The notes under the pieces are model-generated. The model was given only the letters and a program-made list of their open reading frames with translations. It made no database searches and had not been told where the DNA came from. Of a stretch of DNA of 64,000 nt, positions 1 through 64,000 are shown piece after piece (positions within the stretch are counted from its first letter, which is position 1; every line of letters starts with the position of its first letter). This stretch comes from Escherichia coli. Lineage in GTDB: Bacteria > Pseudomonadota > Gammaproteobacteria > Enterobacterales > Enterobacteriaceae. The DNA is taken from assembly GCF_024223415.1 (NCBI RefSeq), contig NZ_CP100500.1. The stretch is one strand, 5' to 3'. The translations under genes and the position numbers were made by a program.

Positions 1-402
1 CGTAAAAAGCTGCTGGATGACGGCAAAGAGCACTTCTTTATCAACATTAGCCTTGATACCGCCAGGCAGCGTGCATTTATCACCGATTCTAAAGCCGCAG
101 AAGTGTTAGTGGTCGATACCCGTAATGGCAATATTCTGGCGAAGGTTGCGGCACCGGAATCACTTGCTGTGCTGTTTAACCCCGCGCGTAATGAAGCCTA
201 CGTGACGCATCGTCAGGCAGGTAAAGTCAGTGTGATTGACGCGAAAAGCTATAAAGTGGTGAAAACGTTCGATACGCCGACTCATCCAAACAGCCTGGCG
301 CTGTCTGCCGATGGCAAAACGCTGTATGTCAGTGTGAAACAAAAATCCACTAAACAGCAGGAAGCTACCCAGCCAGACGATGTGATTCGTATTGCGCTGT
401 AA
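1..402 (+). CDS. yncE: YncE C-terminal part (beta-propeller protein); 5' end lies outside the window
   Basis: Frame is open from nt 1 to the stop at 400-402; C-terminal sequence ...DDVIRIAL recognised; convergent with ansP. Confidence 0.7.
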   Translation, partial: RKKLLDDGKEHFFINISLDTARQRAFITDSKAAEVLVVDTRNGNILAKVAAPESLAVLFNPARNEAYVTHRQAGKVSVIDAKSYKVVKTFDTPTHPNSLALSADGKTLYVSVKQKSTKQQEATQPDDVIRIAL

Positions 403-485
403 TAGATATGGCGAGGGTGAAAACGGAGAGACTTGCCTGACTTTTATCACGTCGCATGCGGCACACCTTCGTCAGTAATCTAAAT

Positions 486-513
486 TTGCCCGGCACGTAG
501 CCGGGCAATTTTG
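486..513 (+). terminator. Rho-independent terminator between convergent yncE and ansP
   Basis: GC-rich hairpin ttgcccggc/acgta/gccgggcaa followed by TTTT; A-rich on the other side, so possibly bidirectional. Confidence 0.55.
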
Positions 514-516
514 CAA

Positions 517-2016
517 TTAGCTCGCCGTTTCAGGCTTAAACACAATTTCCTGTTTTTCTTCATCTTCCTCGACGACTGGCGCAGTGCTGTGAATTTCAGC
601 AACGCGTTTGCGCACACCAAACCAGCCTATAACCAGCAGAATACCGATAATCGGCAGCGCCGCGATAGTATAAGTCCCGTTCGGGTAATCGAACGCCATC
701 AGCACAAGGACACTCAGTAAAAACAGTAATGTCAGCCAGGAAGTGAAGGGCGCGCCAGGCAGTTTAAAACTGACATCCGCTGCTTTGCCTTCTTTAATCG
801 CTTTACGCAGGCGCATCTGGCACACGATGATAAACGCCCATGAAGCGATGATTCCCAGCGACGCGAAGTTCAACACAATCTCAAATACGCGCGATGGCAC
901 CAGATAGTTGAGGAATACGCCGACGACATACACAACCAGTGTCGCCAGAATCCCGGCATACGGCACATGCTGACGACTCATTTTCGCCATAAAACTCGGT
1001 GCGGAACCGCCCATCGCCATTGAGCGCAGAATACGTCCGGTGCAGTACAGACCTGAATTCAGGCTGGAGAGGGCAGCGGTCAGCACCACAATGTTCATAA
1101 TGCTGCCGATATATGGCACACCCAGTTTAGAGAAAAACGTCACGAACGGACTTTGCCCCGCCTGATACGCGCTCCACGGCAATAACATAACCAGCAACAC
1201 CACGGAGCCGACGTAAAACAGGCCAATACGCCAAATCACACTGTTAATGGCTTTAGGCACCATGGTCTGCGGATCTTTACATTCTCCGGCAGCTGTACCC
1301 ACCATTTCAATGGAGGCAAAAGCAAACACTACGCCCTGAATCAACACCAGCGCAGGCAGCAAACCGTGGGGGAAGAAGCCGCCATTATCGGTAATTAAAT
1401 GAAAGCCAGTGGTGTTGCCATCCAGCGGCTGACCACTACCGAGGAACACTGTACCCACGACCAAAAAGGTCACAATGGCGAGCACTTTAATAAGCGCAAA
1501 CCAGAACTCCATCTCCGCAAACCATTTCACACCGATCATATTCATGGTGCCAACGATGGTAAGTGCAGCGAGCGCAAAGACCCACTGCGGCACGCCGCCA
1601 AACGCACCCCAGTAATGCATATACAGAGCGACGGCGGTAATATCAACAATCCCCGTCATCGCCCAGTTGATGAAGTACATCCAGCCAGCAACATAAGCGG
1701 CTTTCTCACCCAAAAACTCACGGGCATAAGAGACAAAACTGCCACTGGAAGGGCGGTGTAGCACCAGCTCACCCAATGCACGCAGAATAAAAAACGAAAA
1801 CAAGCCACAAATTAAATAAACCAGTGCCAGTGCTGGACCCGCCATTTGCAGTCGGGCTCCTGCACCTAAAAACAAGCCGGTGCCAATCGCGCCGCCAATG
1901 GCGATCATCTGTACCTGGCGATTGCCCATCGCTTTGTGATACCCCTCTTCGTGGGCATTAAGCCAGCGGCGTTTCGCGGCGTGTTGATCTGAAGTGTCGG
2001 TGTCGTGTTTACTCAT
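517..2016 (-). CDS. ansP: L-asparagine permease (APC-family amino acid transporter), 499 aa
   Basis: ORF 517..2067; start refined to the ATG at 2014-2016 (MSKHDTDTSDQHAAKRRW...) with GGGAG RBS upstream; multi-helix permease sequence recognised. Confidence 0.93.
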   Translation of the reverse strand: MSKHDTDTSDQHAAKRRWLNAHEEGYHKAMGNRQVQMIAIGGAIGTGLFLGAGARLQMAGPALALVYLICGLFSFFILRALGELVLHRPSSGSFVSYAREFLGEKAAYVAGWMYFINWAMTGIVDITAVALYMHYWGAFGGVPQWVFALAALTIVGTMNMIGVKWFAEMEFWFALIKVLAIVTFLVVGTVFLGSGQPLDGNTTGFHLITDNGGFFPHGLLPALVLIQGVVFAFASIEMVGTAAGECKDPQTMVPKAINSVIWRIGLFYVGSVVLLVMLLPWSAYQAGQSPFVTFFSKLGVPYIGSIMNIVVLTAALSSLNSGLYCTGRILRSMAMGGSAPSFMAKMSRQHVPYAGILATLVVYVVGVFLNYLVPSRVFEIVLNFASLGIIASWAFIIVCQMRLRKAIKEGKAADVSFKLPGAPFTSWLTLLFLLSVLVLMAFDYPNGTYTIAALPIIGILLVIGWFGVRKRVAEIHSTAPVVEEDEEKQEIVFKPETAS

Positions 2017-2282
2017 TGCTCTCCCTGATTGCTTTAATGAAAAAGTCATATAAGTTGCCATGAACAATGTTTATTCATCCTGGCGATGATAGTTATCACC
2101 ATTATTCTTTATGGGTATAAAACTATCGGCGCAGCATCCTACCCGTTATCGATAAACGATGCAAAACATCCCCTTACAATCCTGAAGGGGATTAATACAA
2201 CTGACGAAAAAATGACAAATCCTTTTGCTGGTTAACCTGTGTACTGTCCTACACTTAATCTTTAAAAGATTGTGAGGGGCAT

Positions 2283-2879
2283 ATGATTAAGGTGTATGGC
2301 GTACCCGGATGGGGCTCTACAATCAGTGAGCTGATGCTAACACTGGCTGATATTCCTTATCAGTTCGTTGATGTCAGTGGTTTTGACCACGAGGGAGCTT
2401 CACGCGAGTTATTGAAAACCCTGAACCCGTTGTGTCAGGTTCCGACACTGGCATTGGAAAATGACGAGATTATGACGGAGACAGCGGCGATTGCATTGAT
2501 GGTTCTCGATCGTCGCCCGGACCTTGCGCCACCGGTTGGGCGCGCCGAACGTCAGCAGTTTCAACGGCTATTGGTCTGGCTGGTTGCTAATGTCTATCCA
2601 ACATTCACTTTCGCCGATTACCCTGAGCGTTGGGCTCCTGACGCACCCGAACAGTTAAAGAAGAATGTTATTGAATATCGTAAATCGCTTTATATCTGGC
2701 TGAATTCACAATTGACCCCTGAACCTTATGCGTTTGGTGAGCAACTAACGCTGGTGGACTGTTATCTTTGCACTATGCGCACATGGGGCCTGGGCATGAA
2801 TGGTTTCAGGATAATGCCACGAATATCAGTGCGATTGCTGATGCTGTATGTCAGTTACCGAAATTACAAGAAGTATTAA
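2283..2879 (+). CDS. yncG: GST-like protein YncG; C-terminus apparently frameshifted (the +1 frame continues as ...GHEWFQDNATNISAIADAVCQLPKLQEVLKRNVII to a stop at 2898-2900)
   Basis: N-terminal GST fold motifs (MIKVYGVPGWGST..., CQVPTL); the in-frame tail ...RISVRLLMLYVSYRNYKKY is low-complexity whereas the +1 frame is protein-like; break maps to the CC run at 2789-2790. Confidence 0.7.
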   Translation: MIKVYGVPGWGSTISELMLTLADIPYQFVDVSGFDHEGASRELLKTLNPLCQVPTLALENDEIMTETAAIALMVLDRRPDLAPPVGRAERQQFQRLLVWLVANVYPTFTFADYPERWAPDAPEQLKKNVIEYRKSLYIWLNSQLTPEPYAFGEQLTLVDCYLCTMRTWGLGMNGFRIMPRISVRLLMLYVSYRNYKKY

Positions 2880-2974
2880 AAAGGAATGTCATTATTTGAG
2901 TGGGATACCAGAAGATTATGTTATTTATTATTCAGTAACTTTATCCACAATGATGGGCGTAATTAATTAGATTC

Positions 2975-3187
2975 ATGTTATGTTTTTTAATTTATATCAC
3001 TCTCCCTTTCATTCAGCTTGTCTATTTCATTTCCTCTGAAAAGAAACTAACTATTCACATTGTGAAGATGTTTCACTTGTTATCACAGGCATTCTATAAT
3101 CTCAAAATGTTTTTAATGATGGATATGCTCGGAGTTGGAGATACAATTAATATTAATACAAATAAAAATATCCGGCAGGTATGCTAA
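2975..3187 (+). CDS. yncH: Small hypothetical protein, 70 aa
   Basis: 70-aa ORF in the AT-rich region; matches my recollection of YncH (size and position after yncG); no function inferable. Confidence 0.55.
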   Translation: MLCFLIYITLPFIQLVYFISSEKKLTIHIVKMFHLLSQAFYNLKMFLMMDMLGVGDTININTNKNIRQVC

Positions 3188-4006
3188 AAGGATAAATGGC
3201 GTTCTCTGTATTTATTCGCAATTATCTGTAGGACAAATATGGAGAGCTTGATGAGTCAGAGCTAAAACAGCAATTGATTAATAAACATGTTGATTTATTC
3301 AAGAAAATGGATGTATTTTAAATATTGATTCTTAATATAACCTAATCAATAGATTATCACGTGAGAGCTGCACATTATTGGAGGGGCAGGGGAAAACACC
3401 ATTTTGGGAACAATGCATCAGGTACTCTTACCACTGAAGCAAGATCATCCGGGCACCAGGTGGTGGTGCAGTGCTTTGGAAATGGTCCCCTCGGGGGAGT
3501 TGTCATTATTTTCTATGCTATTTGCTTATGATATTCATCAGGTGAATTTAATAAATTCCTAATTTGAAATATCCACTATTAAGCCAGTGTTTAACGACGT
3601 TAAGATGGCAATGTGCAGATCATGTTATCAGGGTGGGGCGGTAGCGTATATTCCTTATACAAATCATCATTCATTTCAATGATTGTTATTAAATTATTTA
3701 TTGTTGTGAATAAAAAGACATTATGAATATTGGTTTAACTTTGCATATCAGGTTTTTTATTACTCGCTGTAATGTACGAGCCTGTCGTGAATAACGTCCA
3801 GAACCCATCCGTTGCGTTTGTGATTATTTTGTTGACTAAACAGACGCCCGTTTCTCTGAAGTAAAATCCCAGACTAAATCATCACATAACCATGACATTT
3901 TCTGATATTCCCCGGTAACGCCAGTTGTCGACTCACTTATTTCATCCGCCCGACATGTTGTACATGCAATATGTGCGGATTATTATTCATTTTCACGGAG
4001 GTTGCT

Positions 4007-6115
4007 ATGTCAACCGGATTACGTTTCACGCTGGAAGTGGACGGCCTGCCACCGGACGCGTTTGCGGTGGTCTCCTTTCATCTGAACCAGTCACTCTCTT
4101 CACTTTTTTCCCTCGACCTTTCTCTGGTCAGTCAGCAGTTTCTTTCCCTTGAATTTGCGCAGGTGCTGGACAAAATGGCCTACCTGACGGTATGGCAGGG
4201 CGATGACGTACAGCGCCGGGTGAAAGGTGTGGTGACCTGGTTTGAACTGGGGGAGAACGACAAAAACCAGATGCTGTACAGCATGAAGGTGTGCCCGCCG
4301 CTGTGGCGCACAGGGCTGCGCCAGAACTTCCGTATCTTCCAGAATGAGGACATCGAAAGCATCCTCGCTACGATATTGCAGGAAAACGGGGTGACCGAGT
4401 GGAGTCCGCTGTTCAGCGAGCCGCATCCTTCCCGTGAGTTTTGTGTCCAGTACGGCGAAACCGATTACGATTTCCTGTGCCGGATGGCGGCGGAGGAAGG
4501 CATCTTCTTTTATGAGGAGCACGCGCAAAAAAGTACCGACCAAAGCCTGGTCCTGTGCGATACCGTGCGTTATCTGCCGGAGTCCTTTGAGATCCCCTGG
4601 AATCCGAACACCCGTACCGAGGTAAGCACCCTCTGCATCAGCCAGTTTCGCTACAGCGCACAAATCCGCCCTTCTTCCGTGGTGACCAAAGACTACACCT
4701 TTAAACGCCCCGGCTGGGCCGGACGTTTTGACCAGGAAGGCCAGCACCAGGATTACCAGCGCACACAGTATGAAGTGTATGACTATCCCGGACGTTTCAA
4801 GGGCGCCCACGGGCAGAACTTTGCCCGCTGGCAGATGGACGGCTGGCGAAACAACGCAGAAGTGGCGCGCGGAACAAGCCGTTCGCCGGAGATATGGCCG
4901 GGACGGCGAATTGTGCTGACGGGGCATCCGCAGGCGAACCTGAACCGGGAATGGCAGGTGGTGGCAAGTGAACTGCACGGTGAGCAGCCGCAGGCGGTGC
5001 CGGGACGCAGTGGTTCAGGTACCTCGCTGAATAACCACTTTGCGGTAATCCCGGCAGACCGGACATGGCGGCCACAGCCGTTGCTGAAACCGCTGGTGGA
5101 CGGCCCGCAGAGCGCCGTCGTGACGGGACCGGCAGGCGAGGAAATCTTCTGTGATGAACATGGCCGCGTGCGGGTGAAATTTAACTGGGACCGCTATAAC
5201 CCGTCAAACCAGGACAGTTCATGCTGGATCCGTGTGGCACAGGCGTGGGCAGGCACCGGATTCGGTAACCTTGCGATACCGCGCGTGGGTCAGGAGGTGA
5301 TTGTGGACTTCCTCAACGGCGATCCGGACCAGCCGATCATTATGGGGCGCACCTACCACCAGGAAAACCGCACACCCGGCAGCCTGCCGGGAACAAAGAC
5401 GCAGATGACCATTCGTTCGAAAACCTATAAGGGCAGCGGGTTTAATGAACTGAAGTTTGACGATGCGACAGGGAAAGAACAGGTCTACATCCACGCGCAG
5501 AAGAACATGAACACCGAGGTGCTGAATAACCGCACCACGGATGTGATAAACAACCATGCTGAGACCATTGGCAACAATCAGATGATTGCGGTTACCAACA
5601 ATCAGATACAGACGGTGGGCGTTAACCAGATAGAGACGGTGGGCAGTAACCAGATCATTAACGTGGGTTCTGTTCAGGTGGAAACGATTGGACTTGTTCG
5701 TGCGCTGACCGTGGGCGTGGCGTACCAGACGACGGTAGGTGGCATTATGAACACTTCGGTGGCTCTGATGCAGTCCTCGCAGATCGGTTTGCATAAATCT
5801 TTGAGGGTCGGGCTGGGTTATGACGTCAAAGTCGGAAATAACGTTACCTTCACCGTTGGTAAAACGAAAAAGGATGATACCGGGCAGACCGCGATTTACT
5901 CCGCCGGTGAGCATCTGGAGCTCTGCTGTGGTAAGGCAAAGCTGGTGCTGACAAAGGACGGTCAAATTTTTCTCAACGGCACAAAAATTCATTTGCAGGG
6001 TAAGGAGCAGGTTAATGGTGACTCACTGTTGATTAACTGGAACTGTGCAGCCTCGAAATCCCCACCGAAGACCCCTGATGAAAAGCAGGATACGCCGGAT
6101 ATGAGAGAGTACTGA
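4007..6115 (+). CDS. vgrG: Type VI secretion spike protein VgrG, 702 aa
   Basis: ORF 3971..6115; start set at ATG 4007 (MSTGLRFTLEVDGLPPDAF...) with GGAGG RBS at 3997-4001; gp27/gp5-like core, C-terminal beta-helix octapeptide repeats (NNQMIAVT/NNQIQTVG/VNQIETVG). Confidence 0.9.
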   Translation: MSTGLRFTLEVDGLPPDAFAVVSFHLNQSLSSLFSLDLSLVSQQFLSLEFAQVLDKMAYLTVWQGDDVQRRVKGVVTWFELGENDKNQMLYSMKVCPPLWRTGLRQNFRIFQNEDIESILATILQENGVTEWSPLFSEPHPSREFCVQYGETDYDFLCRMAAEEGIFFYEEHAQKSTDQSLVLCDTVRYLPESFEIPWNPNTRTEVSTLCISQFRYSAQIRPSSVVTKDYTFKRPGWAGRFDQEGQHQDYQRTQYEVYDYPGRFKGAHGQNFARWQMDGWRNNAEVARGTSRSPEIWPGRRIVLTGHPQANLNREWQVVASELHGEQPQAVPGRSGSGTSLNNHFAVIPADRTWRPQPLLKPLVDGPQSAVVTGPAGEEIFCDEHGRVRVKFNWDRYNPSNQDSSCWIRVAQAWAGTGFGNLAIPRVGQEVIVDFLNGDPDQPIIMGRTYHQENRTPGSLPGTKTQMTIRSKTYKGSGFNELKFDDATGKEQVYIHAQKNMNTEVLNNRTTDVINNHAETIGNNQMIAVTNNQIQTVGVNQIETVGSNQIINVGSVQVETIGLVRALTVGVAYQTTVGGIMNTSVALMQSSQIGLHKSLRVGLGYDVKVGNNVTFTVGKTKKDDTGQTAIYSAGEHLELCCGKAKLVLTKDGQIFLNGTKIHLQGKEQVNGDSLLINWNCAASKSPPKTPDEKQDTPDMREY

Positions 6116-6181
6116 TCCCGTACCTGTTCGGTATTCAGTAACAAACAAGCATTAAAAATAAACAGAAGAAGGAATTGAATC

Positions 6182-9100
6182 ATGAGCGGAAAACCAGCGG
6201 CGCGTCAGGGAGATATGACTCAGTATGGCGGTCCCATTGTCCAGGGTTCGGCAGGTGTAAGAATTGGCGCGCCCACCGGCGTGGCGTGCTCGGTGTGTCC
6301 GGGCGGGATGACCTCGGGCAACCCGGTAAATCCGCTGCTGGGGGCGAAGGTGCTGCCCGGCGAGACGGACCTTGCGCTGCCCGGCCCGCTGCCGTTCATT
6401 CTCTCCCGCACCTACAGCAGCTACCGGACGAAGACGCCTGCGCCGGTGGGGATTTTTGGCCCCGGCTGGAAAGCGCCTTCTGATATCCGCTTACAGCTAC
6501 ATGATGACGGACTGATACTCAACGACAACGGCGGGCGGAGCATTCACTTTGAGCCGCTGCTGCCGGGGGAGGCGGTGTACAGCCGCAGCGAGTCAATGTG
6601 GCTGGTGCGCGGTGGTAAGGCAGCGCAGCCGGACGGCCACACGCTGGCGCGGCTGTGGGGGGCGCTGCCGCCGGATATCCGGTTAAGCCCGCATCTTTAC
6701 CTGGCGACCAACAGCGCACAGGGGCCGTGGTGGATACTGGGGTGGTCAGAGCGGGTGCCGGGTGCTGAGGACGTACTGCCAGCGCCGCTGCCGCCGTACC
6801 GGGTGCTTACCGGGCTGGCAGACCGTTTCGGGCGGACGCTGACGTACCGGCGTGAGGCCGCAGGCGACCTGGCCGGGGAAATCACCGGCGTGACGGACGG
6901 TGCCGGGCGTGAGTTCCGTCTGGTACTGACCACACAGGCACAGCGGGCGGAAGAGGCCCGCACCTCTTCGCTATCTTCTTCTGACAGTTCCCGCCCTCTC
7001 TCAGCCTCAGCGTTCCCCGACACACTGCCCGGTACCGAATACGGCCCCGACAGGGGTATCCGTCTTTCAGCGGTGTGGCTGATGCACGACCCGGCATACC
7101 CGGAGAATCTGCCCGGTGCGCCACTGGCGCGGTACACGTATACGGAAGCCGGTGAACTGCTGGCGGTATATGACCGCAGCAATACGCAGGTGCGCGCTTT
7201 CACGTATGACGCGCAGCACCCGGGCCGGATGGTGGCGCACCGTTACGCGGGAAGGCCGGAGATGCGCTACCGCTACGACGATACCGGGCGGGTGGTGGAG
7301 CAGCTGAACCCGGCAGGCCTGAGTTACCGCTACCAGTATGAGCAGGACCGCATCACCGTCACGGATAGCCTGAACCGGCGTGAGGTGCTGCATACAGAAG
7401 GCGGGGCCGGGCTGAAGCGGGTGGTGAAAAAAGAACTGGCGGACGGCAGCGTCACGCACAGCGGGTATGACGCGGCAGGAAGGCTCACGGCGCAGACGGA
7501 CGCGGCGGGACGGCGGACAGAGTACGGTCTGAATGTGGTGTCCGGCGATATCACGGACATCACCACACCGGACGGGCGGGAGACGAAATTTTACTATAAC
7601 GACGGGAACCAGCTGACGGCGGTGGTGTCCCCGGACGGGCTGGAGAGCCGCCGGGCATATGATGAACCGGGCAGGCTGGTATCGGAGACATCGCGCAGCG
7701 GGGAGACAGTACGCTACCGCTACGATGATGCGTACAGTGAGTTACCGGCGACGACAACAGATGCGACGGGCAGCACCCGGCAGATGACCTGGAGCCGCTA
7801 CGGTCAGTTGCTGGCGTTCACCGACTGCTCGGGCTACCAGACCCGCTATGAATACGACCGCTTCGGCCAGATGACGGCGGTCCACCGCGAGGAAGGCATC
7901 AGCCTTTACCGCCGCTATGACAACCGTGGCCGGTTAATCTCGGTGAAAGACGCACAGGGCCATGAAACGCGGTATGAGTACAACGCCGCAGGCGACCTGA
8001 CTGCCGTCATTACCCCGGACGGCAACCGGAGCGAGACACAGTACGATGCGTGGGGAAAGGCGGTCAGCACCACGCAGGGCGGGCTGACGCGCAGTATGGA
8101 GTACGATGCTGCCGGACGTGTCATCAGCCTGACCAACGAGAACGGCAGCCGGAGTGAGTTTACCTACGATGCGCTGGACCGCCTGGTACAGCAGGGCGGC
8201 TTTGACGGGCGGACGCAGCGTTACCGTTATGACCTGACCGGAAAACTCACGCAGAGTGAAGATGAGGGGCTTGTCATCCTCTGGTACTACGATGAATCGG
8301 ACCGTATCACTCACCGCACGGTGAACGGCGAACCGGCAGAGCAGTGGCAGTATGATGGCCACGGCTGGCTGAGAGAAATCAGCCACCTGAGCGAAGGCCA
8401 CCGTGTTGCCGTCCACTATGGCTATGACGATAAAGGCCGCCTGACCGGCGAACGCCAGACGGTGGAGAACCCGGAGACGGGGGAACTGCTGTGGCAGCAT
8501 GAGACGAAACACGCATACAACGAGCAGGGGCTGGCAAACCGCGTCACGCCGGACAGCCTGCCGCCGGTGGAGTGGCTGACGTATGGCAGCGGTTACCTGG
8601 CGGGAATGAAGCTGGGCGGGACGCCGCTGGTCGAGTATACGCGGGACAGGCTGCACCGGGAGACGGTGCGCAGCTTCGGCAATAATGCATATGAACTGAC
8701 CAGCACTTACACCCCCGCAGGCCAGTTACAGAGCCAGCACCTGAACAGCCTGGTGTATGACCGTGACTACGGGTGGAATGACAACGGCGACCTGGTGCGC
8801 ATCAGCGGTCCGCGACAGACGCGGGAATACGGCTACAGCGCCACGGGCAGGCTGGAGAGTGTGCGCACCCTCGCACCGGACCTGGACATCCGCATCCCGT
8901 ATGCCACGGACCCGGCGGGCAACCGGCTGCCGGACCCGGAGCTGCACCCGGACAGTACACTCACAGTGTGGCCGGATAACCGAATCACCGAAGACGCGCA
9001 CTACCTGTACCGTTACGATGAATACGGCAGGCTGACGGAGAAGACGGACCGCATCCCGACGGGTGTGATACGGACGGACGACGAGCGGACCCACCACTAC

Positions 9101-10387
9101 CACTACGACAGCCAGCACCGCCTGGTGTTCTACACGCGGATACAGCATGAGGAGCCACTGGTCGAGAGCCGCTACCTCTACGACCCGCTGGGACGGCGAA
9201 TGGCAAAACGGGTCTGGCGGCGGGAGCGTGACCTGACGGGGTGGATGTCGCTGTCGCGTAAACCGGAGGAGACATGGTACGGGTGGGACGGCGACAGGCT
9301 GACGACGGTGCAGACTGACACCACACGTATCCAGACGGTCTACCAGCCGGGGAGCTTCACGCCGCTCATCCGTATCGAGACAGAGAACGGCGAACGGGAG
9401 AAAATGCAGCGCCGCAGCCTGGCGGAGAAGCTGCAGCAGGAAGGAAGTGAGGACGGTCACGGTGTGGTGTTCCCGGCTGAGCTGGTGAGGATGCTGGACA
9501 GGCTGGAGGAAGAAATCCGGGCAAACTGCGTGAGCAGTGAAAGCCGCCAGTGGCTTGCGCAGTGCGGGCTGACGGTGGAGCGGCTGGCGGCACAGATAGA
9601 GCCGGTTTATTTGCCTGAGCGAAAAATACATCTTTATCACTGTGACCACCGGGGCCTGCCGCTGGCGCTTATCAGTGAAGACGGCAATACGGCGTGGCGC
9701 GGGGAGTATGATGAATGGGGCAACCAGCTTAATGAAGAGAACCCGTATTACCTGCACCAGCCATACCGTCTGCCGGGGCAGCAGCATGATGAGGAATCAG
9801 GGCTGTACTATAACCGGAACCGGTACTATGACCCGCTACAGGGGAGGTATATTACACAAGACCCCATTGGGCTGGAGGGGGGATGGAACCTGTACCAATA
9901 TCCGCTGAATCCAGTGCAACACGTTGATCCATTAGGGCTTAGTACTATGATAATAGGTAACGGCCCCGTTCCTGATAATCCTTTTGGGCATGCTGCGGCG
10001 GCAAATCGATATGGATTAATGAGTTCGGGAACTGGGGATGAGATGGGAGCCTCTGTCTCTGATTATTTTAAAAAGATGCAACCCCGCAGAGATACCTGGA
10101 TTTGGATAATAGATACAACAGATGAAGAAGAACAATGTATGATGAATAAGGCAATAGACCTTAATAAAAAACTAAAAACTATTAACCTCGGGCCTCTTCC
10201 TGTTTTAAATAATTGTTTTAGCCGAACGAACATGATTTTTGAGGCGTGCGGGTTTAACAACCCCTCTATGAATACAAATGCGCCTATAAGCCTACAAGTG
10301 CTCGGTGAGCTTTATGGATATCAAAGATATATTATGCCTAAAGGTCCTTTCACTGGATTCCCATTTGAATTTCAAGAGGTAAAGTAA
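6182..10387 (+). CDS. rhsE: Full-length Rhs polymorphic toxin, 1401 aa: PAAR-like N-terminus, YD-repeat shell, DPLGL boundary motif, variable C-terminal domain
   Basis: N-terminus [23 protein letters not shown]...; many YD repeats ([17 protein letters not shown], ...); conserved core end ...[26 protein letters not shown]...VDPLGL at 9923-9940; symbol assigned by locus position (between yncH and H-rpt/pptA). Confidence 0.9.
9941..10387 (+). other. Rhs C-terminal variable (toxin) domain, 148 aa, family not recognised
   Basis: Begins immediately after DPLGL; abrupt drop in GC content relative to the rhs core; contains His and Cys residues (GHAAA, EEQCMM, NNCFS, EACGF) but no motif I can assign. 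Confidence 0.6.
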
Positions 10388-10786
10388 ATGGAAATGCTTG
10401 GGAAGATATTAGTGATAATTATTTCCATGATAATTATATCTTGTGATTATTATAATGCTGGCATGGACTATCAAGATAATATAGCCCTCGAGCAAGTCGT
10501 AACATGGGATTCTGATAATATATTCACACCTAATATCTTTGAACATAATGGAAGATGTTTTATGAAGAAAAATGAAACATGGATGTTATTAAATGGAGAT
10601 GCAACACCAAACATTAGAACAATGAGCAATAAGAAAATAGAATGCCTGGAGAAGAGTGAAGTAGAATGGGCTAGTAGGGTTTGCGACAGTATCACAGACA
10701 AGGAAAGGGAAAATCTGAAGGCATTAATATGTAGCAAACCAGCTAAATCAGTTAATACAGGCAAAAGACCAGCGTTAGGATATTGA
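10388..10786 (+). CDS. Putative Rhs immunity protein, 132 aa, predicted inner-membrane lipoprotein
   Basis: ATG directly follows the rhs TAA stop (10385-10387); N-terminus MEMLGKILVIIISMIIIS-C19-D20 = signal peptide plus lipobox-like IISC with Asp at +2; AT-rich like the toxin tip. Confidence 0.6.
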   Translation: MEMLGKILVIIISMIIISCDYYNAGMDYQDNIALEQVVTWDSDNIFTPNIFEHNGRCFMKKNETWMLLNGDATPNIRTMSNKKIECLEKSEVEWASRVCDSITDKERENLKALICSKPAKSVNTGKRPALGY

Positions 10787-10937
10787 AACCGGCACTGCAC
10801 TCTATCACTATTACAATATTCTGAGTGACTAGAGCAACTGCTCCGCCATCCGGGCTAGCAGTATGACGACGAATCCGAACTGCACTACAACTGGCACCGG
10901 TACTACAATCCGGGACAGGGACCAGGGAAAGATCACG
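10787..10937 (+). pseudogene. Vestigial orphan rhs core 3' fragment with in-frame stops
   Basis: Translation ...LRHPG*QYDDESELHYNWHRYYNPGQG aligns with the core end ...[27 protein letters not shown] of the upstream rhs (similarity also visible at DNA level); TGA and TAG stops in frame; homology ends at the intron boundary. Confidence 0.5.
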
Positions 10938-11424
10938 GTGTGCCGTAGGCACAAAGATGCAAAACGGGACGTTTTGCATGTAATAAGCATAAGCTTGTGA
11001 AGAGATGGTGGCAGGCCCACCGGGATCTGCTGTCGGAAGTCGGTCCCAAACAACCCCGGCTGCTGTGGTAAAGAGCCAAGGTAGTGAGCGCAGGGGGAAC
11101 GATCAGACGAGATCTGATCCTGTGTGAGATACAGTGAGATGAGTAAACCCGAACCTGTGTTGAAACGTCGTTAGTCCTAAGTGACATCAAAACCGGAGGT
11201 TTCGTGATACCGCCTGGATTAATTTACGGGTGAATTCCGAATGCTGCGTAAATGGTGTCCGGCGTATAGCAGGCATGACGCTGTATCAGGCTCTTTGCAG
11301 GAACTACGGGAACCAGTCGTCGCAATGTCAAGAGAGAAATACAAATAACCGAAATTATGAGTATGAGAGTATCGATGTGCGAAACCGGGGCAGAGCTGTT
11401 CGTAGTAGTGAGGAAGCGTTTGTA

Positions 11425-12725
11425 ATGAATGTGGAGCGAAGGGGCAACGTCGGGCAGTCTGCATCACAGCCCAACTGTAAACAGGAGGAGGCTGCGGGTG
11501 AACAGACAAAACCGTTTCAGGTCAGTAAATTGCATGTGGTGGAAGCGTACCGTCGGGTAAAGGCGAATGCCGGAGCTGCCGGAGTGGATAACCAGACGCT
11601 GAAAGATTTTGAGCGGGATCTGAAAGGAAATCTGTACAAAATCTGGAACAGGTTATCGTCGGGAAGCTGGATGCCGCCGCCAGTGCGTGCGGTGGAAATT
11701 CCGAAGAAGGATGGCAGTAAAAGGCTTTTAGGAATACCGACAGTAAGCGATCGAATAGCGCAGATGACGGTGCTGGTAACGTTTGAACCATTAGTGGAGC
11801 GTTATTTCCTGAATGATTCATACGGATACCGGCATGGAAAATCAGCGCTGGATGCAATAGCAGTTACCAGAAAACGTTGCTGGCAATACGACTGGTGTCT
11901 TGAGTTTGATATTAAAGGGTTATTCGATAATATCCCCCACGATTTATTACTCAGGGCAGTGGATAAACATTGCGCGGATAAATGGGTAAGACTGTATATT
12001 CGCAGGTGGCTGACAGCGCCGGTGCAGATGCCGGATGGAACACTGAAGGAAAGAAATAAAGGTACGCCACAGGGTGGAGTCATCAGTCCGGTACTGGCGA
12101 ATTTATTTCTGCACTATGTGTTTGATAAATGGCTGTCGTTACATTATCCGGAAATTCCCTGGTGTCGTTATGCAGATGATGGATTAATTCATTGTGGCAG
12201 TAAACAACAGGCAGAGGAATTACTGAATAAACTGGCAAAACGTTTTCAGGAATGTGGACTGGAATTACATCCGGAGAAAACGAAAATAGTTTACTGCAAA
12301 GACAGCTAACGACAGGCGAACCACGAAACAGTGCAGTTTGATTTTCTGGGTTATACGTTCAGGGCGAGAAGAGCACGTAATCAGCGAAGTGGAAATCTCT
12401 TTACGAGTTTCAGTCCGGCGGTGAGTAACAGTGCGCAGAAAGGCATGATCGAAAAACTCAGGAAACTGCGGCTCAGACGCAGGGTGGAGATGAGTCTCGA
12501 AGATATTGCGAAAAGGCTGAATCCGATGATATCGGGGTGGCTGAATTATTACGCGAAATACCACAAAGATATATTAATCTGACGCTGATTGCGTGGGCGA
12601 GAAAGAAATATAAAACCCTGCGGTATAGAAAGACGAAGGCGTGTCAGCTAATGGAAAGGCTGTCAAAAGAGAAGCCGGAGTTGTTTGCCCACTGGAATGC
12701 AGGACCGGAAAGCGCGTTTGCCTGA
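11425..12725 (+). pseudogene. Group II intron reverse transcriptase/maturase (IEP), disrupted by an in-frame TAA and a frameshift
   Basis: RT motifs (AGAAGVDNQTL..., GTPQGGVISPVLANLFL, RYADDGLI = YADD box) and X/maturase motifs (FDFLGYTF, ISGWLNYY); TAA at 12307-12309 interrupts the frame; C-terminal segment (12537..12725) is in a different frame; start could alternatively be the upstream ATG at 11230. Confidence 0.75.
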
Positions 12726-12728
12726 CGG

Positions 12729-12762
12729 GAGCCGTATGAAGCGAGAGTTTCACGTACGGTTC
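12729..12762 (+). ncRNA. Group II intron domain V (catalytic hairpin)
   Basis: gagccgtatgaagcgagagtttcacgtacggttc: 10-bp lower stem with AGC triad at positions 2-4, 2-nt bulge on the 3' strand, 4-bp upper stem, GNRA (GAGA) tetraloop; 4 nt after the IEP stop. Confidence 0.7.
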
Positions 12763-12945
12763 TGCGAGAGGCTGTCGGGGAGGTTCCGGTGGCCTACTCA
12801 CTTAACGCTGCTTTTTTGTACTAAATAATTCGCATTTTATGTTTAAAAATTGAGATATTCCCCATTACCTAAAGCTGTTTTTTATTGCTTATACATGATC
12901 AAATACTCCTTACATAATTAAGGAGAACAAAATGGAATTAAAAAA

Positions 12946-14067
12946 TTGATGGAACATATTTCTGTTATCCCCGATTACAGACAAGCCTGGAAAGTGGAAC
13001 ATAAATTATCGGATATTCTACTGTTGACTATTTGTGCCGTTATTTCTGGTGCAGAAGGTTGGGAAGATATAGAGGATTTTGGGGAAACACATCTCGATTT
13101 TTTGAAGCAATATGGTGATTTTGAAAATGGTATTCCTGTTCACGATACCATTGCCAGAGTTGTATCCTGTATCAGTCCTGCAAAATTTCACGAGTGCTTT
13201 ATTAACTGGATGCGTGACTGCCATTCTTCAGATGATAAAGACGTCATTGCAATTGATGGAATAACGCTCCGGCACTCTTATGATAAGAGTCGTCGCAGGG
13301 GAGCGATTCATGTCATTAGTGCGTTCTCAACAATGCACAGTCTGGTCCTCGGACAGATCAGGACGGATGAGAAATCTAATGAGATTACAGCTATTCCTGA
13401 ACTTCTTAACATGATGGATATTAAAGGAAAAATCATCACAACTGATGCGATGGGTTGCCAGAAAGATATTGCAGAAAAGATACAAAAACAGGGAGGGGAT
13501 TATTTATTCGCTGTAAAGGGAAATCAGGGGCGACTAAATAAAGCCTTTGAGGAAAAATTCCCGCTGAAAGAATTAAATAATCCAGAGCATGACAGTTACG
13601 CAATCAGTGAAAAGAGTCACGGCAGAGAAGAAATCCGTCTTCATATTGTTTACGATGTCCCTGATGAACTTATTGATTTCACGTTTGAATGGAAAGGGCT
13701 GAAGAAATTATGCGTGGCAGTCTCCTTTCGGTCCATAATAGCAGAACAAAAGAAAGAGCCAAAAATGACGGTCAGATATTATATCAGTTCTGCTGATTTA
13801 ACCGCAGAGAAGTTCGCCACAGCAATCCGAAACCACTGGCACGTGGAGAATAAGCTGCACTGGCGTCTGGACGTGGTAATGAATGAAGACGACTGCAAAA
13901 TAAGAAGAGGAAATGCAGCAGAATTATTTTCAGGGATACGGCACATTGCTATTAATATTTTGACGAATGATAAGGTATTCAAGGCAGGGTTAAGACGTAA
14001 GATGCGAAAAGCAGCCATGGACAGAAACTATCTGGCGTCAGTCCTTGCGGGGAGCGGGCTTTCGTAA
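12946..14067 (+). CDS. ydcC: H-repeat-associated protein (ISAs1-family transposase), Rhs-linked
   Basis: ORF 12946..14067 (373 aa as called from a TTG; next codon is ATG) with DDE-type transposase sequence; an upstream ATG at 12932 with AGGAG RBS (12921-12925) is out of frame because of a 6-A run at 12940-12945. Confidence 0.85.
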
Positions 14068-14377
14068 TCTTGCCCTGGTTCGTTGAGTTTTTCTGCATTG
14101 CCGGTAATTTTTGCATCTTCTTTGTCCGTGGCTTGTTTCAGCGTCTATAATGGGCGTTAATAAATTGGCAAGTCGGGAACTTGATGTTTTCTTAATGGTA
14201 TGTAGGCAGAAGAATATGTTCTGCAAGTTGACGATTTGTTGGTGCTTTATTTAAAAGGGTGTAGTGCAAATATCTACAATTTCAAGTAGGCATTATTGTC
14301 GTAAAAACGCATCACCGGACATACGACATTCACAATGTGTGTTAATTTTACTGACATCTTTCAAAAGGAGCACAATC

Positions 14378-14605
14378 ATGCCGCACATCGACATTAAATG
14401 TTTTCCGCGTGAACTGGACGAACAACAAAAAGCAGCACTTGCTACAGATATTACCGACGTTATTATTCGCCATCTGAACAGTAAAGACAGTTCGATAAGC
14501 ATTGCTCTACAGCAGATTCAACCAGAATCTTGGCAAGCTATCTGGGATGCCGAAATCGCGCCCCAAATGGAGGCTTTGATAAAGAAACCCGGTTACAGCA
14601 TGTAA
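14378..14605 (+). CDS. pptA: Tautomerase PptA (4-oxalocrotonate tautomerase family), 75 aa
   Basis: [21 protein letters not shown]...; AAGGAG RBS 8 nt upstream of the ATG at 14378; the longer upstream extension in the ORF track has no support. Confidence 0.88.
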
Positions 14606-14608
14606 TGC

Positions 14609-15178
14609 TTAACCCGCCGTAACTCGCTTGCCGCTGGTAACAAACGTGCCAGCACCTAAATGATGCAACGTATTGAGCTTATCATCATCAAACTGCCAGC
14701 GGCCTTCGACAAATACCCGTGCGTCTGCCGCTGCTGATACCACCTCGCCAAACAGCGTGTCGTATTTTTGTTGCGCAGAAGTCGCAGGTAGCAGGCGGCA
14801 CTCCATCCACGCCAGGCATTTCTCTTCAACAAGTGGCAAACCAAGCACCGGACCTTTCATCACCGGAATGCCGTAGCAATTAAATTTATCTTCTTCACGC
14901 CCAGATACACTTCCCACTGCCCACGTCCAGTTAGTTGCTGCAACGCCCGGGATAACGATGCCAAATTTACCGTTACGTTCAATCAACTCCCTGGTCCATG
15001 TCGATTTATCTACCACAATCGCCACGCGTGGAGGTTCAAACTCCACCGGCATTGACCAGGCTGCTGCCATAATGTTACGCCGCTGGGATTGCTCATCGAA
15101 ACTGGTGATCAAGACAGTTGGGCCATGATTTAACAGACGGCTGGCATGGTGTAATTCTATGGGGATGAATCGGCTCAT
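14609..15178 (-). CDS. yddH: Flavin reductase-like protein YddH, 189 aa
   Basis: Start refined to ATG at 15176-15178 (MSRFIPIELHH...); flavin reductase-like domain. Confidence 0.88.
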   Translation of the reverse strand: MSRFIPIELHHASRLLNHGPTVLITSFDEQSQRRNIMAAAWSMPVEFEPPRVAIVVDKSTWTRELIERNGKFGIVIPGVAATNWTWAVGSVSGREEDKFNCYGIPVMKGPVLGLPLVEEKCLAWMECRLLPATSAQQKYDTLFGEVVSAAADARVFVEGRWQFDDDKLNTLHHLGAGTFVTSGKRVTAG

Positions 15179-15350
15179 GGTATCGCCTCGCGAAGAAGGT
15201 TTTTTTAAGCGTAGTCCGTAACGCAATAAGTAACGAAATTAACGGGATTGGCGATTTGCGAACGTGATGCATGTCCGCGATCGCACAAAATAGCCGGTGC
15301 GGCGTCTATTCCAGGTTATAAGTTGAGAAAACCACTAAGGGAAACGCCTG

Positions 15351-16196
15351 ATGACGCCCATTCTGAATCACTATTTTGCCCGTATTAACTGGTCGGGAGC
15401 TGCTGCGGTCAATATTGATACGCTTCGTGCATTGCACCTGAAACACAATTGCACCATTCCGTTTGAAAACCTCGACGTTTTGCTGCCGAGGGAAATACAG
15501 CTTGATGATCAATCTCTGGAAGAGAAATTGGTGTTCGCCCGGCGTGGCGGTTACTGCTTTGAACAGAATGGTGTGTTTGAGCGGGTATTACGCGAGCTGG
15601 GTTTTCAAGTACGCAGTCTGTTAGGTCGCGTAGTGTTATCTAATCCGCCAGCATTACCGCCGCGTACACATCGTTTGCTGTTGGTGGAGCTGGAAGGAGA
15701 AAAATGGATTGCTGATGTCGGTTTCGGTGGAAAGACATTGACTGCGCCGATTCGTTTAGTGGCGGATATCGCACAAATAACGCCACATGGCGAATATCGG
15801 CTTTTACAGGAAGGGGATGACTGGATTTTGCAGTTTAATCATCATCAGCACTGGCAGTCGATGTACCTTTTTGATCTCTGCGAGCAACAACAAAGCGATT
15901 ATGTGATGGGTAATTTCTGGTCGGCGCACTGGCCGCAATCGCATTTTCGCCATCATTTGCTGATGTGCCGCCATTTGCCGGACGGTGGCAAGATAACGCT
16001 GACCAATTTTCATTTCACCCATTATGAAAATGGGCACGCGGTGGAGCAGCGAAATCTACCTGATGTGGCGTCGTTATATGCTGTGATGCAGGAACAGTTT
16101 GGTCTGGGCGTAGATGACGCAAAGCATGGCTTTACCGTGGATGAACTGGCGTTGGTGATAGCGGCGTTTGATACGCACCCGGAGGCGGGAAAATAA
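15351..16196 (+). CDS. nhoA: Arylamine N-acetyltransferase (N-hydroxyarylamine O-acetyltransferase), 281 aa
   Basis: NAT family sequence with catalytic Cys (RGGYCFEQN); length matches NhoA. Confidence 0.93.
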   Translation: MTPILNHYFARINWSGAAAVNIDTLRALHLKHNCTIPFENLDVLLPREIQLDDQSLEEKLVFARRGGYCFEQNGVFERVLRELGFQVRSLLGRVVLSNPPALPPRTHRLLLVELEGEKWIADVGFGGKTLTAPIRLVADIAQITPHGEYRLLQEGDDWILQFNHHQHWQSMYLFDLCEQQQSDYVMGNFWSAHWPQSHFRHHLLMCRHLPDGGKITLTNFHFTHYENGHAVEQRNLPDVASLYAVMQEQFGLGVDDAKHGFTVDELALVIAAFDTHPEAGK

Positions 16197-16206
16197 TATA
16201 TGTCAG

Positions 16207-16286
16207 GTTGCCGGATGCGGCGTAAACGCCTTATCCGGCATACATTAGCTCGGTTGTAGACCTGATAAGCGAAGCGCATCAGGCAA
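16207..16286. repeat. REP/BIME element (two REP units)
   Basis: gccggatgcggcgtaaacgccttatccggc ... tgtagacctgataagcgaagcgcatcaggca between convergent nhoA and yddE. Confidence 0.6.
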
Positions 16287-16291
16287 CGGTT

Positions 16292-17185
16292 TCAGAGTTT
16301 AATTGCCCATTCGGCATGAAACAAAATCACCGCCGCGCCAGAAATGGTGACTTTTTCCGGTTGGTTATCACGAATTGTCACCGTCACTTCAATCATACCG
16401 TCACGCCCCAATGCGCGCCCCTGATGGCCTTTAACACGCAACACGTTGCCATCGTGGGGCAATACGTTGTGATGTACCAACCATGCACCCATCGGGCCAT
16501 TGGCATTGCCAGTCACCGGATCTTCCACAATACCAATCGCAGGCGAGAACATGCGACCATCGGTTTCGTTTTTGCCTGGGCGGATCTGGAACGGGAAGAA
16601 ACCATTGCAGCCAATCTGTTTGCTGATAGCGGTCAGCGCATTAAGGTCAGGCGAAAGGGCGTCGATATCCACTTCCGGTTTCAGTGGGATCATCACTTTT
16701 GAGTGTCCTGTGGTTGCCACCTGAATTGGCAAGCCTGGCAGAATATCGTCTTCAGTGAGATGAAGCGCGTTGATGATCGCCGCACGTGTTTTACCTTCCA
16801 GCGGTGGCTCAAAGCCCGGCGTACCTTGTTCCAGCGAAATACGATAATCATCGTTGTGCTTTTCGATAGTCACGCGATGTTTTCCTGCCAGTGACGTTTG
16901 CCAGATCGTGCAATTTCCTAAACCTAACGCCTTCGCACGTACATAGTGCGCAGCTACTGTCGCGTGACCGCAAATAGGCACTTCAACTGTTGGCGTAAAG
17001 TAGCGGATGCGCACATCGCTGTCGTCGCTGTGCAGCAGAAAAGCGGTTTCCGAATGACCTAATTCGCGGGCGATAAGCTGCATTTGCGCTTCGCTAAGAT
17101 TATCGGCGGGGAAAACAACACCGGCAGAATTGCCGCGAAATGGTTGAGAGGTAAAAGCATCGACGTGGTAAACCTGCGGTTTCAT
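16292..17185 (-). CDS. yddE: PhzF-family isomerase-like protein, 297 aa
   Basis: PhzF/DapF-like fold sequence; length matches YddE. Confidence 0.88.
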   Translation of the reverse strand: MKPQVYHVDAFTSQPFRGNSAGVVFPADNLSEAQMQLIARELGHSETAFLLHSDDSDVRIRYFTPTVEVPICGHATVAAHYVRAKALGLGNCTIWQTSLAGKHRVTIEKHNDDYRISLEQGTPGFEPPLEGKTRAAIINALHLTEDDILPGLPIQVATTGHSKVMIPLKPEVDIDALSPDLNALTAISKQIGCNGFFPFQIRPGKNETDGRMFSPAIGIVEDPVTGNANGPMGAWLVHHNVLPHDGNVLRVKGHQGRALGRDGMIEVTVTIRDNQPEKVTISGAAVILFHAEWAIKL

Positions 17186-17263
17186 TAACGTTCTCCTGTG
17201 ACTGGAGAACTATCATAGCCTGCAAGTGGCCGGAGAGCGAAGGGCTATCCGGCCAGGGTGAAA

Positions 17264-17944
17264 TTATCGCCGCGAGCGCACAATCTGATACCGACGAGTA
17301 AAGTACTCAAACGGGGCGCTCCACACATGCACCAGTCGGGTGAACGGGAAGAGCACGAAGATGGTCATTCCCAACACCAGATGCAGGCGGAAGACGAACG
17401 CTACACCGTTAAGCATCTCTGACGATCCACCACGGAAAGTGACAATGCTTTGCGCCCAACCCACCAGCTTCATCATTTCGCTACCATCAGGATACTGTGC
17501 TGAAAACGGTATGGTGCTTAGCCCCAACAGACACTGGACCAGCAAAATGCTCATGATGATGATATCCGGCGTAGTGGAAGTGGCACGCACGCGCTGATTT
17601 GTCAGCCTGCGCCACAGCAGTCCTGCGCCACCAATCAACGTCAACACACCGCAAATGCCTCCGAGCACCATCGCCATTAGTTGTTTCGCTGCCACCGGCA
17701 AAAACCACGCGTACATCCAGTGCGGCGTTAACATGCCGAACAGGTGCCCGAAGAAAATCCCCAAAATGCCAATATGGAACAGATTCGACCATATCACCAT
17801 CCCGCGTTTATCGAGCATTTGACTTGAGGAGGCGCGCCAGGTGTACTGCCCGTAGTCGTAGCGCAGCCAGCTGCCGAGGAAAAACACCGTCGCACAAATG
17901 TACGGGTAGATATCGTAAAAAAAGACGTTCAGATACTGAATCAT
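17264..17944 (-). CDS. narV: Respiratory nitrate reductase 2 gamma subunit (membrane cytochrome b), 226 aa
   Basis: NarI-family heme-ligating membrane protein; 4-nt overlap with narW (translational coupling). Confidence 0.93.
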
Positions 17945-18636
17945 TTCCCACCTCCCGCACTGATATCGACATATTGCGGCGCGACATCCTGGCTAAAGCG
18001 TCGCTGATATTGATTAAGCGGCGAGCTGTCACACGCCGTGGCGTTATCTTCAATAAACTTCACCTGTTCCTCTTCCCACACTGCATCCAGCGCCTGGCGG
18101 GTGTCATCGCGCTCTTCGCTGTTTACTTGTTTTGTGACACTGTCACTTGAAAGTGTACTTCCCGCCAGTTGCAGCAGAGCATCATACAACGCGTACCACG
18201 GTGCCTCGCGTTGTTTTAAGCGACCGCCAAGCAGGGCGAGGATCGGCGCAACATTGAGCAATCCTTCTTTCGCCTGATCGTCAGGCAGTACGCTTAAATA
18301 CTCCAGATACAGCGGTAGATAATCGGGCAGTTCCCGACAATCCAGCTGCAGGCCGACCTTTTCATACTCCGCCAGCAGGTCCACCATTGCCTGGCCGCGA
18401 TCGCGGGACTCGGCATGAACATGTTCGAACAGCAGCAGCGACGTAGTGCGCCCGCGGTCAAACACTTCGCACCATTCGGCCTGTTTATCCAGCAGCGGCG
18501 CGTTAAGCAGGTTGTGGGTGAAATCCGTAAGCATCGGCGCGTCGCGGCGGATCAACGCCAGCGCGTCCTCCTTGCATTCCCACAACAGCTCGTCCGGATA
18601 CTCCATCAACAGGCCGATCACTTTGAGGATCTGCAT
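17941..18636 (-). CDS. narW: Nitrate reductase 2 assembly chaperone (delta), 231 aa
   Basis: NarJ-family sequence; position between narY and narV. Confidence 0.93.
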
Positions 18637-20180
18637 TATTCGCCCTCCGCTTTGTCGCGCACTTCGGTGATGTTGATGGCATCGATACGGCTACTGTTGA
18701 ACAGGTTGAATTTACTGTCCGAACCGTGGCAACCGTCGCCAAAGGTAAAACCGCAGCCGTTGCGTTCTGCGAAGGCATCGCCCGCCATTTCCCGATGGCT
18801 GGTCGGGATAACAAAACGATCTTCATAGTTGGCAATGGCGAGATAGCGATACATTTCTTCGACCTGGGCGACGCTCAGGCCTACTTCGTCGATGGCACGA
18901 GTATCAGTAACGCCTTCCACGGTTTGTGAACGCATATAGTGGCGCATCGCCATCATCCGTTTCAGCGCCCGCAGTACCGGACCAGTATCACCGGCACTCA
19001 ACATATTGGCGAGATATTGCACTGGAATACGCAGGCTTTCGATGGCGGGGAGCACGCCTTCGCTTTTCGGCAAACCGCCCGCATCAGCGTAAGACTGAAT
19101 CGGTGACAGCGGAGGAACGTACCAGACCATCGGCAGGGTGCGGTATTCAGGGTGCAACGGTAGCGCCAGTTTCCAGTCCATCGCCATTTTGTAGACAGGC
19201 GAACGCTGGGCAGCGTCAATCACATTTTGTGGAATACCTTGTTTCAGGGCTTCCTCGATCACTGAGGGATCGTGCGGATCGAGGAACACTTCGCACTGGC
19301 GTTCATAGAGGTCAACCTCGCGCTCGGTGCTTGCCGCTTCCTCAATGCGGTCGGCGTCGTAAAGCAGCACGCCCAGATACCGGATGCGACCCACGCAGGT
19401 TTCTGAGCAAACGGTCGGTTGACCGGACTCAATTCGTGGGTAACAGAAGATACATTTTTCTGACTTGCCGCTTTTCCAGTTGAAGTAGATTTTTTTGTAC
19501 GGACAACCGCTAATGCACAAACGCCAGCCACGGCATTTATCCTGATCAATCAGCACAATGCCGTCTTCTTCGCGTTTGTAGATAGCGCCGCTTGGGCAGG
19601 TCGCCACGCAGCTGGGATTGAGGCAGTGTTCGCACAGGCGCGGCAGGTACATCATGAAGGTGTTTTCAAACTGCCCGTACATCTCCTTTTGCATGGCCTC
19701 GAAGTTGCGGTCGCGGGCACGTTTTTCAAACTCGCCGCCCAGCAGTTCTTCCCAGTTTGGCCCCCAGATCACTTTGTCCATCCGCTTACCGTCAATCAGC
19801 GAACGCGGGCGAGCAGTAGGGATATGTTTGCCTTCCGGTGCGCTATGCAAATGTTCGTAGTCGAAGGTGAAAGGTTCGTAGTAATCATCAATCTGCGGCA
19901 CCACCGGGTTGGCGAAGATTTTGGTTATTACGCCCATCTTACTGCCCAGACGCGGGCGTATCTTGCCATTCACATCGCGGACCCAGCCGCCTTGCCACTC
20001 TTCCTGATCTTCCCAGTTTTTCGGATAACCAATGCCCGGTTTGGTTTCGACGTTGTTAAACCATGCGTACTCCATGCCTTCGCGTCCGGTCCAGACGTTT
20101 TTACAGGTCACCGAACAGGTATGGCAGCCGATACATTTATCGAGATTAAGCACCATGCCGACTTGCGAACGGATTATCAT
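18636..20180 (-). CDS. narY: Nitrate reductase 2 beta subunit (Fe-S), 514 aa
   Basis: Four Cys clusters (CIGCHTCSVTC, CEHCLNPSC, ...); overlaps narZ by 4 nt. Confidence 0.95.
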   Translation of the reverse strand: MIIRSQVGMVLNLDKCIGCHTCSVTCKNVWTGREGMEYAWFNNVETKPGIGYPKNWEDQEEWQGGWVRDVNGKIRPRLGSKMGVITKIFANPVVPQIDDYYEPFTFDYEHLHSAPEGKHIPTARPRSLIDGKRMDKVIWGPNWEELLGGEFEKRARDRNFEAMQKEMYGQFENTFMMYLPRLCEHCLNPSCVATCPSGAIYKREEDGIVLIDQDKCRGWRLCISGCPYKKIYFNWKSGKSEKCIFCYPRIESGQPTVCSETCVGRIRYLGVLLYDADRIEEAASTEREVDLYERQCEVFLDPHDPSVIEEALKQGIPQNVIDAAQRSPVYKMAMDWKLALPLHPEYRTLPMVWYVPPLSPIQSYADAGGLPKSEGVLPAIESLRIPVQYLANMLSAGDTGPVLRALKRMMAMRHYMRSQTVEGVTDTRAIDEVGLSVAQVEEMYRYLAIANYEDRFVIPTSHREMAGDAFAERNGCGFTFGDGCHGSDSKFNLFNSSRIDAINITEVRDKAEGE

Positions 20181-30926: not shown

Positions 30927-33900
30927 ATGGACGTCAGTCGCAGACAATTTTTTAAAATCTGCGCGGGCGGTATGGCTGGAACAACAGTAGCGGCATTGGG
31001 CTTTGCCCCGAAGCAAGCACTGGCTCAGGCGCGAAACTACAAATTATTACGCGCTAAAGAGATCCGTAACACCTGCACATACTGTTCCGTAGGTTGCGGG
31101 CTATTGATGTATAGCCTGGGTGATGGCGCAAAAAACGCCAGAGAAGCGATTTATCACATTGAAGGTGACCCGGATCATCCGGTAAGCCGTGGTGCGCTGT
31201 GCCCCAAAGGGGCCGGTTTGCTGGATTACGTCAACAGTGAAAACCGTCTGCGCTACCCGGAATATCGTGCGCCAGGTTCTGACAAATGGCAGCGCATTAG
31301 CTGGGAAGAAGCATTCTCCCGTATTGCGAAGCTGATGAAAGCTGACCGTGACGCTAACTTTATTGAAAAGAACGAGCAGGGTGTAACGGTAAACCGTTGG
31401 CTTTCTACCGGTATGCTGTGTGCCTCCGGTGCCAGCAACGAAACCGGGATGCTGACCCAGAAATTTGCCCGCTCCCTCGGGATGCTGGCGGTAGACAACC
31501 AGGCGCGCGTCTGACACGGACCAACGGTAGCAAGTCTTGCTCCAACATTTGGTCGCGGTGCGATGACCAACCACTGGGTGGATATCAAAAACGCTAACGT
31601 AGTGATGGTGATGGGCGGTAACGCTGCTGAAGCGCATCCCGTCGGTTTCCGCTGGGCGATGGAAGCGAAAGACAACAACGATGCAACCTTGATCGTTGTC
31701 GATCCCCGTTTTACGCGTACCGCTTCTGTGGCGGATATTTACGCACCTATTCGTTCCGGTACGGACATTACGTTCCTGTCTGGCGTTTTGCGCTACCTGA
31801 TCGAAAACAACAAAATCAACGCCGAATACGTTAAGCATTACACCAACGCCAGCCTGCTGGTGCGTGATGATTTTGCTTTCGAAGACGGTCTGTTCAGCGG
31901 CTACGACGCTGAAAAACGCCAGTACGATAAGTCGTCCTGGAACTATCAGTTCGATGAAAACGGCTATGCAAAACGCGATGAAACACTGACTCATCCGCGC
32001 TGTGTGTGGAACCTGCTGAAAGAGCACGTTTCCCGCTACACGCCGGACGTCGTTGAAAACATCTGCGGTACGCCAAAAGCCGACTTCCTGAAAGTGTGTG
32101 AAGTGCTGGCCTCCACCAGCGCACCGGATCGCACAACCACCTTCCTGTACGCGCTGGGCTGGACGCAGCACACCGTGGGTGCGCAGAACATCCGTACTAT
32201 GGCGATGATCCAGTTGCTACTCGGTAACATGGGTATGGCCGGTGGCGGCGTGAACGCATTGCGTGGTCACTCCAACATTCAGGGGCTGACTGACTTAGGC
32301 CTGCTCTCTACCAGCCTGCCAGGTTATCTGACGCTGCCGTCAGAAAAACAGGTTGATTTGCAGTCGTATCTGGAAGCGAACACGCCGAAAGCGACGCTGG
32401 CTGGTCAGGTGAACTACTGGAGCAACTATCCGAAGTTCTTCGTTAGCCTGATGAAATCTTTCTATGGCGATGCCGCGCAGAAAGAGAACAACTGGGGCTA
32501 TGACTGGCTGCCGAAGTGGGACCAGACCTACGACGTCATCAAGTATTTCAACATGATGGATGAAGGCAAAGTCACCGGTTATTTCTGCCAGGGCTTTAAC
32601 CCGGTTGCGTCCTTCCCGGACAAAAACAAAGTGGTGAGCTGCCTGAGCAAGCTGAAGTATATGGTGGTTATCGATCCGCTGGTGACTGAAACCTCTACCT
32701 TCTGGCAGAACCACGGCGAGTCGAACGATGTCGATCCGGCGTCTATTCAGACTGAAGTATTCCGTCTGCCTTCGACCTGCTTTGCTGAAGAAGATGGTTC
32801 TATCGCTAACTCCGGTCGCTGGTTGCAGTGGCACTGGAAAGGTCAGGACGCGCCGGGTGAAGCGCGTAACGACGGCGAAATTCTGGCGGGTATCTACCAT
32901 CATCTGCGCGAGTTGTACCAGGCCGAAGGTGGTAAAGGCGTAGAACCGCTGATGAAGATGAGCTGGAACTACAAGCAGCCGCACGAACCGCAATCTGACG
33001 AAGTAGCTAAAGAGAACAACGGCTATGCGCTGGAAGATCTCTATGATGCTAATGGCGTGCTGATTGCGAAGAAAGGTCAGTTGCTGAGTAGCTTTGCGCA
33101 TCTGCGTGATGACGGTACAACCGCATCTTCTTGCTGGATCTACACCGGTAGCTGGACAGAGCAGGGCAACCAGATGGCTAACCGCGATAACTCCGACCCG
33201 TCCGGTCTGGGGAATACGCTGGGATGGGCCTGGGCGTGGCCGCTCAACCGTCGCGTGCTGTACAACCGTGCTTCGGCGGATATCAACGGTAAACCGTGGG
33301 ATCCGAAACGGATGCTGATCCAGTGGAACGGCAGCAAGTGGACGGGTAACGATATTCCGGACTTCGGCAATGCCGCACCGGGTACGCCAACCGGGCCGTT
33401 TATCATGCAGCCGGAAGGGATGGGACGCCTGTTTGCCATCAACAAAATGGCGGAAGGTCCGTTCCCGGAACACTACGAGCCGATTGAAACGCCGCTGGGC
33501 ACTAACCCGCTGCATCCGAACGTGGTGTCTAACCCGGTTGTTCGTCTGTATGAACAAGACGCACTGCGGATGGGTAAAAAAGAGCAGTTCCCGTATGTGG
33601 GTACGACCTATCGTCTGACCGAGCACTTCCACACCTGGACCAAGCACGCATTGCTCAATGCAATTGCTCAGCCGGAACAGTTTGTGGAAATCAGCGAAAC
33701 GCTGGCGGCGGCGAAAGGCATTAATAATGGCGATCGTGTCACTGTCTCAAGCAAGCGTGGCTTTATCCGCGCGGTGGCTGTGGTAACGCGTCGTCTGAAA
33801 CCGCTGAATGTAAATGGTCAGCAGGTTGAAACGGTGGGTATTCCAATCCACTGGGGCTTTGAGGGTGTCGCGCGTAAAGGTTATATCGCTAACACTCTGA

Positions 33901-33974
33901 CGCCGAATGTCGGTGATGCAAACTCGCAAACGCCGGAATATAAAGCGTTCTTAGTCAACATCGAGAAGGCGTAA
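30927..33974 (+). CDS. fdnG: Formate dehydrogenase-N alpha subunit, selenocysteine-containing (UGA at 31512-31514 decoded as Sec), 1015 aa
   Basis: Tat signal MDVSRRQFFKICAGGMAGTTVAA; the two ORF-track pieces (30927..31514 and 31563..33974) are in the same frame, separated only by the in-frame TGA. Confidence 0.95.
31512..31555 (+). promoter_or_regulatory. Selenocysteine recoding site: UGA plus downstream SECIS-like structured region
   Basis: In-frame TGA inside an otherwise continuous conserved ORF; GC-rich region immediately 3' (exact SECIS fold not computed). Confidence 0.55.
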
Positions 33975-33986
33975 GGGGGCGAACAG

Positions 33987-34871
33987 ATGGCTATGGAAAC
34001 GCAGGACATTATCAAAAGGTCCGCAACTAACTCCATCACGCCGCCTTCTCAGGTGCGTGATTACAAAGCAGAAGTCGCAAAACTTATCGACGTTTCCACC
34101 TGTATCGGCTGTAAAGCCTGTCAGGTGGCGTGTTCGGAGTGGAACGACATCCGTGATGAAGTGGGGCACTGCGTCGGGGTTTACGATAACCCCGCCGATC
34201 TGAGCGCCAAGTCCTGGACGGTGATGCGCTTTAGCGAAACCGAACAGAACGGCAAGCTGGAGTGGCTGATCCGTAAAGACGGCTGTATGCACTGTGAAGA
34301 TCCAGGCTGCCTGAAGGCGTGCCCGTCTGCTGGTGCAATCATTCAGTACGCTAACGGGATTGTCGATTTCCAGTCGGAAAACTGCATCGGCTGTGGTTAC
34401 TGCATTGCCGGGTGTCCGTTTAATATTCCGCGCCTCAACAAAGAGGATAACCGGGTATATAAATGCACGCTCTGCGTCGATCGCGTCAGCGTCGGCCAGG
34501 AACCGGCTTGTGTGAAAACCTGTCCGACCGGGGCTATCCACTTCGGCACCAAGAAGGAGATGCTGGAGCTGGCGGAACAGCGCGTGGCGAAACTGAAAGC
34601 GCGTGGTTACGAACATGCTGGCGTCTACAACCCGGAAGGGGTCGGTGGTACGCACGTTATGTACGTGCTGCATCACGCCGATCAGCCGGAGCTGTATCAC
34701 GGTCTGCCGAAAGATCCGAAGATCGACACCTCGGTAAGCCTGTGGAAAGGCGCGTTGAAACCGCTGGCAGCGGCTGGCTTTATTGCCACTTTTGCAGGGT
34801 TGATTTTCCATTACATCGGTATTGGCCCGAATAAGGAAGTGGACGATGACGAGGAGGATCATCATGAGTAA
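33987..34871 (+). CDS. fdnH: Formate dehydrogenase-N beta subunit (4Fe-4S), 294 aa
   Basis: Multiple CxxCxxCxxxCP ferredoxin motifs; C-terminal TM anchor. Confidence 0.95.
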
Positions 34872-35517
34872 GTCGAAAATGATTGTGCGCACCAAATTTA
34901 TTGATCGCGCCTGTCACTGGACCGTGGTGATTTGCTTCTTCCTGGTGGCGCTGTCCGGGATTTCGTTCTTCTTCCCGACGCTGCAATGGCTGACGCAAAC
35001 CTTCGGTACGCCGCAGATGGGACGCATTTTGCACCCATTCTTCGGCATTGCGATTTTCGTCGCACTGATGTTTATGTTTGTGCGTTTTGTGCATCACAAC
35101 ATCCCGGATAAGAAAGATATTCCGTGGCTGTTGAACATTGTCGAAGTATTGAAAGGCAATGAGCACAAAGTGGCGGATGTTGGTAAGTACAACGCCGGGC
35201 AAAAGATGATGTTCTGGTCAATCATGAGCATGATTTTCGTGCTGCTGGTGACCGGGGTGATTATCTGGCGTCCGTACTTTGCGCAGTACTTCCCGATGCA
35301 GGTTGTCCGTTATAGCCTGCTGATTCACGCGGCTGCGGGTATCATCCTGATCCACGCCATCCTGATCCATATGTATATGGCATTCTGGGTGAAAGGATCG
35401 ATTAAAGGGATGATCGAAGGGAAGGTGAGCCGTCGCTGGGCGAAGAAACATCATCCACGCTGGTATCGTGAAATCGAGAAGGCAGAAGCGAAAAAAGAGA
35501 GTGAAGAAGGGATATAA
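34864..35517 (+). CDS. fdnI: Formate dehydrogenase-N gamma subunit (cytochrome b556), 217 aa
   Basis: Start refined to ATG 34864 ([19 protein letters not shown]...), overlapping the fdnH 3' end; heme-binding membrane protein. Confidence 0.93.
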
Positions 35518-35590
35518 TCTCTTTTGAACTTTAAGCTGAAAATGGCGCTGTAAAAGGCGCCATATTGTAGACAACGTGGGCTTTGTTCAT

Positions 35591-35688
35591 GCCGGATGCG
35601 GCGTGAACGCCTTATCCGGCCTACAAACCGTTCAAATCCAATAGATTGCAGTGAACGTGTAGGCCTGATAAGCGTAGCGCATCAGGCA
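35591..35688. repeat. REP/BIME element (two REP units) downstream of fdnI
   Basis: gccggatgcggcgtgaacgccttatccggcctac ... gtaggcctgataagcgtagcgcatcaggca. Confidence 0.6.
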
Positions 35689-35738
35689 ATGTTGCGTTTG
35701 TCATCAGTTTCAAATGGCGCTTTATAAGGTGCCATTTT

Positions 35739-36023
35739 TTATTGCGTAACCAGACGGCGTAATCGCGACACATCCACCGTTTTTTCAGCCTCTGCCAGAC
35801 TCCAGGCGTTTTGCAGATTCAGCCACATTTGCGGCGAACTGCCGATCACCACGGAAAGTTTAATTGCCATTTCTGGCGTCAAAGCTGCTTTTCCGGTCAG
35901 CAATCGGCTTGCCGTTGAGGGCGCAATTTCCATTGCTCTGGCAAACTCGCGCAGGCTGACATTAAGTTCGTCCAGTGATTCCTGAATAATGTCCCCCGGG
36001 CGGGGATGATTGGCCATTTTCAT
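35739..36023 (-). CDS. yddM: HigA-like HTH (XRE-family) antitoxin homolog, 94 aa
   Basis: Start chosen at ATG 36021-36023 ([49 protein letters not shown]...); the frame is open a further 26 codons upstream, so start is uncertain. Confidence 0.8.
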
Positions 36024-36168
36024 TAGTGTCTTTACTCTCAGTAGCGTTCCTTCTCTGGGAACACTATCATTATTGTTCCTTCCTACGCAACAATAATCCA
36101 TCTAGCCATTTCATGTTGGAGAGTGTGCGATGCTGCGACCCGAACATGGGAGTCGCAGCAAAGGCCTC

Positions 36169-37179
36169 TTAGCGGCGGAAATCAATCACCATGCGGCCAC
36201 GGATTTTGCCTTCTTCCATCTCGGTAAAGATGGTGTTGATGTCCGCTAACGGACGCAGGGCGACTTTCGGCACCACTTTGCCTTCGGCGGCAAACTGGAA
36301 GGCTTCAGTTAGATCCTGGCGCGTGCCGACCAGCGAACCGACCACTTCAATGCCATCCAGCACAAGACGTGGGATATCCAGGCTCATAGACTCCGGCGGC
36401 AGACCGACAGCCACAACACGACCGCCTGCACGGACAGCATCAACTGCCGAGTTAAACGCAGCTTTAGCTACTGCTGTTACCACCGCAGCGTGAGCGCCAC
36501 CGGTTTTCTCCTGCACAATTTTGGCGGCGTCTTCGGTGCGTGAGTTAATCGCTAAATCTGCACCCATTTCGGTTGCCAGTTTTAACTGCTCATCATTGAC
36601 ATCAATGGCGATCACTTTGGCGTTAAAGACATTCTTCGCGTATTGCAGGGCGAGGTTACCCAGACCGCCAAGACCGTAGATAGCAATCCACTGCCCGGGA
36701 CGAATTTTTGACAGCTTAACGGCTTTGTAGGTGGTGACCCCCGCACAGGTAATGCTGCTGGCCGCCGCCGAGTCCAGACCATCTGGCACTTTTACCGCGT
36801 AATCGGCGACCACGATGCACTCTTCCGCCATCCCGCCATCAACGCTGTATCCGGCATTTTTAACTGAACGGCAGAGCGTTTCGTTACCACTGTTACAGTA
36901 TTCGCAATGACCGCATCCTTCGTAAAACCACGCCACGCTGGCACGATCGCCTGGTTTTAATGAGGTGACACCTGGGCCAACTTCTGCCACCACACCGATG
37001 CCTTCATGGCCCAGAATTACGCCGGTTTTGTCACCAAAATCGCCATTCTTAACATGAAGATCGGTATGACATACACCACAACACTCCATTTTCAGCAGGG
37101 CTTCGCCATGTTTCAGTGAGCGCAGTGTTTTATCCGTAACGTCAACATGATGATCCTTCGTAACAACTGCAGCCTTCAT
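36169..37179 (-). CDS. adhP: Zn-dependent alcohol dehydrogenase, propanol-preferring, 336 aa
   Basis: [19 protein letters not shown]...; GHEGIG and CGVCHTD zinc motifs; AGGAGG RBS. Confidence 0.95.
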
Positions 37180-37312
37180 AGTTCCTCCTTTTCGGATGAT
37201 GTTCTGCATAGCAGGTGAGGCAAATGAGATTTATTCGCCACTACCCAGTATGGATGAGATCTGAAAAAGGGAGAGGGAAATTGCCCGGTAGCCTTCACTA
37301 CCGGGCGCAGGC

Positions 37313-39010
37313 TTAGATGGAGGTACGGCGGTAGTCGCGGTATTCGGCTTGCCAGAAATTATCGTCAATGGCCTGTTGCAGGGCTTCGGCAGAGGTTTTC
37401 ACCGCCACGCCTTGCTGCTGCGCCATTTTGCCAACCGCAAACGCAATTGCGCGGGAGACTTTCTGAATATCTTTCAGTTCCGGCAGTACCAGACCTTCGC
37501 CGTTCAGCACCAATGGTGAATACTGCGCCAGCGTTTCACTTGCCGACATCAGCATTTCATCGGTGATACGTGACGCGCCGGAAGCAATAACACCCAGGCC
37601 GATGCCCGGGAAAATAAAGGCGTTGTTACACTGGGCGATAGGGTAGATTTTATCTTTCCATACCACTGGATTAAACGGGCTGCCCGTGGCGACCAGCGCG
37701 TTACCTTCAGTCCAGGCGATAATGTCCTGCGGTGTGGCTTCCACGCGTGACGTCGGGTTGGACAGCGGCATCACGATCGGACGCGGACAGTGTTTATGCA
37801 TCTCACGGATGATCTCTTCCGTAAACAGCCCGGTCTGTCCTGAGACGCCAATCAGAATATCTGGTTTTACATTGCGCACCACATCCAGCAGTGACAACAC
37901 ATCGCTGTCGGTATCCCAGTCACTGAGGTTTTCGCGCTTCTGCACCAGTTTGGTCTGGAAAGGCAGCAGGTTCGGCATCTTGTCGGTCAGCAAGCCAAAG
38001 CGATCGACCATAAAGACTTTCTGCCGCGCCGCTTCCTCGCTTAATCCTTCGCGCTGGGTCTGGGCGATGATCATTTCGGCAATGCCGCATCCCGCTGAAC
38101 CTGCGCCAAGGAAGACGATTTTTTTCTCGCTTAACTGACCACCTGCCGCGCGGCTTGCTGCGATCAGGGTGCCGACTGTTACCGCCGCAGTGCCCTGAAT
38201 GTCATCGTTAAAGGAACAAATTTCATTGCGATAGCGGTTAAGTAACGGCATCGCATTTTTTTGTGCGAAGTCTTCAAACTGCAACAGCACGTCCGGCCAG
38301 CGTTGTTTCACAGCCTGGATAAATTCATCAACGAATTCATAGTATTCGTCGTCAGTGATACGCGGATTACGCCAGCCCATATACAGCGGATCGTTAAGCA
38401 GCTGTTGGTTGTTGGTGCCGACATCCAGCACCACCGGAAGGGTATACGCCGGGCTGATGCCGCCACAGGCGGTATAGAGCGACAGTTTACCGATCGGAAT
38501 GCCCATCCCGCCGATGCCCTGGTCACCAAGCCCCAGAATACGTTCACCGTCAGTCACCACAATCACTTTGATATTATGGTTTGGTACGTTTTGCAGAATA
38601 TCGTCCATATTGTGGCGGTTCTGGTAAGAAATAAACACGCCGCGTGAACGGCGGTAGATCTCAGAAAAACGCTCACAGGCTGCGCCGACGGTTGGGGTAT
38701 AAATAACAGGCATCATCTCATCAAGATGATTGTTTACCAGACGGTAGAAGAGGGTTTCGTTAGTGTCCTGGATGTTACGCAGGTAGATGTGTTTGTCGAT
38801 TTCGGTTTTGAATCCCTGATACTGGATCCATGCTCGTTCCGCTTGTTCCTCGATGGTTTCGACCACTTCCGGCAGTAACCCCAGCAGGTTGAAGTTACGG
38901 CGTTCTTCCATGCTGAAGGCACTGCCTTTATTTAACAACGGAAATTCCAGCAGTACAGGGCCAGCGTAAGGGATATAAAGCGAACGCTGTTTTTTTGTTT
39001 TTGGTTCCAT
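37313..39010 (-). CDS. maeA: NAD-dependent malic enzyme, 565 aa
   Basis: Start refined to ATG 39008-39010 ([23 protein letters not shown]...); malic enzyme family. Confidence 0.95.
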
Positions 39011-39166
39011 GTCACTCACTCTTTTTTGAATATCCATCCCTGGGGGGCTTTTATCGTCTTTGCTTTACCGCCAGGGCGTCGGCCCCAAGTATAAAGCAGA
39101 TAAAAACAAAAACACCATTGCGCAGGCAATGGTGTTTAATCGTCATTGAGGACTGATGGTTATGAA

Positions 39167-39304
39167 TTACTTTTCAGCGGGGCGTTTTCTGCCGGTTGGG
39201 TTATTTACCACGCTGGATTTGTCACCTTCGGTAACTATTTTGCGCTGGTTAGATATTTTATGGTCCAGTCCAAGAATATGACGTGCCTGACGGTTCGATT
39301 TCAT
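39167..39304 (-). CDS. sra: Stationary-phase ribosome-associated protein Sra (30S subunit protein S22), 45 aa
   Basis: Minus-strand translation [45 protein letters not shown] with GAGGAG RBS; below the ORF-track size cut-off, and the + strand ORF 39146..39352 is spurious. Confidence 0.85.
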
Positions 39305-39405
39305 TTTAACTCCTCAATCCTGTTGCTAGTTTTAAGGACAACATCGCCGTAGCGAAGAAACACGTGCTAAACCCCTAAATTAGGTTGCCGATCAAGCATA
39401 GCATC

Positions 39406-39621
39406 TTAAAGCGTAGGGTGCTGGCCACTGACCACATAATTGACCGTTTGCTGGTAGATATCACTGAGGATGTCGTTATCAGAAGCTTCCACCCATTTGG
39501 TCAGCTCCATGAGAATGTCATCTTCAGTGACAACACCGTGCTCTGCCCGAAGGCCTTGCTCAATGGCATTAACCAGAGCGGGTTCTGCTGTTGAATTTTC
39601 TGCCTGATAATAAGTAAACAT
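39406..39621 (-). CDS. bdm: Biofilm-dependent modulation protein, 71 aa
   Basis: Start refined to ATG 39619-39621 (MFTYYQAENSTAEPALVNAIEQ...). Confidence 0.85.
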   Translation of the reverse strand: MFTYYQAENSTAEPALVNAIEQGLRAEHGVVTEDDILMELTKWVEASDNDILSDIYQQTVNYVVSGQHPTL

Positions 39622-39966
39622 AGTGATTCTCCGTGTCTGTGTATTTATAGTGTCTGCTACGGATCGCAGATTTATAAAGCACATTCAGCATGGCAAATAT
39701 TTGCCGCTTCGTTGTTAAGATTAGTCCTGGTTGATGATTTTTATATTTTAACCACATGATATTGATAGGTATTATTATTGTGGTGAGTTGAATGATATTG
39801 ATGCAATATCTCTTGAGATATATATTCCCGGTAATCTATTGTGGGAATTTAATTTAAGTGCAGAAGTAATATTTTCTGCCGGATTTTATTCGGAATATCC
39901 TGCTTATCCTCGTGCTGTTTCTCACGTAGTCTATAATTTCCTTTTTAAGCCCACAGGAGAGCAACA

Positions 39967-40398
39967 ATGACAATCCATAAGAAAGGTCAGGCACACTGGG
40001 AAGGCGATATCAAACGCGGGAAGGGAACAGTATCCACCGAGAGTGGCGTGCTGAACCAACAGCCGTATGGATTTAACACGCGTTTTGAAGGCGAAAAAGG
40101 AACCAACCCTGAAGAACTGATTGGCGCAGCGCATGCCGCATGTTTCTCAATGGCGCTTTCATTAATGCTGGGGGAAGCGGGATTCACGCCAACATCGATT
40201 GATACCACCGCCGATGTGTCGCTGGATAAAGTGGATGCCGGTTTTGCGATTACGAAAATCGCACTGAAGAGTGAAGTTGCGGTGCCGGGTATTGATGCCT
40301 CTACCTTTGACGGCATCATCCAGAAAGCAAAAGCAGGATGCCCGGTCTCTCAGGTACTGAAAGCGGAAATTACGCTGGATTACCAGTTGAAATCGTAA
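39967..40398 (+). CDS. osmC: Osmotically inducible peroxiredoxin OsmC, 143 aa
   Basis: OsmC/Ohr family with both catalytic Cys (AACFSM, AGCPVSQ); GGAGAG RBS. Confidence 0.95.
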   Translation: MTIHKKGQAHWEGDIKRGKGTVSTESGVLNQQPYGFNTRFEGEKGTNPEELIGAAHAACFSMALSLMLGEAGFTPTSIDTTADVSLDKVDAGFAITKIALKSEVAVPGIDASTFDGIIQKAKAGCPVSQVLKAEITLDYQLKS

Positions 40399-40453
40399 AG
40401 CGTTGCCGGATGACGCGTCAGGCGCGTGAATGCCTGATGCGTTGTTAGCATCT

Positions 40454-41380
40454 CTACAGCGCCCGCCAGCACCGGAGCTCACGTCCGTCCTCCCTTATTG
40501 CTAATGATTGCCGGACTTCGCATCCGCTGGTTGAAAGGGGGCAACGTTCGTAGAAAAAACAGCCTTGCGGCAACGTGCGGTTTCCCGGCAGATCCGTTTT
40601 ACGTAATGCCCATTCTTCCTCCAGCGGTTTATCAATGGCGGGGAGGGAATCCAGCAATAATCGGGTGTATGGATGTGCCGGAGCCGTTAGCACCTGTTGC
40701 GCTTCCCCTAATTCCACAATCTGCCCGAGATACATCACCGCTACCCGATCGCTCATATGACGAATCACCGAGACATTGTGTGAGATCAGCACATAGGTCA
40801 GCCCGCGATTTACCTGTAGCGTTACCAGTAAATTGAGGATCTGCGCCTGCACGGAGATATCCAGCGCCGAGGTTGGCTCATCAAGCACAATCACGTCAGG
40901 CTGCGAAGAGAGTGCTCTGGCAATGGCGATGCGTTGCCGCTGCCCGCCGGAGAACGCATGAGGCAGGCGGTCGAGATACTCCGGACGAATACCCACCTGC
41001 ACAGCCAGCTCCTCTGCCAACGCTCGCCGCTGTTGTTCACTACTACGCTTAGCTATCCAGAGCGGTTCTGTGATGATGCGCCACACCGGTAAGCGCGGAT
41101 TAAGCGAAGAGAGCGGGTCCTGAAACACCATCTGCATAATGCGTTGTGATCCTGAACGGATGTATTGCCCGTGGCTCGGTTGCAGCATACCCATTAAAAG
41201 CTGTGCGAAGGTGCTTTTGCCGCAGCCTGACTCACCGACGATCCCTAAGGTTTCACCACGGCGGATCTGTAAATCAATACCATTAATCGCATGAACATGT
41301 TCCGTAGTTTTACCAAGCCAGTTTTTACGGGCCGGGAAATTGATATGGACGTCGCGTAACGTTAATAACGTGTCAGACAC
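40454..41380 (-). CDS. ddpF: D,D-dipeptide ABC transporter ATP-binding protein, 308 aa
   Basis: Walker A GESGCGKST, ABC signature LSGGQRQR. Confidence 0.9.
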   Translation of the reverse strand: MSDTLLTLRDVHINFPARKNWLGKTTEHVHAINGIDLQIRRGETLGIVGESGCGKSTFAQLLMGMLQPSHGQYIRSGSQRIMQMVFQDPLSSLNPRLPVWRIITEPLWIAKRSSEQQRRALAEELAVQVGIRPEYLDRLPHAFSGGQRQRIAIARALSSQPDVIVLDEPTSALDISVQAQILNLLVTLQVNRGLTYVLISHNVSVIRHMSDRVAVMYLGQIVELGEAQQVLTAPAHPYTRLLLDSLPAIDKPLEEEWALRKTDLPGNRTLPQGCFFYERCPLSTSGCEVRQSLAIREDGRELRCWRAL

Positions 41381-42359
41381 TTATGACCTCCTGCTGCGGA
41401 TACCAACAGGCGCAGCGCTGGTTGTTGTCACCACACGCTGTCAGCGCCGGGACGTTTTCACACTGTGCACCTGCCGCATAGCAACGATCGCGAAAAGCGC
41501 AGCCGTCAGGCAAATGGGTGAGATTTGGTACCGTCCCTGGAATGGCGGGTAATGGCTGGCGCGGTATTCCATGTTCTGGTGCGCATTGCAGCAAACCAAT
41601 GGTATACGGATGCCGGGGATGATGGATAACGTCTGCCGTCACGCCGCTTTCAATTACGCTTCCGGCATACATCACGTAAACGCTATCGCACAGTTGCGAC
41701 ACCACGGCCATATCATGGCTGATGAACAGTACCGCAGTTCCACTGGCGCGGGCTTTATGTTTAAGCAAACGCAGTACCTGCAACTGTACCGTGACGTCCA
41801 GCGCCGTAGTCGGTTCGTCGGCAATAATCAATTGCGGCTCGCAGGAGAATGCCAGCGCAATCATTACCCGCTGGCGCATACCACCTGAAAGCTCAAACGG
41901 ATAGCGCGACATAACTTCCACTGCATCCGGGATTTGCATCTCTTCCAGCAGGGCAATCGCTTTAGCTCTGGCTTCCCGACGACTTATTGGTTGATGATGG
42001 CGGATCACGTCCATCATCTGAAGACCTATTCGACGTGTCGGATTAAGGGCGGTCATCGGTTCCTGAAAGATCATCGCCACTCGTGCGCCGCGCCACTGAC
42101 GAAGCTGTGTTTCCCGCGCGTTAAGAACATCTTCTCCCAGCAGGGAAATCTGCCCCCGATGTACGCAATAACTGCCCGTCGGTAGCAGACGCATAATCAG
42201 CATTGCGGTGACTGATTTACCTGAGCCGGATTCTCCCACCAGACCGACAATTTCACCGCGGTTAATCTGCAAGGACACATTGTTGAGCGCGTGAACATCA
42301 CCGTTAAAACCGGGGAAACTCAAATGCAGTTGTTGAATGTCCAGAACGGGTTGGGTCAT
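41373..42359 (-). CDS. ddpD: D,D-dipeptide ABC transporter ATP-binding protein, 328 aa
   Basis: Walker A GESGSGKS, signature LSGGMRQR; overlaps ddpF and ddpC. Confidence 0.9.
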   Translation of the reverse strand: MTQPVLDIQQLHLSFPGFNGDVHALNNVSLQINRGEIVGLVGESGSGKSVTAMLIMRLLPTGSYCVHRGQISLLGEDVLNARETQLRQWRGARVAMIFQEPMTALNPTRRIGLQMMDVIRHHQPISRREARAKAIALLEEMQIPDAVEVMSRYPFELSGGMRQRVMIALAFSCEPQLIIADEPTTALDVTVQLQVLRLLKHKARASGTAVLFISHDMAVVSQLCDSVYVMYAGSVIESGVTADVIHHPRHPYTIGLLQCAPEHGIPRQPLPAIPGTVPNLTHLPDGCAFRDRCYAAGAQCENVPALTACGDNNQRCACWYPQQEVISV

Positions 42360-43252
42360 GACTGCTTTCCTCCTGCTTTCGGGTCAAGCAGATCGCGAAT
42401 ACCATCACCAAAGAGATTAAACCCGACGGCGGTAAGCAAAATCGCTGCCCCCGGAAATGCGCAATACCACCACTGATCGAGTACATAGTTGCGACCATTT
42501 GCTACCATCGCGCCCCATTCAGCACTCGGTTGTTGAGCACCCAGGCCAATAAATCCCAACGTGGCGGCCATTAAAATCGCGCTACCGATATCCAGCGATG
42601 CCTGCACGATCAGCGGCGGTAGGGAGTTACGTAAAATATGCCAGTTGATCAGATGCCAACGAGACGCGCCAAAGGTTTTCGCCGCCTGAACATAGGTATA
42701 CTGGCGTACAACTAATGCTTGCCCCCGCGCCAGGCGCACATAAAAGGGAATTCGCACAATAGCAATAGCCAGCATGGCGTTAAACAAACTCGGCCCGAGA
42801 GCGGCAGCCAGTGCCATTGTCAGTACCAACGAAGGAATCGACAGCATAATGTCCATGATGCGCATGATGATGGCGTCTGCGCGTCCGCCAAGCACACCGG
42901 ATAGACATCCGAGTAGCGAACCAATCATACCCGCAATGGCAACCACGACTAATCCGGCGAGAATTGATTGCTGACTGCCGACCAGTACGCGGCTGAACAG
43001 ATCGCGTCCCACTTCATCGGTGCCAAACCAGTGCGCCGCAGAAGGCGGCAAAAGGCGGGCGGTTAAATCAATGGCGTTGGGATCATGCGTCGCCAGCCAC
43101 GGTGAAAAAATCATCATCAGTAGCATTAATACAATGATGACTGCGCCGGTCACGGTGAGCGGACTGCCTTTCAGCATCCATACCAGTTTTGCACCGTTAA
43201 ATCGCGTTTGTTTTTGTGGGCGTACGGCGGACGTTTCCTCGCTTAGCATCAT
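42356..43252 (-). CDS. ddpC: D,D-dipeptide ABC transporter permease, 298 aa
   Basis: DppC/OppC-type permease. Confidence 0.9.
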   Translation of the reverse strand: MMLSEETSAVRPQKQTRFNGAKLVWMLKGSPLTVTGAVIIVLMLLMMIFSPWLATHDPNAIDLTARLLPPSAAHWFGTDEVGRDLFSRVLVGSQQSILAGLVVVAIAGMIGSLLGCLSGVLGGRADAIIMRIMDIMLSIPSLVLTMALAAALGPSLFNAMLAIAIVRIPFYVRLARGQALVVRQYTYVQAAKTFGASRWHLINWHILRNSLPPLIVQASLDIGSAILMAATLGFIGLGAQQPSAEWGAMVANGRNYVLDQWWYCAFPGAAILLTAVGFNLFGDGIRDLLDPKAGGKQS

Positions 43253-44271
43253 TCACCACCTCCACGTCCGATACGCGGATCAATCCACAAATAGAGCAAA
43301 TCCACTACCAGGTTCACCAGCACATAAGCAAACGAAACCACGACGGCAAATCCCATCACTGCCGGGAAGTCGAGCGCCTGTATTGATGTCACTACCCATG
43401 CCCCCATTCCGGGCCAGGCAAAAACGGTTTCGGTGAGCACTGCGCCATACAACAAATCGCCCAGCGCCAGCCCCAATACGGTAATCGATGGGATCAACGC
43501 ATTGGGTAGCGCATAACATAGAACGATATACCAGCCGGGCAAGCCGCTGGCCCGGGCGGTACGAATGTAGTCTTCACTCAATTGTTCCAGCATCGCTGAG
43601 CGGATCTGGCGGGCGACAATCCCCAGGTGAACAAACGCCAGCGTTAATGCCGGTAAGATGAGATGTTGCAACGCATTGAAGAAGACTTCACCGTTGCCTT
43701 CAAGCAACGCATCGAGCAGATAAAAGCCGGTGACGTGCGTTGGTGGATCCAGCCAGTCATCAAGCCTTCCGCCGCCGGGAAGTATTTGCAGATGACCATA
43801 AAACAGCACAATGACGCCCAGCCCAAGCCAGAACGCAGGTGTGGAGATTCCGGTAATGGCCATTATTCGCACCAGATGATCCAGCCAGCGATTTCGCCAG
43901 ACTGCAGAGAGTATGCCCAGCGGGATGCCAATCAAGAGTGCCAGCAGCAGGGCACAAAAAGCCAGCTCCAGCGTCGCCGGGAAAAATATACGCAACTCTT
44001 CCAGCACCGGACGCCCGGTACGAATGGATGTTCCCAGGTCACCATGAAACAGGTCGCTGACGTAGCGGTAAAACTGTACATACAGTGGCTGGTCCAGTCC
44101 CAGTTGCTGGCGAATATTTTCCACGATAGCATCGCTGGCGCGGTCACCCGCCAATAACCGCGTCGGATCGCCGGGGATCAGATGCGAGATAATAAACGTA
44201 ATCACACAGACCCCCGCCATCACGAGCACCAGCCCCCAGCAGCGTTGGCGTAAAATACTCCAGAAGGTCAC
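43249..44271 (-). CDS. ddpB: D,D-dipeptide ABC transporter permease, 340 aa
   Basis: DppB/OppB-type permease. Confidence 0.9.
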   Translation of the reverse strand: MTFWSILRQRCWGLVLVMAGVCVITFIISHLIPGDPTRLLAGDRASDAIVENIRQQLGLDQPLYVQFYRYVSDLFHGDLGTSIRTGRPVLEELRIFFPATLELAFCALLLALLIGIPLGILSAVWRNRWLDHLVRIMAITGISTPAFWLGLGVIVLFYGHLQILPGGGRLDDWLDPPTHVTGFYLLDALLEGNGEVFFNALQHLILPALTLAFVHLGIVARQIRSAMLEQLSEDYIRTARASGLPGWYIVLCYALPNALIPSITVLGLALGDLLYGAVLTETVFAWPGMGAWVVTSIQALDFPAVMGFAVVVSFAYVLVNLVVDLLYLWIDPRIGRGGGE

Positions 44272-44272
44272 G

Positions 44273-45823
44273 TTATTTACTCATGGTATTGATATTGAAG
44301 ACCTGTTCCAGCATGGGATTGAACACAAAGCCTTTCACCTCTTTGTTCATCGCCAGTTGGTAGTTTTTCTGGAACAGGTACACATAAGCAGCGTCATCAA
44401 TGACGATTTTCTGTGCCTGCTGGTAGTCCCGGGTACGCTGCGTCTGGTCGGTGGTCGCGAGCGCATTGCGTAGTAACTTATCGACCTCACTGTTTTCATA
44501 GAACGAGCGGTTACCCGGCAGACCTTTTTTGTCTGACTCAAACCAGTAATTCATAAACATATACGGGTCGGCAAAATCCGGGCTCCAGTTGCCAATCGCA
44601 ATGTCGTAATCACCTTTACCCACTCTGTCGCGCATGGTGGCGTTCGCCAGCTTTTCCAGCTTCACATTGATGCCCAGCTTGTTGAGACTGGATTGTGTTG
44701 CCAGAGCAATAGGCTCCCAGTTCGGATCATTATCAGAATAGAGAAACGTCAGGCTGGTGGGTTTGCTCTTCACTTTATCCCATTCGGCTTTGGCTTTCGT
44801 TTCGTCATGGTTGTATTGCATTGCCGTCGCATCGTAGCCCCACATGCCTTCCGGAATCGGGCCGCGCATCTGTTTTCCGTTACCACTCAGAATGCCGTTA
44901 ACCATGCCCTGATAATCGGTAGACCAGGAAATGGCCCGCCGCAGATCCGCCTGATTAAGTGGCGCTTTGCTGTTATTCAGATACAGATAGGTGACGCGCA
45001 GTGACGGATACTCTGCCACATTGACTTTATTTTCCTGCTTCAGGGCGTTGAGTTGATCCACCGGCAGCGCATCGGCAATGTCAATGTCGCCACGGGAGAG
45101 CTGCAGGCGACGGGAGGCACTTTCACCGATAATTTTTACCGATACTCGCTTAAAGTTCGGTTTATTGCCGGAGTAATGCGGATTTGGCACCAGAACTAAT
45201 TGCTGACCTTTTTGCCAGCTTTTCAGCATAAACGGTCCGGAGCCAGCGGTATTTTGCGCGAGGAAGCTGCGGGCATCATCCGCCGCATGTTCCTTTAACA
45301 CCGCCGGATTGATAATGGATGCACCGTCATTCGCCAGCGTGTAGAGGAACGGTGCAAATGGCTGGCTAAGGGTAAACTTCACCGTATGTTCGTCGGGAGC
45401 ATCAATCTTTAAATCTTTGGGAAATGCTTCTGCTGGCCCCTGGCCGATTTTTAGTAGCCGCTCAAAAGAAAGTTTTACTGCTTCGGCAGTGACAGGTGTG
45501 CCATCGGCAAATTTAGCATTATCTTTCAGGGTGAACGTCCACTCTTTTTGATCGTCAGACGCTTTCCAGCTACTTGCCAGATCGCCTTCAACGTCGGTTG
45601 AGCCTTTATCACCGTCCGTTTTGTACTGAACCAGCCGCTGATAAGACGGGTAGGTCACTGTCCAGTCGTTATTATCTATTGTTACCGCCGGGTCGAGGGT
45701 TTGTGGATCGGCGGCCTTACCAATCACCAGCATATCTTTCGGTACGGCGGCGTGCGCAACCGGGAAAGTTGTGGCAAGGACGAGCGCGAGCAATGTGGGA
45801 CGAAACGATATCGATCTCTTCAT
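44273..45823 (-). CDS. ddpA: D,D-dipeptide periplasmic binding protein, 516 aa
   Basis: Start refined to ATG 45821-45823 (MKRSISFRPTLLALVLATTFPVAHA signal peptide); family 5 solute-binding protein. Confidence 0.9.
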   Translation of the reverse strand: MKRSISFRPTLLALVLATTFPVAHAAVPKDMLVIGKAADPQTLDPAVTIDNNDWTVTYPSYQRLVQYKTDGDKGSTDVEGDLASSWKASDDQKEWTFTLKDNAKFADGTPVTAEAVKLSFERLLKIGQGPAEAFPKDLKIDAPDEHTVKFTLSQPFAPFLYTLANDGASIINPAVLKEHAADDARSFLAQNTAGSGPFMLKSWQKGQQLVLVPNPHYSGNKPNFKRVSVKIIGESASRRLQLSRGDIDIADALPVDQLNALKQENKVNVAEYPSLRVTYLYLNNSKAPLNQADLRRAISWSTDYQGMVNGILSGNGKQMRGPIPEGMWGYDATAMQYNHDETKAKAEWDKVKSKPTSLTFLYSDNDPNWEPIALATQSSLNKLGINVKLEKLANATMRDRVGKGDYDIAIGNWSPDFADPYMFMNYWFESDKKGLPGNRSFYENSEVDKLLRNALATTDQTQRTRDYQQAQKIVIDDAAYVYLFQKNYQLAMNKEVKGFVFNPMLEQVFNINTMSK

Positions 45824-45836
45824 GACAGTTTCCTGA

Positions 45837-46418
45837 TTAACTGACGTGCTGTGTGCCAGGGGATATAAAACAAGAGAATTGATCAGCGAGCAGTGGGTAA
45901 CTCGCTGCCTGGGGTAATTCGAAGTGCCACCATTCGCTGGAGATACCGACAAAACCGCCACCAGTCATAATCGCATTCAGCAACAGCCGATTGCGCTGAG
46001 CGGCGGGCGGGACGGAAGGATGGTAAGCATGGGAGCGCTCGTGCATTTCATCGAACCCTGCGCCCATATCGAGGATGTTCCCGTGCTCATCACGAAGCGT
46101 CAGGTCGATCGCCGTGCCACGGCTGTGATTAGAACCGACCGTCACATCAACAACATATTGCGGGTCTGGGCAGGCTTGCCACAACATCGCCTGTGCTTGT
46201 TGTGGGCGATACGCATCGTAAATCACCAGTTGTAAGCCTGATAGCTGGGCGATACTGATACTTTTCGCCAGCGCGGTAATCGCATCCTTGTGTAACAGAC
46301 AACGCGCTTGCTGGTAAATAGCTTTACCTGTGATGTTATCAGCGCAGGCGTATTTCAATTCGATCTCCAGATCAGGGAAGATCACGGCTAAATCAACCAG
46401 TTCGGTGGTATCCGACAT
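45837..46418 (-). CDS. ddpX: D-Ala-D-Ala dipeptidase (VanX homolog), 193 aa
   Basis: VanX-type zinc peptidase sequence; first gene of the ddp operon. Confidence 0.9.
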   Translation of the reverse strand: MSDTTELVDLAVIFPDLEIELKYACADNITGKAIYQQARCLLHKDAITALAKSISIAQLSGLQLVIYDAYRPQQAQAMLWQACPDPQYVVDVTVGSNHSRGTAIDLTLRDEHGNILDMGAGFDEMHERSHAYHPSVPPAAQRNRLLLNAIMTGGGFVGISSEWWHFELPQAASYPLLADQFSCFISPGTQHVS

Positions 46419-46675
46419 AAACGGTTCCTGTATAAGACAAAAATTGCTGCGCTTTCCGCTTATGCAGATCTCATGCCATGCCGGGATAAGCGCCAGAATG
46501 CTGGCTTAAAGTTATATTTTTTAACTTTTGATCAACATTTGTGCAGCGTAGTGCAGTTTTGGTGCAAGAGGGGAAGTTAAGGAAGGAATCTCCCGGAATC
46601 GTAGCTGAAATCACAGTATTTAAGTGACAGTGTCACGTTAAATGAAAACCCGCGAGTGCGGGCGAGAGGAATTTG

Positions 46676-49075
46676 TCAGATTTTCAGCGGTAACACGCTG
46701 CTCATCCAGCCTGGAATTTCTTCGGCGGGTAGGGGGCGGGAAAAGAAATATCCCTGAATAACGCGACAGTGGATCTTGCGTAGCATCTCAAATTGCTCTT
46801 TGGTTTCGACGCCTTCCGCCACGACGGTTAAATTGAGGCTTTGCCCAATGCTGGTAATGGCTTCAAGTAAGGCAAGGATGCGTTTTTCCGTCAGACAACG
46901 ATCGACAAAACTTTTGTCAATTTTGATTTCCGTTACCGGAAGACTGACTAAGCGGGATAATCCGGAAAAGCCCGTGCCAAAATCATCTACCGATAAACCC
47001 ACGCCCATATCACGCAGGATCTGAATGCGCTTAAAGATTTCGGTATCGTGTTCCATCATCATGCTTTCTGTGATTTCCACCGTCAGCTGGTGGCCGTCAA
47101 TACCCCAGGCTTGCATTGCATCAGACACCTGATTAGGCAGCTGATTACTGCGAAAGTGCAGCGCCGACAAGTTCACGGATAACGCCGGGATATGAATATT
47201 CTGGCTACGCCATTCTGCTAACTGACGGCAAGCTTCCGCGATGACCCAGCGCCCAATATTTTCGATTTCACCAATCTCTTCTGCGAGAGGAATAAACCGT
47301 GAAGGGGGCACATGACCATGCAGGGGATCGTGCCAGCGAGCAAGGGCTTCGATGCCGTAGAGTTCACCCGTTTCTGCGAAGATTTGCGGCTGGTAAACCA
47401 GTTTCAGTTGGTTATTGCTAATCGCCTCTTTCAGCGCTGCGCCTAAAACCAAACGCTCTTTTACCATTTCGTTCATCGCCGGGCTGAAGAACTGCCAGCC
47501 GTTACCGCCATTCTTGCGAATATAATCCATTGCATTGTGAGCAGTGGAGAGCAGGTAATCGCGGTTTTTACCCACGTCGTAGCTGATGCCAATACTCAAG
47601 GTAAGCGGGAAGGGTTTATCGTCAATCATTATCGGCTTGCTGACCACATTCCGTAGCTCATCGGCGATCTGGGTAATGTTACTGACGTCGTTTTCCAGGC
47701 TCACGAGGACAAACTGCGTACCTTCGATACGACAGAGATACTGATCCGGTTTGAGTTTTTCACGAAAGCGATTGACCACTTCCAGCAATGCCTGATCGGC
47801 CCACGCATAGCCAAGGCTATCAATCACATCCTGAATATGGTCAACACCGATGAGATACACCACCGGAGAGACGGCTTTGTCGACCAGGTCATCGAGGTAA
47901 TTGTGCAGGTTATTGCGATTTGGCAGACCGGTCATCGGATCAAATTGGATGAGTTGTTCAATATGCTGACGGCTTTTTTCCTGTTCCAGCGCCAGCGCGG
48001 CCATATGCTGGCTGATATCTGCCACGCGTTCGATAAAGGCGCTGGTTTCTGCTCCTGACGAGGTTTTAATTTGCAGGATCCCCGCAGGCGCGCCATCACG
48101 CTGACGAATGGTCGCTGACCAGCTTTGCGCATTTTGAACTTCTGCACCGTGGGAAGATGACGCCCAGTGTATCGGCATCCCGTTGCGCAGTGCGAACAGC
48201 GAAACATGCGATTCGTTGAGAACAGATTCGATGTTACGACAAATGATTTCCCCCATTTCATGAAATGGCGGGCTGCTGCACATGGCGGCGAGAATATTGC
48301 CTTCAAGCTGGCGGATCTGCCGTTCTTCGGTGATATCCGAGAAGGTCATTACCAGGTTCTGCAGATGCGCGAGCACGTCATAAACCGGGCTGATAGAGGC
48401 TTTAATCCAGATTTTTTCACCGGTGCGCGTCAACAGCAGAAATTCGTCCTGATCGCGGGCGGTTTTCCATAGCAACTGTTGTAAACGAATGCGGTTATCG
48501 GCAGGGAATTCAGGAATGTTCAGGAGTGTATCGGGCTGCATACCGCTGGCTTCGCTAATGCAGTAACCAAACATTTCGGTAAATGCGCGATTGCACTGCA
48601 CAATATGGCGTTCCGGATCGAGGACAATCACCGGTCGGCCGAGATGGTCAACGGCAATAATCAATTGTCTGGTCTGTTCTTTTTGCGCCATTTCTACGCT
48701 GGCATCCCGTACCAGCGCCAGGTAATAAACTTTCCCCTCGGCGCTCACTTTCGATAGCGCAAAACGGGTCCAGATTTTACTGCCGTCTTTTTTCTCCAGC
48801 TGCAGCTCCCGACTCATCCCCTCGACGCGCGCTTTACCGCCTTCACGGTTGTGACGAATGTATTCAGGATGCGCAGGACGCAAATCCCGCGGAATCAGCA
48901 TATCAATGTTATTGCCAATGACTTCTTCACGTTTGTATCCCCAGAGCTTCTCTGCGGCGGGGTTGAAAAACATCACTTCATCATTTTCGTTAATTAACAC
49001 CGCACCCATCATATTTTGCTCAAGGGCGGGGAAAAAAATGCCATCGGCGGCATTATCCGCATCGGTTAGCTTCAT
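46676..49075 (-). CDS. dosP: Oxygen-sensing c-di-GMP phosphodiesterase (PAS-GGDEF-EAL), 799 aa
   Basis: Start refined to ATG 49073-49075 (MKLTDADNAADGIFFPA...); EAL motif and degenerate GGDEF domain. Confidence 0.93.
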   Translation of the reverse strand: MKLTDADNAADGIFFPALEQNMMGAVLINENDEVMFFNPAAEKLWGYKREEVIGNNIDMLIPRDLRPAHPEYIRHNREGGKARVEGMSRELQLEKKDGSKIWTRFALSKVSAEGKVYYLALVRDASVEMAQKEQTRQLIIAVDHLGRPVIVLDPERHIVQCNRAFTEMFGYCISEASGMQPDTLLNIPEFPADNRIRLQQLLWKTARDQDEFLLLTRTGEKIWIKASISPVYDVLAHLQNLVMTFSDITEERQIRQLEGNILAAMCSSPPFHEMGEIICRNIESVLNESHVSLFALRNGMPIHWASSSHGAEVQNAQSWSATIRQRDGAPAGILQIKTSSGAETSAFIERVADISQHMAALALEQEKSRQHIEQLIQFDPMTGLPNRNNLHNYLDDLVDKAVSPVVYLIGVDHIQDVIDSLGYAWADQALLEVVNRFREKLKPDQYLCRIEGTQFVLVSLENDVSNITQIADELRNVVSKPIMIDDKPFPLTLSIGISYDVGKNRDYLLSTAHNAMDYIRKNGGNGWQFFSPAMNEMVKERLVLGAALKEAISNNQLKLVYQPQIFAETGELYGIEALARWHDPLHGHVPPSRFIPLAEEIGEIENIGRWVIAEACRQLAEWRSQNIHIPALSVNLSALHFRSNQLPNQVSDAMQAWGIDGHQLTVEITESMMMEHDTEIFKRIQILRDMGVGLSVDDFGTGFSGLSRLVSLPVTEIKIDKSFVDRCLTEKRILALLEAITSIGQSLNLTVVAEGVETKEQFEMLRKIHCRVIQGYFFSRPLPAEEIPGWMSSVLPLKI

Positions 49076-49099
49076 GATTACCTCTGCATCCTGGCGCAT

Positions 49100-50482
49100 C
49101 TAAAGACTGGCTTTCCAGAGTTCAACACGGTTTCTACCTCGTCTTTTGGCGATATACAGAGCTTCATCGGCTATTTGAATGAGGCGCTCATAGTCAGGAT
49201 GACCATTAAACATGGCGGCACCGATGGAAAGTGAGAGGGCAATATCTTCGCCGTTTGCGGCTTTCAGTTTGGTTTTCTCCACCCGACTGCGAATACGTTC
49301 TGCGGTACGTAACGTTTCGTTTTCAGAAGCTTCAGTCAAAACAATGATAAATTCATCGCCCCCGTAGCGGAAAACATAATCACTACTGCGGACGTTGTCA
49401 TAAAAGGCCTGAGAGACTTTACGCAGAATTTCATCACCAGTGTTATGGCCCCACGTATCGTTGATCTCTTTGAATTTATCAACGTCAATAATCAGCACTG
49501 ACAGCGGTGTACCGGTCCGGTTGGCATGGGCAATTTCGCGTTTGAAGATAGTCGGCAGGAAACGGCGGTTAAGTAATTTCGTCAGTACATCCATACCGAC
49601 TTCGTGGCGCGATACTTCTTCAAACAATTCACGCAGCAAGGTAATAATTTGCGATACAGTATTTCTTATCTGTAATAAAAATTTCACCCGCAGACTTCTG
49701 TTATTCAAATTCCTGGTGTTACGCATGGTTTGATTGAAAATACCGTCGAAATCCTGAATCAGACGAGAGATATGGCCCACTTTAGCAATGCCGCTGAAAT
49801 AATGTCGACCTTTATGGTTAAACCACAGGCCAAAATCAGCCTGGCTTAAAGGCAAACTACTGCCTAAATCAGAATCCAGCAGGATTTTATAGATGATATC
49901 TATTTCCCATGAAAGTATTGAGGCTATTTGCCGTTCTTTTTCTTCTTCGGCGTTTTCCAGTAACGAGAAGATACGATAGTTTTCATCTTCTTTTGAGGCA
50001 CTACTGTCACTAAAGGTAAACGCGCGGGTCATCACTTCCATAGCGATATCAATACTGTTAATCGAGAAATGGTAGACCTGAAGTTTTTCTGCGGCGGAAT
50101 AATTCGAAGAGAAGATTACCGGATAGAGGATTTTTTTCAGCACCCGAAACCCCATCTCGACAATTTCTACCGGAATTCCTATGCGGGCATGCACTTCCGC
50201 GACGGTATGCTGGATTTGTATTAGCCTTTCGACATCGTCAACCTGGGCAGAAAGCACGTTAATAATCCAGCGTTCCATCGCACTCTTCAACTGCCGCTCA
50301 ACTTGTTCATTACTCAAGAATTCTTCGGCATGCGGGTCGATGCGGACAATTCGATAAAACTCAATACTAAGATAATGAGCATGCGCAACGGCAATTTCCG
50401 CGGCTTTAGCTCGAATGGGCGGATCTGCCTGTTCGACAAGTCCGGTCCACTCATCTTTCATTCTTTTAAAATACATCTCCAT
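49100..50482 (-). CDS. dosC: Oxygen-sensing diguanylate cyclase (globin-coupled sensor + GGDEF), 460 aa
   Basis: C-terminal GGDEF motif (RYGGDEF); cotranscribed upstream of dosP. Confidence 0.93.
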   Translation of the reverse strand: MEMYFKRMKDEWTGLVEQADPPIRAKAAEIAVAHAHYLSIEFYRIVRIDPHAEEFLSNEQVERQLKSAMERWIINVLSAQVDDVERLIQIQHTVAEVHARIGIPVEIVEMGFRVLKKILYPVIFSSNYSAAEKLQVYHFSINSIDIAMEVMTRAFTFSDSSASKEDENYRIFSLLENAEEEKERQIASILSWEIDIIYKILLDSDLGSSLPLSQADFGLWFNHKGRHYFSGIAKVGHISRLIQDFDGIFNQTMRNTRNLNNRSLRVKFLLQIRNTVSQIITLLRELFEEVSRHEVGMDVLTKLLNRRFLPTIFKREIAHANRTGTPLSVLIIDVDKFKEINDTWGHNTGDEILRKVSQAFYDNVRSSDYVFRYGGDEFIIVLTEASENETLRTAERIRSRVEKTKLKAANGEDIALSLSIGAAMFNGHPDYERLIQIADEALYIAKRRGRNRVELWKASL

Positions 50483-50858
50483 AATTCACACCCTTATAAG
50501 GCTGGGAAATCAGACGGAATCAAAACGAAACGCAACGTGCGAGATCGACTAACTGCACCATATTCTCCTGAAATATGAAGATATACTGAAAAGAAATAAG
50601 CGACTTAGGACAGTTTCAATCTACGCTACTGTTCTTCAGAAGAGTATAGCCCATCGTAATTATTTTTCGGTGACAGCGAATATCGTATGTTTTTTCATAT
50701 TCATACATTTTTATTAGGGGATTTATGGCTGTTTAACTAAGTGTGGTTAATTGCATGGTTAATTTGACTTTAGTAAGCATGATTAGTAGTGGGATAGTTC
50801 AAGAGGGTAACAAGCCGGTGGGTAATGTACCGGCTTGTTACAAAGTAAGAATGGGAGT

Positions 50859-52178
50859 TTAACTGCCCCAACGACTTTGCAGATAGCTGACCGCTTGTTG
50901 AGTCTGCGGTTTATTCAGATAGTCCTCACGGAACAAGATGGTGCCGCTAATTTCTGGTACCGCATCGTTAAGATCGAGCTGCTTTTTCAGTTCCGGTACG
51001 CCGCCGTTAATCATCCAGTCTGGCTCTATCTTTGAAGGTTCACCCACTTTATAGAAGGCGATACCGATATACAGGCGGGTCCTGGTCGGTTTAACGACAT
51101 CCGCCCACCATTTTGCCAACACGTCATAACGCGCGGCACTCCGTGAGAACGGCCAGTAAATTTGGGGAGCAATGTAATCCAGCAATCCTTGTTCCACCCA
51201 TCGACGAGTGTCAGCGTAGGATTCGTCATAGGCTGCCGCGCCTCGGGTATCGGAGCCGAGCGGATCGTGTGATCGGTTACGCCACACGCCTGCCGGGCTA
51301 ACACCAAATTCGACTCCCGGCTTAATGCTTTTAATGGTGTGCGATACTTTTGCAATTAACTGCTGAGTATTGTTGCGCCGCCAGTCTGCTTTTGACGCAA
51401 ATGCGCCTCCGTATTTACGGTACGTTTCGTTATCATTTAGCCGTGAACCCGGTGACTCAGTATAGAAATAGTCGTCAAACTGCACGCCATCTACCGGATA
51501 GCGGGAAACCACTTCTGCGACTATTGATGTGATCCAGTCCTGAACCTCAGGGATGCCCGGGTCGAGGACAAAGCGATCGCCAGACGTTCTGATCCAGTCA
51601 CGGTGTTGCACATAGACGCTCGCCGGTTGTTGAGACAGAGTGCTATTCAGTTCCCTGATAGTACCGGGCTTCGTATTAACCGATACGCGATAGGGGTTAA
51701 ACCAGGCGTGTACTTTCATCCCACGCTTGTGGGCTTCGTCGAGCATAAATTGCAGCGGATCGTAACCAGGATTTTCACCAATCTTACCGGTCATAAGATC
51801 GGACCATGGCAAAATTTTTGAAGGCCACAGGGCGGTACCGTCCGGCTTGACCTGGAAAAAGACCGTGTTTATACCGAGACGTTGCAGATGATCCAGTTTG
51901 TCGATCATCGCCTGTTGTTGTACACGGGCCCGGCTGGTGGGGTTACTAATGTTAACCGAGGAAACCGGTGGCCAGTCGAGGCGAGACACCGTGGCCAGCC
52001 AGATGCCACGCATCGGTTGTGACGATTGTTGCGTCGTGGCTGGTGGCTTTGAACCCGCTGGTGGTGTCACCATGGACTCTGGAGGCGTGCTTTTACAACT
52101 ACACAGTAAAAGTGCCAGTGCAACCAGTATCGCTGGTCTTCTAATCGTTAATTTCTCGTTTCGGGAGCAGATATCCAT
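50859..52178 (-). CDS. yddW: Lipoprotein YddW (glycoside hydrolase-like), 439 aa
   Basis: Signal peptide with lipobox LLCSC; length matches YddW. Confidence 0.88.
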   Translation of the reverse strand: MDICSRNEKLTIRRPAILVALALLLCSCKSTPPESMVTPPAGSKPPATTQQSSQPMRGIWLATVSRLDWPPVSSVNISNPTSRARVQQQAMIDKLDHLQRLGINTVFFQVKPDGTALWPSKILPWSDLMTGKIGENPGYDPLQFMLDEAHKRGMKVHAWFNPYRVSVNTKPGTIRELNSTLSQQPASVYVQHRDWIRTSGDRFVLDPGIPEVQDWITSIVAEVVSRYPVDGVQFDDYFYTESPGSRLNDNETYRKYGGAFASKADWRRNNTQQLIAKVSHTIKSIKPGVEFGVSPAGVWRNRSHDPLGSDTRGAAAYDESYADTRRWVEQGLLDYIAPQIYWPFSRSAARYDVLAKWWADVVKPTRTRLYIGIAFYKVGEPSKIEPDWMINGGVPELKKQLDLNDAVPEISGTILFREDYLNKPQTQQAVSYLQSRWGS

Positions 52179-52308
52179 ATGTGCTGGTTTCCGGTAAACA
52201 GATGTGCGCTCATTCTCGTACTTATCCCGGTTAAGTCAATACGACAGCAAGCACGAAAAAGGGAGCGATGAATTATCGCTCCCTTGTCTTATAACCATTC
52301 AGACATAG

Positions 52309-53844
52309 TTAGTGTTTCTTGTCATTCATCACAATATAGTGTGGTGAACGTGCACGCGGGTGCAGGAAGAAGTGACCTTTTGGTGCGTTCTTACTGTTGA
52401 TTGGCTCCAGAGTGACGCCGGTATTCGCTTTGCCTTTACGATCATGAACAGCATAGAGAATAAAGGGCAGGGCAAGTACCACCAGGAAACTAACGACCAG
52501 TAATTCAACATACATATCGGTAGAGTCACCCTGGATATTATCCGGCGGCAGGAAGGAAACAATAAACGCCATAATTGAAGTCAGCAGACCGACAATAGCC
52601 ACGACCAGTTTCACCCCTTTACCACCAGGGATATTAAATGTGCGTTTTAAGTCAGGATGTTTAAGAACCAACACAATGTAGCCAATAAACAGCATGAAAT
52701 AAGCACACAGATAAATCACCACCGTCAGCGCCAGTGCGATCAGGAAGGACATGTTGTTACCGCCACCGGTATTGGTGAGGATGATCAACGCGATAGAAGT
52801 AATCACCAGCTGCGAAATGACCAGCGTTACCGGTACGCCATTTTTGTTCATTTTAGCGAATGCCGCTGGCAGCAGGTTTTTCTGCGCTGTGACATACATC
52901 CCGCGAGAAGGACCAACAATCCAGGAGGCGATTTCCGCCAGAACACCCAGCAACAGCAGTGCGGAGATCACGCGAACCGTCCACTCAATTTCCGGTGCCA
53001 CATGAGACATCAGAACGGTAAAGGTTTGCATTACCCCTGCGGAGAGGTTGATTTCATTACCCGGAATGACCATCGCAATAGACAAACCACCAACAGAGCT
53101 TAAGCAGATTGCCGCCACCATCAGCAGTAACATAGCCAGTGGATAGTCGCGCCCTGGGTTGCTCATTTCATTGACGTGGGTTGCGGATGCTTCTACGCCC
53201 ATATAACTCAAAATGAAGGCAACAAATACTACCAGGGTGCCCACTTTAGAGAAGTCAGGGAAGAAGGTCTTCGAATCCATTTCGATAGCAACGGGGGCAC
53301 CGGAGTGCAGATAAATAGCCGCTAATGCGATCAAAATAAATGCAGGTAACAGGATACCGGCGAAGAAGCCAACTTTAGCAATGCGCGCCGTGTATTTCGT
53401 GCCACCAAACTGCGTTAATGCCAGCGCCCAAAGAATGATGAGTGCTGCAATAGTTTTGGTAATAGGGTCTTCATTCAGCGCTGGCCATTTCAGGATGTAG
53501 GAGAGTGCCCCTAACACGAAATAGAGCATCGGAATAAAACCAATGGCGATTTGCAGATAGCCAAATGAGATCGCTGCAAATCCCCATCTCGGCCCCAGAG
53601 TATTTGATACCCAGGCGAAGACACCACCTTCTTCCCAGCCGTCGACGGTGGCCATTTCCGCAGCACAAAGTCCCACGGGAATAAACCATAAAATCCCGCC
53701 TAATAGCAGGAAGAAGACTAATGAAAAGCCCGATGTTGCGAAGGTAGGGTATTCATAAACAGCCATTACCATCGATGCCGTTATGGCAAAAAAGCCGAGT
53801 AATGTGAGCTGCTTAGCTTTACCTGTCTGTACTGATGTAGCCAT
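52309..53844 (-). CDS. gadC: Glutamate:GABA antiporter, 511 aa
   Basis: APC-family transporter immediately downstream of gadB. Confidence 0.95.
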
Positions 53845-53999
53845 ATTATCCCCCTAAAACGGTATTCCTGTCGGAACCGCACCTGTTTTGTTCTGAAGCG
53901 TATTCAGAACAATATTTTCCGTTGCTAATGCCAGTGAACAGACTTTGGAAATTGTCCCGAAACGGGTTCGTTTCGGGACACCGTTACCGTTAAACGTTA

Positions 54000-64000: not shown

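Follow-up and report, generated by a model that had tools for sequence, protein, structure and literature searches.

Loss of one G from a five-G tract accounts for a frameshifted yncG allele in a lineage of Escherichia coli

The GST-family gene yncG adjoins ansP in the window analysed here (the whole 64,000-nucleotide stretch of Escherichia coli chromosomal DNA), and its reading frame departs near the 3' end from that of other strains. This raises the question of whether the gene is a pseudogene, an intact gene obscured by a sequencing error or a functional variant with a new C-terminus. The original prediction, made from the sequence alone, had placed a frameshift caused by one missing base at the correct coordinates, and had offered either a C-terminal variant or pseudogene or a homopolymer error as its cause. 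We find that a fixed, vertically inherited loss-of-function allele, produced by loss of one G from a run of five, best explains the locus (probability roughly 0.9).

The identity of the gene was settled by sequence and by position. It matches yncG of strain TUM13936 at 617 of 618 nucleotides and differs from K-12 yncG by 12 single-nucleotide polymorphisms (SNPs), and all matches listed in a megablast search with the 617-nt gene bear a yncG annotation. The gene order yncE-ansP-yncG-yncH is conserved in all annotated matches, and K-12 YncG (b1454; WP_000598857.1) occupies the same place between ansP and yncH (Table 1). Between positions 1950 and 3400 there were no terminator-like sites, and promoter-like matches fell only inside yncH and were fewer than in shuffled sequences. 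Rfam gave no match near yncG, and the minus strand held no notable ORF overlapping 2780-2900.

Table 1. Coordinates of yncG, its frame break and its neighbours in the window.
Feature	Position	Strand	Remarks
ansP (L-asparagine permease), divergent upstream neighbour	517..2016	-	same relative position in matching genomes
yncG pseudogene, full ancestral extent	2283..2899	+	ancestral length 618 nt, here 617 nt
Frameshifted ORF as translated, 198 aa	2283..2879	+	residues 1-169 authentic, 170-198 novel
Overlapping other-frame ORF	2768..2899	+	ends ...GPGHEWFQDNATNISAIADAVCQLPKLQEVLKRNVII*
G4 tract, site of the 1-nt deletion	2785..2788	+	G5 in intact alleles (K-12 and TUM13936 alignments)
Remnant of the ancestral C-terminal coding region, now out of frame	2789..2899	+	P170 to I205 plus stop
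Shifted-frame stop codon TAA	2877..2879	+	
yncH (DUF5445, 70 aa), intact downstream neighbour	2975..3187	+	Pfam DUF5445 E=2.8e-39; annotated in matching genomes
vgrG/rhs element	begins near 3971		

The 198-aa ORF ends ...LCTMRTWG-LGMNGFRIMPRISVRLLMLYVSYRNYKKY* and leaves the yncG frame after G169. Its residues 1-169 are identical to those of TUM13936 YncG (WP_000598859.1), and a scripted comparison with the intact protein counted these 169 N-terminal residues as common, 29 as novel and 36 as lost. Inserting a G after 2788 yields a 205-aa protein identical to WP_000598859.1, inserting a C after 2790 yields the same protein, and 2789..2899 translates into exactly the tail that the intact protein has. 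Because this restored tail is 100% identical to that of an annotated orthologue and is conserved across genera, the frame break is not a product of chance, and the other frame encodes the authentic C-terminus, as originally proposed. If the in-frame tail were the authentic one, it should be conserved in other strains; it recurs only together with this deletion or other upstream frameshifts, and true orthologues in other genera all keep the ancestral tail.

DNA alignments locate the missing base. A 1-nt gap is the sole difference between the window's yncG and that of TUM13936, and intact orthologues read ACATGGGGGCCTGGG (five Gs) where the window reads ACATGGGGCCTGGG (four Gs); the aligned DNA is CGCACATGGGGGCCTGGGCATG in the intact genes of K-12 and TUM13936 and CGCACATGGGGCCTGGGCATG in the window. 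This tract (gene nucleotides 503-507) is the longest G/C homopolymer of the intact gene. The initial suggestion of an extra C at 2789-2790 was right in that one C restores 205 residues, but the base actually missing is a G of the G5 run, and we rejected the C run as the mutated tract because the alignment gap falls in the G run, even though a C insertion gives the same protein. The frame label also needs correction from +1, since the ancestral tail sits in the -1 frame relative to that of yncG. A 1-nt gap that breaks the frame, the loss of conserved residues and the PGAP note 'frameshifted' together mark the gene as a pseudogene.

We searched 5426 complete RefSeq E. coli genomes by megablast with the 617-nt gene and found yncG in 4606. 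Twenty of these records were 100% identical over exactly 617 nt and therefore carry the same deletion, and a further genome, NCTC9112, carries it together with one SNP (G to A at window position 2792). Ranked by their match to the window's first 25 kb, these 21 genomes fill the top places (97.7-99.8% identity) to the exclusion of all others, with ABW_A19 placed lower solely through its 94% query coverage. PGAP labelled yncG 'frameshifted' in all six deletion-carrying records checked. In public collections, the exact 198-aa product (UniProt A0A0L6XVM0) occurs on at least 1000 contigs and is indexed in 2700 blocks, mostly contigs of 20-200 kb. We also fetched 12 distinct carriers of the window's allele group (two from the megablast search and ten from the product look-up); all 12 have four Gs and few flanking SNPs, the ten from the look-up showing just a few across roughly 3.2 kb surrounding the gene. 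Within yncG the 12 genomes have two SNPs, too little divergence to show relaxed selection.

Several features of these close relatives were recorded alongside. The NCTC9112 SNP lies just 3' of the deleted position in the G tract (CCTGGGC to CCTAGGC) and leaves the residue unchanged in the shifted frame (CTG to CTA), while in the ancestral frame it would turn Gly into Arg; as a single event it supports no conclusion. Over the window's first 25 kb, the best complete RefSeq genomes (O78 strain 3, NCTC9112 and KV7) reach 99.8% identity, and none matches it exactly. Over 5.9 kb around yncG, the window and NCTC9112 differ by a single SNP, and the differences within 25 kb must accordingly fall downstream of the point where the vgrG/rhs element begins. 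What follows yncG also varies among genomes sharing the deletion: carrier L016 has IS1 genes after yncG, with no yncH or vgrG/rhs gene called there, and diverges from the window from about position 3260, and in carriers L013 and L014 yncH is followed by a truncated vgrG (230-238 aa) and then by unrelated genes.

What the frameshift removes can be judged from domains, orthologues and structural models. Both the repaired protein and the 198-aa product pass the Pfam cut-offs for the N-terminal, thioredoxin-like GST domain (GST_N_2, 34 bits against a cut-off of 25; GST_N_3, 30.5 against 22; GST_N, 24.2 against 20.9). GST_C_2 is sub-threshold in both forms, the repaired protein reaching only 17.3 bits (cut-off 24.9). 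The 169 of 205 residues still encoded comprise the thioredoxin-like domain and most of the C-terminal domain; the all-helical C-terminal domain is incomplete in the window's product, in which helices 172-178, 180-190 and 193-201 are replaced. A search of a 5.8-billion-protein collection recovered orthologues of 205-206 aa with 70-82% identity from five other enterobacterial genera, namely Citrobacter, Enterobacter, Leclercia, Kosakonia and some Salmonella. When 31 of these orthologues were aligned, W168, G169, P170, W174, A184, I185, D187, L195, L199 and N202 proved invariant, and all of these from W174 onward are lost from the window's product. Since these positions of the lost tail are invariant across orthologues, the tail is under purifying selection.

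An AlphaFold2 model of intact YncG, built on the 31-sequence alignment, reached a pLDDT of 88.8 and a pTM of 0.86, and its three helices past the break (block pLDDT 91-95) are those replaced in the window. With the same homologues, the frameshifted form reached a pLDDT of 73.7 and a pTM of 0.67, a drop that arises partly by construction because the alignment rows lack the new tail; the values below 50 at all residues 171-198 are in part due to the same cause. In the public protein collection, the 29-residue tail had no homologue but other frameshifted yncG alleles. In the intact model, strands and helices follow one another as in a GST fold, and the best sequence relatives of solved structure are two beta-class GSTs, E. 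coli Gst (1A0F, E=5.8e-14) and Proteus mirabilis GST (1PMT, E=5e-12). The relationship is distant, but both alignments cover nearly the full length of YncG, tail included, and the part aligned to 1A0F residues 165-196 is missing from the window's allele.

These observations fit a simple course of events. An ancestor of the window's lineage, a multi-ST group with typed members in ST57, ST219 and ST773, lost one G from the gene's sole run of five, with replication slippage the most plausible cause. Translation now exits the authentic frame after G169, adds 29 unrelated residues and stops at the shifted-frame TAA, so that the three final helices of the C-terminal GST domain are not made. Judged from sequence and models, the product is probably misfolded or inactive, and we infer loss of function on this basis. 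The allele would have persisted because yncG is dispensable, presumably as a neutral variant.

Genomes beyond the window's allele group carry the same deletion. Of 2546 complete genomes matched by a 62-nt query spanning the site, 24 matched exactly, and four of the 24 lie outside the group (ER1709, UMNF18, LR-03 and C8); all four carry the identical G5-to-G4 deletion and are flagged 'frameshifted'. The yncG alleles of ER1709, UMNF18 and LR-03 are 12 SNPs from the window's and identical to the K-12 allele apart from the lost G, and that of C8 is 8 SNPs away, placing the loss on at least three yncG allele backgrounds. These forms are rarer than the window's, the exact 198-aa products of the K-12-type and C8 four-G alleles occurring on 131 and 19 public contigs, respectively, against at least 1000. 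Recurrent slippage at the G tract is the simplest reading of this distribution; individual cases may be errors of assembly, and recombination over a very short patch is a possible source of the shared deletion. The intact allele of TUM13936, otherwise the same as the window's, was found on 88 contigs only, and its flanking sequence is clearly distinct (about 60 differences over 5.9 kb).

Other natural lesions of yncG likewise disrupt the 3' third of the gene; they are independent of the window's deletion and lie at other positions, just as the deletions on the K-12 and C8 alleles are independent events on other backgrounds (8-12 SNPs away). Two 198-aa products (P0108 and P0115) result from different upstream 1-nt deletions, which shift reading into the alternative frame of the window's product; both finish with its ...YVSYRNYKKY tail. 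A 172-aa truncation (P0107) heads a cluster of 1500 truncated forms that includes Shigella boydii entries. Independent lesions (P0108, P0115, the P0107 cluster and P0082) were seen in E. coli, Shigella and E. fergusonii-like sequences, and one such public sequence appears to have undergone a frameshift and then a second that compensates for it (…CYLLHNAHMGAGHEWF…).

Recurrence invites an adaptive interpretation, in which the G5 tract is a recurrent target of selection and not a passive hotspot, and certain E. coli lineages have adaptively and convergently inactivated or remodelled a GST-like protein linked to peroxide tolerance. This idea draws on the origin of the G5-to-G4 change on at least three backgrounds and its spread in each (at least 1000, 131 and 19 contigs), and on the finding that, in the window's lineage, the four-G form far exceeds in number the otherwise identical intact allele (88 contigs); we consider it improbable. 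We give somewhat less credence still to the view that the 198-aa protein, with its new tail of 29 residues, still works as a GST-like protein or has taken on a new function, and is kept by selection. In its favour, the lineage is successful and the allele both frequent and stable within it; the allele far outnumbers its intact counterpart and retains the first 169 residues with all Pfam matches to the N-terminal, GSH-binding domain, and the deletion recurs on three backgrounds. Clonal inheritance accounts for the abundance, however, and the recurrence fits a homopolymer hotspot in a weakly selected gene, alongside the many other yncG truncations. Moreover, the new tail has no homologues beyond frameshifted yncG alleles, is predicted to be disordered and replaces three confidently modelled helices together with positions that are invariant across genera.

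An inherited pseudogene also accounts for the data far better than a homopolymer error in sequencing or assembly, in which case the strain would truly have five Gs and an intact yncG. G/C homopolymers are classic sites of indel error for PacBio, 454 and Nanopore data. The authors who sequenced EC974 and EC1515 (both ST219 by published typing) regarded many small indels of their PacBio assemblies as lying in homopolymers and likely false, and two carriers that stand alone, UMNF18 and the K-12 derivative ER1709, may owe their deletion to such an error. In the window's lineage, the identical deletion appears in 20 complete genomes and NCTC9112, which are the window's closest relatives, and on at least 1000 contigs, mostly of 20-200 kb; outside the allele group, it appears in only 4 of the 2546 complete genomes that match the 62-nt query. 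The carriers came from humans, chickens, pigs, a calf, a mink and waste water in several countries, include two NCTC collection strains and span different laboratories, hosts, decades and platforms. Two of them were polished with Illumina reads according to published descriptions: KV7 (ST57), a PacBio assembly, and DSM 103246 (ST773), which was corrected to QV60. O55:H7 strains are among the genomes reported as most similar to the ST219 member in the paper on that type, and in O157:H7 and O55:H7 genomes the match to the 62-nt query extends over 63 nt, which means that they keep the extra base. Because the pattern of the deletion is clade-specific and independent of platform, we reject random homopolymer error, and an error in this strain seems very unlikely. 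On comparison of sequences, the deletion is a genuine inherited allele, with the base call in the source strain resting on its relatives; between the causes first offered, the pseudogene stands, as an inherited allele, and the error does not.

Least probable of all is continued production of full-length YncG through -1 ribosomal frameshifting or slippage during transcription, or on-off switching of expression by the G tract: the break does lie in a G run and a -1 shift would restore the frame, but the zero frame reads ACA TGG GGC CTG with no X XXY YYZ slippery heptamer, orthologues of 205-206 aa are encoded in a single frame with no shift required, and four Gs are found in all 20 complete genomes, NCTC9112 and the ten additional fetched genomes. 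Tracts of four or five Gs are far below the lengths known to allow slippage or phase variation. We accordingly rejected both a programmed -1 frameshift site, for want of a heptamer and given single-frame orthologues, and a phase-variable contingency locus, given a tract of 4-5 nt whose length is constant within the allele group.

Two further elements of the window were noted. A group II intron lies at 11007-12802 on the plus strand, marked by Rfam matches to RF01999 (D1-D4, 11007-11122, 93.9 bits) and RF00029 (12727-12802, 62.8 bits), with an ORF between them (11230..12309) that encodes a reverse transcriptase (RVT_1, E=3.5e-40). A 1401-aa RHS core ORF (6182..10387) comes shortly before it, and an ORF with the transposase domains DDE_Tnp_1_assoc and DDE_Tnp_1 (12946..14067) shortly after. 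Because the reverse transcriptase ORF stops about 420 nt short of the 3' intron match, the intron-encoded protein may be truncated. A SECIS_3 element (31509-31567, plus strand, 84.3 bits) bridges ORFs 30927..31514 and 31563..33974, and we take this site to be the in-frame UGA selenocysteine codon of an fdnG-like formate dehydrogenase large subunit and not a second pseudogene.

The frameshifted yncG is an ordinary, lineage-specific pseudogene. It differs from intact YncG in being one G short in the G5 tract and in having 29 unrelated residues in place of residues 170-205, and it is already known through RefSeq annotation, identical sequences being annotated as a pseudogene by PGAP; our literature search on yncG found no paper describing it. 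The gene looks dispensable and prone to repeated decay, because it is absent from 820 of the 5426 complete genomes searched by megablast and because other independent frameshifts and truncations exist. As to function, the data that this search found are sparse and all come from one paper (PMC8228696): overexpression of K-12 yncG raised the H2O2 MIC five-fold, and an earlier study, as cited there, found no GST activity for YncG in cell-free expression.

The main consequence is one of annotation, and beyond this the importance of the finding is small: the locus should read "yncG pseudogene (frameshift, G5 to G4)", neither a 198-aa GST nor an assembly error to be removed by polishing. The allele also offers a simple marker for the multi-ST lineage and adds one more case of repeated decay in a dispensable, poorly characterised GST homologue. 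If YncG aids peroxide tolerance, as the overexpression data suggest, these strains would be without that contribution.

Follow-up and report, generated by a model that had tools for sequence, protein, structure and literature searches.

The window is the whole stretch of Escherichia coli DNA that was analysed (64,000 nucleotides); all positions are counted from its first letter. The interval studied here (2900-4006) separates yncG from vgrG. Positions 2880-4010 are 100% identical to E. coli Combat11I9 (NZ_CP021726.1) and 96-99% identical to about 3500 further complete E. coli genomes. In the RefSeq annotation of the identical record, the gene order is ansP (minus strand), yncG, yncH, vgrG, the rhs core gene and a gene encoding a 132-aa hypothetical protein, then a decayed group II intron maturase gene, an ISAs1 transposase gene, pptA and yddH. 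The gene names and the boundary at 4006 given by an earlier, sequence-only reading match this annotation. yncG (2283..2899, plus strand) belongs to the glutathione S-transferase family and has only its last bases inside the interval; RefSeq notes it as 'frameshifted', i.e. a pseudogene here, and the K-12 copy is intact. yncH (2975..3187, plus strand; 70 aa, DUF5445, 29.6% GC) is annotated by RefSeq and recognized by Pfam (PF17520, E = 2.8e-39, 133 bits for a curated cut-off of 25). K-12 yncH is listed among the genes 'essential only by TraDIS', i.e. with few transposon insertions, in a paper that does not discuss H-NS (PMC5821084); the low insertion count may reflect small size or shielding by a bound protein.

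vgrG (4007..6115, plus strand; RefSeq annotation and ORF) encodes a type VI secretion system (T6SS) spike protein, and its DNA is 88% identical to the vgrG of the Sakai main cluster. It is followed on the same strand by the gene of the rhs core protein (6182..10387, RefSeq) and by that of the 132-aa hypothetical protein (10388..10786, RefSeq), a presumed immunity protein. The succession vgrG, Rhs core and small gene, located away from the main T6SS cluster according to the annotation, is that of a T6SS auxiliary (orphan) vgrG-Rhs effector module. The island is closed by a frameshifted ltrA (group II intron maturase) and an ISAs1 transposase gene (ydcC), at about 11425-14067, before pptA/yddH. 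At about 9900-10800, GC content drops to 32-42% over the rhs 3′ tip and the 132-aa gene that follows; the example of EHEC rhsF/rhsG (PMC7618764) suggests that this region may carry an internal promoter for the toxin tip and the immunity gene. The lowest-GC stretch of the window (about 25500-27500, minimum 32%) corresponds to espR1, encoding a T3SS leucine-rich-repeat effector, and to a truncated LRR pseudogene.

The interval is strongly AT-rich, as had been noticed from the sequence: its GC content is 35.2% versus 49.3% for the window, within the lowest 3.9% of 1107-bp windows, and contrasts with the GC-rich vgrG (55.5%) and rhs (60.6%). It had also been described as gene-poor, with yncH only; yncH is indeed the sole RefSeq gene of the interval, but an interrupted ORF (3196-3321) has to be added. 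Among the roughly 50 annotated gaps of the first 59 kb, none is longer than the 819 bp that separate the yncH stop from the vgrG start. The idea of a single uniform spacer does not hold. GC content varies by segment, being 28-30% at 2900-3360, 53.5% at 3361-3502, 23% at 3503-3532 and 36-37% at 3533-4006, and the parts are yncH, a decayed ORF, a GC-normal patch and the left end of an island. The AT-richness of this gap is confirmed but, apart from the conserved block described below, the gap is unremarkable: routine AT-rich DNA in front of acquired genes, H-NS-bound in the K-12 ortholog.

The interrupted small ORF (3196..3321, plus strand) immediately follows yncH, to whose stop it is coupled, and was found by translation. 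It has a Shine-Dalgarno sequence (AAGGA, 3188-3192), a start codon (ATG, 3196), an in-frame TAG (3229-3231) and a stop codon (TAA, 3319-3321). Intact versions of 41 and 49 aa are found in other E. coli (P0001, P0002, L026); L026 reads CAG at 3229 in place of TAG. All six differences from L026 are non-synonymous or stop changes and thus give no sign of constraint; the sequence looks like a decaying ORF and was treated as such. The GC-normal patch (3361..3502, 142 bp) is embedded in AT-rich DNA and occurs at one place per genome. Its ORFs have no Pfam match, and none of them is conserved, since one nucleotide (3451) is deleted in K-12. The hairpin to which the sequence-only reading had drawn attention (3486..3498, plus strand; TCCCC-TCG-GGGGA followed by GTTGTCATTATTTTCT) is present and is followed by a T-rich, interrupted tail (GUUGUCAUUAUUUUCU) that passes a lenient terminator scan, but it is no better than chance and has no comparative support. 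It has 5 bp and a free energy of about -7 kcal/mol (z-scores of -0.3 and -0.5 versus shuffles), and the scan returns one site for 1.2 in shuffles. It lies 299 nt past the yncH stop, and no 3′ end matches it at K-12 coordinates in the accessible part of the 3′-end data of PMC7815308; it is a weak terminator-like structure at best. It ends 5 nt before the start of the homology described below (3503).

A second vgrG island adjoins cusS in many strains. By blastn, positions 3503-5538 of the window align with this cusS-locus paralog (L004 4972-6985) with 88.7% identity. The DNA at 3188-3532 is single copy and is found only in the 3575 yncH-carrying genomes (of 5426). The vgrG-rhs module therefore starts at about 3503, and its left junction is placed at 3503..3532 (plus strand). 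The edge of an acquired island had been proposed for the interval; such an edge exists, but only 3503-4006 belongs to the vgrG-rhs island, 2900-3502 being the yncG/yncH side (single copy in the same 3575 genomes). Variability edges are nested, at about 2213, 2897 and 3503. In B2-type strains and in a cryptic Escherichia clade, homology is lost at about 2166-2213 and a 68%-identical yncG relic is retained; in another strain type, the break is at 2897, directly after yncG. K-12 retains window positions 2880-3939 (97.7% identity); beyond them it lacks vgrG and the 5′ part of rhs, owing to the deletion from which the rhsE pseudogene originates. The vgrG leader is present in 3824 of the 5426 complete E. 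coli genomes, other cassettes occupying the same site elsewhere; this patchy distribution, the copy at the cusS locus and the alternative cassettes identify the leader as accessory DNA. A comparison of the vgrG paralogs shows a mosaic, some segments being 100% identical and others about 76-80%. The paralogous leaders share 79% overall identity versus 81% at vgrG third codon positions, which fits roughly neutral divergence.

One segment departs from this pattern. A block of about 120 bp (3533..3652, plus strand), considered from its conservation as a candidate promoter/operator module, is the most conserved piece of the interval in three independent comparisons (orthologs, paralogs, deep variants). 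It contains an AT-rich palindrome (GAATTTAATAAATTC, 3544-3558), a second palindrome (TTAACGACGTTAA, 3591-3603), a -10-like hexamer (TAAGAT, 3601-3606), a promoter-like pair on the plus strand (TTATCA-16-TATATT, 3625-3652) and a core of 37 nt (GTGCAGATCATGTTATCAGGGTGGGGCGGTAGCGTAT, 3613..3649, plus strand; GATC at 3618-3621). In the cusS paralog, identity is about 93% over 3537-3652 versus 81% at vgrG third codon positions; the other conserved stretches are shorter (3692-3746, 3818-3845, 3982-4030). Two E. coli orthologs show 0 and 1 differences over the 120 nt of the block, 11 and 8 over the 354-nt leader, and 2-3% differences in the flanks. Identity of at least 99% is found in 3300 genomes over the block versus 26 when the whole interval is compared. 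B2-type strains retain the block with 75-81% identity in surroundings that cannot be aligned; in further strain types, only the core is left (92-97% identity). Of the 5426 complete E. coli genomes, 5291 carry the block or the core; yncH (3575) and the vgrG leader (3824) are less widespread. Seven block variants from four deep lineages align almost without gaps and keep the spacing of the sub-motifs within 1 nt: the palindrome GAATTTAATAAATTC, 41-42 nt, TA(A/T)GAT, 6-7 nt and the core.

The core occurs once in the window (0 expected by chance). It is found, always in the same orientation, upstream of unlike gene sets, at least three of them T6SS sets: vgrG-rhs (window type); a small ORF, vgrG, DcrB and rhs; PAAR, vgrG and an M35 or M23 peptidase; and a series of small hypothetical genes. 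An ISEc1 element is all that lies behind it in ST131. T6SS cassettes have their first gene about 250-360 nt past the core; in the wlx type (small hypothetical genes), this distance is 27 nt. A scan of 100,044 species' genomes (one genome per species) detected the core only in Escherichia sp. E1V33 and in an E. coli-like 'Citrobacter' MAG, nine other hits being the number expected by chance; on this one-genome-per-species basis, the block is confined to Escherichia. In the literature on this locus, as far as searched, the conserved upstream block is not mentioned.

Some observations concern insertion sequences and recombination at the core. The ISAs1/ISEc1 left inverted repeat, CAGGG(A/C)AAGATYACG (L007 4093-4120; just after the core in L024 and L017), abuts the core in ST131 and lies 20 nt after it in the UPEC132 type. 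The core itself holds, at 3617-3633, AGATCATG and CAGGG, both sub-motifs of this repeat, in swapped order; the likeness may reflect a preferred insertion site or chance. The core was also considered as a tRNA-like att site or as an ISAs1 inverted repeat; both were ruled out on sequence. In strain Z1323CEC0015 (L003 2938-3060), the block is a hybrid: a 54-nt core that is 100% identical to the window type sits between B2-type flanks. Recombination thus happens inside the block, and part of its conservation could reflect gene conversion.

The AT-rich leader (3653..4006, plus strand; 36% GC) extends from the block to vgrG. Its last, ribosome-binding-site-proximal segment (3972-4006, plus strand) is conserved and includes GGA (3977-3979) and a Shine-Dalgarno sequence (GGAGG, 3997-4001). 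Promoter-like pairs are found on the plus strand of the leader at 3735-3763 (TTAACT-17-TATTAC; TTGACT in K-12) and 3959-3986 (TGTACA-16-TATTAT), and each of them is disrupted by an 8-nt indel in the paralog. The pair of the block (3625-3652) is identical in the cusS paralog and is the sole plus-strand promoter-like match in common; its -10 hexamer, TATATT, is lost in the B2-type and wlx-type variants. All four lineages retain the hexamer TA(A/T)GAT (3601-3606), whose -35 is poor. Such a hexamer without a good -35, together with a palindrome centred near -62, would fit an activator-dependent promoter. On the minus strand, a promoter-like pair (TTCACA-17-AACAAT, 3682-3710; TTCACA-17-TAACAT in the cusS paralog) would drive antisense transcription across the block. 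It had been proposed that the interval contains the vgrG-rhs promoter. In favour of this, sigma-70 polymerase binds the K-12 spacer in vitro; against it, sigma-70-like matches are not enriched (5 versus 6.1 in shuffles). The accessible part of the K-12 data of PMC7815308 gives no start site and no 3′ end in the interval.

Published binding data concern the K-12 ortholog. Positions were converted for this analysis (window = U00096.3 position minus 1,523,965; U00096.2 positions are a further 1976 lower). According to genomic SELEX, the K-12 yncH>rhsE spacer contains a site for the sigma-70 holoenzyme as well as H-NS sites, and a promoter, TTGACT-17-TATTAC, was predicted in it (PMC3946193); these hexamers map to window 3735-3763, where Combat11I9 reads TTAACT. 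The sigma-70 peak (U00096.2 1525368, PMC3946193; in vitro, low resolution) converts to about 3379, outside the island-borne part and the conserved block. A weak K-12 PhoB ChIP-seq site at 1527862, flagged as H-NS-bound according to earlier ChIP-seq (PMC10294691), corresponds to about 3897; the ortholog of its motif lies in the leader (3891-3907). At 3898-3901, inside this motif, the window has 4 T versus 5 T in K-12 and L026, which puts the half-site spacing off by one base. A weak FlhDC genomic SELEX peak of K-12 converts to about 3247. The RpoN and RpoS peaks labelled 'yncH > ydcD' were set aside: they convert to positions inside rhsE/ydcD, outside the interval. The proposal that the interval is H-NS-bound DNA is thus borne out by the literature for the K-12 ortholog only (97.7% identical), through the genomic SELEX mark and the ChIP-seq region (PMC3946193, PMC10294691). 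In EHEC, T6SS mRNAs rise in an hns mutant. For the paralogous (cusS) island, an upstream start site is reported as inactive in the wild type. In EHEC, a vgrG1 promoter swap gave no detectable VgrG1, so that its authors suspect post-transcriptional control; according to them, the activating factors are not identified (PMC13141884). Scans for the Fur, H-NS, PhoB, IHF, RcsAB, CRP and PhoP consensus sequences gave none above composition-matched shuffles; control by Fur and Dam, as in the EAEC sci1 cluster, was dropped accordingly.

The interpretation that is favoured, and considered probable, is composite: a low-GC yncG/yncH side is joined to the H-NS-silenced leader of a T6SS auxiliary module whose promoter would lie in the conserved block. 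The left part (2900-3502) would consist of yncH, the decayed small ORF, the GC-normal patch and the unsupported hairpin. From 3503, the sequence would be the 5′ end of the module (vgrG, rhs, the presumed immunity gene, then ISAs1), made up of the block of about 120 bp and a leader of about 355 nt up to the vgrG ribosome-binding site. H-NS would bind and silence this DNA in Combat11I9 as suggested by the K-12 ortholog. The block is most likely the promoter/operator region of the module, as judged from conservation only. Two candidate start sites can be proposed. One, at about 3613, would depend on the TA(A/T)GAT hexamer of all four lineages, with the AT-rich palindrome centred about 62 nt upstream; the other, at about 3659, would depend on TTATCA-16-TATATT, retained in the vgrG-type and cusS copies. 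Confidence in either specific site is much lower than in the composite interpretation. With either start, the 5′ untranslated leader would be about 350-395 nt long, leaving room for post-initiation control. A wider proposal is advanced tentatively, as a possibility: the block and the core would form an undescribed, species-wide cis element of E. coli, i.e. a fixed 'docking' position for T6SS cassettes combined with a common promoter/operator or 5′-leader signal. If so, any toxin cassette placed behind the block, at the ansP/yncG locus or beside cusS, would come under the same control, probably through a DNA- or RNA-binding factor. A short, near-universal sequence common to unlike cassettes is a concrete target for understanding how orphan T6SS islands are switched.

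The main rival explanation is that the block is a recombination anchor, a shared left arm for the exchange of T6SS cassettes that is kept similar by gene conversion. At the ansP locus, all cassette types have the block as their left border; this, the hybrid block of Z1323CEC0015, the mosaic vgrG paralogs and the ISAs1 ends that abut the core or lie 20 nt past it in two lineages all agree with such an anchor. However, 37-120 nt is short for efficient homologous exchange, and at the cusS locus the block is set back about 275 bp from the tip of the inserted DNA. Conversion also leaves unexplained the preserved spacing of sub-motifs whose intervening sequence has diverged by about half, and the 5-fold lower variability of the block relative to its flanks in close orthologs. 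An anchor is regarded as rather unlikely. Alternatively, vgrG-rhs could have no promoter of its own: transcription coming from yncG/yncH would read through into it, past the hairpin at 3486-3498, which would be a leaky terminator. yncG, yncH, vgrG and rhs are all on the plus strand, a terminator-like site does lie between yncH and the module, and the in-vitro polymerase peak (about 3379) is upstream of the hairpin. Strains devoid of yncH, or of both yncG and yncH, nevertheless keep the block before T6SS genes; the paralogous island at cusS has the same leader in a different context; and the hairpin is weak and does not exceed chance. Read-through as the sole source of transcription is quite improbable.

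Other rivals assume that part of the interval is itself expressed. The patch and the hairpin (about 3362-3505) could be an unannotated small RNA of about 140 nt with its own promoter and terminator. The K-12 sigma-70 peak falls in the patch, a weak TTGATT-18-TAGATT (3326-3355), read from the sequence, would start transcription at its beginning, and the hairpin with its T-rich tail closes it. Against this, the Rfam 15 covariance models gave no match at E <= 1 over 2000-5000 on both strands, the fold of the patch is not unusual (z-score of -0.32 versus shuffles), the terminator is weak, strain variation is the same as in the flanks, including the 1-nt indel, and the accessible part of the K-12 3′-end study (PMC7815308) gives no 3′ end there. 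Such an RNA is very improbable. Expression of the block or core, either as the 5′ end of a small RNA or as a micro-ORF (MAMCRSCYQGGAVAYIPYTNHHSFQ, 3605-3682) encoding a leader peptide, is the least probable of the explanations considered. An in-frame start codon and a CR(S/L)(C/R)YQG.AVA(Y/F) frame are readable in four lineages, and some core substitutions are synonymous in that frame. But the micro-ORF has no upstream Shine-Dalgarno sequence, a 1-nt insertion in the paralog removes its first ATG, and about half of the changes are non-synonymous. The block and core match nothing in Pfam or Rfam. Single-sequence folds of the block, on both strands, are not unusual (z-scores of 0.3-0.7), and RNAalifold on the seven block variants gives -6.4 kcal/mol, with neither covariation nor compensatory pairs. 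The micro-ORF in the core was rejected, being unsupported by the Pfam search and by the substitution pattern.

The composite interpretation, an H-NS-silenced leader with a promoter in the conserved block, can be compared with known systems. The locus resembles other acquired E. coli DNA subject to H-NS (xenogeneic) silencing, including the T6SS of EHEC: it has low GC content beside GC-normal genes, it is patchily distributed among strains, and H-NS binding has been published for its K-12 ortholog. It differs from typical H-NS targets by the GC-rich 3′ half of the 37-nt core, its best conserved segment. As with h3R, the hcp3-vgrG3 intergenic region of the EHEC main T6SS cluster, vgrG would have a regulatory upstream region of its own; h3R has a terminator-like hairpin and a predicted promoter, and its 5′ UTR restricts the production of VgrG (PMC13141884). 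Unlike h3R, which is about 210 bp long and GC-normal, the leader described here is about 500 bp long and AT-rich, and homology between the two starts only at window 3996, with the ribosome-binding site. A search of the Sakai main T6SS cluster allowing up to 3 mismatches finds no copy of the core, and nothing ties the core to the main cluster. The orphan vgrG islands of Pseudomonas aeruginosa have RpoN/Sfa2 promoters (PMC8855297) and are under RsmA control (as cited in PMC13141884). Both systems have scattered vgrG-effector islands with shared upstream control elements, the element found here being a candidate recognized from its sequence; unlike in P. aeruginosa, no sigma-54 -24/-12 motif is readable by inspection in the block. 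Lastly, the locus is the same as that of a known Rhs element of E. coli (K-12 RhsE, with vgr genes and H-rpt/ISAs1), and an ISAs1 element closes the island. The vgrG-rhs pair is intact in the window, whereas the K-12 RhsE locus is deleted for vgrG and the 5′ part of rhs.

Follow-up and report, generated by a model that had tools for sequence, protein, structure and literature searches.

An intact vgrG–rhsE island of Escherichia coli as a likely auxiliary effector module of the aspV type VI secretion system (T6SS)

The window, a 64-kb stretch of Escherichia coli DNA, carries an intact island of vgrG, rhs and a putative immunity gene, which very likely serves the Rhs-carrying T6SS at aspV (T6SS2 in the literature) as an auxiliary effector module. 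In the lineage of the window, this module is intact but probably deliverable poorly, or not at all, at present. Synteny with K-12 gives the gene order ansP–yncG–yncH–island–pptA, i.e., the rhsE site of K-12. The window is collinear over all of its 64 kb with E. coli O78 strain 3 (NZ_CP084096.1) at 99.8–99.96% identity, and none of the complete E. coli genomes searched came closer to the window than 99.8%. All features are given on the plus strand.

The vgrG–rhs island and its site

The original prediction described a complete module with a 702-aa VgrG, a gap of 66 bp and a 1401-aa Rhs protein, and all of these coordinates and sizes were confirmed. The vgrG gene (4007–6115) starts at an ATG preceded by GGAGG, within a longer open reading frame that begins at 3971, and its product, a T6SS spike protein, matches TIGR03361 over positions 1–512 of 513 (629 bits, cutoff 186). 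The Pfam domains Phage_GPD, Phage_base_V and Gp5_trimer_C give it the gp27-like, OB-fold and gp5 beta-helix architecture of a full-length VgrG/TssI, followed by about 80 C-terminal aa that matched no family. The rhs gene (6182–10387), separated from vgrG by these 66 bp, encodes an RHS element core protein with a C-terminal toxin, which covers NF041261 RHS_core completely (1–1261 of 1261, 2744 bits, cutoff 2000) and contains YD repeats (TIGR01643) and an Rhs_assc_core (TIGR03696, aa 1176–1253). Both genes are thus intact and of full length relative to the curated profiles, the 132-aa open reading frame behind them is intact as well, and a check for truncation against functional homologues found none, VgrG being 90% identical from end to end to the VgrG of the aspV T6SS cluster in NZ_CP084096.1. 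The GC content is 55–68% in vgrG and the rhs core and 37–41% in the toxin tip and the immunity gene, a profile that is typical of Rhs genes.

The spacer between yncH and vgrG (3188–4006) is non-coding and AT-rich (about 35–37% GC), and presumably holds the island promoter. A promoter and terminator scan upstream of vgrG gave 4 sites against 4.5 expected from shuffled sequence, so no promoter was assigned to vgrG, and an Rfam scan of the spacer found no RNA element. The alignment with K-12 shows that this spacer is kept there through position 3939, where a deletion has its left edge: K-12 has the same intergenic DNA up to that position, and its sequence continues within rhs, at about codon 730. 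What K-12 lacks is window positions 3940–8389, i.e., vgrG and about 730 rhs codons, so that it can be regarded as having lost vgrG together with the 5′ half of rhs. Judged by this alignment, the intact vgrG–rhsE arrangement gave rise to K-12 rhsE by deletion, and with the deletion junction found, the earlier view that rhsE of K-12 is a truncated pseudogene and the window the ancestral intact state is a reasonable one. The two loci are alike in their flanks and in the 3′ half of the rhs core (90% amino-acid identity), whereas K-12 has a different allele of both the toxin tip and the immunity gene (ydcD).

The intact vgrG–rhsE island is already known and published, having been described earlier in EHEC EDL933 (PMC7216683). 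There, rhsE sits downstream of its own vgrG and is accompanied by a putative immunity protein with a lipoprotein signal (PMC7216683), and the vgrG2–rhsE island (z2257–z2261) is of the same kind as that of the window, with vgrG, rhs and a small immunity open reading frame. In O157 genomes, the VgrG that adjoins yncH is 98% identical to the VgrG of the window. A vgrG gene adjoins yncH in 2929 of 5426 complete E. coli genomes (about half), and the intact vgrG–rhs–immunity arrangement at yncH is the ordinary, majority state in E. coli. The arrangement is thus not unusual, and the locus itself, as a common annotated island, is of little importance.

The absence of T6SS machinery and adaptor genes from the 64 kb held up: the PGAP annotation of the matching stretch of NZ_CP084096.1 contains no gene for Hcp, TssA–M, DUF1795 or DUF4123. 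The PADLOC defence models gave 0 matches to VgrG, Rhs, the toxin and the immunity protein, so the module is not a known anti-phage system.

Architecture of the Rhs protein

The first 47 aa of Rhs (6182–6322) consist of a single PAAR repeat (aa 2–29), recognized by PDB alignment, and then ACSVCPGG, and they are presumed to be the piece that docks onto VgrG. Residues 2–29 align only to the last (third) repeat of the PAAR proteins 4jiv_D, 9rce_c and 8gra_J (E about 0.008), and the Pfam PAAR_motif gave no significant match to the N-terminus (E = 0.14 and 1.4). A canonical PAAR domain (PF05488), which is a three-repeat cone, was rejected on the grounds that the Pfam and PDB alignments show one repeat. 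The PAAR-like N-terminus of the original prediction was thus retained as a single repeat and not as a full domain, and going by these alignments the accurate label is “PAAR-like” in the sense of Tse5-NT.

No transmembrane segment was found in the first 300 aa of Rhs, where the highest 19-residue Kyte–Doolittle score was 0.87. The class of prePAAR effectors chaperoned by Eag (DUF1795) proteins was rejected because of this lack of transmembrane helices, the gap of just 66 bp between vgrG and rhs, and the lack of a DUF1795 gene in the 64 kb. Such effectors, taken here from E. coli vgrGO1–eagR–rhs islands and from Enterobacter, Photorhabdus and P. protegens RhsA, resemble the window module in their linkage to vgrG, their polymorphic tips and the immunity gene beside them; they differ from it in their prePAAR, transmembrane helices, full PAAR domain and the Eag gene located between vgrG and rhs. 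With one PAAR repeat and neither a prePAAR nor a transmembrane segment in the 47-aa N-terminus, no adaptor gene is expected, and an Eag chaperone would not be needed since the protein offers no transmembrane region that would have to be shielded. The missing adaptor noted originally is therefore real but no anomaly. The Rhs protein within the aspV T6SS cluster likewise has an adaptor-less vgrG–rhs layout, and its N-terminus (NZ_CP084096.1) is 83% identical to that of the window Rhs and follows the same short plan.

The docking piece is followed by the motif PVNPLLGAK (aa 48–56) and a DUF6531 N-terminal plug (aa 46–123; E = 2.6e-18), both within 6323–6550, and residues 48–140 align to residues 1–90 of the Tse5 shell chain 8cp6_B (E = 7e-13). 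An N-terminal autocleavage site is predicted at PVNPLLGAK, with the cut probably falling at N47|P48 by analogy with Tse5, where a 5-kDa piece (Tse5-NT) is released by cleavage at K47|P48 and the product starts with PVNPMLGSK (PMC10684867). The Pseudomonas aeruginosa effector Tse5 (RhsP1, PA2684), which is secreted with VgrG1c/VgrG4, shares with the window Rhs the 47-aa PAAR-like N-terminus, the signature PVNP(L/M)LG(A/S)K at the N-terminal cleavage site, the DUF6531 plug and the YD shell behind it, and an aspartyl-protease cut at the C-terminus (predicted in the window Rhs) that frees a toxin of about 15 kDa. In Tse5, too, vgrG lies directly upstream, and no Eag chaperone is known to be involved. 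The two proteins differ in that Tse5 carries an inner-membrane pore-former and the window Rhs a predicted cysteine hydrolase; moreover, their similarity is detectable only over aa 48–140, and host and T6SS subtype differ.

The DPLGL motif was located as originally proposed, at aa 1249–1253 (9926–9940), where the Rhs_assc_core ends. It is predicted to be the aspartyl autoproteolysis site that frees the toxin, a mechanism taken from published work on Rhs proteins (PMC10684867). By analogy with solved Rhs effectors, a VgrG trimer would form the spike, the 47-aa N-terminus of Rhs would dock onto its tip, and the YD-repeat shell would enclose the 148-aa toxin, to be cut free at DPLGL. One PAAR repeat alone is not known to cap a VgrG trimer. 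Since the N-terminus represents one third of a PAAR cone, loading might, even with a T6SS at hand, take three Rhs molecules for each spike, or an additional partner.

The toxin tip and its putative immunity protein

The toxin tip (148 aa; 9941–10384) was characterized by fold comparison. No usable Pfam family was found for it (E up to 10), a match to OCRE with E = 0.017 being treated as due to chance, and searches against PDB sequences gave nothing meaningful, either with the single sequence or with a 25-member profile, so that the fold comparison alone was informative. This revealed a papain-like fold in which a histidine comes ahead of a cysteine that lies at the N-terminus of a helix, i.e., a permuted NlpC/P60 fold, with the invariant residues His1270 (9989–9991) and Cys1345 (10214–10216) as the catalytic candidates. 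The leading matches were YiiX, a B. cereus YiiX-like protein, MARTX RID and PLAAT4, and TseH was matched as well, all at 6–15% identity; at the sequence level, neither TseH nor YiiX was matched significantly. Among 25 relatives of the toxin, two or three matched Lnb_N (Lnb_N/DUF4105; best 4.3e-5) and one or two matched PPPDE. The toxin tip belongs to a sizeable, as yet unnamed family of Rhs C-terminal domains with 353 representative clusters, and all 6 long relatives examined are Rhs proteins.

By its fold, the tip looks like a cysteine hydrolase that attacks the membrane or the cell wall. Its substrate would most likely be the acyl chains of membrane lipids, as in Tox-Act1 and TseH, which are phospholipases acting in the periplasm (PMC12994826), with His1270 and Cys1345 forming the active site. 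Alternatively, the tip might be a peptidoglycan amidase or endopeptidase, as in the early proposal for TseH and in the canonical NlpC/P60 effectors; the superfamily fold, the first annotation of TseH as a cysteine hydrolase/peptidase and the PPPDE peptidase matches would agree with this. However, the order of histidine before cysteine is the permuted arrangement, and YiiX, the B. cereus YiiX-like protein, MARTX RID, PLAAT4 and Lnb_N are all acyl- or lipid-directed enzymes, as are Tox-Act1 and TseH by their reported phospholipase activity (PMC12994826), which makes a peptidoglycan target unlikely. The periplasmic immunity protein described below is compatible with either target. The effectors TseH of Vibrio cholerae and Tox-Act1 of Salmonella are small and stand alone, whereas the window domain forms the end of an Rhs protein.

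The open reading frame that was said to abut the rhs stop does begin at 10388, immediately after the TAA, and encodes a protein of 132 aa (10388–10786) for which curated profiles and PADLOC gave no family match. It contains the lipobox IISC with Asp at +2, and the lipobox cysteine and four more cysteines are invariant across its homologues, so that a lipoprotein of the inner membrane, exposed to the periplasm, is predicted. In 542 E. coli genomes, DNA of the toxin is accompanied by that of the immunity gene, and a toxin homologue and an immunity homologue were both found in Salmonella records with a longest contig of the same length (93,527 bp). As a small adjacent gene that co-varies with the toxin and whose product has a fitting predicted compartment, it was assigned as the putative immunity gene. 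An assignment of the pair to Tox-Act1/Imm-Act1 was set aside, Imm-Act1 being a protein with two transmembrane helices. After being fired into a neighbour, the toxin would act from the periplasmic side, and the lipoprotein would shield sibling cells. Rhs tips are generally cytoplasmic nucleases or protein modifiers. The permuted NlpC/P60 fold and the pairing with a periplasmic lipoprotein would make the window tip an Rhs-delivered, envelope-targeting toxin, unlike the toxins acting in the cytoplasm to which Rhs proteins are usually fused (PMC12994826).

The cognate T6SS and delivery of the module

The firing machinery would be encoded elsewhere, and its presence and state in the window strain were deduced from the closest relatives (best match 99.8%). 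NZ_CP084096.1 has a tssA–M/hcp/vgrG/rhs cluster with all components at aspV, about 1.45 Mb from the island. T6SS2 clusters carry Rhs proteins, and killing by Rhs-CT3 requires ClpV2 (PMC6730261). A 23-bp deletion in tssG is present in 5 of the 6 genomes closest to the window and in no more than these 5 of the 2112 genomes that have this tssG region, the sixth close relative (NCTC9112) being without it. In addition, a vasL frameshift is found in both clusters examined (O78 strain 3 and SCU-316), and a stop in tssM in that of O78 strain 3. Because 5 of the 6 closest genomes share this rare deletion, delivery of VgrG–Rhs in the window lineage is doubtful. The original prediction, which left the choice between a distant T6SS and a stranded cassette, is thus partly right on both counts, with a cognate T6SS about 1.45 Mb away in the relatives and a tssG lesion specific to the lineage.

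It is possible, though somewhat doubtful, that the module is fully active, with a working T6SS elsewhere firing VgrG–Rhs to a competitive advantage today. The three open reading frames are intact, the relatives possess the cognate cluster, NCTC9112 is not among the carriers of the deletion, tssG is undeleted in 2107 of the 2112 genomes, and the deletion costs only the last ~35 of 360 residues, so that TssG might still work without them. This is opposed by the sharing of the deletion among the closest genomes, by the vasL and tssM lesions and by the repression in vitro that is reported for E. coli T6SS clusters of the aspV type (PMC13141884).

A T6SS-independent role, be it immunity against neighbours with the same toxin, a reservoir for rhs-tip recombination or some other release route for Rhs, is most improbable, and no such export route is known for this class of Rhs proteins. 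At least 636 genomes have vgrG at yncH and no megablast-detectable tssF–tssB of the aspV-type T6SS (2929 against 2293 with any tssF–tssB match), the open reading frames have remained intact in a lineage whose tssG is damaged, the island is followed by an orphan remnant of an rhs tail, and the same toxin/immunity pair occurs in differently annotated Rhs contexts elsewhere, e.g., under rhsD in one strain. However, an intact 6.3-kb vgrG–rhs would be superfluous if immunity alone mattered, genomes without the aspV-type T6SS might carry another type, and the tssG lesion may have arisen too recently for decay to have become visible, the relatives being just 0.2–0.6% different from the window. There is a slim chance that selection keeps the vgrG–rhs–immunity island intact where the cognate T6SS is broken or absent, as in the five tssG-deletion relatives and the at least 636 genomes above, and this would, if true, mean a T6SS-independent use of this class of Rhs proteins. 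The combination of an intact effector island with a damaged baseplate gene in the closest relatives offers a natural case for the rate at which orphaned T6SS cargo decays.

The rhs core-tail remnant (QYDDESELHYNWHRYYNPGQG; 10846–10925) was recognized by comparing its translation with the main rhs core tail. It is interrupted by a decayed group II intron with approximate boundaries (10926–12810), in which Rfam recognized group-II-D1D4-2 at 11007–11122 (93.9 bits) and Intron_gpII at 12727–12802 (62.8 bits). The frame of its ltrA gene is broken, with TIGR04416 matched over only positions 3–256 of 353, and PGAP labels the gene “frameshifted; internal stop” in the near-identical genome NZ_CP084096.1. 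Further downstream, ydcC (12946–14067), which encodes an ISAs1-family (H-repeat) transposase (NF033564, 409 bits) homologous to K-12 ydcC, marks the right end of the Rhs element.

The vgrG-rhs-immunity module at the rhsE site

The vgrG gene (4007-6115, plus strand) encodes a protein of 702 aa and starts after a GGAGG; a longer open reading frame begins at 3971, and the PGAP start in a near-identical genome is 4007. A spacer of 66 bp separates it from rhs (6182-10387, plus strand; 1401 aa), and the ATG of a 132-aa ORF, the immunity candidate (10388-10786, plus strand), lies directly after the rhs TAA. The original prediction had positioned all three ORFs exactly, and its description of the module as complete was borne out, since VgrG covers positions 1-512 of the 513 in TIGR03361 (629 bits) and Rhs spans the whole of NF041261, the curated RHS_core equivalog (1-1261 of 1261; 2744 bits, with a cutoff of 2000). 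The Pfam domains of VgrG are Phage_GPD, Phage_base_V and Gp5_trimer_C. Judged by their sequence, all three are real genes. The GC content is 55-68% over vgrG and the rhs core and drops to 37-41% over the immunity gene and the toxin tip (Rhs aa 1254-1401, following the DPLGL motif at aa 1249-1253), which is the classic composite pattern of Rhs loci.

The module is followed by about 25 codons left over from an rhs core tail (QYDDESELHYNWHRYYNPGQG, 10846-10925), which directly abut a group II intron. The interrupted remnant and the intron together occupy 10846-12810, and Rfam recognizes the intron domains D1-D4 (11007-11122) and D5/D6 (12727-12802). The intron appears to have reached this orphan rhs fragment by homing, with the conserved stretch that encodes YYDP..GRY as its target. 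Its ltrA reverse transcriptase gene is broken and decayed, and the ISAs1/H-repeat gene ydcC comes next.

The window is collinear across all 64 kb with its closest genome, E. coli O78 strain 3 (NZ_CP084096.1), at 99.8-99.96% identity, in the order ansP-yncG-yncH-[vgrG-rhs-immunity-ltrA pseudogene-ydcC]-pptA-yddH-nhoA-...-narZ-...-fdnGHI-...-ddp-dosCP-gadBC-...-ydeM. The annotation of the corresponding 64-kb stretch of O78 strain 3 contains no Hcp, TssA-M, DUF1795 or DUF4123 gene, in agreement with the earlier claim that neither T6SS machinery nor an adaptor gene is nearby. In K-12 MG1655, the identical site is occupied by the rhsE pseudogene. The K-12 sequence matches the yncH-proximal spacer up to window position 3939 and resumes near rhs codon 730, and therefore lacks 3940-8389, i.e., vgrG and the 5′ half of rhs. 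Synteny and this missing interval support the statement that K-12 rhsE is a truncated pseudogene and the proposal that the window represents the ancestral intact state, with the caveat that the K-12 toxin tip and immunity gene (ydcD) both differ from those of the window.

Of 5426 complete E. coli genomes, 2929 covered at least 80% of a query reaching from yncH into vgrG, with O157 strains among these 2929, so that the intact arrangement is the majority state in complete E. coli genomes; in K-12-type genomes only the first 48% of the query was covered. The toxin/immunity allele of the window was found in 542 genomes, in some of them under differently annotated Rhs features. The island had already been described in EDL933, where rhsE lies downstream of its own vgrG and the immunity candidate carries a lipoprotein signal (PMC7216683). 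Both the observation and, in its essentials, the first interpretation are borne out, but the locus is an ordinary one that was known before.

Several other genes of the window deserve mention. The fdnG gene (30927-33974) is split into two ORFs (30927-31514 and 31563-33974) by an in-frame TGA. This is the codon expected to specify selenocysteine in formate dehydrogenase-N and is no sign of a pseudogene. Both dosP (46676-49099; 807 aa) and yncG (2283-2879; 198 aa) are uninterrupted here and annotated as frameshifted in NZ_CP084096.1, for dosP in a stretch of 99.96% identity, reflecting either indel errors in that assembly or real strain differences. Between narU and yddG (~25700-29560, minus strand) lie leucine-rich-repeat genes (EspR1-like T3SS effector) and an ompC-like porin gene; in this interval the ORF boundaries 26220-26984 and 27026-28291 disagree with the annotation of the closest genome.

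The toxin tip and its immunity candidate

The 132-aa protein carries a lipobox (IIS-C19). The residue at +2 is Asp, which is the classical signal for inner-membrane retention of E. coli lipoproteins, and four further cysteines of the protein are invariant across its homologues. An inner-membrane lipoprotein that faces the periplasm and is disulfide-bonded would fit these features. The homologues of the protein follow those of the toxin: one of each was found in Salmonella records that agree in the length of their longest contig.

The 148 residues after DPLGL gave no sequence match in Pfam, NCBIfam or the PDB, and a full HMM search over 1.84 billion representative proteins recovered 353 relatives (E ≤ 1e-3). 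Among the matches listed, the toxin domain ends at most 30 residues from the C-terminus in 95 of 153 domain matches, and all six long relatives examined are Rhs/YD-repeat proteins. The residues invariant among 25 diverse members include one histidine (H17, Rhs H1270) and one cysteine (C92, Rhs C1345). The best fold matches of the toxin model were YiiX (2if6, score 10.5), the T6SS effector TseH (6v98, 10.1, with 129 residues aligned), a YiiX-like cysteine peptidase of B. cereus (3kw0, 9.2) and the MARTX RID acyltransferase (5xn7, 7.7), followed by PPPDE, vasohibins and PLAAT4; an earlier, weaker model returned the identical top four. Pfam Lnb_N (formerly DUF4105) was matched by two or three of the relatives. 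[quoted passage not shown] Tox-Act1 and TseH of this branch were shown in a 2026 study to be phospholipases that act in the periplasm, with DUF4105/Lnb being sister to Tox-Act1 (PMC12994826).

Because of these permuted NlpC/P60 fold relatives and the periplasmic lipoprotein proposed as immunity protein, the tip is predicted to be an envelope-targeting cysteine hydrolase, most likely with lipids as its substrate; the alternative is a peptidoglycan amidase. Toxins fused to Rhs usually act in the cytoplasm (PMC12994826), so that the predicted envelope-acting tip would be somewhat atypical for an Rhs protein.

The Rhs N-terminus and the adaptor question

The PAAR-like N-terminus originally proposed for Rhs proved to be a single PAAR repeat: aa 2-29 match solved PAAR proteins at the third of their three repeats alone (E ~0.008), and the Pfam PAAR_motif gave no significant match to the N-terminus. 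This region (6182-6322) consists of the one repeat and then a CxxC (ACSVCPGG), or one third of the normal PAAR cone. From aa 48 onwards, Rhs aligns with the shell of Tse5 (chain 8cp6_B, from its residue 1; E = 7e-13). That chain starts at the K47|P48 autocleavage product PVNPMLGSK; the window counterpart reads PVNPLLGAK and is followed by DUF6531, the N-terminal plug. Tse5 is built from a 5-kDa PAAR-like N-terminal fragment, which has no membrane-binding module, a shell and a toxin, and is secreted with VgrG1c/VgrG4 (PMC10684867).

No hydrophobic segment was found in the N-terminal 300 residues of this Rhs protein. Eag chaperones have as their clients prePAAR effectors with transmembrane helices, so no Eag adaptor is expected here. 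The cluster-encoded Rhs of the closest genome shows the same adaptor-less vgrG-rhs layout and the same single-repeat plan, its N-terminus being 83% identical.

Secretion machinery in related genomes

In NZ_CP084096.1, a T6SS cluster adjoins the tRNA-Asp gene aspV, ~1.45 Mb from the island, and comprises the core genes tssB, C, E, F, G, J and K, an icmH/dotU-type gene, tssM, tssA and tssH, together with tagH, vasI, vasL, two hcp genes, a vgrG, an RHS core gene and a gene for a TPR protein. Its VgrG is 90% identical to that of the window end to end, the differences lying mostly in the C-terminal part. This Rhs-bearing system is known in the literature as T6SS2, and an E. coli Rhs-CT has been reported to kill in a ClpV2-dependent manner (PMC6730261). 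Of the two alternatives in the original prediction, service by a distant T6SS or a stranded cassette, the first is therefore the default reading. Two findings complicate this reading. First, the tssF-tssB segment of the aspV-type system was detectable in only 2293 genomes (in 2120 at a coverage of at least 80%), so that, with vgrG at the site in 2929, at least 636 genomes have vgrG without detectable tssF-tssB.

The second finding concerns lesions in the closest relatives. An identical 23-bp deletion in tssG, removing the last ~35 residues, is present in O78 strain 3 (32380-33439 of its cluster locus, L007) and SCU-316 (18978-20037 of L008), and vasL is frameshifted in both of these clusters, the two examined; tssG is intact in O157. 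The deletion occurs in only five of the 2112 genomes having the tssG region (O78 strain 3, KV7, SCU-316, GPEC1446 and NCTC10444), all of them among the six closest to the window (99.4-99.8% identity). By comparison with these relatives, the T6SS of the window strain is probably present but damaged, which would place the window copy nearer to the second alternative, a stranded but intact cassette.

Other lesions affect tssM of the same T6SS type, which is flagged as frameshifted in O157:H7 F8797 (2521-6013 of L009, its locus there) and as interrupted by a stop codon in O78 strain 3 (L007, 19986-23420); this suggests independent decay of the system in several lineages.

Follow-up and report, generated by a model that had tools for sequence, protein, structure and literature searches.

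A Rhs toxin tip of predicted permuted NlpC/P60 fold and its putative lipoprotein immunity partner in Escherichia coli

We analyzed a 64,000-nucleotide stretch of an Escherichia coli genome (contig NZ_CP100500.1, assembly GCF_024223415.1; hereafter, the window) and identified in it a Rhs gene with a variable 148-aa C-terminal tip that is predicted to adopt a circularly permuted NlpC/P60 (papain-like) fold. The best overall explanation, which we consider probable, is that the locus encodes a type VI secretion system (T6SS) effector-immunity pair. The tip is also likely to act in the periplasm, by analogy with characterized enzymes as an acyl-hydrolase or acyl-transferase at the inner membrane, and to be paired with a lipoprotein immunity protein. 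The closest characterized case is Salmonella Tox-Act1, a periplasm-acting phospholipase.

The coordinates of the locus are collected in Table 1. The upstream vgrG gene, whose longest open reading frame (ORF) begins at 3971 and whose RefSeq start maps to 4007, is labeled 'type VI secretion system tip protein VgrG' in RefSeq at an identical locus. The Rhs ORF (6182..10387 on the plus strand, 1401 aa, C-terminus FEFQEVK) starts 66 nt past the end of vgrG and is thus linked to it. Rhs residues 1-1253 match the NCBIfam equivalog NF041261 (RHS_core) with 2744 bits (cut-off 2000), and TIGR03696 (Rhs_assc_core) spans residues 1176-1253, which delimits the Rhs-associated core; the PAAR label of the N-terminal region is the naming of the preliminary description only. 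In Rhs proteins, the PxxxxDPxGL boundary serves C-terminal autoproteolysis and release of the tip. Here, the DPLGL boundary is followed by the variable tip (coding positions 9941-10384, stop codon through 10387) and an adjoining ORF, which is the layout of a PAAR-Rhs polymorphic effector. The TAA stop codon of the Rhs gene and the ATG of the 132-aa ORF (N-terminus MEMLGKILVIIISMIIISCDYYN) are separated by zero nucleotides, and the AAGAGG located 10 nt upstream of this ATG is a plausible ribosome-binding site.

Table 1. Features of the Rhs locus (positions in the window)
Feature	Coordinates	Strand	Basis
vgrG, T6SS spike gene	4007..6115	+	NCBIfam TIGR03361 VI_Rhs_Vgr, 629 bits, E 4.7e-189
Rhs core, residues 1-1253, N-terminal region and YD-repeat shell	6182..9940	+	NF041261, TIGR03696
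DPLGL codons GAT CCA TTA GGG CTT, predicted autoproteolysis/tip-release site	9926..9940	+	direct reading
Toxin tip, 148 aa, predicted permuted NlpC/P60 (papain-like) His-Cys enzyme domain	9941..10387	+	
His17 codon CAT, predicted catalytic His	9989..9991	+	NPxGH motif; H in 143/145 family members
Cys66 codon, predicted disulfide partner of Cys103	10136..10138	+	co-occurrence
Cys92 codon TGT, predicted catalytic nucleophile	10214..10216	+	(D/N)-N-C motif; C in 142/145 family members
Cys103 codon, predicted disulfide partner of Cys66	10247..10249	+	co-occurrence
Immunity gene, 132 aa, predicted inner-membrane-retained lipoprotein	10388..10786	+	abuts Rhs stop
Signal peptide residues 1-18, lipobox I-I-S-C, Cys19 TGT (10442-10444), Asp20 GAT (10445-10447)	10388..10447	+	direct reading

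The tip and immunity genes differ strongly in base composition from the rest of the Rhs gene. The GC content is 63.1% in the Rhs core, 54.0% in the last 200 nt of the core, 39.6% in the tip, 34.3% in the immunity ORF and 51.5% in the downstream spacer, and the GC fraction at third codon positions falls from 0.757 in the core to 0.338 in the tip and 0.318 in the immunity ORF. The drop that had been placed exactly at the tip boundary is therefore real and large, but its position holds only roughly, with an onset ∼300 nt before DPLGL. The 846-bp cassette of tip and immunity gene was found in 543 of the 5426 complete E. coli genomes (∼10%; identity ≥95%, coverage ≥80%), whereas matches to the Rhs core occur in over 2100 E. 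coli genomes. The fall in both GC measures and the joint travel of the tip and immunity genes bear out the earlier suggestion of a horizontally exchanged cassette. Both ORFs are real genes rather than chance reading frames, as follows from the occurrence of the cassette in these genomes, the RefSeq annotation, and the motifs kept in diverged homologs. The two genes of this cassette, present in roughly a tenth of the complete E. coli genomes, carry no annotation beyond 'RHS element core protein' for the Rhs protein and 'hypothetical protein' for its partner.

At the sequence level, the tip gave zero Pfam matches, even at E≤10, and no match in the searches of NCBIfam, PADLOC, PHROGs and, by sequence, the PDB; the family profile retrieved nothing useful from the PDB. 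The previous statement that the toxin belongs to no nameable family holds at this level and gives way at the level of structure, where the family can be recognized. Weak matches to NANM/YjhT, Zn_ribbon, steroid dehydrogenase and PsaA, obtained in the tip and partner searches, were dropped as chance-level. A word-indexed protein search retrieved close enterobacterial homologs only, and the wider family was collected by an exhaustive profile search, which detected 334 relatives of the tip, mostly at the C-termini of Rhs/YD proteins. The domain lies at the C-terminus in 133 of 152 relatives, and 109 of the 152 have a DPxG sequence at most 40 residues upstream.

The family is characterized by the near-invariant motif NPxGH...(D/N)NC, which holds His17, the sole histidine of the tip, and Cys92. 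Among 145 relatives, the invariant or near-invariant positions are N13, G16, H17, G25, G30, R50 and C92. Ser28 is the best-conserved candidate for a third catalytic residue, a tentative assignment. Cys66 and Cys103 covary perfectly in the same number of sequences (both present in 10, neither in 135, one alone in 0), and from this co-occurrence we infer a Cys66-Cys103 disulfide.

The nucleophile of papain-fold enzymes has its hallmark position at the N-terminus of a helix. In the AF2 model of the tip (pLDDT 79, pTM 0.80), strand 17-22 begins at H17 and helix 92-102 begins at C92; a strand His ahead of a helix-N-terminal Cys, as seen in the model, with both residues conserved across the relatives, is the arrangement of permuted NlpC/P60 enzymes. 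The model is similar in fold to solved members of this group. Past the close orthologs, a Foldseek search of AFDB50 returned proteins named 'DUF4105' and 'Lnb N-terminal periplasmic domain', as well as other Rhs/YD tips, with probability 1.00. Ranks 8-50 are mostly occupied by DUF4105/Lnb proteins, with E-values for these neighbors from 3e-9 to 1e-3 and TM scores of 0.6-0.8 for the better matches. Since the structural neighbors are DUF4105/Lnb-like, a permuted NlpC/P60 fold is predicted for the tip; the structural check proposed in the preliminary description thus produced both a model and a recognizable match. Among 32 relatives scanned with Pfam, Lnb_N was matched by one at E≤1e-3 and by three at E≤0.1, and it is the sole NlpC/P60-type Pfam family touched by any of them.

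The lipobox rule and the Asp+2 rule are both well established for E. coli lipoproteins, Asp at position +2 being the signal for inner-membrane retention. The N-terminus of the 132-aa partner consists of a charged n-region (MEMLGK), a hydrophobic h-region (ILVIIISMII) and a lipobox (I-I-S-C19) that agrees with the pattern [LVI][ASTVI][GAS]C. The I[ITV]SC-DYYNA sequence is kept in all immunity homologs, with variation in the upstream residues of the signal peptide; within it, S-C-D-Y-Y-N-A is invariant, including C19-D20, and Asp+2 is thus universal in these proteins. Four Cys are conserved in the mature protein, and UniProt calls two of the homologs 'Lipoprotein', one of them from Hafnia. The lipobox, Cys19 and Asp20 are as initially described, and the proposal of an exported lipoprotein immunity protein gains from the invariant residues, the mature cysteines and the UniProt names. 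From these sequence features, the partner is predicted to be an inner-membrane-retained lipoprotein.

The partner stays tied to the tip in E. coli, in Salmonella (locus L021) and on a metagenome contig (L023), and this linkage survives divergence to 72% identity of the tip and 57% identity of the partner. It belongs to no Pfam, PDB or NCBIfam family, PADLOC and PHROGs yielded no useful match for it, and a literature search for its accession returned nothing. The structural check proposed for the partner was less productive than that of the tip: the model is weak (pLDDT 61), and the AFDB fold search with it returned only homologs of the partner itself at E<0.01, the rest being noise, so that no fold is assigned to the immunity protein.

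At all 17 usable distant loci of the toxin family, the downstream ORF begins with either a signal peptide carrying a lipobox or a single membrane anchor at the N-terminus. These partners fall into at least five families that appear unrelated by inspection. The consistent membrane tethering of the partners points to the site of action of the toxin, and together with the predicted permuted NlpC/P60 fold it upholds the earlier placement of the target in the periplasm or at the membrane.

Based on these observations, the following mechanism can be proposed. The PAAR-Rhs protein would be carried on the VgrG spike encoded just upstream, with the Rhs shell enclosing the 148-aa tip, which would be cut off after DPLGL. 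The released tip would act in the periplasm of the target cell, probably stabilized by the Cys66-Cys103 disulfide. By analogy with the best fold-matched characterized enzymes, the fatty-acyl linkages of membrane lipids are the most likely point of attack by Cys92, and phospholipids in the outer leaflet of the inner membrane its most probable substrates. Their cleavage into lysophospholipids and free fatty acids would destroy the membrane; acyl transfer instead of hydrolysis is a possible variant. The producer would be protected by the co-transcribed 132-aa lipoprotein, which is presumably exported, lipidated at Cys19 and retained in the inner membrane through Asp+2, where it may bind and block the toxin at its place of action.

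Several other activities were weighed against this mechanism. As a peptidoglycan amidase or endopeptidase, the tip would cut cell-wall peptides in the periplasm and cause lysis, which is the classical NlpC/P60 activity represented by the Tae effectors. TseH, too, was initially regarded as a probable cell-wall hydrolase causing cell rounding (PMC4453574), and a peptidoglycan target is thus compatible with the fold. On the side of lipids, Tox-Act1 is toxic in the periplasm only and cleaves phosphatidylglycerol and phosphatidylethanolamine, TseH has phospholipase activity at pH 8.9, and permuted NlpC/P60 members, including YiiX-like proteins of B. cereus, are described as lipid-directed (PMC12994826). 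We consider a lipid target more likely than the cell wall, and the amidase or endopeptidase activity unlikely. Cytoplasmic action of the tip, such as that of a thiol protease or deamidase, with a downstream ORF that is not an exported immunity protein, appears very unlikely. Papain-fold enzymes do include cytoplasmic proteases and deamidases. Rhs-PAAR effectors are, in addition, usually tied to cytoplasm-acting toxins (PMC12994826). Against this stand the linkage of the adjoining ORF to the tip across the divergence given above, the conservation of the lipobox and four Cys of the partner, the exported or membrane-anchored partners at every usable distant locus, and the covarying Cys pair of the toxin, which suits an oxidizing compartment. 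With the tip acting in the periplasm, as we prefer, Rhs shells, usually linked to cytoplasmic toxins, would commonly carry a predicted periplasm-acting enzyme.

The remaining two alternatives retain the periplasm and differ in chemistry. The tip could be mainly an acyltransferase, for which Lnb and MARTX RID are precedents, moving a phospholipid acyl chain through Cys92 onto an envelope target, either a lipoprotein N-terminus or a protein lysine. In that case, lipoprotein sorting or an essential envelope protein would be poisoned. We regard a mainly acyl-transferring tip as improbable, since the sole measured activities of the toxin relatives are those of phospholipases, the tip is minimal at 148 aa and has no counterpart of the transmembrane part of Lnb, and no acceptor can be proposed from the sequence. 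It can also be speculated, with considerable doubt, that the tip is a weaponized Lnb-like enzyme rather than a bulk phospholipase, which would strip or misplace the acyl chains of lipoprotein anchors on the periplasmic side of the inner membrane, with the Asp+2 immunity lipoprotein as a substrate mimic or decoy. Such a toxin would cause the collapse of lipoprotein sorting and of the outer membrane, and would be the first interbacterial toxin against lipoprotein maturation.

For the preferred reading, a periplasmic acyl-hydrolase or acyl-transferase with lipoprotein immunity, the closest known system is the Salmonella pair Tox-Act1/Imm-Act1, in which Tox-Act1 is also called STox_15 (Nicastro et al., PLoS Biol 2026, PMC12994826). 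Tox-Act1 is an antibacterial T6SS effector, as the tip is assigned to be, and both have a circularly permuted NlpC/P60 core, a His before the Cys and an N-N-C motif. [quoted passage not shown] The two differ in architecture: Tox-Act1 is a stand-alone protein of 279 aa with H43 and C151 (108 residues apart), and the tip is fused to Rhs, is 148 aa long and has its H17 and C92 spaced 75 residues apart. [quoted passage not shown] The activity of Tox-Act1 is measured, and that of the tip is predicted. The candidate for an uncharacterized pair holds up but is less novel than supposed, because TseH and Tox-Act1 already represent its kind.

Other known systems are more remote. TseH/TsiH of Vibrio cholerae (PDB 6V98; Pfam DUF6695) has 6% identity to the tip and is a 223-aa protein in its own right with a PAAR gene as its neighbor, while the tip is part of Rhs. 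The nearest annotated structural neighbor is Lnb_N (PF13387), the periplasmic domain of Bacteroides Lnb. The DUF4105/Lnb protein, an N-acyltransferase of lipoproteins, has an Asn-His-Cys triad with the His preceding the Cys and acts on acyl chains on the periplasmic side of the inner membrane (PMC11160734); the tip lacks a Pfam match to PF13387 and the five transmembrane helices of Lnb, and occurs in a toxin-immunity context, whereas Lnb is a housekeeping enzyme. The YiiX/YaeF proteins (Peptidase_C92; PDB 2IF6, 3KW0), with 9-13% identity to the tip, are neither toxins nor paired with an immunity protein. The LRAT/PLAAT (H-RAS-like suppressor) phospholipase-acyltransferases are very distant structurally and are eukaryotic or viral housekeeping enzymes. 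Neither the tip nor the 32 relatives scanned match the DUF6695, C92 or LRAT families of Pfam.

For direct comparison, the Tox-Act1 sequence was rebuilt from published primers via a masked query. The rebuilt protein has no Pfam match. Alignment of the family (alignment A4) with Tox-Act1 (P0187) by hhalign gave a probability of 1.5% over 20 columns around NNC, at a sensitivity limited by the three near-identical sequences on the prototype side; hmmsearch with the tip family scored Tox-Act1 at 3-4 bits, and in phmmer no relative exceeded 7 bits. Homology between the tip and Tox-Act1 was thus undetectable at the sequence level. Blocks 1-87 of sheet S3A of the published Tox-Act1 clade list and a term search of all its sheets gave no matching entry (PMC12994826). 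A profile scan of genome contigs with a narrower alignment (A5) detected 19 relatives, and none of their organisms occurs in the accessible part of the tables of the same paper (PMC12994826).

The placement of the tip among lipid-directed permuted NlpC/P60 enzymes gives it a testable function and would extend a recently described toxin class, with Tox-Act1 as the one measured example plus TseH, to a large family carried by Rhs/YD proteins, which numbers at least 334 sequence clusters and has no Pfam or NCBIfam model. With a profile built on alignment A4, hundreds of Rhs tips now labeled 'hypothetical' would receive a name. Sheet DUF4105b of the published tables lists an E. coli Rhs protein, QMP79959.1 (CP057959), with the architecture RHS+DUF4105 (PMC12994826).

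The Rhs locus lies in a chromosomal stretch, the window, that is identical to the yncH-to-pptA region of E. coli strain Combat11I9. Its Rhs protein carries a C-terminal tip of 148 residues directly after DPLGL, and the partner ORF begins at the first base 3' of the Rhs stop codon, with AAGAGG located 10 nt upstream of its start. The core has a GC content of 63.1%, against 39.6% for the tip and 34.3% for the partner ORF, and past the ORF the value is 51.5%; at third codon positions the GC fraction is 0.757, 0.338 and 0.318 in core, tip and ORF. The ORFs, the DNA and the GC figures confirm the tip, the adjoining ORF and the GC drop of the preliminary description. Its placement of a sharp fall exactly at the boundary stands for the size of the fall into the tip but not for its onset, which is ∼300 nt before DPLGL, the final 200 nt of the core being at 54.0%.

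Features of the Rhs locus (window coordinates)
Feature	Position	Details
vgrG	4007 (RefSeq start, mapped)-6115	TIGR03361, E 4.7e-189; 702 aa
vgrG, 5' extension in longest ORF	3971-4006	36 nt; ORF of 714 aa
Rhs gene	6182-10387	1401 aa; residues 1-1253 match NCBIfam RHS_core equivalog, 2744 bits
DPLGL codons	9926-9940	end of Rhs core, ...HVDPLGL, read from sequence
Tip	9941-10387	Rhs C-terminus
Partner ORF	10388-10786	132 aa, + strand
Group II intron, decayed	10830-12810	just past the immunity gene
Rfam matches in intron	11007-11122; 12727-12802	RF01999 (93.9 bits), RF00029 (62.8 bits)
Intron reverse transcriptase/maturase, three ORFs	11230-12309; 12331-12582; 12537-12725	ltrA in RefSeq, 'frameshifted; internal stop'
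ISAs1/H-repeat transposase	12946-14067	annotated ydcC

The intron occupies a spot that is often taken by orphan tip/immunity modules in Rhs loci. The transposase belongs to a family that is a classic companion of Rhs elements, and ends the rhsE-type locus before pptA.

Searches with the tip alone against Pfam, NCBIfam, PADLOC, PHROGs and PDB sequences returned no match, in line with the earlier failure to name a toxin family, and a word-indexed search found enterobacterial homologues only (54-98% identity). Using a profile of seven such homologues against 1.84 billion cluster representatives, we identified 334 related proteins at E≤1e-3, including 133 at E≤1e-10. Of 152 retrieved proteins, 133 have the domain no more than 60 residues from their C-terminus and 109 carry DPxG in the 40 residues preceding it, thus the domain is a widespread Rhs/YD toxin tip. 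Residues N13, P14, G16, H17 (the single histidine of the tip), G25, S28, G30, G36, R50 and C92 are 93-99% conserved among 145 aligned members and make up the motifs NPxGH and (D/N)-N-C. Cys66 and Cys103 are both present in 10 of these members (five of them outside the tip's own subfamily), both absent from 135 and never found singly; because of this perfect co-occurrence we read the pair as a putative structural disulfide.

In the AlphaFold2 model of the tip (seven-sequence alignment; pLDDT 79, pTM 0.80), H17 starts the strand 17-22 and C92 starts the helix 92-102. Circularly permuted NlpC/P60 domains are characterized by this order, with a strand histidine first and a cysteine at the start of a helix later in the chain, as also summed up in PMC12994826. 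The structural neighbours, with their scores, are E. coli YiiX (2if6, 10.0), the V. cholerae T6SS effector TseH (6v98, 9.5), a B. cereus cysteine peptidase (3kw0, 8.5), the Rho-inactivation domain of MARTX (5xn7, 7.6), a PPPDE deSUMOylase (2wp7, 4.5), NlpC/P60 chains (2evr, 8er5 and 8ev5, 3.3-4.0) and PLAAT4 (7zot, 3.4). The top Foldseek matches in AFDB50 are E. coli and Hafnia orthologues, followed mostly by 'DUF4105 domain-containing' and 'Lnb N-terminal periplasmic domain' proteins and other Rhs/YD tips (probability 1.00, TM 0.6-0.8 among the better matches). At the sequence level, a Pfam scan of 32 family members gave hits to Lnb_N for three (one at E 1e-3) and to Peptidase_C92, C97, LRAT, DUF6695 or NLPC_P60 for none; the family profile has no match among solved structures.

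Salmonella Tox-Act1 is described as a sister to DUF4105 (PMC12994826). Its sequence (P0187), recovered via the published primers, could not be linked to the tip family by sequence: the hhalign probability is 1.5%, with the NNC motif alone aligned, and hmmsearch gives 3-4 bits. The organisms of 19 distant tip relatives are all missing from the tables of PMC12994826. Membership in Tox-Act1, DUF4105 or TseH as currently defined was therefore set aside, and we file the tip at the superfamily level only, as permuted NlpC/P60 nearest the DUF4105/Tox-Act1 neighborhood. The clade border is itself not sharp in PMC12994826, since an E. coli Rhs protein with a DUF4105-annotated tip listed there (QMP79959.1) is a Tox-Act1 homologue in the main text and appears on the supplementary sheet 'DUF4105b (Firmicutes)' (S3A versus S3D). 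Both the observation and the interpretation of the preliminary description are upheld and refined: the fold and the kind of toxin are recognizable, the kind being already known and recently described, and the tip adds to it a member that is new, common and unannotated.

The partner begins with MEMLGKILVIIISMIIIS-C19-D20, in which a short charged n-region precedes a hydrophobic core of 11 residues and the lipobox I-I-S-C. Asp at +2 is an inner-membrane retention signal in E. coli. These previously noted features persist in homologues (57-90% identity), which retain I[ITV]SC-DYYNA and vary in the signal-peptide residues before the lipobox; two, one from Hafnia, are named 'Lipoprotein' in UniProt. 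Cysteines 57, 86, 99 and 115 of the mature part are conserved in all intact homologues, as would be expected if the protein is exported and forms two disulfides. The partner has no relative in Pfam, NCBIfam or PDB, its model is weak (pLDDT 61), and the AFDB fold search matched only its own homologues at E below 0.01; it is an orphan immunity family. Tip and partner remain linked while diverging: in a Salmonella locus (L021) an 84%-identical tip is directly followed by a ∼77-81% identical partner, and on a metagenome contig (L023) a 72%-class tip overlaps a 57%-identical partner by 4 nt. Downstream of the pair, L021 (Salmonella enterica GCA_007019185.2, AAGWGY020000001.1, 1035-3628) carries a second, silent toxin/immunity module made up of a 714-aa orphan Rhs fragment and a 150-aa ORF.

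One genome per species was scanned, yielding 19 loci with the distant relatives (34-54% identity to the query), in hosts including Stenotrophomonas, Variovorax, Xylophilus, Burkholderia and Acinetobacter. The downstream ORF is readable in 17 of them, the others being a contig that ends early and a frameshifted toxin, and in all 17 it starts with a hydrophobic export signal (eight with a lipobox pattern, one with a lipobox-like FGC, eight with a single N-terminal membrane anchor). By inspection, these partners form at least five seemingly unrelated families, among them ankyrin-repeat lipoproteins, 'NKxEYSxLQ' lipoproteins (several with Asp at +2), the membrane-anchored 'GSTYDEL...YHWxSW' family, and others. 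The ankyrin-repeat partners with lipoprotein signal peptides (L002 2968-3441, L011 2993-3439, L012 547-1005, L016 2990-3415) appear to represent an unusual use of these repeats, as periplasmic, membrane-tethered immunity proteins. In Xylophilus sp. Leaf220 (L020, 2501-2955) the toxin homologue is frameshifted and the second half of the domain, with the catalytic Cys motif, forms a separate 73-aa ORF in another frame, thus this is probably a decaying copy.

Immunity proteins so diverse, yet uniformly exported and membrane-tethered, provide strong indirect evidence that the toxin family acts in the periplasm, at a membrane, as had been proposed for the tip with the membrane or cell wall as target; action in the cytoplasm is very improbable. 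TseH of V. cholerae, whose partner is TsiH, is toxic in the periplasm only (PMC4453574), and phospholipase activity has also been reported for it (PMC12994826). Tox-Act1, a T6SS effector built on a permuted NlpC/P60 core and paired with Imm-Act1 (two transmembrane helices), is likewise toxic only in the periplasm, is inactivated by H43A and by C151A, cuts PG and PE in vitro, and in cells raises lysophospholipids and free fatty acids and causes lysis with rod shape kept (PMC12994826). DUF4105 is the Bacteroides lipoprotein N-acyltransferase Lnb, with the triad Asn66-His49-Cys148 (PMC11160734); that the tip is likewise a dedicated acyltransferase seems unlikely. The target is more probably lipid than cell wall. 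The best explanation, which we consider probable and in which the chemistry is predicted while fold, motif, export signals and linkage are documented, is that the tip would be delivered by VgrG/PAAR-Rhs, set free after DPLGL and active in the periplasm, where Cys92 and His17 are predicted to attack fatty-acyl linkages of inner-membrane phospholipids, and that the inner-membrane lipoprotein of the producer would neutralize it.

The 846-bp cassette of tip and partner ORF is present in 543 of 5426 complete E. coli genomes (at least 95% identity and 80% coverage), each time as one unit, whereas the adjoining Rhs core sequence occurs in more than 2100 E. coli genomes. Such a distribution is typical of an exchangeable module of tip plus immunity gene and fits the horizontal exchange suggested earlier. 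In at least one E. coli Rhs gene (H50, strain ETEC4071) similarity to the tip is confined to its first 86 nt (window 9941-10026; 98.8% identity), after which the sequences diverge, and another match (H49) resembles the tip from nt 224 onwards only, which suggests recombination breakpoints inside the tip besides DPLGL.

Follow-up and report, generated by a model that had tools for sequence, protein, structure and literature searches.

What does the short Rhs-like sequence between an rhs immunity gene and an H-rpt element represent, and what became of the rest of the gene to which it belonged? This question is raised by the RhsE locus of Escherichia coli, which is the setting of the 64,000-nucleotide stretch of DNA analysed in this study (hereafter, the window). 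The gene order of the locus is ansP-yncG-yncH, vgrG (3971-6115), a main rhs gene of 1401 aa (6182-10387, plus strand), a putative cognate immunity gene of 132 aa (10388-10786, plus strand; WP_000425544), the stub region considered here, an H-rpt/ISAs1 transposase gene, and pptA-yddH-nhoA; K-12 carries rhsE'-ydcD-yncI'-ydcC at the same position. The main rhs gene was taken from the list of open reading frames, and the PGAP annotation of strain Combat11I9 (L001), which is 100% identical to the window over the queried 713 bp (10388-11100), names it 'RHS element core protein'. NCBIfam RHS_core and TIGR03696 match the C-terminal part of its protein. The core ends with DPLGL at 9926-9940 and is followed by the toxin tip CT1 (9941-10387, 149 aa); GC content is 63% in the core versus 40% in CT1. 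Neither CT1 nor the putative immunity protein matched a Pfam or NCBIfam family, and both occur in about 550 E. coli genomes. Elsewhere in the window, a sub-threshold Rfam match to naRNA4 (16202-16240, minus strand; 39.9 bits against a gathering threshold of 59.5) is probably a REP-type repeat downstream of nhoA.

A preliminary description of this DNA regarded the whole 150 bp after the immunity gene as a decayed fragment of an rhs core with two in-frame stops. Homology to the Rhs core end was confirmed by alignment, as were both stops; the extent of the fragment was not. The stub proper covers 10821-10922 on the plus strand and begins 35 bp past the stop of the immunity gene behind the 1401-aa rhs. 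The preceding 10787-10820 is a spacer of 38% GC running from the immunity stop codon to the stub; it showed no detectable Rhs-core homology in alignments to Salmonella and Citrobacter cores, which start only at 10821-10829. The last 15 bp, 10923-10937, belong to H-rpt, as described below. Frame 3 of 10772-10937 reads ...SE(stop)LEQLLRHPG(stop)QYDDESELHYNWHRYYNPGQG, the two stops within the stub being TGA at 10826-10828 and TAG at 10856-10858. Positions 10850-10920 align with 9773-9843, the homologous segment of the main rhs core, with 54 of 71 nucleotides identical (76%; blastn E 2e-9 within the window), so the similarity to the resident core end is significant once the two are aligned. The 31-aa translation of the stub matches positions 1199-1229 of the 1261 in NCBIfam RHS_core (NF041261; E 2e-7).

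A chance match to the Rhs core end could be imagined, since the match is short, with 31 recognisable codons, and the stub scores 28.9 bits with TIGR03696 (model positions 14-43 of 76), below the curated cutoff of 32.5. Such a score is to be expected of a domain fragment. The stub-core alignment score of 57 was not attained in any of 1000 dinucleotide shuffles (mean 17.4, maximum 29), and the core ends of Salmonella and Citrobacter rhs loci match 10821/10829-10922 with 78-82% nucleotide identity (E 1e-18 to 1e-23), better than the core to which the stub is attached. In 357 genomes, moreover, a genuine Rhs core end and tip follow the stub in colinear order. A coincidental resemblance is thus vanishingly unlikely. 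The stub itself escapes some searches: Pfam returned nothing for the 31-aa stub, for CT1 or for either immunity ORF, and the peptide ESELHYNWHRYYNPGQG had no match in a degenerate-codon scan of 100,044 species-representative genomes. PGAP labels the same stub in strain Z1002 (L009; NZ_CP021202.1) as 'RHS repeat-associated core domain-containing protein; internal stop; missing N- and C-terminus', and it is without annotation in Combat11I9.

The nature of the stub becomes apparent from other strains. Among 5426 complete E. coli genomes, on which all distribution counts are based, about 560 carry it, with 98.5-100% conservation. In about 357 of them it runs on into a full orphan, consisting of the rest of the core end, a Tox-WTIP tip (CT2) and an immunity gene; examples are WCHEC020031 (L002), NZ_LR536430.1 (L007), L011 and L013. 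At the same locus in WCHEC020031, the identical sequence goes past 10922 as GATATATCACCCAGGACCCGATAGGG... The core end of the full orphan carries the motif NPVQWID(L/P)LGL, followed by the Tox-WTIP domain (PF15654, 50 bits) within a tip of about 125 aa and by a 114-aa ORF; the orphan of WCHEC020031 scores 85.5 bits with TIGR03696. The 114-aa ORF (WP_001279018/016), whose role in immunity is putative, is intact after the tip in L007, L010, L011 and L013. In a database of 5.8 billion proteins, the nearest relatives of the orphan were Salmonella orphan Rhs proteins of 218-291 aa with 81% amino acid identity, and no full-length Rhs protein with the tip of the Tox-WTIP orphan was returned; other E. 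coli core ends show only 74-84% identity to the orphan core end. Because the TAG stop of the stub is also found in the full orphans, decay is older than truncation. These strains bear out the suggestion that the stub was left behind by an orphan rhs-CT/immunity module.

Some side features of the orphan in other genomes can be recorded here. A 197-aa E. coli protein (P0001) corresponds to the reverse complement of the IS66 tnpA fragment region joined to the orphan at ...YNPGQGRYITQ, with DPLGL intact; this join suggests that a further rearrangement, by inversion, broke the sequence within the stub region. In WCHEC020031-type strains, a 13-bp H-rpt-like end (CAGGGGAAGATCA) lies just past the orphan immunity gene, and about 230 bp, including an IS66-family tnpA fragment, separate it from the true left end of H-rpt (the region is 7010-7260 in WCHEC020031 and 5877-6125 in L007). 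In ATCC 8739-type strains the intron directly follows the first H-rpt-like end.

The window thus holds part of an orphan module. The stub lies directly downstream of the main rhs/immunity pair and starts with partial conserved core sequence, with neither an N-terminal region nor a start codon (no ATG). The rest of the core end with its PxxxxDPxGL motif, the variable toxin domain and the cognate immunity gene behind the tip are all missing, and H-rpt occupies the sequence from 10923 onward. Everything 3' of ...CCGGGACAGGGAC, amounting to about 0.9-1.1 kb depending on the reference strain, is gone from the window lineage, including the DPxGL cleavage motif, the toxin tip, its immunity gene and a downstream spacer. 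We consider it highly probable, at roughly 0.9, that 10821-10922 is a non-functional leftover from the 5' part of an orphan rhs module and that the remainder was removed by a rearrangement ending at the left terminus of H-rpt, the figure applying to both statements jointly. As judged from its sequence, the stub should have no activity of its own, having no start codon, two stops and no tip.

Where the homology ends bears directly on how the tip was lost. It had been proposed that the homology stops exactly where the group II intron begins, and that the tip was lost to the intron and H-rpt together. Core homology in fact stops at 10922, 15 bp ahead of the intron, and these 15 bp (10923-10937, plus strand; CAGGGAAAGATCACG) are the first bases of the left inverted repeat of an ISAs1-family, ISEc1-like H-rpt, now serving as the 5' exon of the intron. 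They form an inverted match to 14063-14079, and are contiguous with TAACGCTGCTTTTTTG... in the intron-less strains 1190 (L003) and Z1002. In these two strains and in N3 (L014), CAGGGAAAGATCACG is joined directly to TAACGCTGCTTTTTTGTAC..., which is the window sequence from 12803 onward. The intron-less contiguous copies therefore identify the 15 bp as the left end of H-rpt and place the intron at exactly 10938-12802. With a query spanning the junction, matches start exactly at 10923 in about 2277 genomes.

With a mere 15 bp separating the intron from the point where homology stops, its insertion could be taken as the event that destroyed the orphan tip. Against this, those 15 bp are the H-rpt terminus and are not orphan sequence in the full-length orphans compared; H-rpt sits directly on the stub in the intron-less strains 1190, N3 and Z1002; the intron occurs with the same H-rpt exons at a T6SS locus of NZ_CP122451.1 (L012) and at the same insertion position in about 2277 genomes; and E.c.I9, the probable type of the intron, is documented as targeting the Rhs IS (PMC3522654). 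Destruction of the tip by the intron is therefore extremely unlikely. The break lies at the H-rpt terminus, and the part of the earlier proposal that involves the intron is unsupported, as 1190 and N3 have the same junction without it.

The junction of stub and H-rpt exists in two forms. The form of the window occurs in about 89 genomes (matches with at least 99% identity), about 42 of which also contain the intron; 1190 and N3 represent it without the intron. A second left-end junction, with ...CCGATAGGG followed by CAGGGAAAGATCACG, lies 26 bp further into the orphan in 116 genomes (for example, Z1002, 6974-7010). This deeper junction is an independent H-rpt truncation of the same orphan. The three classes, 357, 116 and about 89, sum to about the 560 genomes with the stub. 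A microhomology-mediated deletion between two ACAGGGA motifs was also considered and was rejected; both copies are kept at the junction (GGACAGGGAC joined to CAGGGAAAG).

The intron (10938-12802, plus strand, 1865 nt, with boundaries taken from empty sites) has the ribozyme domains expected of a group II intron, with Rfam RF01999 (D1-D4) at 11007-11122 (93.9 bits; gathering threshold 36) and RF00029 (D5/D6) at 12727-12802 (62.8 bits; gathering threshold 40). Its 5' end at 10938, GTGTG, agrees with the GUGYG pattern. The intron-encoded RT/maturase is a remnant (11425-12722), which, relative to the intact 440-aa ltrA of L008, is interrupted by a TAA stop at 12307-12309 (residue 295) and lacks 22 bp at 12567; PGAP describes it as 'frameshifted; internal stop' in Combat11I9. 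The intron is 96% identical in nucleotide sequence to the single full-length intron of ATCC 8739 at the same Rhs locus. The ATCC 8739 copy was named E.c.I9, assigned to bacterial class D, placed 'in a Rhs region' and described as targeting the Rhs IS (Leclercq & Cordaux 2012, PMC3522654, supplement). On the strength of the 96% identity, we infer that the window intron is a decayed intron of E.c.I9 type. A full-text literature search returned no paper directly on a group II intron with H-rpt, H-repeat or Rhs; the link came via PMC3522654.

Window-type and ATCC 8739-type copies have the intron at an identical position inside H-rpt. The same composite of intron and H-rpt, with the same H-rpt 5' and 3' exons, is present at the unrelated T6SS locus of L012, and the intron is therefore an independent passenger of H-rpt. 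It occupies its customary homing site, 15 bp into H-rpt, and is itself dead. In L012 (4860-5020), the composite is preceded by an extra H-rpt left repeat and about 110 nt of the intron 5' end, a nested or duplicated 5' fragment. There are also two left-end variants of H-rpt at element positions 13-27 (window 10935-10937 plus 12803-12814, compared with L004 6685-6699), which can be told apart by a stretch of about 12 nt surrounding the intron site: CGTAACGCTGCT in the window, 1190, Z1002 and L012, and TCAGAAGTTCAC in K-12, WCHEC020031 and L007. The intron-bearing copies of ATCC 8739 type (L008, L010 and L011) have a related 3' exon, AGAAGTACAC.

The H-rpt element as a whole extends over 10923-14077 on the plus strand and is split by the intron between its positions 15 and 16. 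The remainder (12803-14077) contains a transposase ORF of 373 aa (12946-14067) and the right inverted repeat, ending ...CTTGCCCTG at 14077. The transposase is of the ISAs1 DDE type (NCBIfam transpos_ISAs1 NF033564, 409 bits against a cutoff of 70) with the Pfam domains DDE_Tnp_1_assoc and DDE_Tnp_1. Both terminal repeats start with CAGGG, and the left (CAGGGAAAGATCACGTAA; 10923-10937 plus 12803-12805) agrees with the right (CAGGGCAAGATTACGAAA; the reverse complement of 14060-14077) at 15 of 18 positions. No target-site duplication surrounds the window H-rpt, whose left flank reads GGGACAGGGAC and whose right flank reads GTTCGTTGAG. The junction therefore arose by secondary rearrangement and not by simple insertion. 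A simple insertion of the same H-rpt, with the 10-bp duplication GCCCGACATG, is found upstream of vgrG in MB06233 (L010; NZ_CM129883.1). The window H-rpt is 3-4% diverged from every compared copy, and a binned comparison with eight other copies revealed no clear mosaic or recombination breakpoint. L007 (6113-8680) carries two H-rpt copies in direct tandem at RhsE, one intact and one with an internal stop, which are a ready substrate for inter-element recombination.

Strains also differ at the right end of H-rpt. In the window, a 210-bp AT-rich segment (14078-14288) separates the H-rpt right end from pptA-proximal sequence. It is absent in K-12 and L007, where H-rpt directly abuts the equivalent of 14289. 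Z1002 has part of it, together with additional GGDEF and sulfatase genes at that place. These differences look like nested deletions at the H-rpt right end.

Two routes could have removed the 3' part of the orphan and left an endpoint at exactly the H-rpt left terminus. A transposase-mediated adjacent deletion may have started from the H-rpt left end; alternatively, a fresh H-rpt may have inserted into the orphan core and then recombined with the resident downstream H-rpt. Both routes would give the same product. A chimeric query, combining the H-rpt right end with the orphan continuation, found no intermediate among the 5426 genomes that has H-rpt in the orphan core and the orphan remainder beyond it; the single two-piece match, in L010, has a different structure. 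With no such intermediate and no clear mosaic in H-rpt, the two routes are indistinguishable. The direction of change, from full orphan to cut orphan, would follow from parsimony rather than from phylogeny. Adjacent deletions mediated by insertion sequences are a general property of transposable elements, and the two left-end junctions together with the strain differences at the right end suggest recurrent H-rpt-end rearrangements at this locus. A bolder proposal is that H-rpt (ISEc1) actively prunes orphan toxin arrays by adjacent deletion, preferring core ends that resemble its own CAGGG terminus. Its basis is two junctions, no more than 26 bp apart in the orphan core, which directly follow ...CAGGGAC or ...ATAGGG, and we regard it as speculative and rather unlikely. 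If true, it would make H-rpt a driver of toxin-repertoire loss and would shed light on the association of H-rpt with Rhs loci, which has long been noted without an explanation.

The preliminary description also viewed the stub as a record of past tip replacement at this locus. Its company in other genomes bears on this point. Of 566 genomes, 544 carry CT1, the immunity gene and the stub together. Between strains, the cassette that they form keeps 96-100% identity even where the 3' region of the neighbouring core diverges by 10-20%, the change falling at about 9900, and it is found at two chromosomal loci, RhsE and beside yafV. Taken together, the co-occurrence, the identity switch and the two loci indicate that the stub travels as the tail of the cassette. 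In two E. coli genomes whose annotation does not place CT1 inside a full-length RHS element core protein, the main genes are broken, and CT1 is not an orphan. The stub may therefore have been imported with CT1 and the immunity gene as one unit, for example, as a circular intermediate from a Salmonella- or Citrobacter-like orphan array, and would then record events in the donor. The linkage of the three parts, the jump in identity from a core of 80-90% to a cassette of 96-100% and the occurrence at both loci favour such an import. So do the core ends, the stub being counted here as closer to Salmonella-type cores (78-82%) than to E. coli cores (74-84%), and the closest relatives of CT2, which are the Salmonella orphans. 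However, the orphan tail (GGLNPYSYVMNNPVQWID) and CT2 are also Salmonella-like, and the stub could be CT2's own core fragment, displaced as a unit; L010 has CT2 on a resident-type core at the RhsE locus itself; and no donor array with CT1 preceded by the stub was found. Import is possible, but we hold it only tentatively, at somewhat less than even odds.

The 76% identity between stub and attached core departs from the simplest picture of displacement, and would fit a foreign, Salmonella-like origin followed by decay. The stub records the history of a tip array, which need not have happened in this lineage at the RhsE locus. The proposed tip replacement at this locus is supported only in part: L010 shows exchange of main core and orphan here, but the stub moves with the current cassette, the cassette occurs at two loci, and the stub is of a Salmonella-like core type.

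The exchange in L010 can be located closely. Over positions 7061-7700, its core end equals the main core of WCHEC020031 up to TATATCACCCAGGACCCGAT and then continues as the orphan tail with the Tox-WTIP tip and an intact DPLGL. L010 is either a natural recombinant of main core and orphan or an ancestral arrangement from before the current cassette. Recombination between a main core and an orphan has been selected experimentally in Salmonella (Koskiniemi 2014, PMC3967940). The exchange block is the 20 nt immediately 3' of window position 10922, which is deleted in the window strain. The hybrid gene of L010 was subsequently lost to a deletion joining the vgrG start (ATGTCA) with the core end.

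Such exchanges raise the question of whether the stub has been kept for a function, as a patch of homology for tip switching or as a 3' UTR or regulatory RNA of the immunity gene. Recombination between orphan and main gene is real in Salmonella (PMC3967940) and apparently occurred also at the RhsE locus, in L010, and the stub is highly conserved across the 560 genomes. That conservation is high because the cassette shares recent common descent. Nothing downstream of the stub is available to be switched in, and the crossover block of L010 lies 3' of 10922, in the part deleted here. The 76% identity over 71 nt includes an exact match to the resident rhs of at most 10 nt, compared with 522 bp at 95% in Salmonella (PMC3967940). 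With no more than 10 consecutive shared bases and nothing downstream, the stub is therefore no recombination substrate. A scan of the stub region detected no terminator-like sites and no excess of promoters, and folding of its RNA gave no unusual structure (z = -0.54). A retained function is very unlikely; the stub is an ordinary pseudogene scar of an already known kind.

The stub itself is of little import; in other genomes, PGAP already lists this sequence as a partial RHS pseudogene. In the comparison around it, a single orphan occurs in three states across about 560 genomes, either complete or truncated by an H-rpt end at one of two points. With its one natural hybrid of main core and orphan, the locus is a compact natural example of Rhs toxin-array turnover, in which tips are transferred with immunity genes as cassettes, a 20-nt block of identity at the core end allows orphans to be joined to a main core again, and IS ends erase orphans. 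The strain has lost the Tox-WTIP orphan toxin together with its putative immunity gene, and could be sensitive to kin deploying that toxin. For annotation, the 15 bp before the intron should be assigned to H-rpt; intron, H-rpt and stub are three nested elements that decayed independently.

The elements of the locus can be compared with systems already described. The stub resembles orphan rhs-CT/rhsI modules (PMC2935791; Poole et al. 2011, PMC3150448; PMC3967940) in its place directly downstream of the main pair, its partial core end and its lack of a start codon. In other strains the likeness extends to DPxGL, a distinct toxin tip and a small immunity ORF, and the hybrid of L010 is arranged as in evolved Salmonella. 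Unlike the described modules, the stub retains only about 100 nt of core, has no DPxGL, tip or immunity gene, contains two stops and is truncated by an IS end. Dissociated core fragments have been described as matching the attached core (Jackson et al. 2009, PMC2935791); the stub shows 76% identity to its attached core, compared with 95-100% in the described orphan modules.

The mobile elements are likewise close to known ones, with differences of their own. Like H-rpt/ISEc1 of K-12 (ydcC, RhsE), the window H-rpt has an ISAs1 transposase, CAGGG-terminated repeats and a place beside pptA. It differs in the intron 15 bp from its left end, in having orphan rhs core as its left flank, in the absence of a target-site duplication and in the 210 bp on its right (14078-14288) that K-12 lacks. 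The intron shares with E.c.I9 of ATCC 8739 the insertion position in H-rpt, the locus, the Rfam domains and the GUGUG 5' end; its RT/maturase is inactivated by the TAA and the 22-bp deletion, and the 3'-exon bases of the host H-rpt are TAACGCTGCT in the window versus AGAAGTACAC for E.c.I9. As for the loss of the orphan, the junctions resemble IS adjacent deletions in ending exactly at the IS terminus, in their variable distal endpoints (10922, and 26 bp further in Z1002-type strains), in the loss of the target-site duplication and in right-end differences of variable extent among strains. They depart from the general case in that adjacent deletion by H-rpt is a candidate mechanism only, recombination between two H-rpts giving the same product.

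Follow-up and report, generated by a model that had tools for sequence, protein, structure and literature searches.

The group II intron E.c.I9 of Escherichia coli, named after the Zimmerly group II intron database, has been assigned to class D and placed 'in a Rhs region' (Leclercq & Cordaux 2012, Tables S2/S3; PMC3522654). The Rhs insertion sequences (ISEc1-5) are targeted by two such elements, E.c.I2 and E.c.I9, at two different positions, and the fate of group II introns in enterobacteria is inactivation and loss, not proliferation (PMC3522654). Class D introns encode a maturase (IEP) with the C-terminal motif LX3AX3PXLF[V/A]HW; the mobile form of a group II intron is the excised lariat-IEP particle, and class D members, which are devoid of an endonuclease, prime with nascent lagging-strand DNA (PMC4615759). 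In vivo splicing of bacterial group II introns, including that of the class D member RmInt1, needs the IEP (PMC4615759), and maturases are described as preferentially cis-acting (Cui et al. 2004, as cited in PMC4615759).

The stretch of 64,000 nucleotides of E. coli DNA analysed here, referred to as the window, covers the RhsE region; strain Combat11I9 carries an identical stretch with the same RefSeq annotations across this region. Judged by its sequence, the group II intron of the window (Table 1) is E.c.I9, a known E. coli intron of bacterial class D. It matches the E.c.I9 reference of E. coli ATCC 8739 (NC_010468, 2411599-2413485) over the full length with 96.0% identity, which lies above the 90% nucleotide identity used for assigning this name (PMC3522654). 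Matches to Rfam on the + strand above the gathering threshold, namely to group-II-D1D4-2 (RF01999) at 11007-11122 (93.9 bits, E 7e-18) and to Intron_gpII (RF00029, domains V-VI) at 12727-12802 (62.8 bits, E 5.5e-10, gathering score 40), together with the Pfam matches of the frame-repaired protein to RVT_1 (E 1.4e-42) and GIIM (E 1.9e-10) and the NCBIfam match of the first ORF piece alone to TIGR04416 (354 bits, cut-off 300), establish a real group II intron far beyond chance. Its assignment to class D is based on the published table (PMC3522654, Table S2), the absence of En and the C-terminal motif. The IEP of an intact relative, 440 aa long, contains RVT_1 and GIIM only, the lack of a DNA-binding/endonuclease domain being a class D feature, and its class D motif reads MERLSKEKPELFAHW, which matches the core PELFAHW exactly and has M and S in place of L and A. 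The element is already known and ordinary, and it is already a pseudogene in RefSeq, where the identical locus is annotated as 'ltrA, group II intron reverse transcriptase/maturase; frameshifted; internal stop'. A literature search pairing H-rpt with a group II intron gave no match. We consider it highly probable, at nearly nine chances in ten, that the window contains a decayed, vertically inherited, immobile and probably non-splicing copy of E.c.I9 at its normal target.

Table 1. Coordinates of the E.c.I9 copy, its RNA and coding parts, its exons and the neighbouring genes in the window
Feature	Position	Strand	Basis
vgrG, RhsE region			
rhs core gene, following vgrG, RhsE region	6182..10387		
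Small immunity-type ORF, following the rhs core gene, RhsE region	10388..10786		
5' exon, first 15 nt of the ISEc1/H-rpt IRL (CAGGGAAAGATCACG)	10923..10937	+	ISEc1 copies; IRL/IRR alignment; other copies
Group II intron E.c.I9, class D, degenerate copy of 1865 nt (reference 1887 nt)	10938..12802	+	Rfam; N3 empty site; reference identity
Domain I, including the Rfam D1D4-2 segment 11007-11122	10943..11309	+	RNAalifold and pair counts
Tentative EBS2 (UCCU)	11175..11178	+	Variable internal-loop region
EBS1 hairpin	11193..11216	+	Loop covariation with the 5' exon
Helical domain (domain II or III) between domains I and IV	11313..11388	+	13 pairs with compensatory changes
Domain IV with the IEP gene	11408..12726	+	
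IEP piece 1: RT domains with YADD, 294 codons, ended by TAA 12307-12309	11425..12309	+	
IEP piece 2, same frame: RT end and most of the X/maturase domain	12310..12582	+	Alignment to L002, L003 and ATCC 8739
IEP piece 3, shifted frame: C-terminal 52 codons, TGA stop 12723-12725	12567..12725	+	Translation
Domain V, AGC triad 12730-12732, GAGA tetraloop 12743-12746, bulge	12729..12762	+	RF00029
Domain VI, bulged branch-point A 12796, 3' splice site after 12802	12764..12801	+	Rfam; covariation
3' exon, rest of ISEc1/H-rpt: IRL remainder (TAACGCTGCT...), ydcC, IRR ~14053-14079	12803..14077	+	
ISAs1-family transposase gene ydcC, downstream of the intron	12946..14067		
pptA, yddH, nhoA, in this order after ydcC			

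The position of the intron was derived from an empty site, for which the two flanks were joined and searched against complete E. coli genomes. An intron-less allele was found in strain N3 as a contiguous match, GATCACG^TAACGC (...AAAGATCACG^TAACGCTGC...; ...CAGGGAAAGATCACG^TAACGCTGCTTTTTTGTAC...), which fixes both intron ends, at 10938 and 12802. The first-pass annotation of this DNA had thus given the 5' end correctly and the 3' end, at 12801, one nucleotide too early. Its further statement that the intron is wedged between the rhs module and the H-rpt element has to be abandoned, as the intron splits the left inverted repeat (IRL) of ISEc1/H-rpt between nucleotides 15 and 16, i.e. 15 nt from the IS terminus. 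The location inside ISEc1 follows from the empty site, the starts of the ISEc1 matches, the inverted repeats and the copies found elsewhere. In thousands of ISEc1/H-rpt copies from complete E. coli genomes the match begins ~15-22 nt upstream of the junction (~10915-10923), and the sequence flanking the junction is imperfectly repeated, in inverted orientation, at 14053-14079, directly behind the transposase gene. Intron copies in unrelated 5' contexts, those of FDAARGOS_536 (L002), which adjoins a different vgrG island, and of ATCC 8739 (L005), share upstream only ...CAGGG(A/G)AAGATCAC(G/T). The same insertion point, 15 nt inside the IRL, is found in the window, L002, L003 and ATCC 8739, and it is the published homing site of E.c.I9 in the Rhs IS (PMC3522654); free homing sites elsewhere within the window were not found.

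Several features of the surrounding DNA may be added. A short orphan rhs core-end fragment (~10866-10922, +) follows the immunity-type ORF and precedes the IS, whose left end (ISEc1) cuts it off; its translation, ending in ...ELHYNWHRYYNPGQG, resembles the terminal part of the main rhs core. A promoter/terminator scan revealed no excess of sites and none directly upstream of the intron, so that transcription of the intron would depend on read-through from rhs. The GC skew of the window (+0.02) is too weak for a test of the bias towards the lagging-strand template that class D introns are expected to show. Outside the Rhs locus, a full-length Rfam match to SECIS_3 at 31509-31567 (+; 84.3 bits, E 1.4e-18) lies directly ahead of an 803-aa ORF (31563-33974), overlaps its start and has the appearance of a selenocysteine insertion element belonging to an fdnG-type formate dehydrogenase gene whose UGA splits the reading frame.

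The structure of the intron RNA was deduced comparatively, using nine relatives with IEPs 61-79% identical and an alignment of the 5' ~490 nt of 11 introns that was folded with RNAalifold. All of the relatives begin with GUGUGCCG, carry the D1D4-2 segment ~70 nt from this end and have a domain V that starts 2-3 nt behind the stop codon. The consensus structure of the 11 introns comprises 114 pairs, with 97.9% of the cells paired and compensatory changes in 56 pairs, compared to 34-43% of the cells and 4-11 pairs in slid controls with the partners moved by 1-3 columns. Domain I is closed by a helix between 10943-10948 (CCGUAG) and 11304-11309 (CUACGG), which shows a compensatory change from U-A to C-G; this canonical, covarying helix was taken as more likely than a hairpin at 10939-10953 and a helix 11303-11310/11400-11406 offered by RNAalifold. 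The minimum free energy fold of the 5' 493 nt as a single sequence (z = -1.99), a structure lacking comparative support, was dropped.

The loop 11200-11209 is assigned to EBS1 because it changes along with the exon in the relatives. Within this loop, CGUGAU (11203-11208) pairs over 6 bp with IBS1 AUCACG (10932-10937), and covariation of the loop with the 6-7 nt preceding the 5' splice site is seen in L006, L010, L011 and L012, the loop/exon combinations being CUUCAAU/AUUGAAG in L006, UUUUUAC/GUAAAAA in L011 and UGUCCC/GGGAUA in L012. The putative EBS2 could tentatively pair with IBS2 AGGG (10924-10927), over 4 bp only; complementarity of the EBS2-IBS2 kind, 11-16 nt upstream of the splice site, also occurs in L006, L008, L010 and L013. 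For EBS3, none of the alignment columns complements the first base of the 3' exon across the set of relatives. From RNAalifold predictions on the joined 5' and 3' alignments we infer a basal stem of domain IV between 11408-11417, overlapping the Shine-Dalgarno sequence AGGA (region 11411-11417), and 12716-12726, containing the stop codon; compensatory changes in this stem were not seen among the relatives. The segment GUUUGCCUGA, which includes the IEP stop codon, consists of nearly invariant nucleotides across the relatives, and its predicted pairing with the Shine-Dalgarno sequence could be a translational control feature. Domain V starts 3 nt after the TGA and exhibits a compensatory change from C-G to G-C among 12 introns. 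In domain VI, the distal stem covaries and A12796 is the seventh nucleotide from the intron end. The whole segment 12728-12802 is free of differences from L002, L003 and ATCC 8739.

These data agree in most structural respects with the first-pass annotation, which had recognised a group II intron with a GUGYG-type 5' end (GUGUG at 10938), ~490 nt of structured RNA ahead of the ORF (487 nt, supported by covariation), an RT/maturase ORF with YADD and X-domain motifs, a textbook domain V with AGC triad, bulge and GNRA-type loop shortly after the ORF and a domain VI helix with a bulged A. Two of the checks it recommended, class assignment against known introns and folding with covariance models, are answered by the identification as E.c.I9 and by the RF01999 and RF00029 matches, respectively.

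The maturase had likewise been regarded as broken, which the comparison with intact copies substantiates. The start codon of the IEP gene at 11425 lies 487 nt into the intron, and the YADD box is present. Relative to the intact copies, which encode 440 aa (L002, 4488-5810; ATCC 8739, WP_001100282.1), the window copy carries a GAA>TAA nonsense mutation at 12307-12309 (E295*), just after RT motif 7, and a frameshifting deletion of 22 nt between 12566 and 12567, inside domain X. The second of the resulting pieces ends at a stop created by the deletion and matches positions 259-330 of the TIGR04416 profile, and the class D core (...KEKPELFAHW...) survives at 12675-12695, out of frame. Together, the lesions remove the maturase (X) domain as well as the C-terminal class D motif, so that at most an RT fragment of 294 aa, devoid of domain X, can be produced. 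An uninterrupted IEP reading frame, as required for autonomous mobility, is absent, and the copy is immobile because of its broken ORF. Besides the deletion, the lineage-specific substitutions in the ORF amount to eight synonymous, two missense and one nonsense; this ratio suggests constraint for most of the branch and a late inactivation of the IEP gene on it.

The ribozyme, described as intact-looking by the first-pass annotation, appears from the aligned copies to be largely preserved, though with some damage. No change from the intact copies is found in domains V and VI, at either splice site or in the EBS1-IBS1 pairing, which bears out that description, whereas three lineage-specific, helix-breaking substitutions in the 5' 487 nt, within domains I-III, speak against it. 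Each of these (11079, 11215 and 11315) is situated at a position that is paired in the relatives and none in domain V, domain VI, EBS1 or a splice site. The resulting mismatches are G.A at 11065/11079, C.U at 11194/11215 in the EBS1 stem (G>U) and A.C at 11315/11386 (G>A), the effect of the first being ambiguous because the G.U there is unpaired in the Rfam model. With five mismatched pairs in total, the window copy exceeds all others of the set; its intact sister L002 has two. Helices of domain I commonly tolerate a mismatch or two.

Some piece of E.c.I9 is present in 2545 of 5426 complete genomes, and at least 80% of the intron in 82-83. Among the best 60 matches, 21 represent the window allele (17 at 100.0% and four at 99.9% identity), one (L003) contains a different frameshift of 1 nt, six are interrupted by IS1 and the remainder are 1887 nt long; the two of these that were examined, L002 and ATCC 8739, have intact ORFs. 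In the IS1-containing group (H161-H165 and H168, e.g. NZ_CP073718.1, 2603176-2605839), E.c.I9 is split by IS1 into two-piece matches of ~2663 nt, which constitutes an independent route of inactivation. Fragments of 193 bp and 159 bp were also recovered, as listed for O157 and B strains (PMC3522654). At the RhsE locus of O157:H7 strain 9234 (L015, 3440-3740), the widespread 5' remnant of 193 nt ends exactly at a new left end of ISEc1 (TAGGGAAAGATCATC...), and partial IRL duplicates are found upstream of it. The coincidence of the two ends suggests that the remnant originated by insertion of ISEc1 into the intron or by IS-IS recombination, and not by incomplete reverse transcription.

In vivo, this copy is most likely non-splicing, as argued by analogy with characterized bacterial introns. 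It is improbable that the ribozyme is competent and still splices, alone or with a maturase in trans, and that mobility alone has been lost. Domains V and VI, the GUGUG end, the branch-point A and the 6-bp EBS1-IBS1 pairing are the same as in the intact copies, the 5' region of domain IV, the usual binding site of the IEP, has only silent differences, and some self-splicing or low-level splicing might persist. However, the IEP needed by bacterial introns in vivo ends here before domain X, maturases favour action in cis, three new helix mismatches have appeared, and transcription relies on read-through from rhs. A helper also appears to be missing: the search for intact copies elsewhere in the genome, as advised by the first-pass annotation, yielded by megablast a single E.c.I9-like place in each of the 21 genomes with the window allele, which argues against a cognate maturase in trans, megablast being blind to a related class D intron below ~85% nucleotide identity that might serve as a source of a partly compatible maturase. 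The opinion of the first-pass annotation that mobility would need a maturase supplied in trans is correct with respect to the broken ORF, but it falls short insofar as splicing itself also depends on the IEP (PMC4615759).

It would be still more surprising if the 294-aa RT fragment or the intron RNA were kept for the benefit of the host, either for disabling ISEc1 or for an RT-based defence. Seventeen genomes carry the allele in identical form and four more at 99.9% identity or above, their sources being human, poultry, calf, pig and mink, but such near-identity is expected from recent common descent and is not evidence for selection. The intron does part nucleotides 1-15 of the IRL from the remaining repeat, and a weak NCBIfam similarity to defence RTs exists (Drt3a, 52.7 bits against a cut-off of 200); however, the RT fragment is devoid of the thumb/X domain and matches to defence RTs reflect the generic RT fold. 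Moreover, the locus is intact, IS1-interrupted or reduced to a 193-bp remnant in other lineages, which is a pattern of neutral decay.

For the favoured decayed copy of E.c.I9, the following history can be proposed. An active ancestor would have retrohomed into the IRL of the ISEc1/H-rpt element next to RhsE, recognising its target mainly by pairing of EBS1 (CGUGAU) with IBS1 (AUCACG). Later, in this lineage, the nonsense mutation E295* and the 22-nt deletion in domain X would have abolished production of the maturase, and helix-breaking substitutions would have begun to accumulate in the ribozyme, the order of these events and the loss of splicing being what we infer beyond the observed identity, boundaries, homing site, lesions, RNA architecture and distribution among genomes. 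What is left is a 1.9-kb insertion splitting the left end of the IS. The copies at RhsE can be arranged as a decay series from intact (ATCC 8739) via point-inactivated (the window allele) and IS1-interrupted forms to the 193-bp remnants, in agreement with the published extinction model (PMC3522654). For annotation, the value lies in the boundaries 10938-12802 and in the attribution of the intron to ISEc1 instead of the rhs module; beyond this, the import is small.

Among described elements, the E.c.I9 reference of ATCC 8739 shares with the window copy the RhsE/pptA/yddH/nhoA locus, the orientation and the insertion after ...AAGATCACG in the left end of ISEc1. The window copy differs from it by E295*, the 22-nt deletion and the three extra helix mismatches. 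The reference encodes an intact 440-aa IEP, yet its EBS1 loop (AUGAUGAU) has diverged and its 3' flank differs. At positions 245-267 of the ATCC 8739 intron, the EBS1 loop reads CAUGAUGAU compared to UUUCGUGAU, with ~4 bp of complementarity to its own AUCACG; its 3' flank is AGAAGTACAC compared to TAACGCTGCT in the other copies, and its ISAs1 transposase is truncated.

E.c.I2 is also a class D intron without En that homes to a Rhs-associated IS, but at a different target position (PMC3522654). A metagenomic relative (L006, 379-2266; IEP 79% identical) with the same RNA architecture resides in an ISAs1-type transposase gene; its target within the transposase coding sequence, ...GGGAAGATATTGAAG^ATTTCGG, matches its EBS1 CUUCAAU and probably corresponds to the E.c.I2 site. 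The homologous site in ydcC of the window (GGGAAGATATAGAGG^ATTTTGG, ~13075/13076, within ~13061-13080) is unoccupied. Class D relatives with IEPs 64-79% identical were found within ISAs1-family transposase genes in L006 and L007 and next to such a gene in L013; the transposase contexts of other relatives are of the IS3 and IS5/DUF772 types.

RmInt1 of Sinorhizobium meliloti (class D/IIB3), to which E.c.I9 is likened by its features, belongs to another host and another IS and is active and multi-copy, whereas the window contains a single, presumably dead copy. Its IEP consists of RT and X without D/En and ends in a class-specific C-terminal motif, and RmInt1 homes via EBS-IBS pairing into the insertion sequence ISRm2011-2 (PMC4615759), as does E.c.I9 into ISEc1.

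Follow-up and report, generated by a model that had tools for sequence, protein, structure and literature searches.

In the Escherichia coli genome analyzed here, a copy of the group II intron E.c.I9 has lost its protein gene to two unrelated mutations in one E. coli lineage; it would now be immobile, and its inactivation would be recent. We put the probability of this reading at about 0.88. The copy lies in a stretch of 64,000 nucleotides from contig NZ_CP100500.1, which is called the window below and in which all positions are counted. The intron and its ribozyme parts are as follows:

10938..12802, plus strand: group II intron, E.c.I9-like, ORF class D (from the empty site, the shared 3' limit, and Rfam)
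11007..11122, plus strand: domain I-IV ribozyme motif (Rfam RF01999, group-II-D1D4-2, 93.9 bits, E=4.6e-19)
12727..12802, plus strand: ribozyme domains V and VI, with the bulged A in CCT-A-CTC (Rfam RF00029, 62.8 bits, E=3.5e-11)

The element is a bacterial group II intron of 1865 nt (GTGTGCC...CCTACTCACT). The unoccupied site of E. coli N3, GATCACG/TAACGCTGC (the slash marks the point of insertion), leaves a single possible placement of the borders, 10938-12802. All compared intron copies are alike through ...CTCACT, and the exons beyond differ. E. coli K-12 was also considered as an empty site and rejected: its ydcC H-rpt element is a different variant across 12 nt at the target and did not fix the borders. 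The intron begins with GUGUG, compared with the conserved GUGYG, and by the empty-site comparison it ends in ...CACU, the usual end being A-pyrimidine.

The reference for identification is the copy in strain ATCC 8739, from which the window intron differs by 54 substitutions in 1865 nt (2.9% diverged; 97.1% of aligned positions are identical); BLAST identity, in which gaps count, is 95.5-96%, and 95.5% for the protein gene. The ATCC 8739 copy has been named E.c.I9 and described as a full-length intron of ORF class D "in a Rhs region" (Leclercq and Cordaux, 2012, PMC3522654); the class is given in Table S2, the target is a Rhs-associated insertion sequence (IS), and the naming rule reserves the name E.c.I9 for introns with >90% nucleotide similarity to the reference intron (PMC3522654). 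At 97.1% identity to the ATCC 8739 copy, the window intron lies above this limit. These alignments identify it as E.c.I9 of E. coli, present here at full length, with class D taken from PMC3522654. The domains matched in an intact homolog are RVT_1 and GIIM only, with no HNH or other endonuclease match.

The ribozyme part of the window intron looks undamaged. Both matches exceed the Rfam thresholds (36 bits for RF01999 and 40 bits for RF00029), and the pair of scores, 93.9/62.8 bits, stands beside 93.1/62.8 and 92.0/61.9 in copies with an intact ORF. Catalytic domain V is found at the 3' end of the intron, with the AGC triad and the bulged A visible in the sequence. Within the compared set, the segment 12727-12802 is identical in the WL297, FDAARGOS_536, RMDEC465, R32_14_1F, and OkiPb01695 copies, while the ATCC 8739/13E0780 and 200164 copies have one or two differing positions each. 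Lineage-specific substitutions in the ribozyme number three (11079, 11215, and 11315).

The intron resides in an insertion sequence next to a Rhs locus:

6182..10786, plus strand: Rhs core/toxin gene (1401 aa) and an adjoining 132-aa ORF (from the ORFs; annotated as "RHS element core protein" and then hypothetical protein)
10923..14077, plus strand: ISAs1-family (H-rpt) insertion sequence hosting the intron, about 1290 bp without it
10932..10937, plus strand: putative IBS1, ATCACG, the final 6 nt of the 5' exon (can pair with the proposed EBS1; by inspection and covariation)
11202..11207, plus strand: proposed EBS1, CGTGAT, in domain I (perfect 6-bp complement of ATCACG; by inspection)
12949..14067, plus strand: ISAs1 transposase gene ydcC, 372 aa (from the annotation of an identical locus and the ORF list)

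The left end of the IS, CAGGGAAAGATCA (10923-10935), has an imperfect inverted copy, TAATCTTGCCCTG, at 14065-14077, and similarity to the K-12 ydcC H-rpt element begins at this same left end. The intron sits 15 nt inside it, upstream of the transposase start and on the same strand. The gene order is VgrG, Rhs core/toxin (6182-10387), the 132-aa ORF (10388-10786), the intron, and ydcC (12949-14067), followed by pptA, yddH, nhoA, and genes of the narZ operon. This is the rhsE-pptA locus, with the intron-bearing IS downstream of a Rhs toxin-putative immunity pair; the 132-aa ORF would be immunity-like by its position only. A scan for promoters and terminators around the intron gave only chance-level matches.

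Two further features of the locus were noted. Just upstream of the IS, at 10860-10937, one frame reads ...DDESELHYNWHRYYNPGQG, similar to the conserved end of the Rhs core in the 1401-aa protein; the IS has probably inserted into, and cut, an orphan fragment of a Rhs core. Downstream of the intron, at 12933-12951, ydcC lacks a base in its third codon that the K-12 gene and the N3 copy have (ATGGAA-TTAAAAAATTGA), so that the original start now meets a stop, and the annotated start is an internal ATG at 12949 (372 instead of 378 aa).

The position of insertion is identical in ISAs1 copies at several chromosomal loci. The pair CGTGAT/ATCACG is a candidate EBS1-IBS1 interaction, and the predicted pairing covaries with the type of target across intron lineages: the ATCC 8739 lineage has GATGAT at the EBS1 position, the complement of ATCATC of the K-12-type H-rpt. 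The ATCC 8739 copy itself combines a K-12-type EBS1 and a K-12-type 3' exon with a 5' exon of the window type, a mixture that suggests recombination between intron copies. The G>T substitution at 11215 falls in a stem beside the proposed EBS1 loop and, in a helix drawn by hand, would break a C-G pair.

The gene for the intron-encoded protein (IEP), which lies in domain IV of the intron, is disrupted twice. Uninterrupted alleles exist at the same site in strains WL297, ATCC 8739, and 13E0780 and served as the reference for aligning the lesions; they encode 440 aa, not the approximately 430 aa given for an intact ORF in a preliminary description based on the letters of the window. Relative to these alleles, the window copy is composed of the following parts:

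11425..12309, plus strand: first piece of the IEP gene, 294 codons and a premature TAA (RVT_1, E=3.5e-40; reverse transcriptase (RT) motifs through YADD at residues 249-252)
12307..12309, plus strand: first lesion, TAA in place of GAA (Glu295), by G>T at 12307
12310..12582, plus strand: same-frame continuation, codons 296-381, then four out-of-frame codons and TGA (end of the RT and first half of maturase/X)
12566..12567, plus strand: second lesion, the junction of a 22-bp deletion (from alignments; the coordinate was confirmed by rebuilding the intact protein)
12567..12725, plus strand: C-terminal tail, Arg389-Ala440 and the stop, in a shifted frame (codon-for-codon match with the C-terminus of the 440-aa intact protein)

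The preliminary description had the RT frame running through YADD to the in-frame TAA at 12307-12309 and going on in the same frame into the X-domain, and both statements hold. The ORF ended by this TAA is 11230..12309, and its true start, by the annotated intact genes, is the ATG at 11425. On the cut-off piece, the model TIGR04416 (group II intron RT/maturase) reaches 354 bits over model positions 3-256 of 353, against 425.6 bits for an intact homolog; the homology of the pieces to group II intron proteins thus greatly exceeds chance. Beyond the TAA, the ORF 12331..12582 (MQFDFLGYTF...ISGWLNYYAKYHKDILI, then a stop) keeps the frame, and GIIM (PF08388) matches the continuation piece at its residues 44-83 with E=1.9e-10. 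Alignment to intact IEPs identified the original sense codon as GAA (Glu295) and the indel as a 22-bp deletion. G is present at the position equivalent to 12307 in every aligned copy outside the group of genomes that share the lesions (nine copies and the W246* allele described below). The first lesion interrupts the gene close to the point where the RT domain ends, so that the entire maturase/thumb domain is missing from the 294-aa product, as is the C-terminal tail.

The second lesion had been described as a switch of frame at about 12540-12580, in the maturase domain. Its location is borne out, and the switch proves to be the deletion between 12566 and 12567, not a small indel. The lost bases, GTCAGCGATGAAGAAAGTATGC, comprise the third base of codon 381 and the seven residues Ser382-Cys388, and their removal shifts the frame midway through the GIIM domain, which spans residues 339-410 in the intact protein, and leaves the tail in ORF 12537..12725 (...LIAWARKKYKTLRYRK...ELFAHWNAGPESAFA, then a stop). 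Microhomology at the junction is at most 1 nt by eye, and thus a repeat-mediated mechanism of deletion is not indicated. The lesions are 260 bp apart; one is a nonsense substitution and the other a deletion, mechanistically unrelated, which agrees with the earlier view of two independent events. With both of them, an uninterrupted RT/maturase frame is absent from the window copy. Judged against the intact orthologs at the same locus, the IEP gene is a pseudogene. It is a pseudogene of an ordinary kind, with lesions already flagged in public annotation: RefSeq/NCBI PGAP labels the gene a pseudogene, "frameshifted; internal stop".

Of the 5426 complete E. coli genomes, 109 contain the intron family, 83 of them in nearly full-length form. 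Allele-specific 61-nt queries recovered the TAA allele in exactly 21 of the 5426 genomes and the deletion junction in precisely the same 21 records. Each of these carriers has a single copy of the intron and no intact protein gene of the E.c.I9 family; RefSeq gives the gene its pseudogene label in these records, and their sources are humans, poultry, cattle, pigs, and mink. In public assemblies, the 294-aa product is encoded on at least 291 contigs, and both lesions are present in all ten further places that were read among them. A single-lesion intermediate was found neither among the 5426 complete genomes, nor in two metagenome scans, which gave no match to the TAA or junction patterns, nor in a collection of 15 billion proteins, from which the exact "repaired" 440-aa and "deletion-only" 385-aa proteins are absent. 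A 138-aa product was considered as a TAA-only allele and rejected, being derived from a mosaic third allele with a stop of its own, W246*, and neither window lesion.

When the adjacent 24 kb of core genes was compared with the 5426 genomes, 19 of the 20 best matches were lesion carriers, with identities of 98.9-100%; the top non-carrier, at 98.8%, comes 14th, interleaved with the lowest-scoring carriers. This prevalence of carriers among the closest neighborhoods argues that the lesion allele belongs to one related strain group; the allele would either predate the common ancestor of the group or have moved among strains by recombination. The two lesions are a convenient lineage marker for this group.

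Variation around the intron was also observed among the carriers themselves. In the 24 kb of core DNA at 26000-50000, divergence reaches 1.1% between carriers whose dead introns are identical, and a 6.7-kb insertion is present in some of them; the divergence reflects either recombination of this region within the lineage or transfer of the Rhs-intron locus. In two carriers from other assemblies, IS66-family or IS3-family transposase genes replace the Rhs gene and the 132-aa ORF, and thus the region upstream of the intron is apparently undergoing rearrangement by other insertion sequences.

Apart from the two lesions, the window copy shows little decay. Over 2111 bases of the element, one carrier is 0-3 bases away from another (99.9-100% identity), and the window copy has no stops or indels beyond the two described. 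The nearest non-carrier, OkiPb01695, is 21 substitutions away and has neither lesion and a +1 A frameshift of its own. When nine other copies are taken for comparison, 14 substitutions are private to the window lineage, three in the ribozyme and 11 in the ORF. The latter are eight synonymous changes, two missense changes (S8N and R322S), and one nonsense change; eight synonymous changes were observed against 3.15 expected when the same types of mutation are placed at random (P=0.002). As a separate observation, G>T and C>A transversions account for six of the 14 lineage-specific substitutions, the nonsense one included, which is unusual for a set this small.

Further evidence on timing comes from the W246* allele (TGG>TAG, equivalent to window positions 12160-12162), which is found at the same Rhs-type site on about 21 short Logan/ENA contigs. 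It has the 3' haplotype of the window, including four private changes, but retains GAA and the 22 bp. This allele is mosaic: its 3' third resembles the window haplotype, and its 5' part resembles other clades. Together, the synonymous excess and the lesion-free 3' haplotype suggest that, almost up to the time of the lesions and thus for most of the lineage's separate history, purifying selection acted on the gene or recombination with functional copies kept renewing it. Some of the synonymous excess could come from recombination with functional copies and not from time under selection, as the family is visibly mosaic.

The chief competing explanation is that the intron is an ancient relic, inactivated long ago and decaying neutrally since. 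An old event would accommodate the two independent lesions and the presence of the allele in 21 genomes from several hosts, with neighboring core DNA up to 1.1% different, but it fits poorly with eight synonymous against two missense private changes in the ORF, with the lack of further stops or indels, with unchanged ribozyme scores, with 99.9-100% identity of the carriers over the element, and with the existence of the same 3' haplotype having neither lesion. Therefore, we consider an ancient relic unlikely. The copy had earlier been called old, and this is appropriate insofar as the lesions seem to predate the common ancestor of the carriers; almost no other decay has accumulated, and carriers are only 0-3 bases apart, which does not suit the term. 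Most probably, inactivation preceded this common ancestor and yet was recent relative to the divergence of the intron itself.

Group II introns depend on their protein in two ways, for maturase activity in splicing in vivo and for reverse transcription in retrohoming, and group II RTs need the thumb/X domain. In the scenario that we prefer, recent destruction of the protein gene, an E.c.I9 copy would have entered an ISAs1/H-rpt element of the rhsE-pptA locus by retrohoming, at the site that it normally targets, 15 nt in from the left end of the element. Later, the G>T change at 12307 turned Glu295 into a stop, cutting off the maturase domain and the C-terminal tail, and the deletion at 12566/12567 removed seven maturase residues and shifted the frame. 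Without its own protein, the intron would neither splice efficiently in vivo nor retrohome; it would persist as a single immobile copy by vertical inheritance and, if transcribed, would be expected to remain unspliced. Since the 294-aa product is devoid of the thumb/X domain and carriers have no complementing family gene, the copy is expected to be immobile. The term "immobilised" used in the preliminary description is reasonable, with one copy per carrier and no intact family protein gene; the loss of mobility itself is what we infer from these features.

Two explanations assign a benefit or a function to the broken gene. That loss of the protein gene was favored and swept the lineage, or that an expressed 294-aa RT-only remnant has a host function, seems very improbable; if true, favored loss would illustrate the selection-driven extinction model in nature. 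Slightly less credible still is that the gene works as it stands, either because read-through combined with frameshifting restores the protein or because the RT-only product has acquired a new role. The product does retain all RT motifs, including YADD, and it is 100% conserved among carriers, but recoding cannot restore the seven lost conserved maturase residues, neither feature is present in intact relatives, recency is sufficient to explain the conservation, and the established requirement of group II RTs for the thumb/X domain argues against activity of the remnant. Programmed recoding and a domesticated RT were dropped as unsupported.

An error of sequencing or assembly in this one window, which the preliminary description had also argued against, is hardly conceivable: nothing specific speaks for it beyond the general frequency of artefactual pseudogene-like frameshifts, a substitution and a 22-bp deletion are unlike homopolymer-type errors, and the same two lesions recur in independent assemblies. 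They are perfectly linked in 21 complete genomes, which many laboratories produced, and in the ten further places read, which rules an error out.

Among known introns, the closest parallel is E.c.I9 of ATCC 8739. It shares with the window intron the ribozyme and protein family, the target (the left end of an ISAs1/Rhs-associated IS), and the rhsE-pptA neighborhood. It differs in having an intact 440-aa gene, whereas the window copy has the Glu295 stop and the 22-bp deletion, and in having GATGAT as EBS1 (CGTGAT in the window) and another variant of the 3' exon. The best-studied class D intron is RmInt1 from Sinorhizobium meliloti. We take it to resemble the family of the window intron by description, as an endonuclease-less RT/maturase with a C-terminal tail that homes into an IS; it is presumably only a distant relative. 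E.c.I2 of E. coli UMN026 is likewise of class D and has a Rhs-associated IS as its target, in which it inserts at a different position (PMC3522654). Near-identity searches with the window intron did not recover E.c.I2.

Copies of E.c.I4 and E.c.I6 with disrupted ORFs and fragments of E.c.I9 have been described in Enterobacteriales (PMC3522654). The window copy resembles the inactivated copies of that study in that it has not proliferated and persists in its lineage as a lone copy whose protein gene is mutated; under the selection-driven extinction model, such persistence is an escape by inactivation (PMC3522654). In contrast to the E.c.I9 remnants reported there, which are fragments of 159-193 bp, the window copy is full length with only two lesions, and its allele is not listed in that study.

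Decay of the protein gene is recurrent in the E.c.I9 family, with independent lesions in several copies. Thus, the R32_14_1F copy has its own stop, W364*; the RMDEC465 copy has a stop of its own, E423*, and its 5' end is cut by IS21; the strain 200164 copy has its own frameshift; and copies of the AH04/CX08 group have an insertion of IS1. At the same time, intact copies occur in ISAs1 elements at several other loci, with up to four per genome, which suggests that the family is still active elsewhere. This agrees with the published picture, in which intron populations are patchy and short-lived, and non-proliferated copies are inactivated and persist (PMC3522654).

In summary, the finding has little import beyond annotation hygiene and does not change intron biology. 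Its value is that the locus provides a clean, datable case of the death of a group II intron, by a stop and a deletion with the ribozyme still intact, and that the pattern in the family agrees with the published idea that inactivation, not saturation of their targets, is how these introns disappear.

Follow-up and report, generated by a model that had tools for sequence, protein, structure and literature searches.

The ydcC locus and its H-repeat element

The window, i.e., the whole 64-kb stretch of Escherichia coli DNA that was analysed, carries the ydcC copy of an H-repeat (H-rpt) element, an assignment that follows from homology and from the neighbouring genes. Over about 1.3 kb, the DNA shows 96–98% identity to thousands of copies whose annotation is 'ydcC' or 'ISAs1-like element ISEc1 family transposase', and the RefSeq name of the orthologue is 'ydcC: ISAs1 family transposase'. 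Pfam matches were obtained to PF13808 (DDE_Tnp_1_assoc; residues 2–88, E = 8e-34) and PF01609 (DDE_Tnp_1; residues 96–337, E = 3e-29), each scoring past its curated cut-off. On its upstream side the gene has Rhs remnants and a degraded group II intron, and pptA-yddH-nhoA follow downstream. Homologues of H-rpt were found in 5,356 of the 5,426 complete E. coli genomes, with a median of five copies per genome; a search for a second copy within the 64-kb window found none.

The limits of the element were taken from matches at non-ydcC loci (query positions 34–1322, corresponding to 12813–14101). The left limit lies at about 12813, and the right limit is placed at 14077 by comparison with the intact paralogue L009, which neighbours the other Rhs element, and at 14101 by comparison with other copies. 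No convincing terminal inverted repeats were found at these homology limits, the left of which adjoins the group II intron. The intron spans 11007–12802, with a match to RF01999 (D1–D4) at 11007–11122 and domain V/VI at its 3' end, which leaves a gap of about 10 nt to where homology with H-rpt begins on the left. Its ltrA gene is split into several ORFs; the orthologous ltrA is flagged by RefSeq as frameshifted with an internal stop, and an intact ltrA is present at the same site in MFDS1022581 (L004). Further variation was seen around the locus: an IS256 fragment follows ydcC in L004, IS1414 replaces yddH in NCTC9112, and the ydcC-pptA spacer is about 212 bp shorter in Combat11I9, ZF8-1 and DSM 103246 (L010, L013 and L023, ~2800–2887, equivalent to ~14079–14290 of the window) and probably in four more genomes. 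The features of the locus are compiled in Table 1.

Table 1. Features at the ydcC locus (positions in the window)
Feature	Position	Strand	Basis and details
Group II intron 3' end (domain V/VI)	12727–12802	+	Rfam RF00029, 62.8 bits; abuts the left end of H-rpt
H-repeat (H-rpt)/ISEc1-like element, ISAs1 family, ydcC locus	12813–14101	+	Limits by homology only
7-bp hairpin CUCCUUA-CAUAAU-UAAGGAG with 6-nt loop	12906–12925	+	Inverted repeat and folding; the 3' arm is the Shine-Dalgarno sequence
Shine-Dalgarno sequence AGGAG	12921–12925	+	6-nt spacer AACAAA, then ancestral ATG at 12932–12934
Remnant of the ancestral start; 5-codon mini-ORF MELKN	12932–12949	+	ATG GAA TTA AAA AAT TGA; TGA at 12947–12949
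One-base deletion in codon 3	12937–12939	+	Intact GAA-CTT (or GAA-TTT) against GAA-TT in the window; alignments and paralogue L009
A6 run	12940–12945	+	Equal length in intact copies (Lys4-Lys5); heptamer A_AAA_AAT (12940–12946) in the frame of ATG 12932
TGATG, in which the mini-ORF stop and the Met7 codon have one base in common	12947–12951	+	Sequence
Transposase body, 372 codons and stop	12949–14067	+	DDE_Tnp_1_assoc and DDE_Tnp_1; lacks only MELKKL
Region with no difference from the intact paralogue next to the other Rhs element; includes the conversion tract	13026–14077	+	Comparison with L009

Reading frames and hairpin of the start region

The long ORF is out of frame with the well-placed ATG at 12932; with TTG 12946 or ATG 12949 as its first codon and its stop at 14065–14067, it gives a product of 373 or 372 aa. 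The nearest Shine-Dalgarno sequence to ATG 12949 is the AGGAG 23 nt upstream, and none lies at a useful distance. For this allele, PGAP places the CDS start at the equivalent of ATG 12949, both in the closely related genome L001 and in the other sampled genomes. In the original prediction, the Shine-Dalgarno sequence, ATG 12932, the early stop after MELKN, the A6 run and the out-of-frame body had all been described, and each was reproduced from the sequence at the same coordinates; the overlap of stop and start in TGATG is an addition to that description. The statement that related proteins begin with MELKKLMEH was borne out by the translation of L009 and by the 378-aa annotations. The AGGAG and ATG 12932 constitute the ancestral H-rpt/ISEc1 start. 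They are conserved base for base in ~21,400 copies from complete E. coli genomes, and this start arrangement is not a chance pattern.

The Shine-Dalgarno sequence is also the 3' arm of a hairpin, for which folding gave −8 kcal/mol, with z scores of −2.85 (56 nt) and −5.1 (24 nt). The same fold was obtained for an intact copy (L003), and the hairpin columns are invariant across all aligned copies, the intact ones included. A promoter-like −10 sequence, CATAAT (12913–18), lies inside the hairpin loop.

Position of the one-base deletion

Start-region alignments and the paralogue L009 revealed that intact copies read ATG GAA CTT AAA AAA TTG ATG GAA CAT (MELKKLMEH) and that they, too, have an A6 run. 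The base missing from the window falls between 12937 and 12938, immediately 5' of the run, and the 378-aa frame is regained once one base is restored. Thus, a one-base frameshift does part the ancestral start from the body, as had been proposed, but the alignments place it in codon 3 and not inside the homopolymer. Nor are seven A residues needed for a MELKK start, as had been assumed; the intact relatives have A6 plus one more base in codon 3. The comparison with other H-rpt copies was run, and A6 was found to be common to the intact copies, which is one half of what the original prediction had itself named as speaking against it.

A rare intact allele has TTT at codon 3 (ATG GAA TTT AAA AAA, MEFKKL); it occurs in four genomes, A12 (L006 2528–2545), EH41, EH53 and NCTC9113, and shares with the window a linked G at 12964. 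Judged from these alignments, the lost base may be the C of CTT or a T of the rare TTT allele; the A-run would be untouched either way. The TT allele could have arisen from TTT by loss of one T; that TTT is a +T revertant of TT appears less likely. Four matches to the TT+A7 query with one mismatch (H92–95) were considered as A7 revertants and were rejected, as inspection revealed them to be TTT+A6 (MEFKKL).

These alignments illustrate that a homopolymer beside a frameshift is not necessarily the site of the frameshift, a question that alignment with intact paralogues settles, and that annotation pipelines mask 5' frameshifts by the choice of a downstream start.

Start contexts in complete genomes

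To count the start contexts, 5,426 complete E. coli genomes were searched with 40–41-nt queries, where each 28-nt megablast seed was forced across the site. The intact, in-frame context CTT+A6 was found in 5,154 of the 5,426 genomes, with 21,407 places in total. The allele of the window, TT+A6, is present in 21 of the 5,426, once per genome and always in ydcC. A true contraction of the run, CTT+A5, which likewise results in MELKN and a stop within TGATG, was recorded at 221 places in 206 genomes and at several loci; some of these records resemble assembly errors, with 7 places in one genome. These independent A5 alleles are annotated like that of the window.

Runs of seven were counted with queries having 35-nt flanks, which let the seeds fall outside the run. 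The 41–42-nt A7 queries matched nothing, a result that is uninformative because the DUST filter was calculated to mask A7, and not A6, and thereby to block run-spanning seeds. For CTT+A7, one perfect and about three near-perfect matches were obtained, all in 'SCU' assemblies and annotated as a frameshifted pseudogene. For TT+A7, the in-frame form expected from the original prediction, the query with 35-nt flanks had no exact match in the 5,426 complete genomes. Overall, about 99% of the family copies carry A6.

A truncated H-rpt copy of one and the same kind, about 890 nt long and with a 453-nt hypothetical gene behind it, has CTT+A5 in SE11 (L008 1515–1530) and CTT+A7 in SCU-308 (L007 1528–1547). 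Either the run of a dead copy has genuinely drifted in length, or the SCU-308 assembly has a homopolymer error.

The census bears on three alternatives. A phase-variable switch, in which a reversible A6/A7 change of DNA length toggles the transposase within populations, had been suggested on the grounds of the run; homopolymers are indeed indel-prone, and the A5 and A7 records demonstrate other run lengths elsewhere in the family. However, the tract is invariant in the lineage (TT+A6 in 16/16 alleles), TT+A7, the ON state that such a switch predicts, has no exact match in the genomes searched, six bases are short for a contingency tract, and several records with A5 or A7 have the look of assembly artefacts, those with A7 being confined to 'SCU' assemblies. 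We consider such a switch highly improbable. An error of sequencing or assembly in the window, for which it can be said that single-base indels beside homopolymers are a common error class, is next to negligible, given that 21 complete genomes, assembled independently of one another by different laboratories and on different platforms, have the identical allele.

The third alternative, a programmed frameshift switch, is not upheld by the sequence either. A slippery heptamer of the type X_XXZ_ZZN is present in the frame of ATG 12932, in the mutant allele only. No stimulatory RNA structure was found 3' of the run, where the fold of 12947–13030 gave −11.4 kcal/mol (z +0.56), 147 of 200 shuffles being at least as stable. 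The intact family is a single ORF and the arrangement of two frames is not conserved, the 21,407 intact copies reading the run in frame as Lys-Lys.

Inheritance, gene conversion and constraint

The 32-nt start context was found to be identical in the window and in all 15 genomes sampled from the 21 carriers. Between the window and L001, only 3 differences were counted in about 6 kb of flanks, from which it follows that the allele was inherited vertically within one lineage. The deletion is, on this comparative evidence, best described as a fixed, vertically inherited lesion in one E. coli lineage.

The body of the gene has a different history in the window, where it differs by at least 2.3% from each of the 21 carriers. 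All 31 body differences between the window and L001 fall within 13227–13762, and at these 31 sites the window is set apart from the ydcC alleles of the other 21 genomes as well. This patch is 100% identical to the intact H-rpt copy at the Rhs-nrfB locus of the lineage members NCTC10444 and KV7 (H152, H153). When compared with the paralogue L009, the window has no difference across 13026–14077; differences are confined to 12862–13025 and include the one-base deletion. Because the patch is identical to a paralogue and the differences from that paralogue lie outside it, ydcC of the window is concluded to be a gene-conversion chimera whose tract ends short of the lesion. In ZF8-1 (L013), a smaller patch of the same kind was observed at 13634–13762.

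For the window and L001, the pairwise dN/dS is 0.12; a reading of this value as a sign of purifying selection was considered and was rejected, as all 31 differences lie in the one paralogue-identical patch; the value is misleadingly low because of gene conversion. More generally, through conversion between H-rpt paralogues a disabled copy can retain an intact appearance, and misleadingly low dN/dS values can result.

Constraint was assessed on 16 alleles (the window and 15 others), which make up 8 haplotypes. Thirteen body changes are absent from six sampled intact copies, 10 of them nonsynonymous or nonsense and 3 synonymous, a ratio that fits an omega of about 1 (P = 0.72) and not an omega of 0.12 (P about 0.0009); in reading it, one should bear in mind that donors outside the sample may have supplied some changes by conversion (those at 14031, 14055 and 14056, and at 13688–13733 in L013), that dN/dS is inflated by very recent polymorphism, and that selection may not act in place on a resident IS copy, be it intact or not. 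These 13 events, a small number, show what appears to be relaxed constraint on the body with no visible purifying selection. In KV7, ydcC (L011 1670–2788) has the nonsense change G110* (equivalent to 13258 of the window) together with two private amino-acid changes, and it is called a pseudogene by PGAP. Of the 16 alleles, 15 retain an open ORF, and the allele type of the window is not called a pseudogene by PGAP.

Interpretation and possible residual translation

Taken together, the gene is very probably a ydcC H-repeat copy with an inherited deletion in codon 3 that is disabled or strongly attenuated, and not a phase-variable or programmed-frameshift switch. According to this explanation, the loss of one base (CTT or TTT to TT) put the ancestral Shine-Dalgarno sequence and ATG out of frame with the body, and the A6 run is the normal Lys-Lys coding sequence of the family, unchanged in length. 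The allele is fixed in one E. coli lineage, where the body drifts, and in the strain under study, part of the body was overwritten from an intact paralogue by conversion that did not reach the lesion. Any body translation that may be left would most likely proceed via reinitiation at UGAUG after the mini-ORF, yielding a product without MELKKL; −1 slippage on A_AAA_AAU could contribute a far lesser share. Both routes can be understood as by-products of the deletion, for which no evolved purpose needs to be assumed.

The allele is already catalogued: it is found in RefSeq, in 21 complete genomes, and is annotated there from the downstream ATG. A function of the allele is possible, considering the open ORF in most of the alleles and the lack of a pseudogene call.

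If the allele were still functional, ribosomes would start at ATG 12932, terminate at the UGA after MELKN and restart at AUG 12949, making a useful transposase shortened by six N-terminal residues, so that the deletion would be nearly silent. In E. coli, TGATG overlaps have been shown to bring about translational coupling, with termination followed by reinitiation (Huber et al. 2019, PMC6728339), and the mini-ORF has what such a route would use, namely AGGAG, a 6-nt spacer and ATG upstream of the overlap. Both Pfam domains are complete in the Met7 product, starting at its residue 2, and MELKKL lies outside either of them. The ORF left open in nearly all alleles, the Met7 start annotated by PGAP and the independent A5 alleles, which arrive at the same mini-ORF, the same overlap and the same annotation, are also consistent with it. 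However, nonsynonymous and nonsense changes are in excess in the lineage, with a nonsense codon in KV7, and the AGGAG is too remote from ATG 12949 to serve it directly. In addition, H-rpt transposition has never been observed, intact copies included (PMC3032704). Retention of function through reinitiation is, on balance, rather unlikely.

Recoding could, in principle, be a second leak. A −1 slip on A_AAA_AAU (12940–46), or RNA-polymerase slippage adding an A, would yield low levels of the wild-type start MELKKLMEH, and the gene would be throttled by the rate of frameshifting. The motif is a formal X_XXZ_ZZN heptamer in the frame of ATG 12932, and a −1 shift on it reads M-E-L-K-K-L-M-E-H, but it has come into the shifting frame only through the deletion, and the intact copies are devoid of a two-ORF design. 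A6 is also short for transcriptional slippage, and the evolution of the body looks unconstrained. Frameshifting without stimulators is known: among heptamers assayed in E. coli, about 61% exceed a background of roughly 0.055% by 2- to 10-fold (PMC4066793), and compensatory low-level frameshifting at indels is documented (PMC5009743). For the heptamer in ydcC, which has no downstream stimulator, the expected efficiency is below about 0.5%. A transposase supply governed by such recoding is very unlikely.

Reinitiation and slippage may also be combined into a throttled gene, with a 5-codon leader, a shortened transposase made by reinitiation and traces of the wild-type protein made by −1 slippage on A_AAA_AAU. 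We regard this combination as unlikely. Any single-base loss in codons 2–5 leads to MELKN, a stop and TGATG, as the independent A5 alleles illustrate; were the combination true, the start region of the family would be unusually tolerant of −1 indels. The preferred reading, a disabled or strongly attenuated copy, amounts to a frameshift of an ordinary, inherited kind within a resident copy of a well-known IS family, and as such it matters little.

Comparison with known systems

Hairpins that sequester the ribosome-binding site at the ends of some insertion sequences, of the IS10/IS50 type, protect against read-through translation. The conserved 7-bp hairpin of H-rpt, with the Shine-Dalgarno sequence as its 3' arm, resembles these RBS-occluding hairpins.

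With the homopolymer contingency loci of Neisseria, Haemophilus and Campylobacter, the allele shares a homopolymer near the 5' end of the CDS; in contrast to those loci, the tract here is only six bases long and does not vary within the lineage, and the lesion lies outside it. Programmed −1 frameshifting, as in the transposases of the IS3 and IS1 families or in dnaX (A_AAA_AAG), is similar in that an A-rich X_XXZ_ZZN motif stands between an upstream frame and, in the insertion sequences, the transposase frame. The allele differs from these in that it has no conserved two-ORF design and no stimulator, and that the last base of the motif is U and not G. Unlike the IS3 and IS1 families, ISAs1-family transposases are encoded by a single ORF, and it takes the mutant allele to bring the motif into the shifting frame. 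With TGATG-coupled genes (PMC6728339), the allele has in common the 1-nt UGA/AUG overlap and an upstream ORF with a good Shine-Dalgarno sequence, but the upstream 'gene' is an accidental 5-codon remnant of mutation and not a conserved cistron, and the coupling is putative.

The closest relatives are the YdcC/YhhI H-repeat-associated proteins, with which the window shares the locus (Rhs remnant ... ydcC-pptA-yddH-nhoA), the Shine-Dalgarno sequence, the start codon, the A6 run and the two Pfam domains. It differs from them in codon 3, which is short of one base, in the annotated product, which begins at Met7 (372 aa), in the central and 3' part of the gene, which was converted from a paralogue, and in the degraded group II intron at its left end.

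Follow-up and report, generated by a model that had tools for sequence, protein, structure and literature searches.

The SECIS elements of the three E. coli formate dehydrogenases are the best-characterised bacterial SECIS elements (PMC13188914). In E. coli, the element has been described as an apical hairpin of 17 nt that lies 11 nt from the UGA, with the bases U17, G23 and U24 (PMC8659212). In the more general bSECIS model (Zhang and Gladyshev, summarised in PMC13188914), the apical loop is 3 to 9 nt long and the upper stem 4 to 16 bp, a G is found within the first two loop positions and is usually followed by G or U, the distance from the UGA to the apical loop is 16 to 37 nt, and the minimum free energy (MFE) is -7.5 kcal/mol or lower. 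Sec-tRNA(Sec) is delivered by SelB bound to the hairpin, in competition with release factor 2 (RF2) (PMC13188914), and both SelB binding and SelB-dependent Sec insertion have been published for E. coli formate dehydrogenase SECIS elements (PMC13188914, PMC7590224, PMC4513850). For fdnG itself, PMC13188914 cites a paper by Berg et al. (1991, J Biol Chem 266:22380) whose title announces evidence that the opal codon of the K-12 gene encodes selenocysteine. The Sec codon and SECIS of fdnG are already known and belong to textbook biology.

The window (the whole 64-kb stretch of DNA that was analysed) is E. coli chromosome and contains an fdnG gene that closely resembles that of K-12 (b1474). The 66 nt around the TGA, from 6 upstream to 57 downstream, are identical in the two, which also share the position of the Sec codon, the fdnGHI gene order and the flanking genes, yddG upstream and yddM with adhP downstream. 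The window gene differs from that of K-12 at 30 nt and 4 aa (D249N, F342L, G493D and A666S, with the window residue first and the K-12 residue last), and none of these differences is in or near the SECIS. The aerobic paralogue fdoG (b3894, formate dehydrogenase-O) is a different gene in a different place, the fdoGHI-fdhE locus, and in K-12 its TGA is also codon 196. The fdoG and fdnG genes are 74.8% identical in nucleotide sequence and their proteins are 77% identical; the longest run shared by the two genes is an identical 71-nt block, codons 195-218, which includes the UGA and the whole hairpin.

The fdhF gene encodes a 715-aa cytoplasmic enzyme with Sec at codon 140. Its SECIS (RF01988, SECIS_2), on which more experiments have been done than on any other in bacteria, has the same architecture as that of fdnG, consisting of the UGA, an 11-nt spacer, the bulged U17 and the loop G23-U24, and the UGACACGG start and a GGU...GUCU...CC frame are common to both. 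The apical hairpin is one base longer in fdnG (18 nt) than in fdhF (17 nt), the fdnG loop is GUC closed by an A-U pair whereas that of fdhF is GGUC, and the lower-helix sequences differ. When the fdhF-type family (SECIS_2) was tried for the fdnG element, it scored 28.8 bits against a threshold of 70, and the element was assigned instead to the fdnG/fdoG-type family.

We put at about 98% the probability that the UGA at codon 196 of this fdnG is decoded as selenocysteine with the aid of a downstream SECIS, in the nitrate-inducible, Tat-exported formate dehydrogenase-N. The basis of this reading is homology that continues across the TGA, a match to a SECIS model, covariation, constraint at the nucleotide level and the presence of the sel genes in the species. 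No observation made here runs counter to it.

The fdnG reading frame across codon 196

The features of the gene and its operon are as follows:

30927..33974, + strand: fdnG, formate dehydrogenase-N alpha, 1015 aa, Sec codon 196 (translation, TIGR01553, 1kqf_A, RefSeq)
31512..31514, + strand: UGA read as selenocysteine, Sec196 (sole internal stop; position 195 of TIGR01553; residue 196 of 1kqf_A)
30936..30956, + strand: putative Tat export motif SRRQFFK, FdnG codons 4-10 (read from the translation)
33987..34871, + strand: fdnH, beta (iron-sulfur) subunit of formate dehydrogenase-N, operon context (TIGR01582, 482 bits; RefSeq)
34864..35517, + strand: fdnI, gamma (cytochrome b) subunit of formate dehydrogenase-N, operon context (NF007558, 486.5 bits; RefSeq)

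Translation of 30927-33974 on the + strand gave 1016 codons ending in TAA, with a single in-frame internal stop, the TGA at 31512-31514 (codon 196), so that the frame runs open to either side of it. The ORF list contains a same-frame pair at this place, 30927..31514 (195 aa, with an ATG start) and 31563..33974 (803 aa), as the earlier note had reported; the translation bears this out, with the correction that the start of the 803-aa ORF is merely conventional. It is listed from Met213 (ATG 31563) because an ORF caller takes the first ATG, and 31515-31562, the 16 codons that precede this ATG, lie inside the open frame. Since the frame is open from 31515, the true downstream piece is 819 codons. 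Comparison with the paralogue and with other species indicated that these 16 codons are kept as coding sequence.

The two pieces were found to be parts of one protein. The upstream ORF matched positions 1-194 of TIGR01553, an NCBIfam equivalog profile with a cutoff of 814 bits, at 279.5 bits, and the downstream ORF matched positions 196-1009 at 1318.8 bits, so that the one profile position left between them, 195, falls on the TGA. When codon 196 was entered as X, Pfam domains were identified at residues 44-104 (Fe4S4), 107-589 (Molybdopterin) and 893-1008 (Molydop_binding), and the Molybdopterin match means that one Pfam domain spans codon 196. PDB 1KQF chain A, the major subunit (1015 aa) of the nitrate-inducible enzyme of E. 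coli, aligned end to end with FdnG residues 1-323 and has a non-standard residue at 196. In Desulfovibrio formate dehydrogenase chains named 'selenocysteine-containing', including 6sdr_A, a non-standard residue is likewise aligned to the FdnG TGA. The residues around Sec196 in FdnG read ARV-U-HGPTVASLAPTFGR. The proposal of the earlier note that a continuous formate dehydrogenase alpha subunit surrounds the TGA is thus borne out by TIGR01553, by the Pfam Molybdopterin domain and by 1kqf_A.

The genomic context is that of formate dehydrogenase-N. Profile searches placed fdnHI directly 3' of fdnG, giving an operon in which the beta and gamma subunits are present; the NF007558 match covers residues 15-231 of a 231-aa ORF with a TTG start, and the RefSeq start of fdnI corresponds to window position 34864. 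We take SRRQFFK to be the Tat signal of FdnG from established knowledge of this enzyme. In RefSeq, a genome that is 100% identical to the window over 30700-34100 carries a single 3048-nt fdnG CDS across the TGA; yddG flanks it on one side, and on the other come fdnH, fdnI, yddM and adhP, an order identical to that of K-12. If TGA is taken as a stop, gene calling would yield fragments of 195 and 803 aa, or a pseudogene, where there should be a selenoenzyme of 1015 aa, and the active-site residue would be lost. The warning in the earlier note of an annotation trap within known biology was apt in that a naive caller splits the gene, and RefSeq already has one fdnG CDS; the significance of the observation is limited to annotation, where RefSeq is already correct.

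Conservation of the in-frame TGA and of the sel genes

All but one of the 5426 complete E. coli genomes contained the fdnG region, and in five of them it was 100% identical to the window. Of 5433 E. coli records that matched the 59-nt element containing the TGA and hairpin, 5432 did so at an identity of 99% or more. The median genome had the element in two places, the number expected because fdnG and fdoG share its sequence.

A scan of one genome per species was made with a pattern in which only the UGA and the first two positions of the codons for U-H-G-P-T-V-A-x-L-A-P-T-F-G-R-G-A-M were specified, the third positions and one whole codon being left as N, and a gapless alignment was built on the results. 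The scan yielded 121 sites, 61 of them distinct, in gamma-, beta- and alpha-proteobacteria and in a Geobacter relative. At the 121 sites, the open frame extended upstream over a median of 212 codons and downstream over about 820. A TGA flanked by open frames at this position is not a product of chance, given its conservation in E. coli and its recurrence at the 121 sites.

These results bear on two alternatives to selenocysteine decoding. The first is that the TGA is a genuine stop: fdnG would then be split or a pseudogene and yield a 195-aa fragment, while the 803-aa ORF would either go untranslated or have its own start at ATG 31563. A naive ORF call looks exactly like this, and the idea is partly true in that RF2 competes at a Sec-UGA: the SECIS of fdhF gave recoding of 30-40% in a reporter (PMC4513850), so that some termination at 31512 is expected and some ribosomes probably do end there. 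As a full account of the locus, however, a genuine stop is very improbable, because the TGA, together with the frames on either side of it, is kept throughout the E. coli genomes (5425 of 5426) and in distant proteobacteria, because a single Pfam domain crosses the TGA and in the solved structure one chain of 1015 aa carries a modified residue at 196, and because the stretch between the TGA and ATG 31563 is conserved as coding sequence.

The second alternative is that a cysteine codon, TGC or TGT, was turned into TGA by an error in sequencing or assembly. In its favour, molybdopterin formate dehydrogenases do have homologues of the cysteine type, but the near-identity of the 59-nt element in the 5432 independently assembled records and the occurrence of TGA in both fdnG and fdoG of K-12 leave this explanation with a vanishingly small chance of being correct.

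At the species level, 5425 of the 5426 complete genomes of E. coli contained selA-selB, 5424 the gene for tRNA-Sec (selC) and 5425 selD. None of the four genes lies in the 64-kb window, where a search for tRNA genes, including selC, found none; the K-12 map leads one to expect this. It is nearly certain, judging by their presence across the species, that this strain has selA, selB, selC and selD.

The SECIS hairpin downstream of the UGA

The elements of the hairpin are as follows:

31509..31567, + strand: bacterial SECIS, Rfam SECIS_3 (RF01989), full-length match to model positions 1-59 (84.3 bits)
31526..31543, + strand: apical SelB-binding hairpin GGUAGCAAGUCUUGCUCC (MFE fold and covariation; SelB binding from the literature)
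31514..31524, + strand: 5' arm of the lower helix, including the last base of the UGA (MFE structure of 31512-31560)
31549..31559, + strand: 3' arm of the lower helix (MFE structure of 31512-31560)

The SECIS_3 match exceeds the gathering score of 63, with E = 1.4e-18 over the whole window. In the MFE fold, a hairpin at 31514-31559 lies directly downstream of the in-frame TGA (codon 196 of 1016), and an internal loop separates its lower helix from the apical hairpin. The apical hairpin comprises 7 bp with U31528 bulged out, and its loop, G31534-U31535-C31536, is 3 nt long, or 5 nt with the closing A-U pair open. The spacer between the UGA and the apical hairpin is 11 nt (31515-31525), and the distance from the UGA to the apical loop is 19 nt (31515-31533). 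With the U of the UGA numbered 1, U31528 is U17, G31534 is G23 and U31535 is U24.

The values found for fdnG, namely a 3-nt loop with G-U, a 7-bp stem, a distance of 19 nt and an MFE of -14.6 kcal/mol, all fall within the ranges of the bSECIS model. The fdnG element also has the features of the minimal SECIS of the fdhF paradigm: the spacer of 11 nt, a U17 that bulges out, and G23 and U24 in the loop. The SECIS-type structure that the earlier note had expected just downstream of the TGA is therefore there, with 84.3 bits against 63 and an apical helix that covaries.

On this basis, a sequence of events can be proposed for fdnG. The mRNA directly 3' of the UGA folds into the SECIS hairpin, and the apical stem-loop at 31526-31543 presents the bulged U and the loop G-U at a fixed distance from the UGA. 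[quoted passage not shown] The ribosome would have to melt the lower helix, as it needs to read the codons there. With the UGA in the A site, the tethered SelB would then deliver Sec-tRNA(Sec) in competition with RF2, as published work describes, and translation would proceed through the remaining 819 codons. The selenol of the inserted residue would become a ligand of the molybdenum cofactor, again according to published work.

Covariation, synonymous-site constraint and folding energy

In the cross-species alignment, the apical helix was paired in 100% of cells, with all 7 pairs present in all 61 distinct homologues. Sliding the partners by 1 to 3 columns reduced the apical pairing to 25-49%. 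Compensatory changes were found in two of the 7 apical pairs, 21/33 (GC in 46, AU in 13 and GU in 2 of the 61 distinct homologues) and 24/30 (AU in 40, CG in 16 and GC in 5), and all four of the columns involved are third codon positions. The number of double-change cells was 34, compared to 8.0 +/- 2.4 in shuffled alignments, and none of 500 shuffles reached the observed value. The free loop codon was AGT at 73 and GGT at 48 of the 121 sites; since it is solely one or the other, the loop G-U is invariant.

Constraint was also evident between the paralogues. Synonymous differences between fdnG and fdoG numbered zero in 20 codons of the shared block, whereas elsewhere 42% of the identical codons capable of a synonymous difference had one, and the block at codons 195-218 holds the sole run of 20 such codons that lacks a synonymous difference.

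Folding energy gave a different picture. The MFE was -14.6 kcal/mol for 31512-31560 and -11.9 kcal/mol for 31515-31555. Compared to dinucleotide shuffles, the MFE had a z-score of -1.45, and 19 of 200 shuffles folded equally well. When HGPTVASLAPTFGRGA was recoded synonymously 5000 times, weighted by fdnG codon usage, 85% of the recodings were at least as stable as the native sequence (mean -17.9 kcal/mol). Folding energy was accordingly ruled out as a discriminating test, and the stem-loop stability test put forward in the earlier note is not decisive: folding did recover the hairpin shape, the spacing and the conserved bases, but stability by itself is weak evidence. The evidence for a SECIS is its specific shape, spacing and conserved bases, and not its stability. 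For bacterial SECIS elements, a covariance model, a fixed spacing with conserved bases, and synonymous sites that are frozen or covary are far better guides than folding energy.

The statistically ordinary stability of the hairpin could be taken to favour a third alternative, in which the UGA is suppressed independently of a SECIS, for example by a near-cognate Trp or Cys tRNA, and the hairpin is incidental. An incidental hairpin would have to coincide with a match to a curated SECIS model, compensatory changes at synonymous sites, an invariant loop G-U, frozen synonymous sites in the paralogue and sel machinery that is conserved in the species, and we therefore regard such suppression as highly improbable. 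The three alternatives combined account for only a very small probability, and SECIS-directed selenocysteine decoding is the reading retained here.

The lower helix behaved differently from the apical helix. Across species, its pairing amounted to 84-86% of cells, and no double changes were found in any of its pairs among the 61 distinct homologues, in either of two registers. On the E. coli sequence, the register of the Rfam consensus gave -3.3 kcal/mol, compared to -14.6 for the MFE register. The Rfam consensus register leaves A-G and A-C mismatches in the lower helix of the window; across species neither register was more than 86% paired, and the arms listed above are a provisional assignment. 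It is conceivable, although on balance we think it unlikely, that the native hairpin has been selected to be meltable and refoldable rather than maximally stable and that, in addition, the lower helix is paired in one register in the A/U-rich enterobacterial version and in another in the G+C-rich versions from beta-proteobacteria and Pseudomonas, on which the Rfam consensus is centred. The identity of the element is unchanged whichever way hairpin stability and lower-helix register are read.

The block shared by fdnG and fdoG

The part of fdnG (formate dehydrogenase-N alpha) that surrounds the selenocysteine UGA was compared with its paralogue fdoG (formate dehydrogenase-O), using the K-12 sequence L002:
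window 31509-31580, compared with K-12 fdoG at L002:4773-7823 (fdoG on the minus strand)

It was found that the two genes share a 71-nt block of perfect identity spanning the UGA and the SECIS, the RNA hairpin element on its 3′ side, compared to 75% identity over the whole genes. Purifying selection on the RNA explains this identity, although local gene conversion between the two paralogues may also have produced such a block.

When the peptide encoded by the SECIS (31512-31562) was recoded synonymously, 85% of the 5000 recodings folded at least as stably as the native sequence; in other words, most sequences encoding this peptide form a more stable fold than the native SECIS does. The covarying third positions of the SECIS are A/U in the native window sequence and G/C in G+C-rich genomes.

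Outside the window, in the set of 5426 complete E. coli genomes, the 59-nt SECIS matched at 10830 places, 7 of them on plasmid-classed records; 2 matches of selD also lay on such records. For each of fdnG, selAB, and selD, no match was found in 1 of the 5426 genomes, a count made per gene that may refer to different genomes.

The region upstream of fdnG

Expression of fdnGHI is anaerobic and nitrate-induced, and the FNR consensus is TTGAT-N4-ATCAA. Reading by eye, we found TTGATttcgCGCAA at window 30849-30862 (plus strand), roughly 70 nt before the ATG start codon of fdnG; it resembles an FNR half-palindrome and is a candidate FNR site. This candidate fits the known control of fdnGHI.

The type VI secretion cargo island and the group II intron

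An orphan type VI secretion cargo island occupies window 3971-10786 (plus strand), and a group II intron is present at 11007-12802 (plus strand):
about 4007-6115, plus strand, VgrG tip protein
6182-10387, plus strand, RHS element core protein, 1401 aa
10388-10786, plus strand, hypothetical ORF of 132 aa that abuts the RHS gene
11007-11122, plus strand, Rfam group-II-D1D4-2, 93.9 bits
12727-12802, plus strand, Intron_gpII domain V/VI (Rfam), 62.8 bits
12946-14067, ISAs1 transposase

The 132-aa ORF is placed where an immunity protein would be expected and is, by its position, a putative one. The intron is flanked by the RHS core gene on one side and the ISAs1 transposase on the other. In NZ_CP084096.1, a genome with 99.8% identity, the annotation marks the ltrA gene (reverse transcriptase/maturase) inside the intron as a pseudogene that has a frameshift and an internal stop.

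The porin gene and its neighbors

One porin gene is intact in the window:
28455-29555, minus strand, OmpN/OmpC-like porin ORF, 366 aa

In NZ_CP084096.1 the annotation of this porin carries no pseudogene flag. Strain SCU-316, whose fdnG is 100% identical to that of the window, has it annotated as a pseudogene with a frameshift. Strain-to-strain variation also affects the adjoining leucine-rich-repeat (EspR1/YddK-like) genes, which lie at about 25708-28291.
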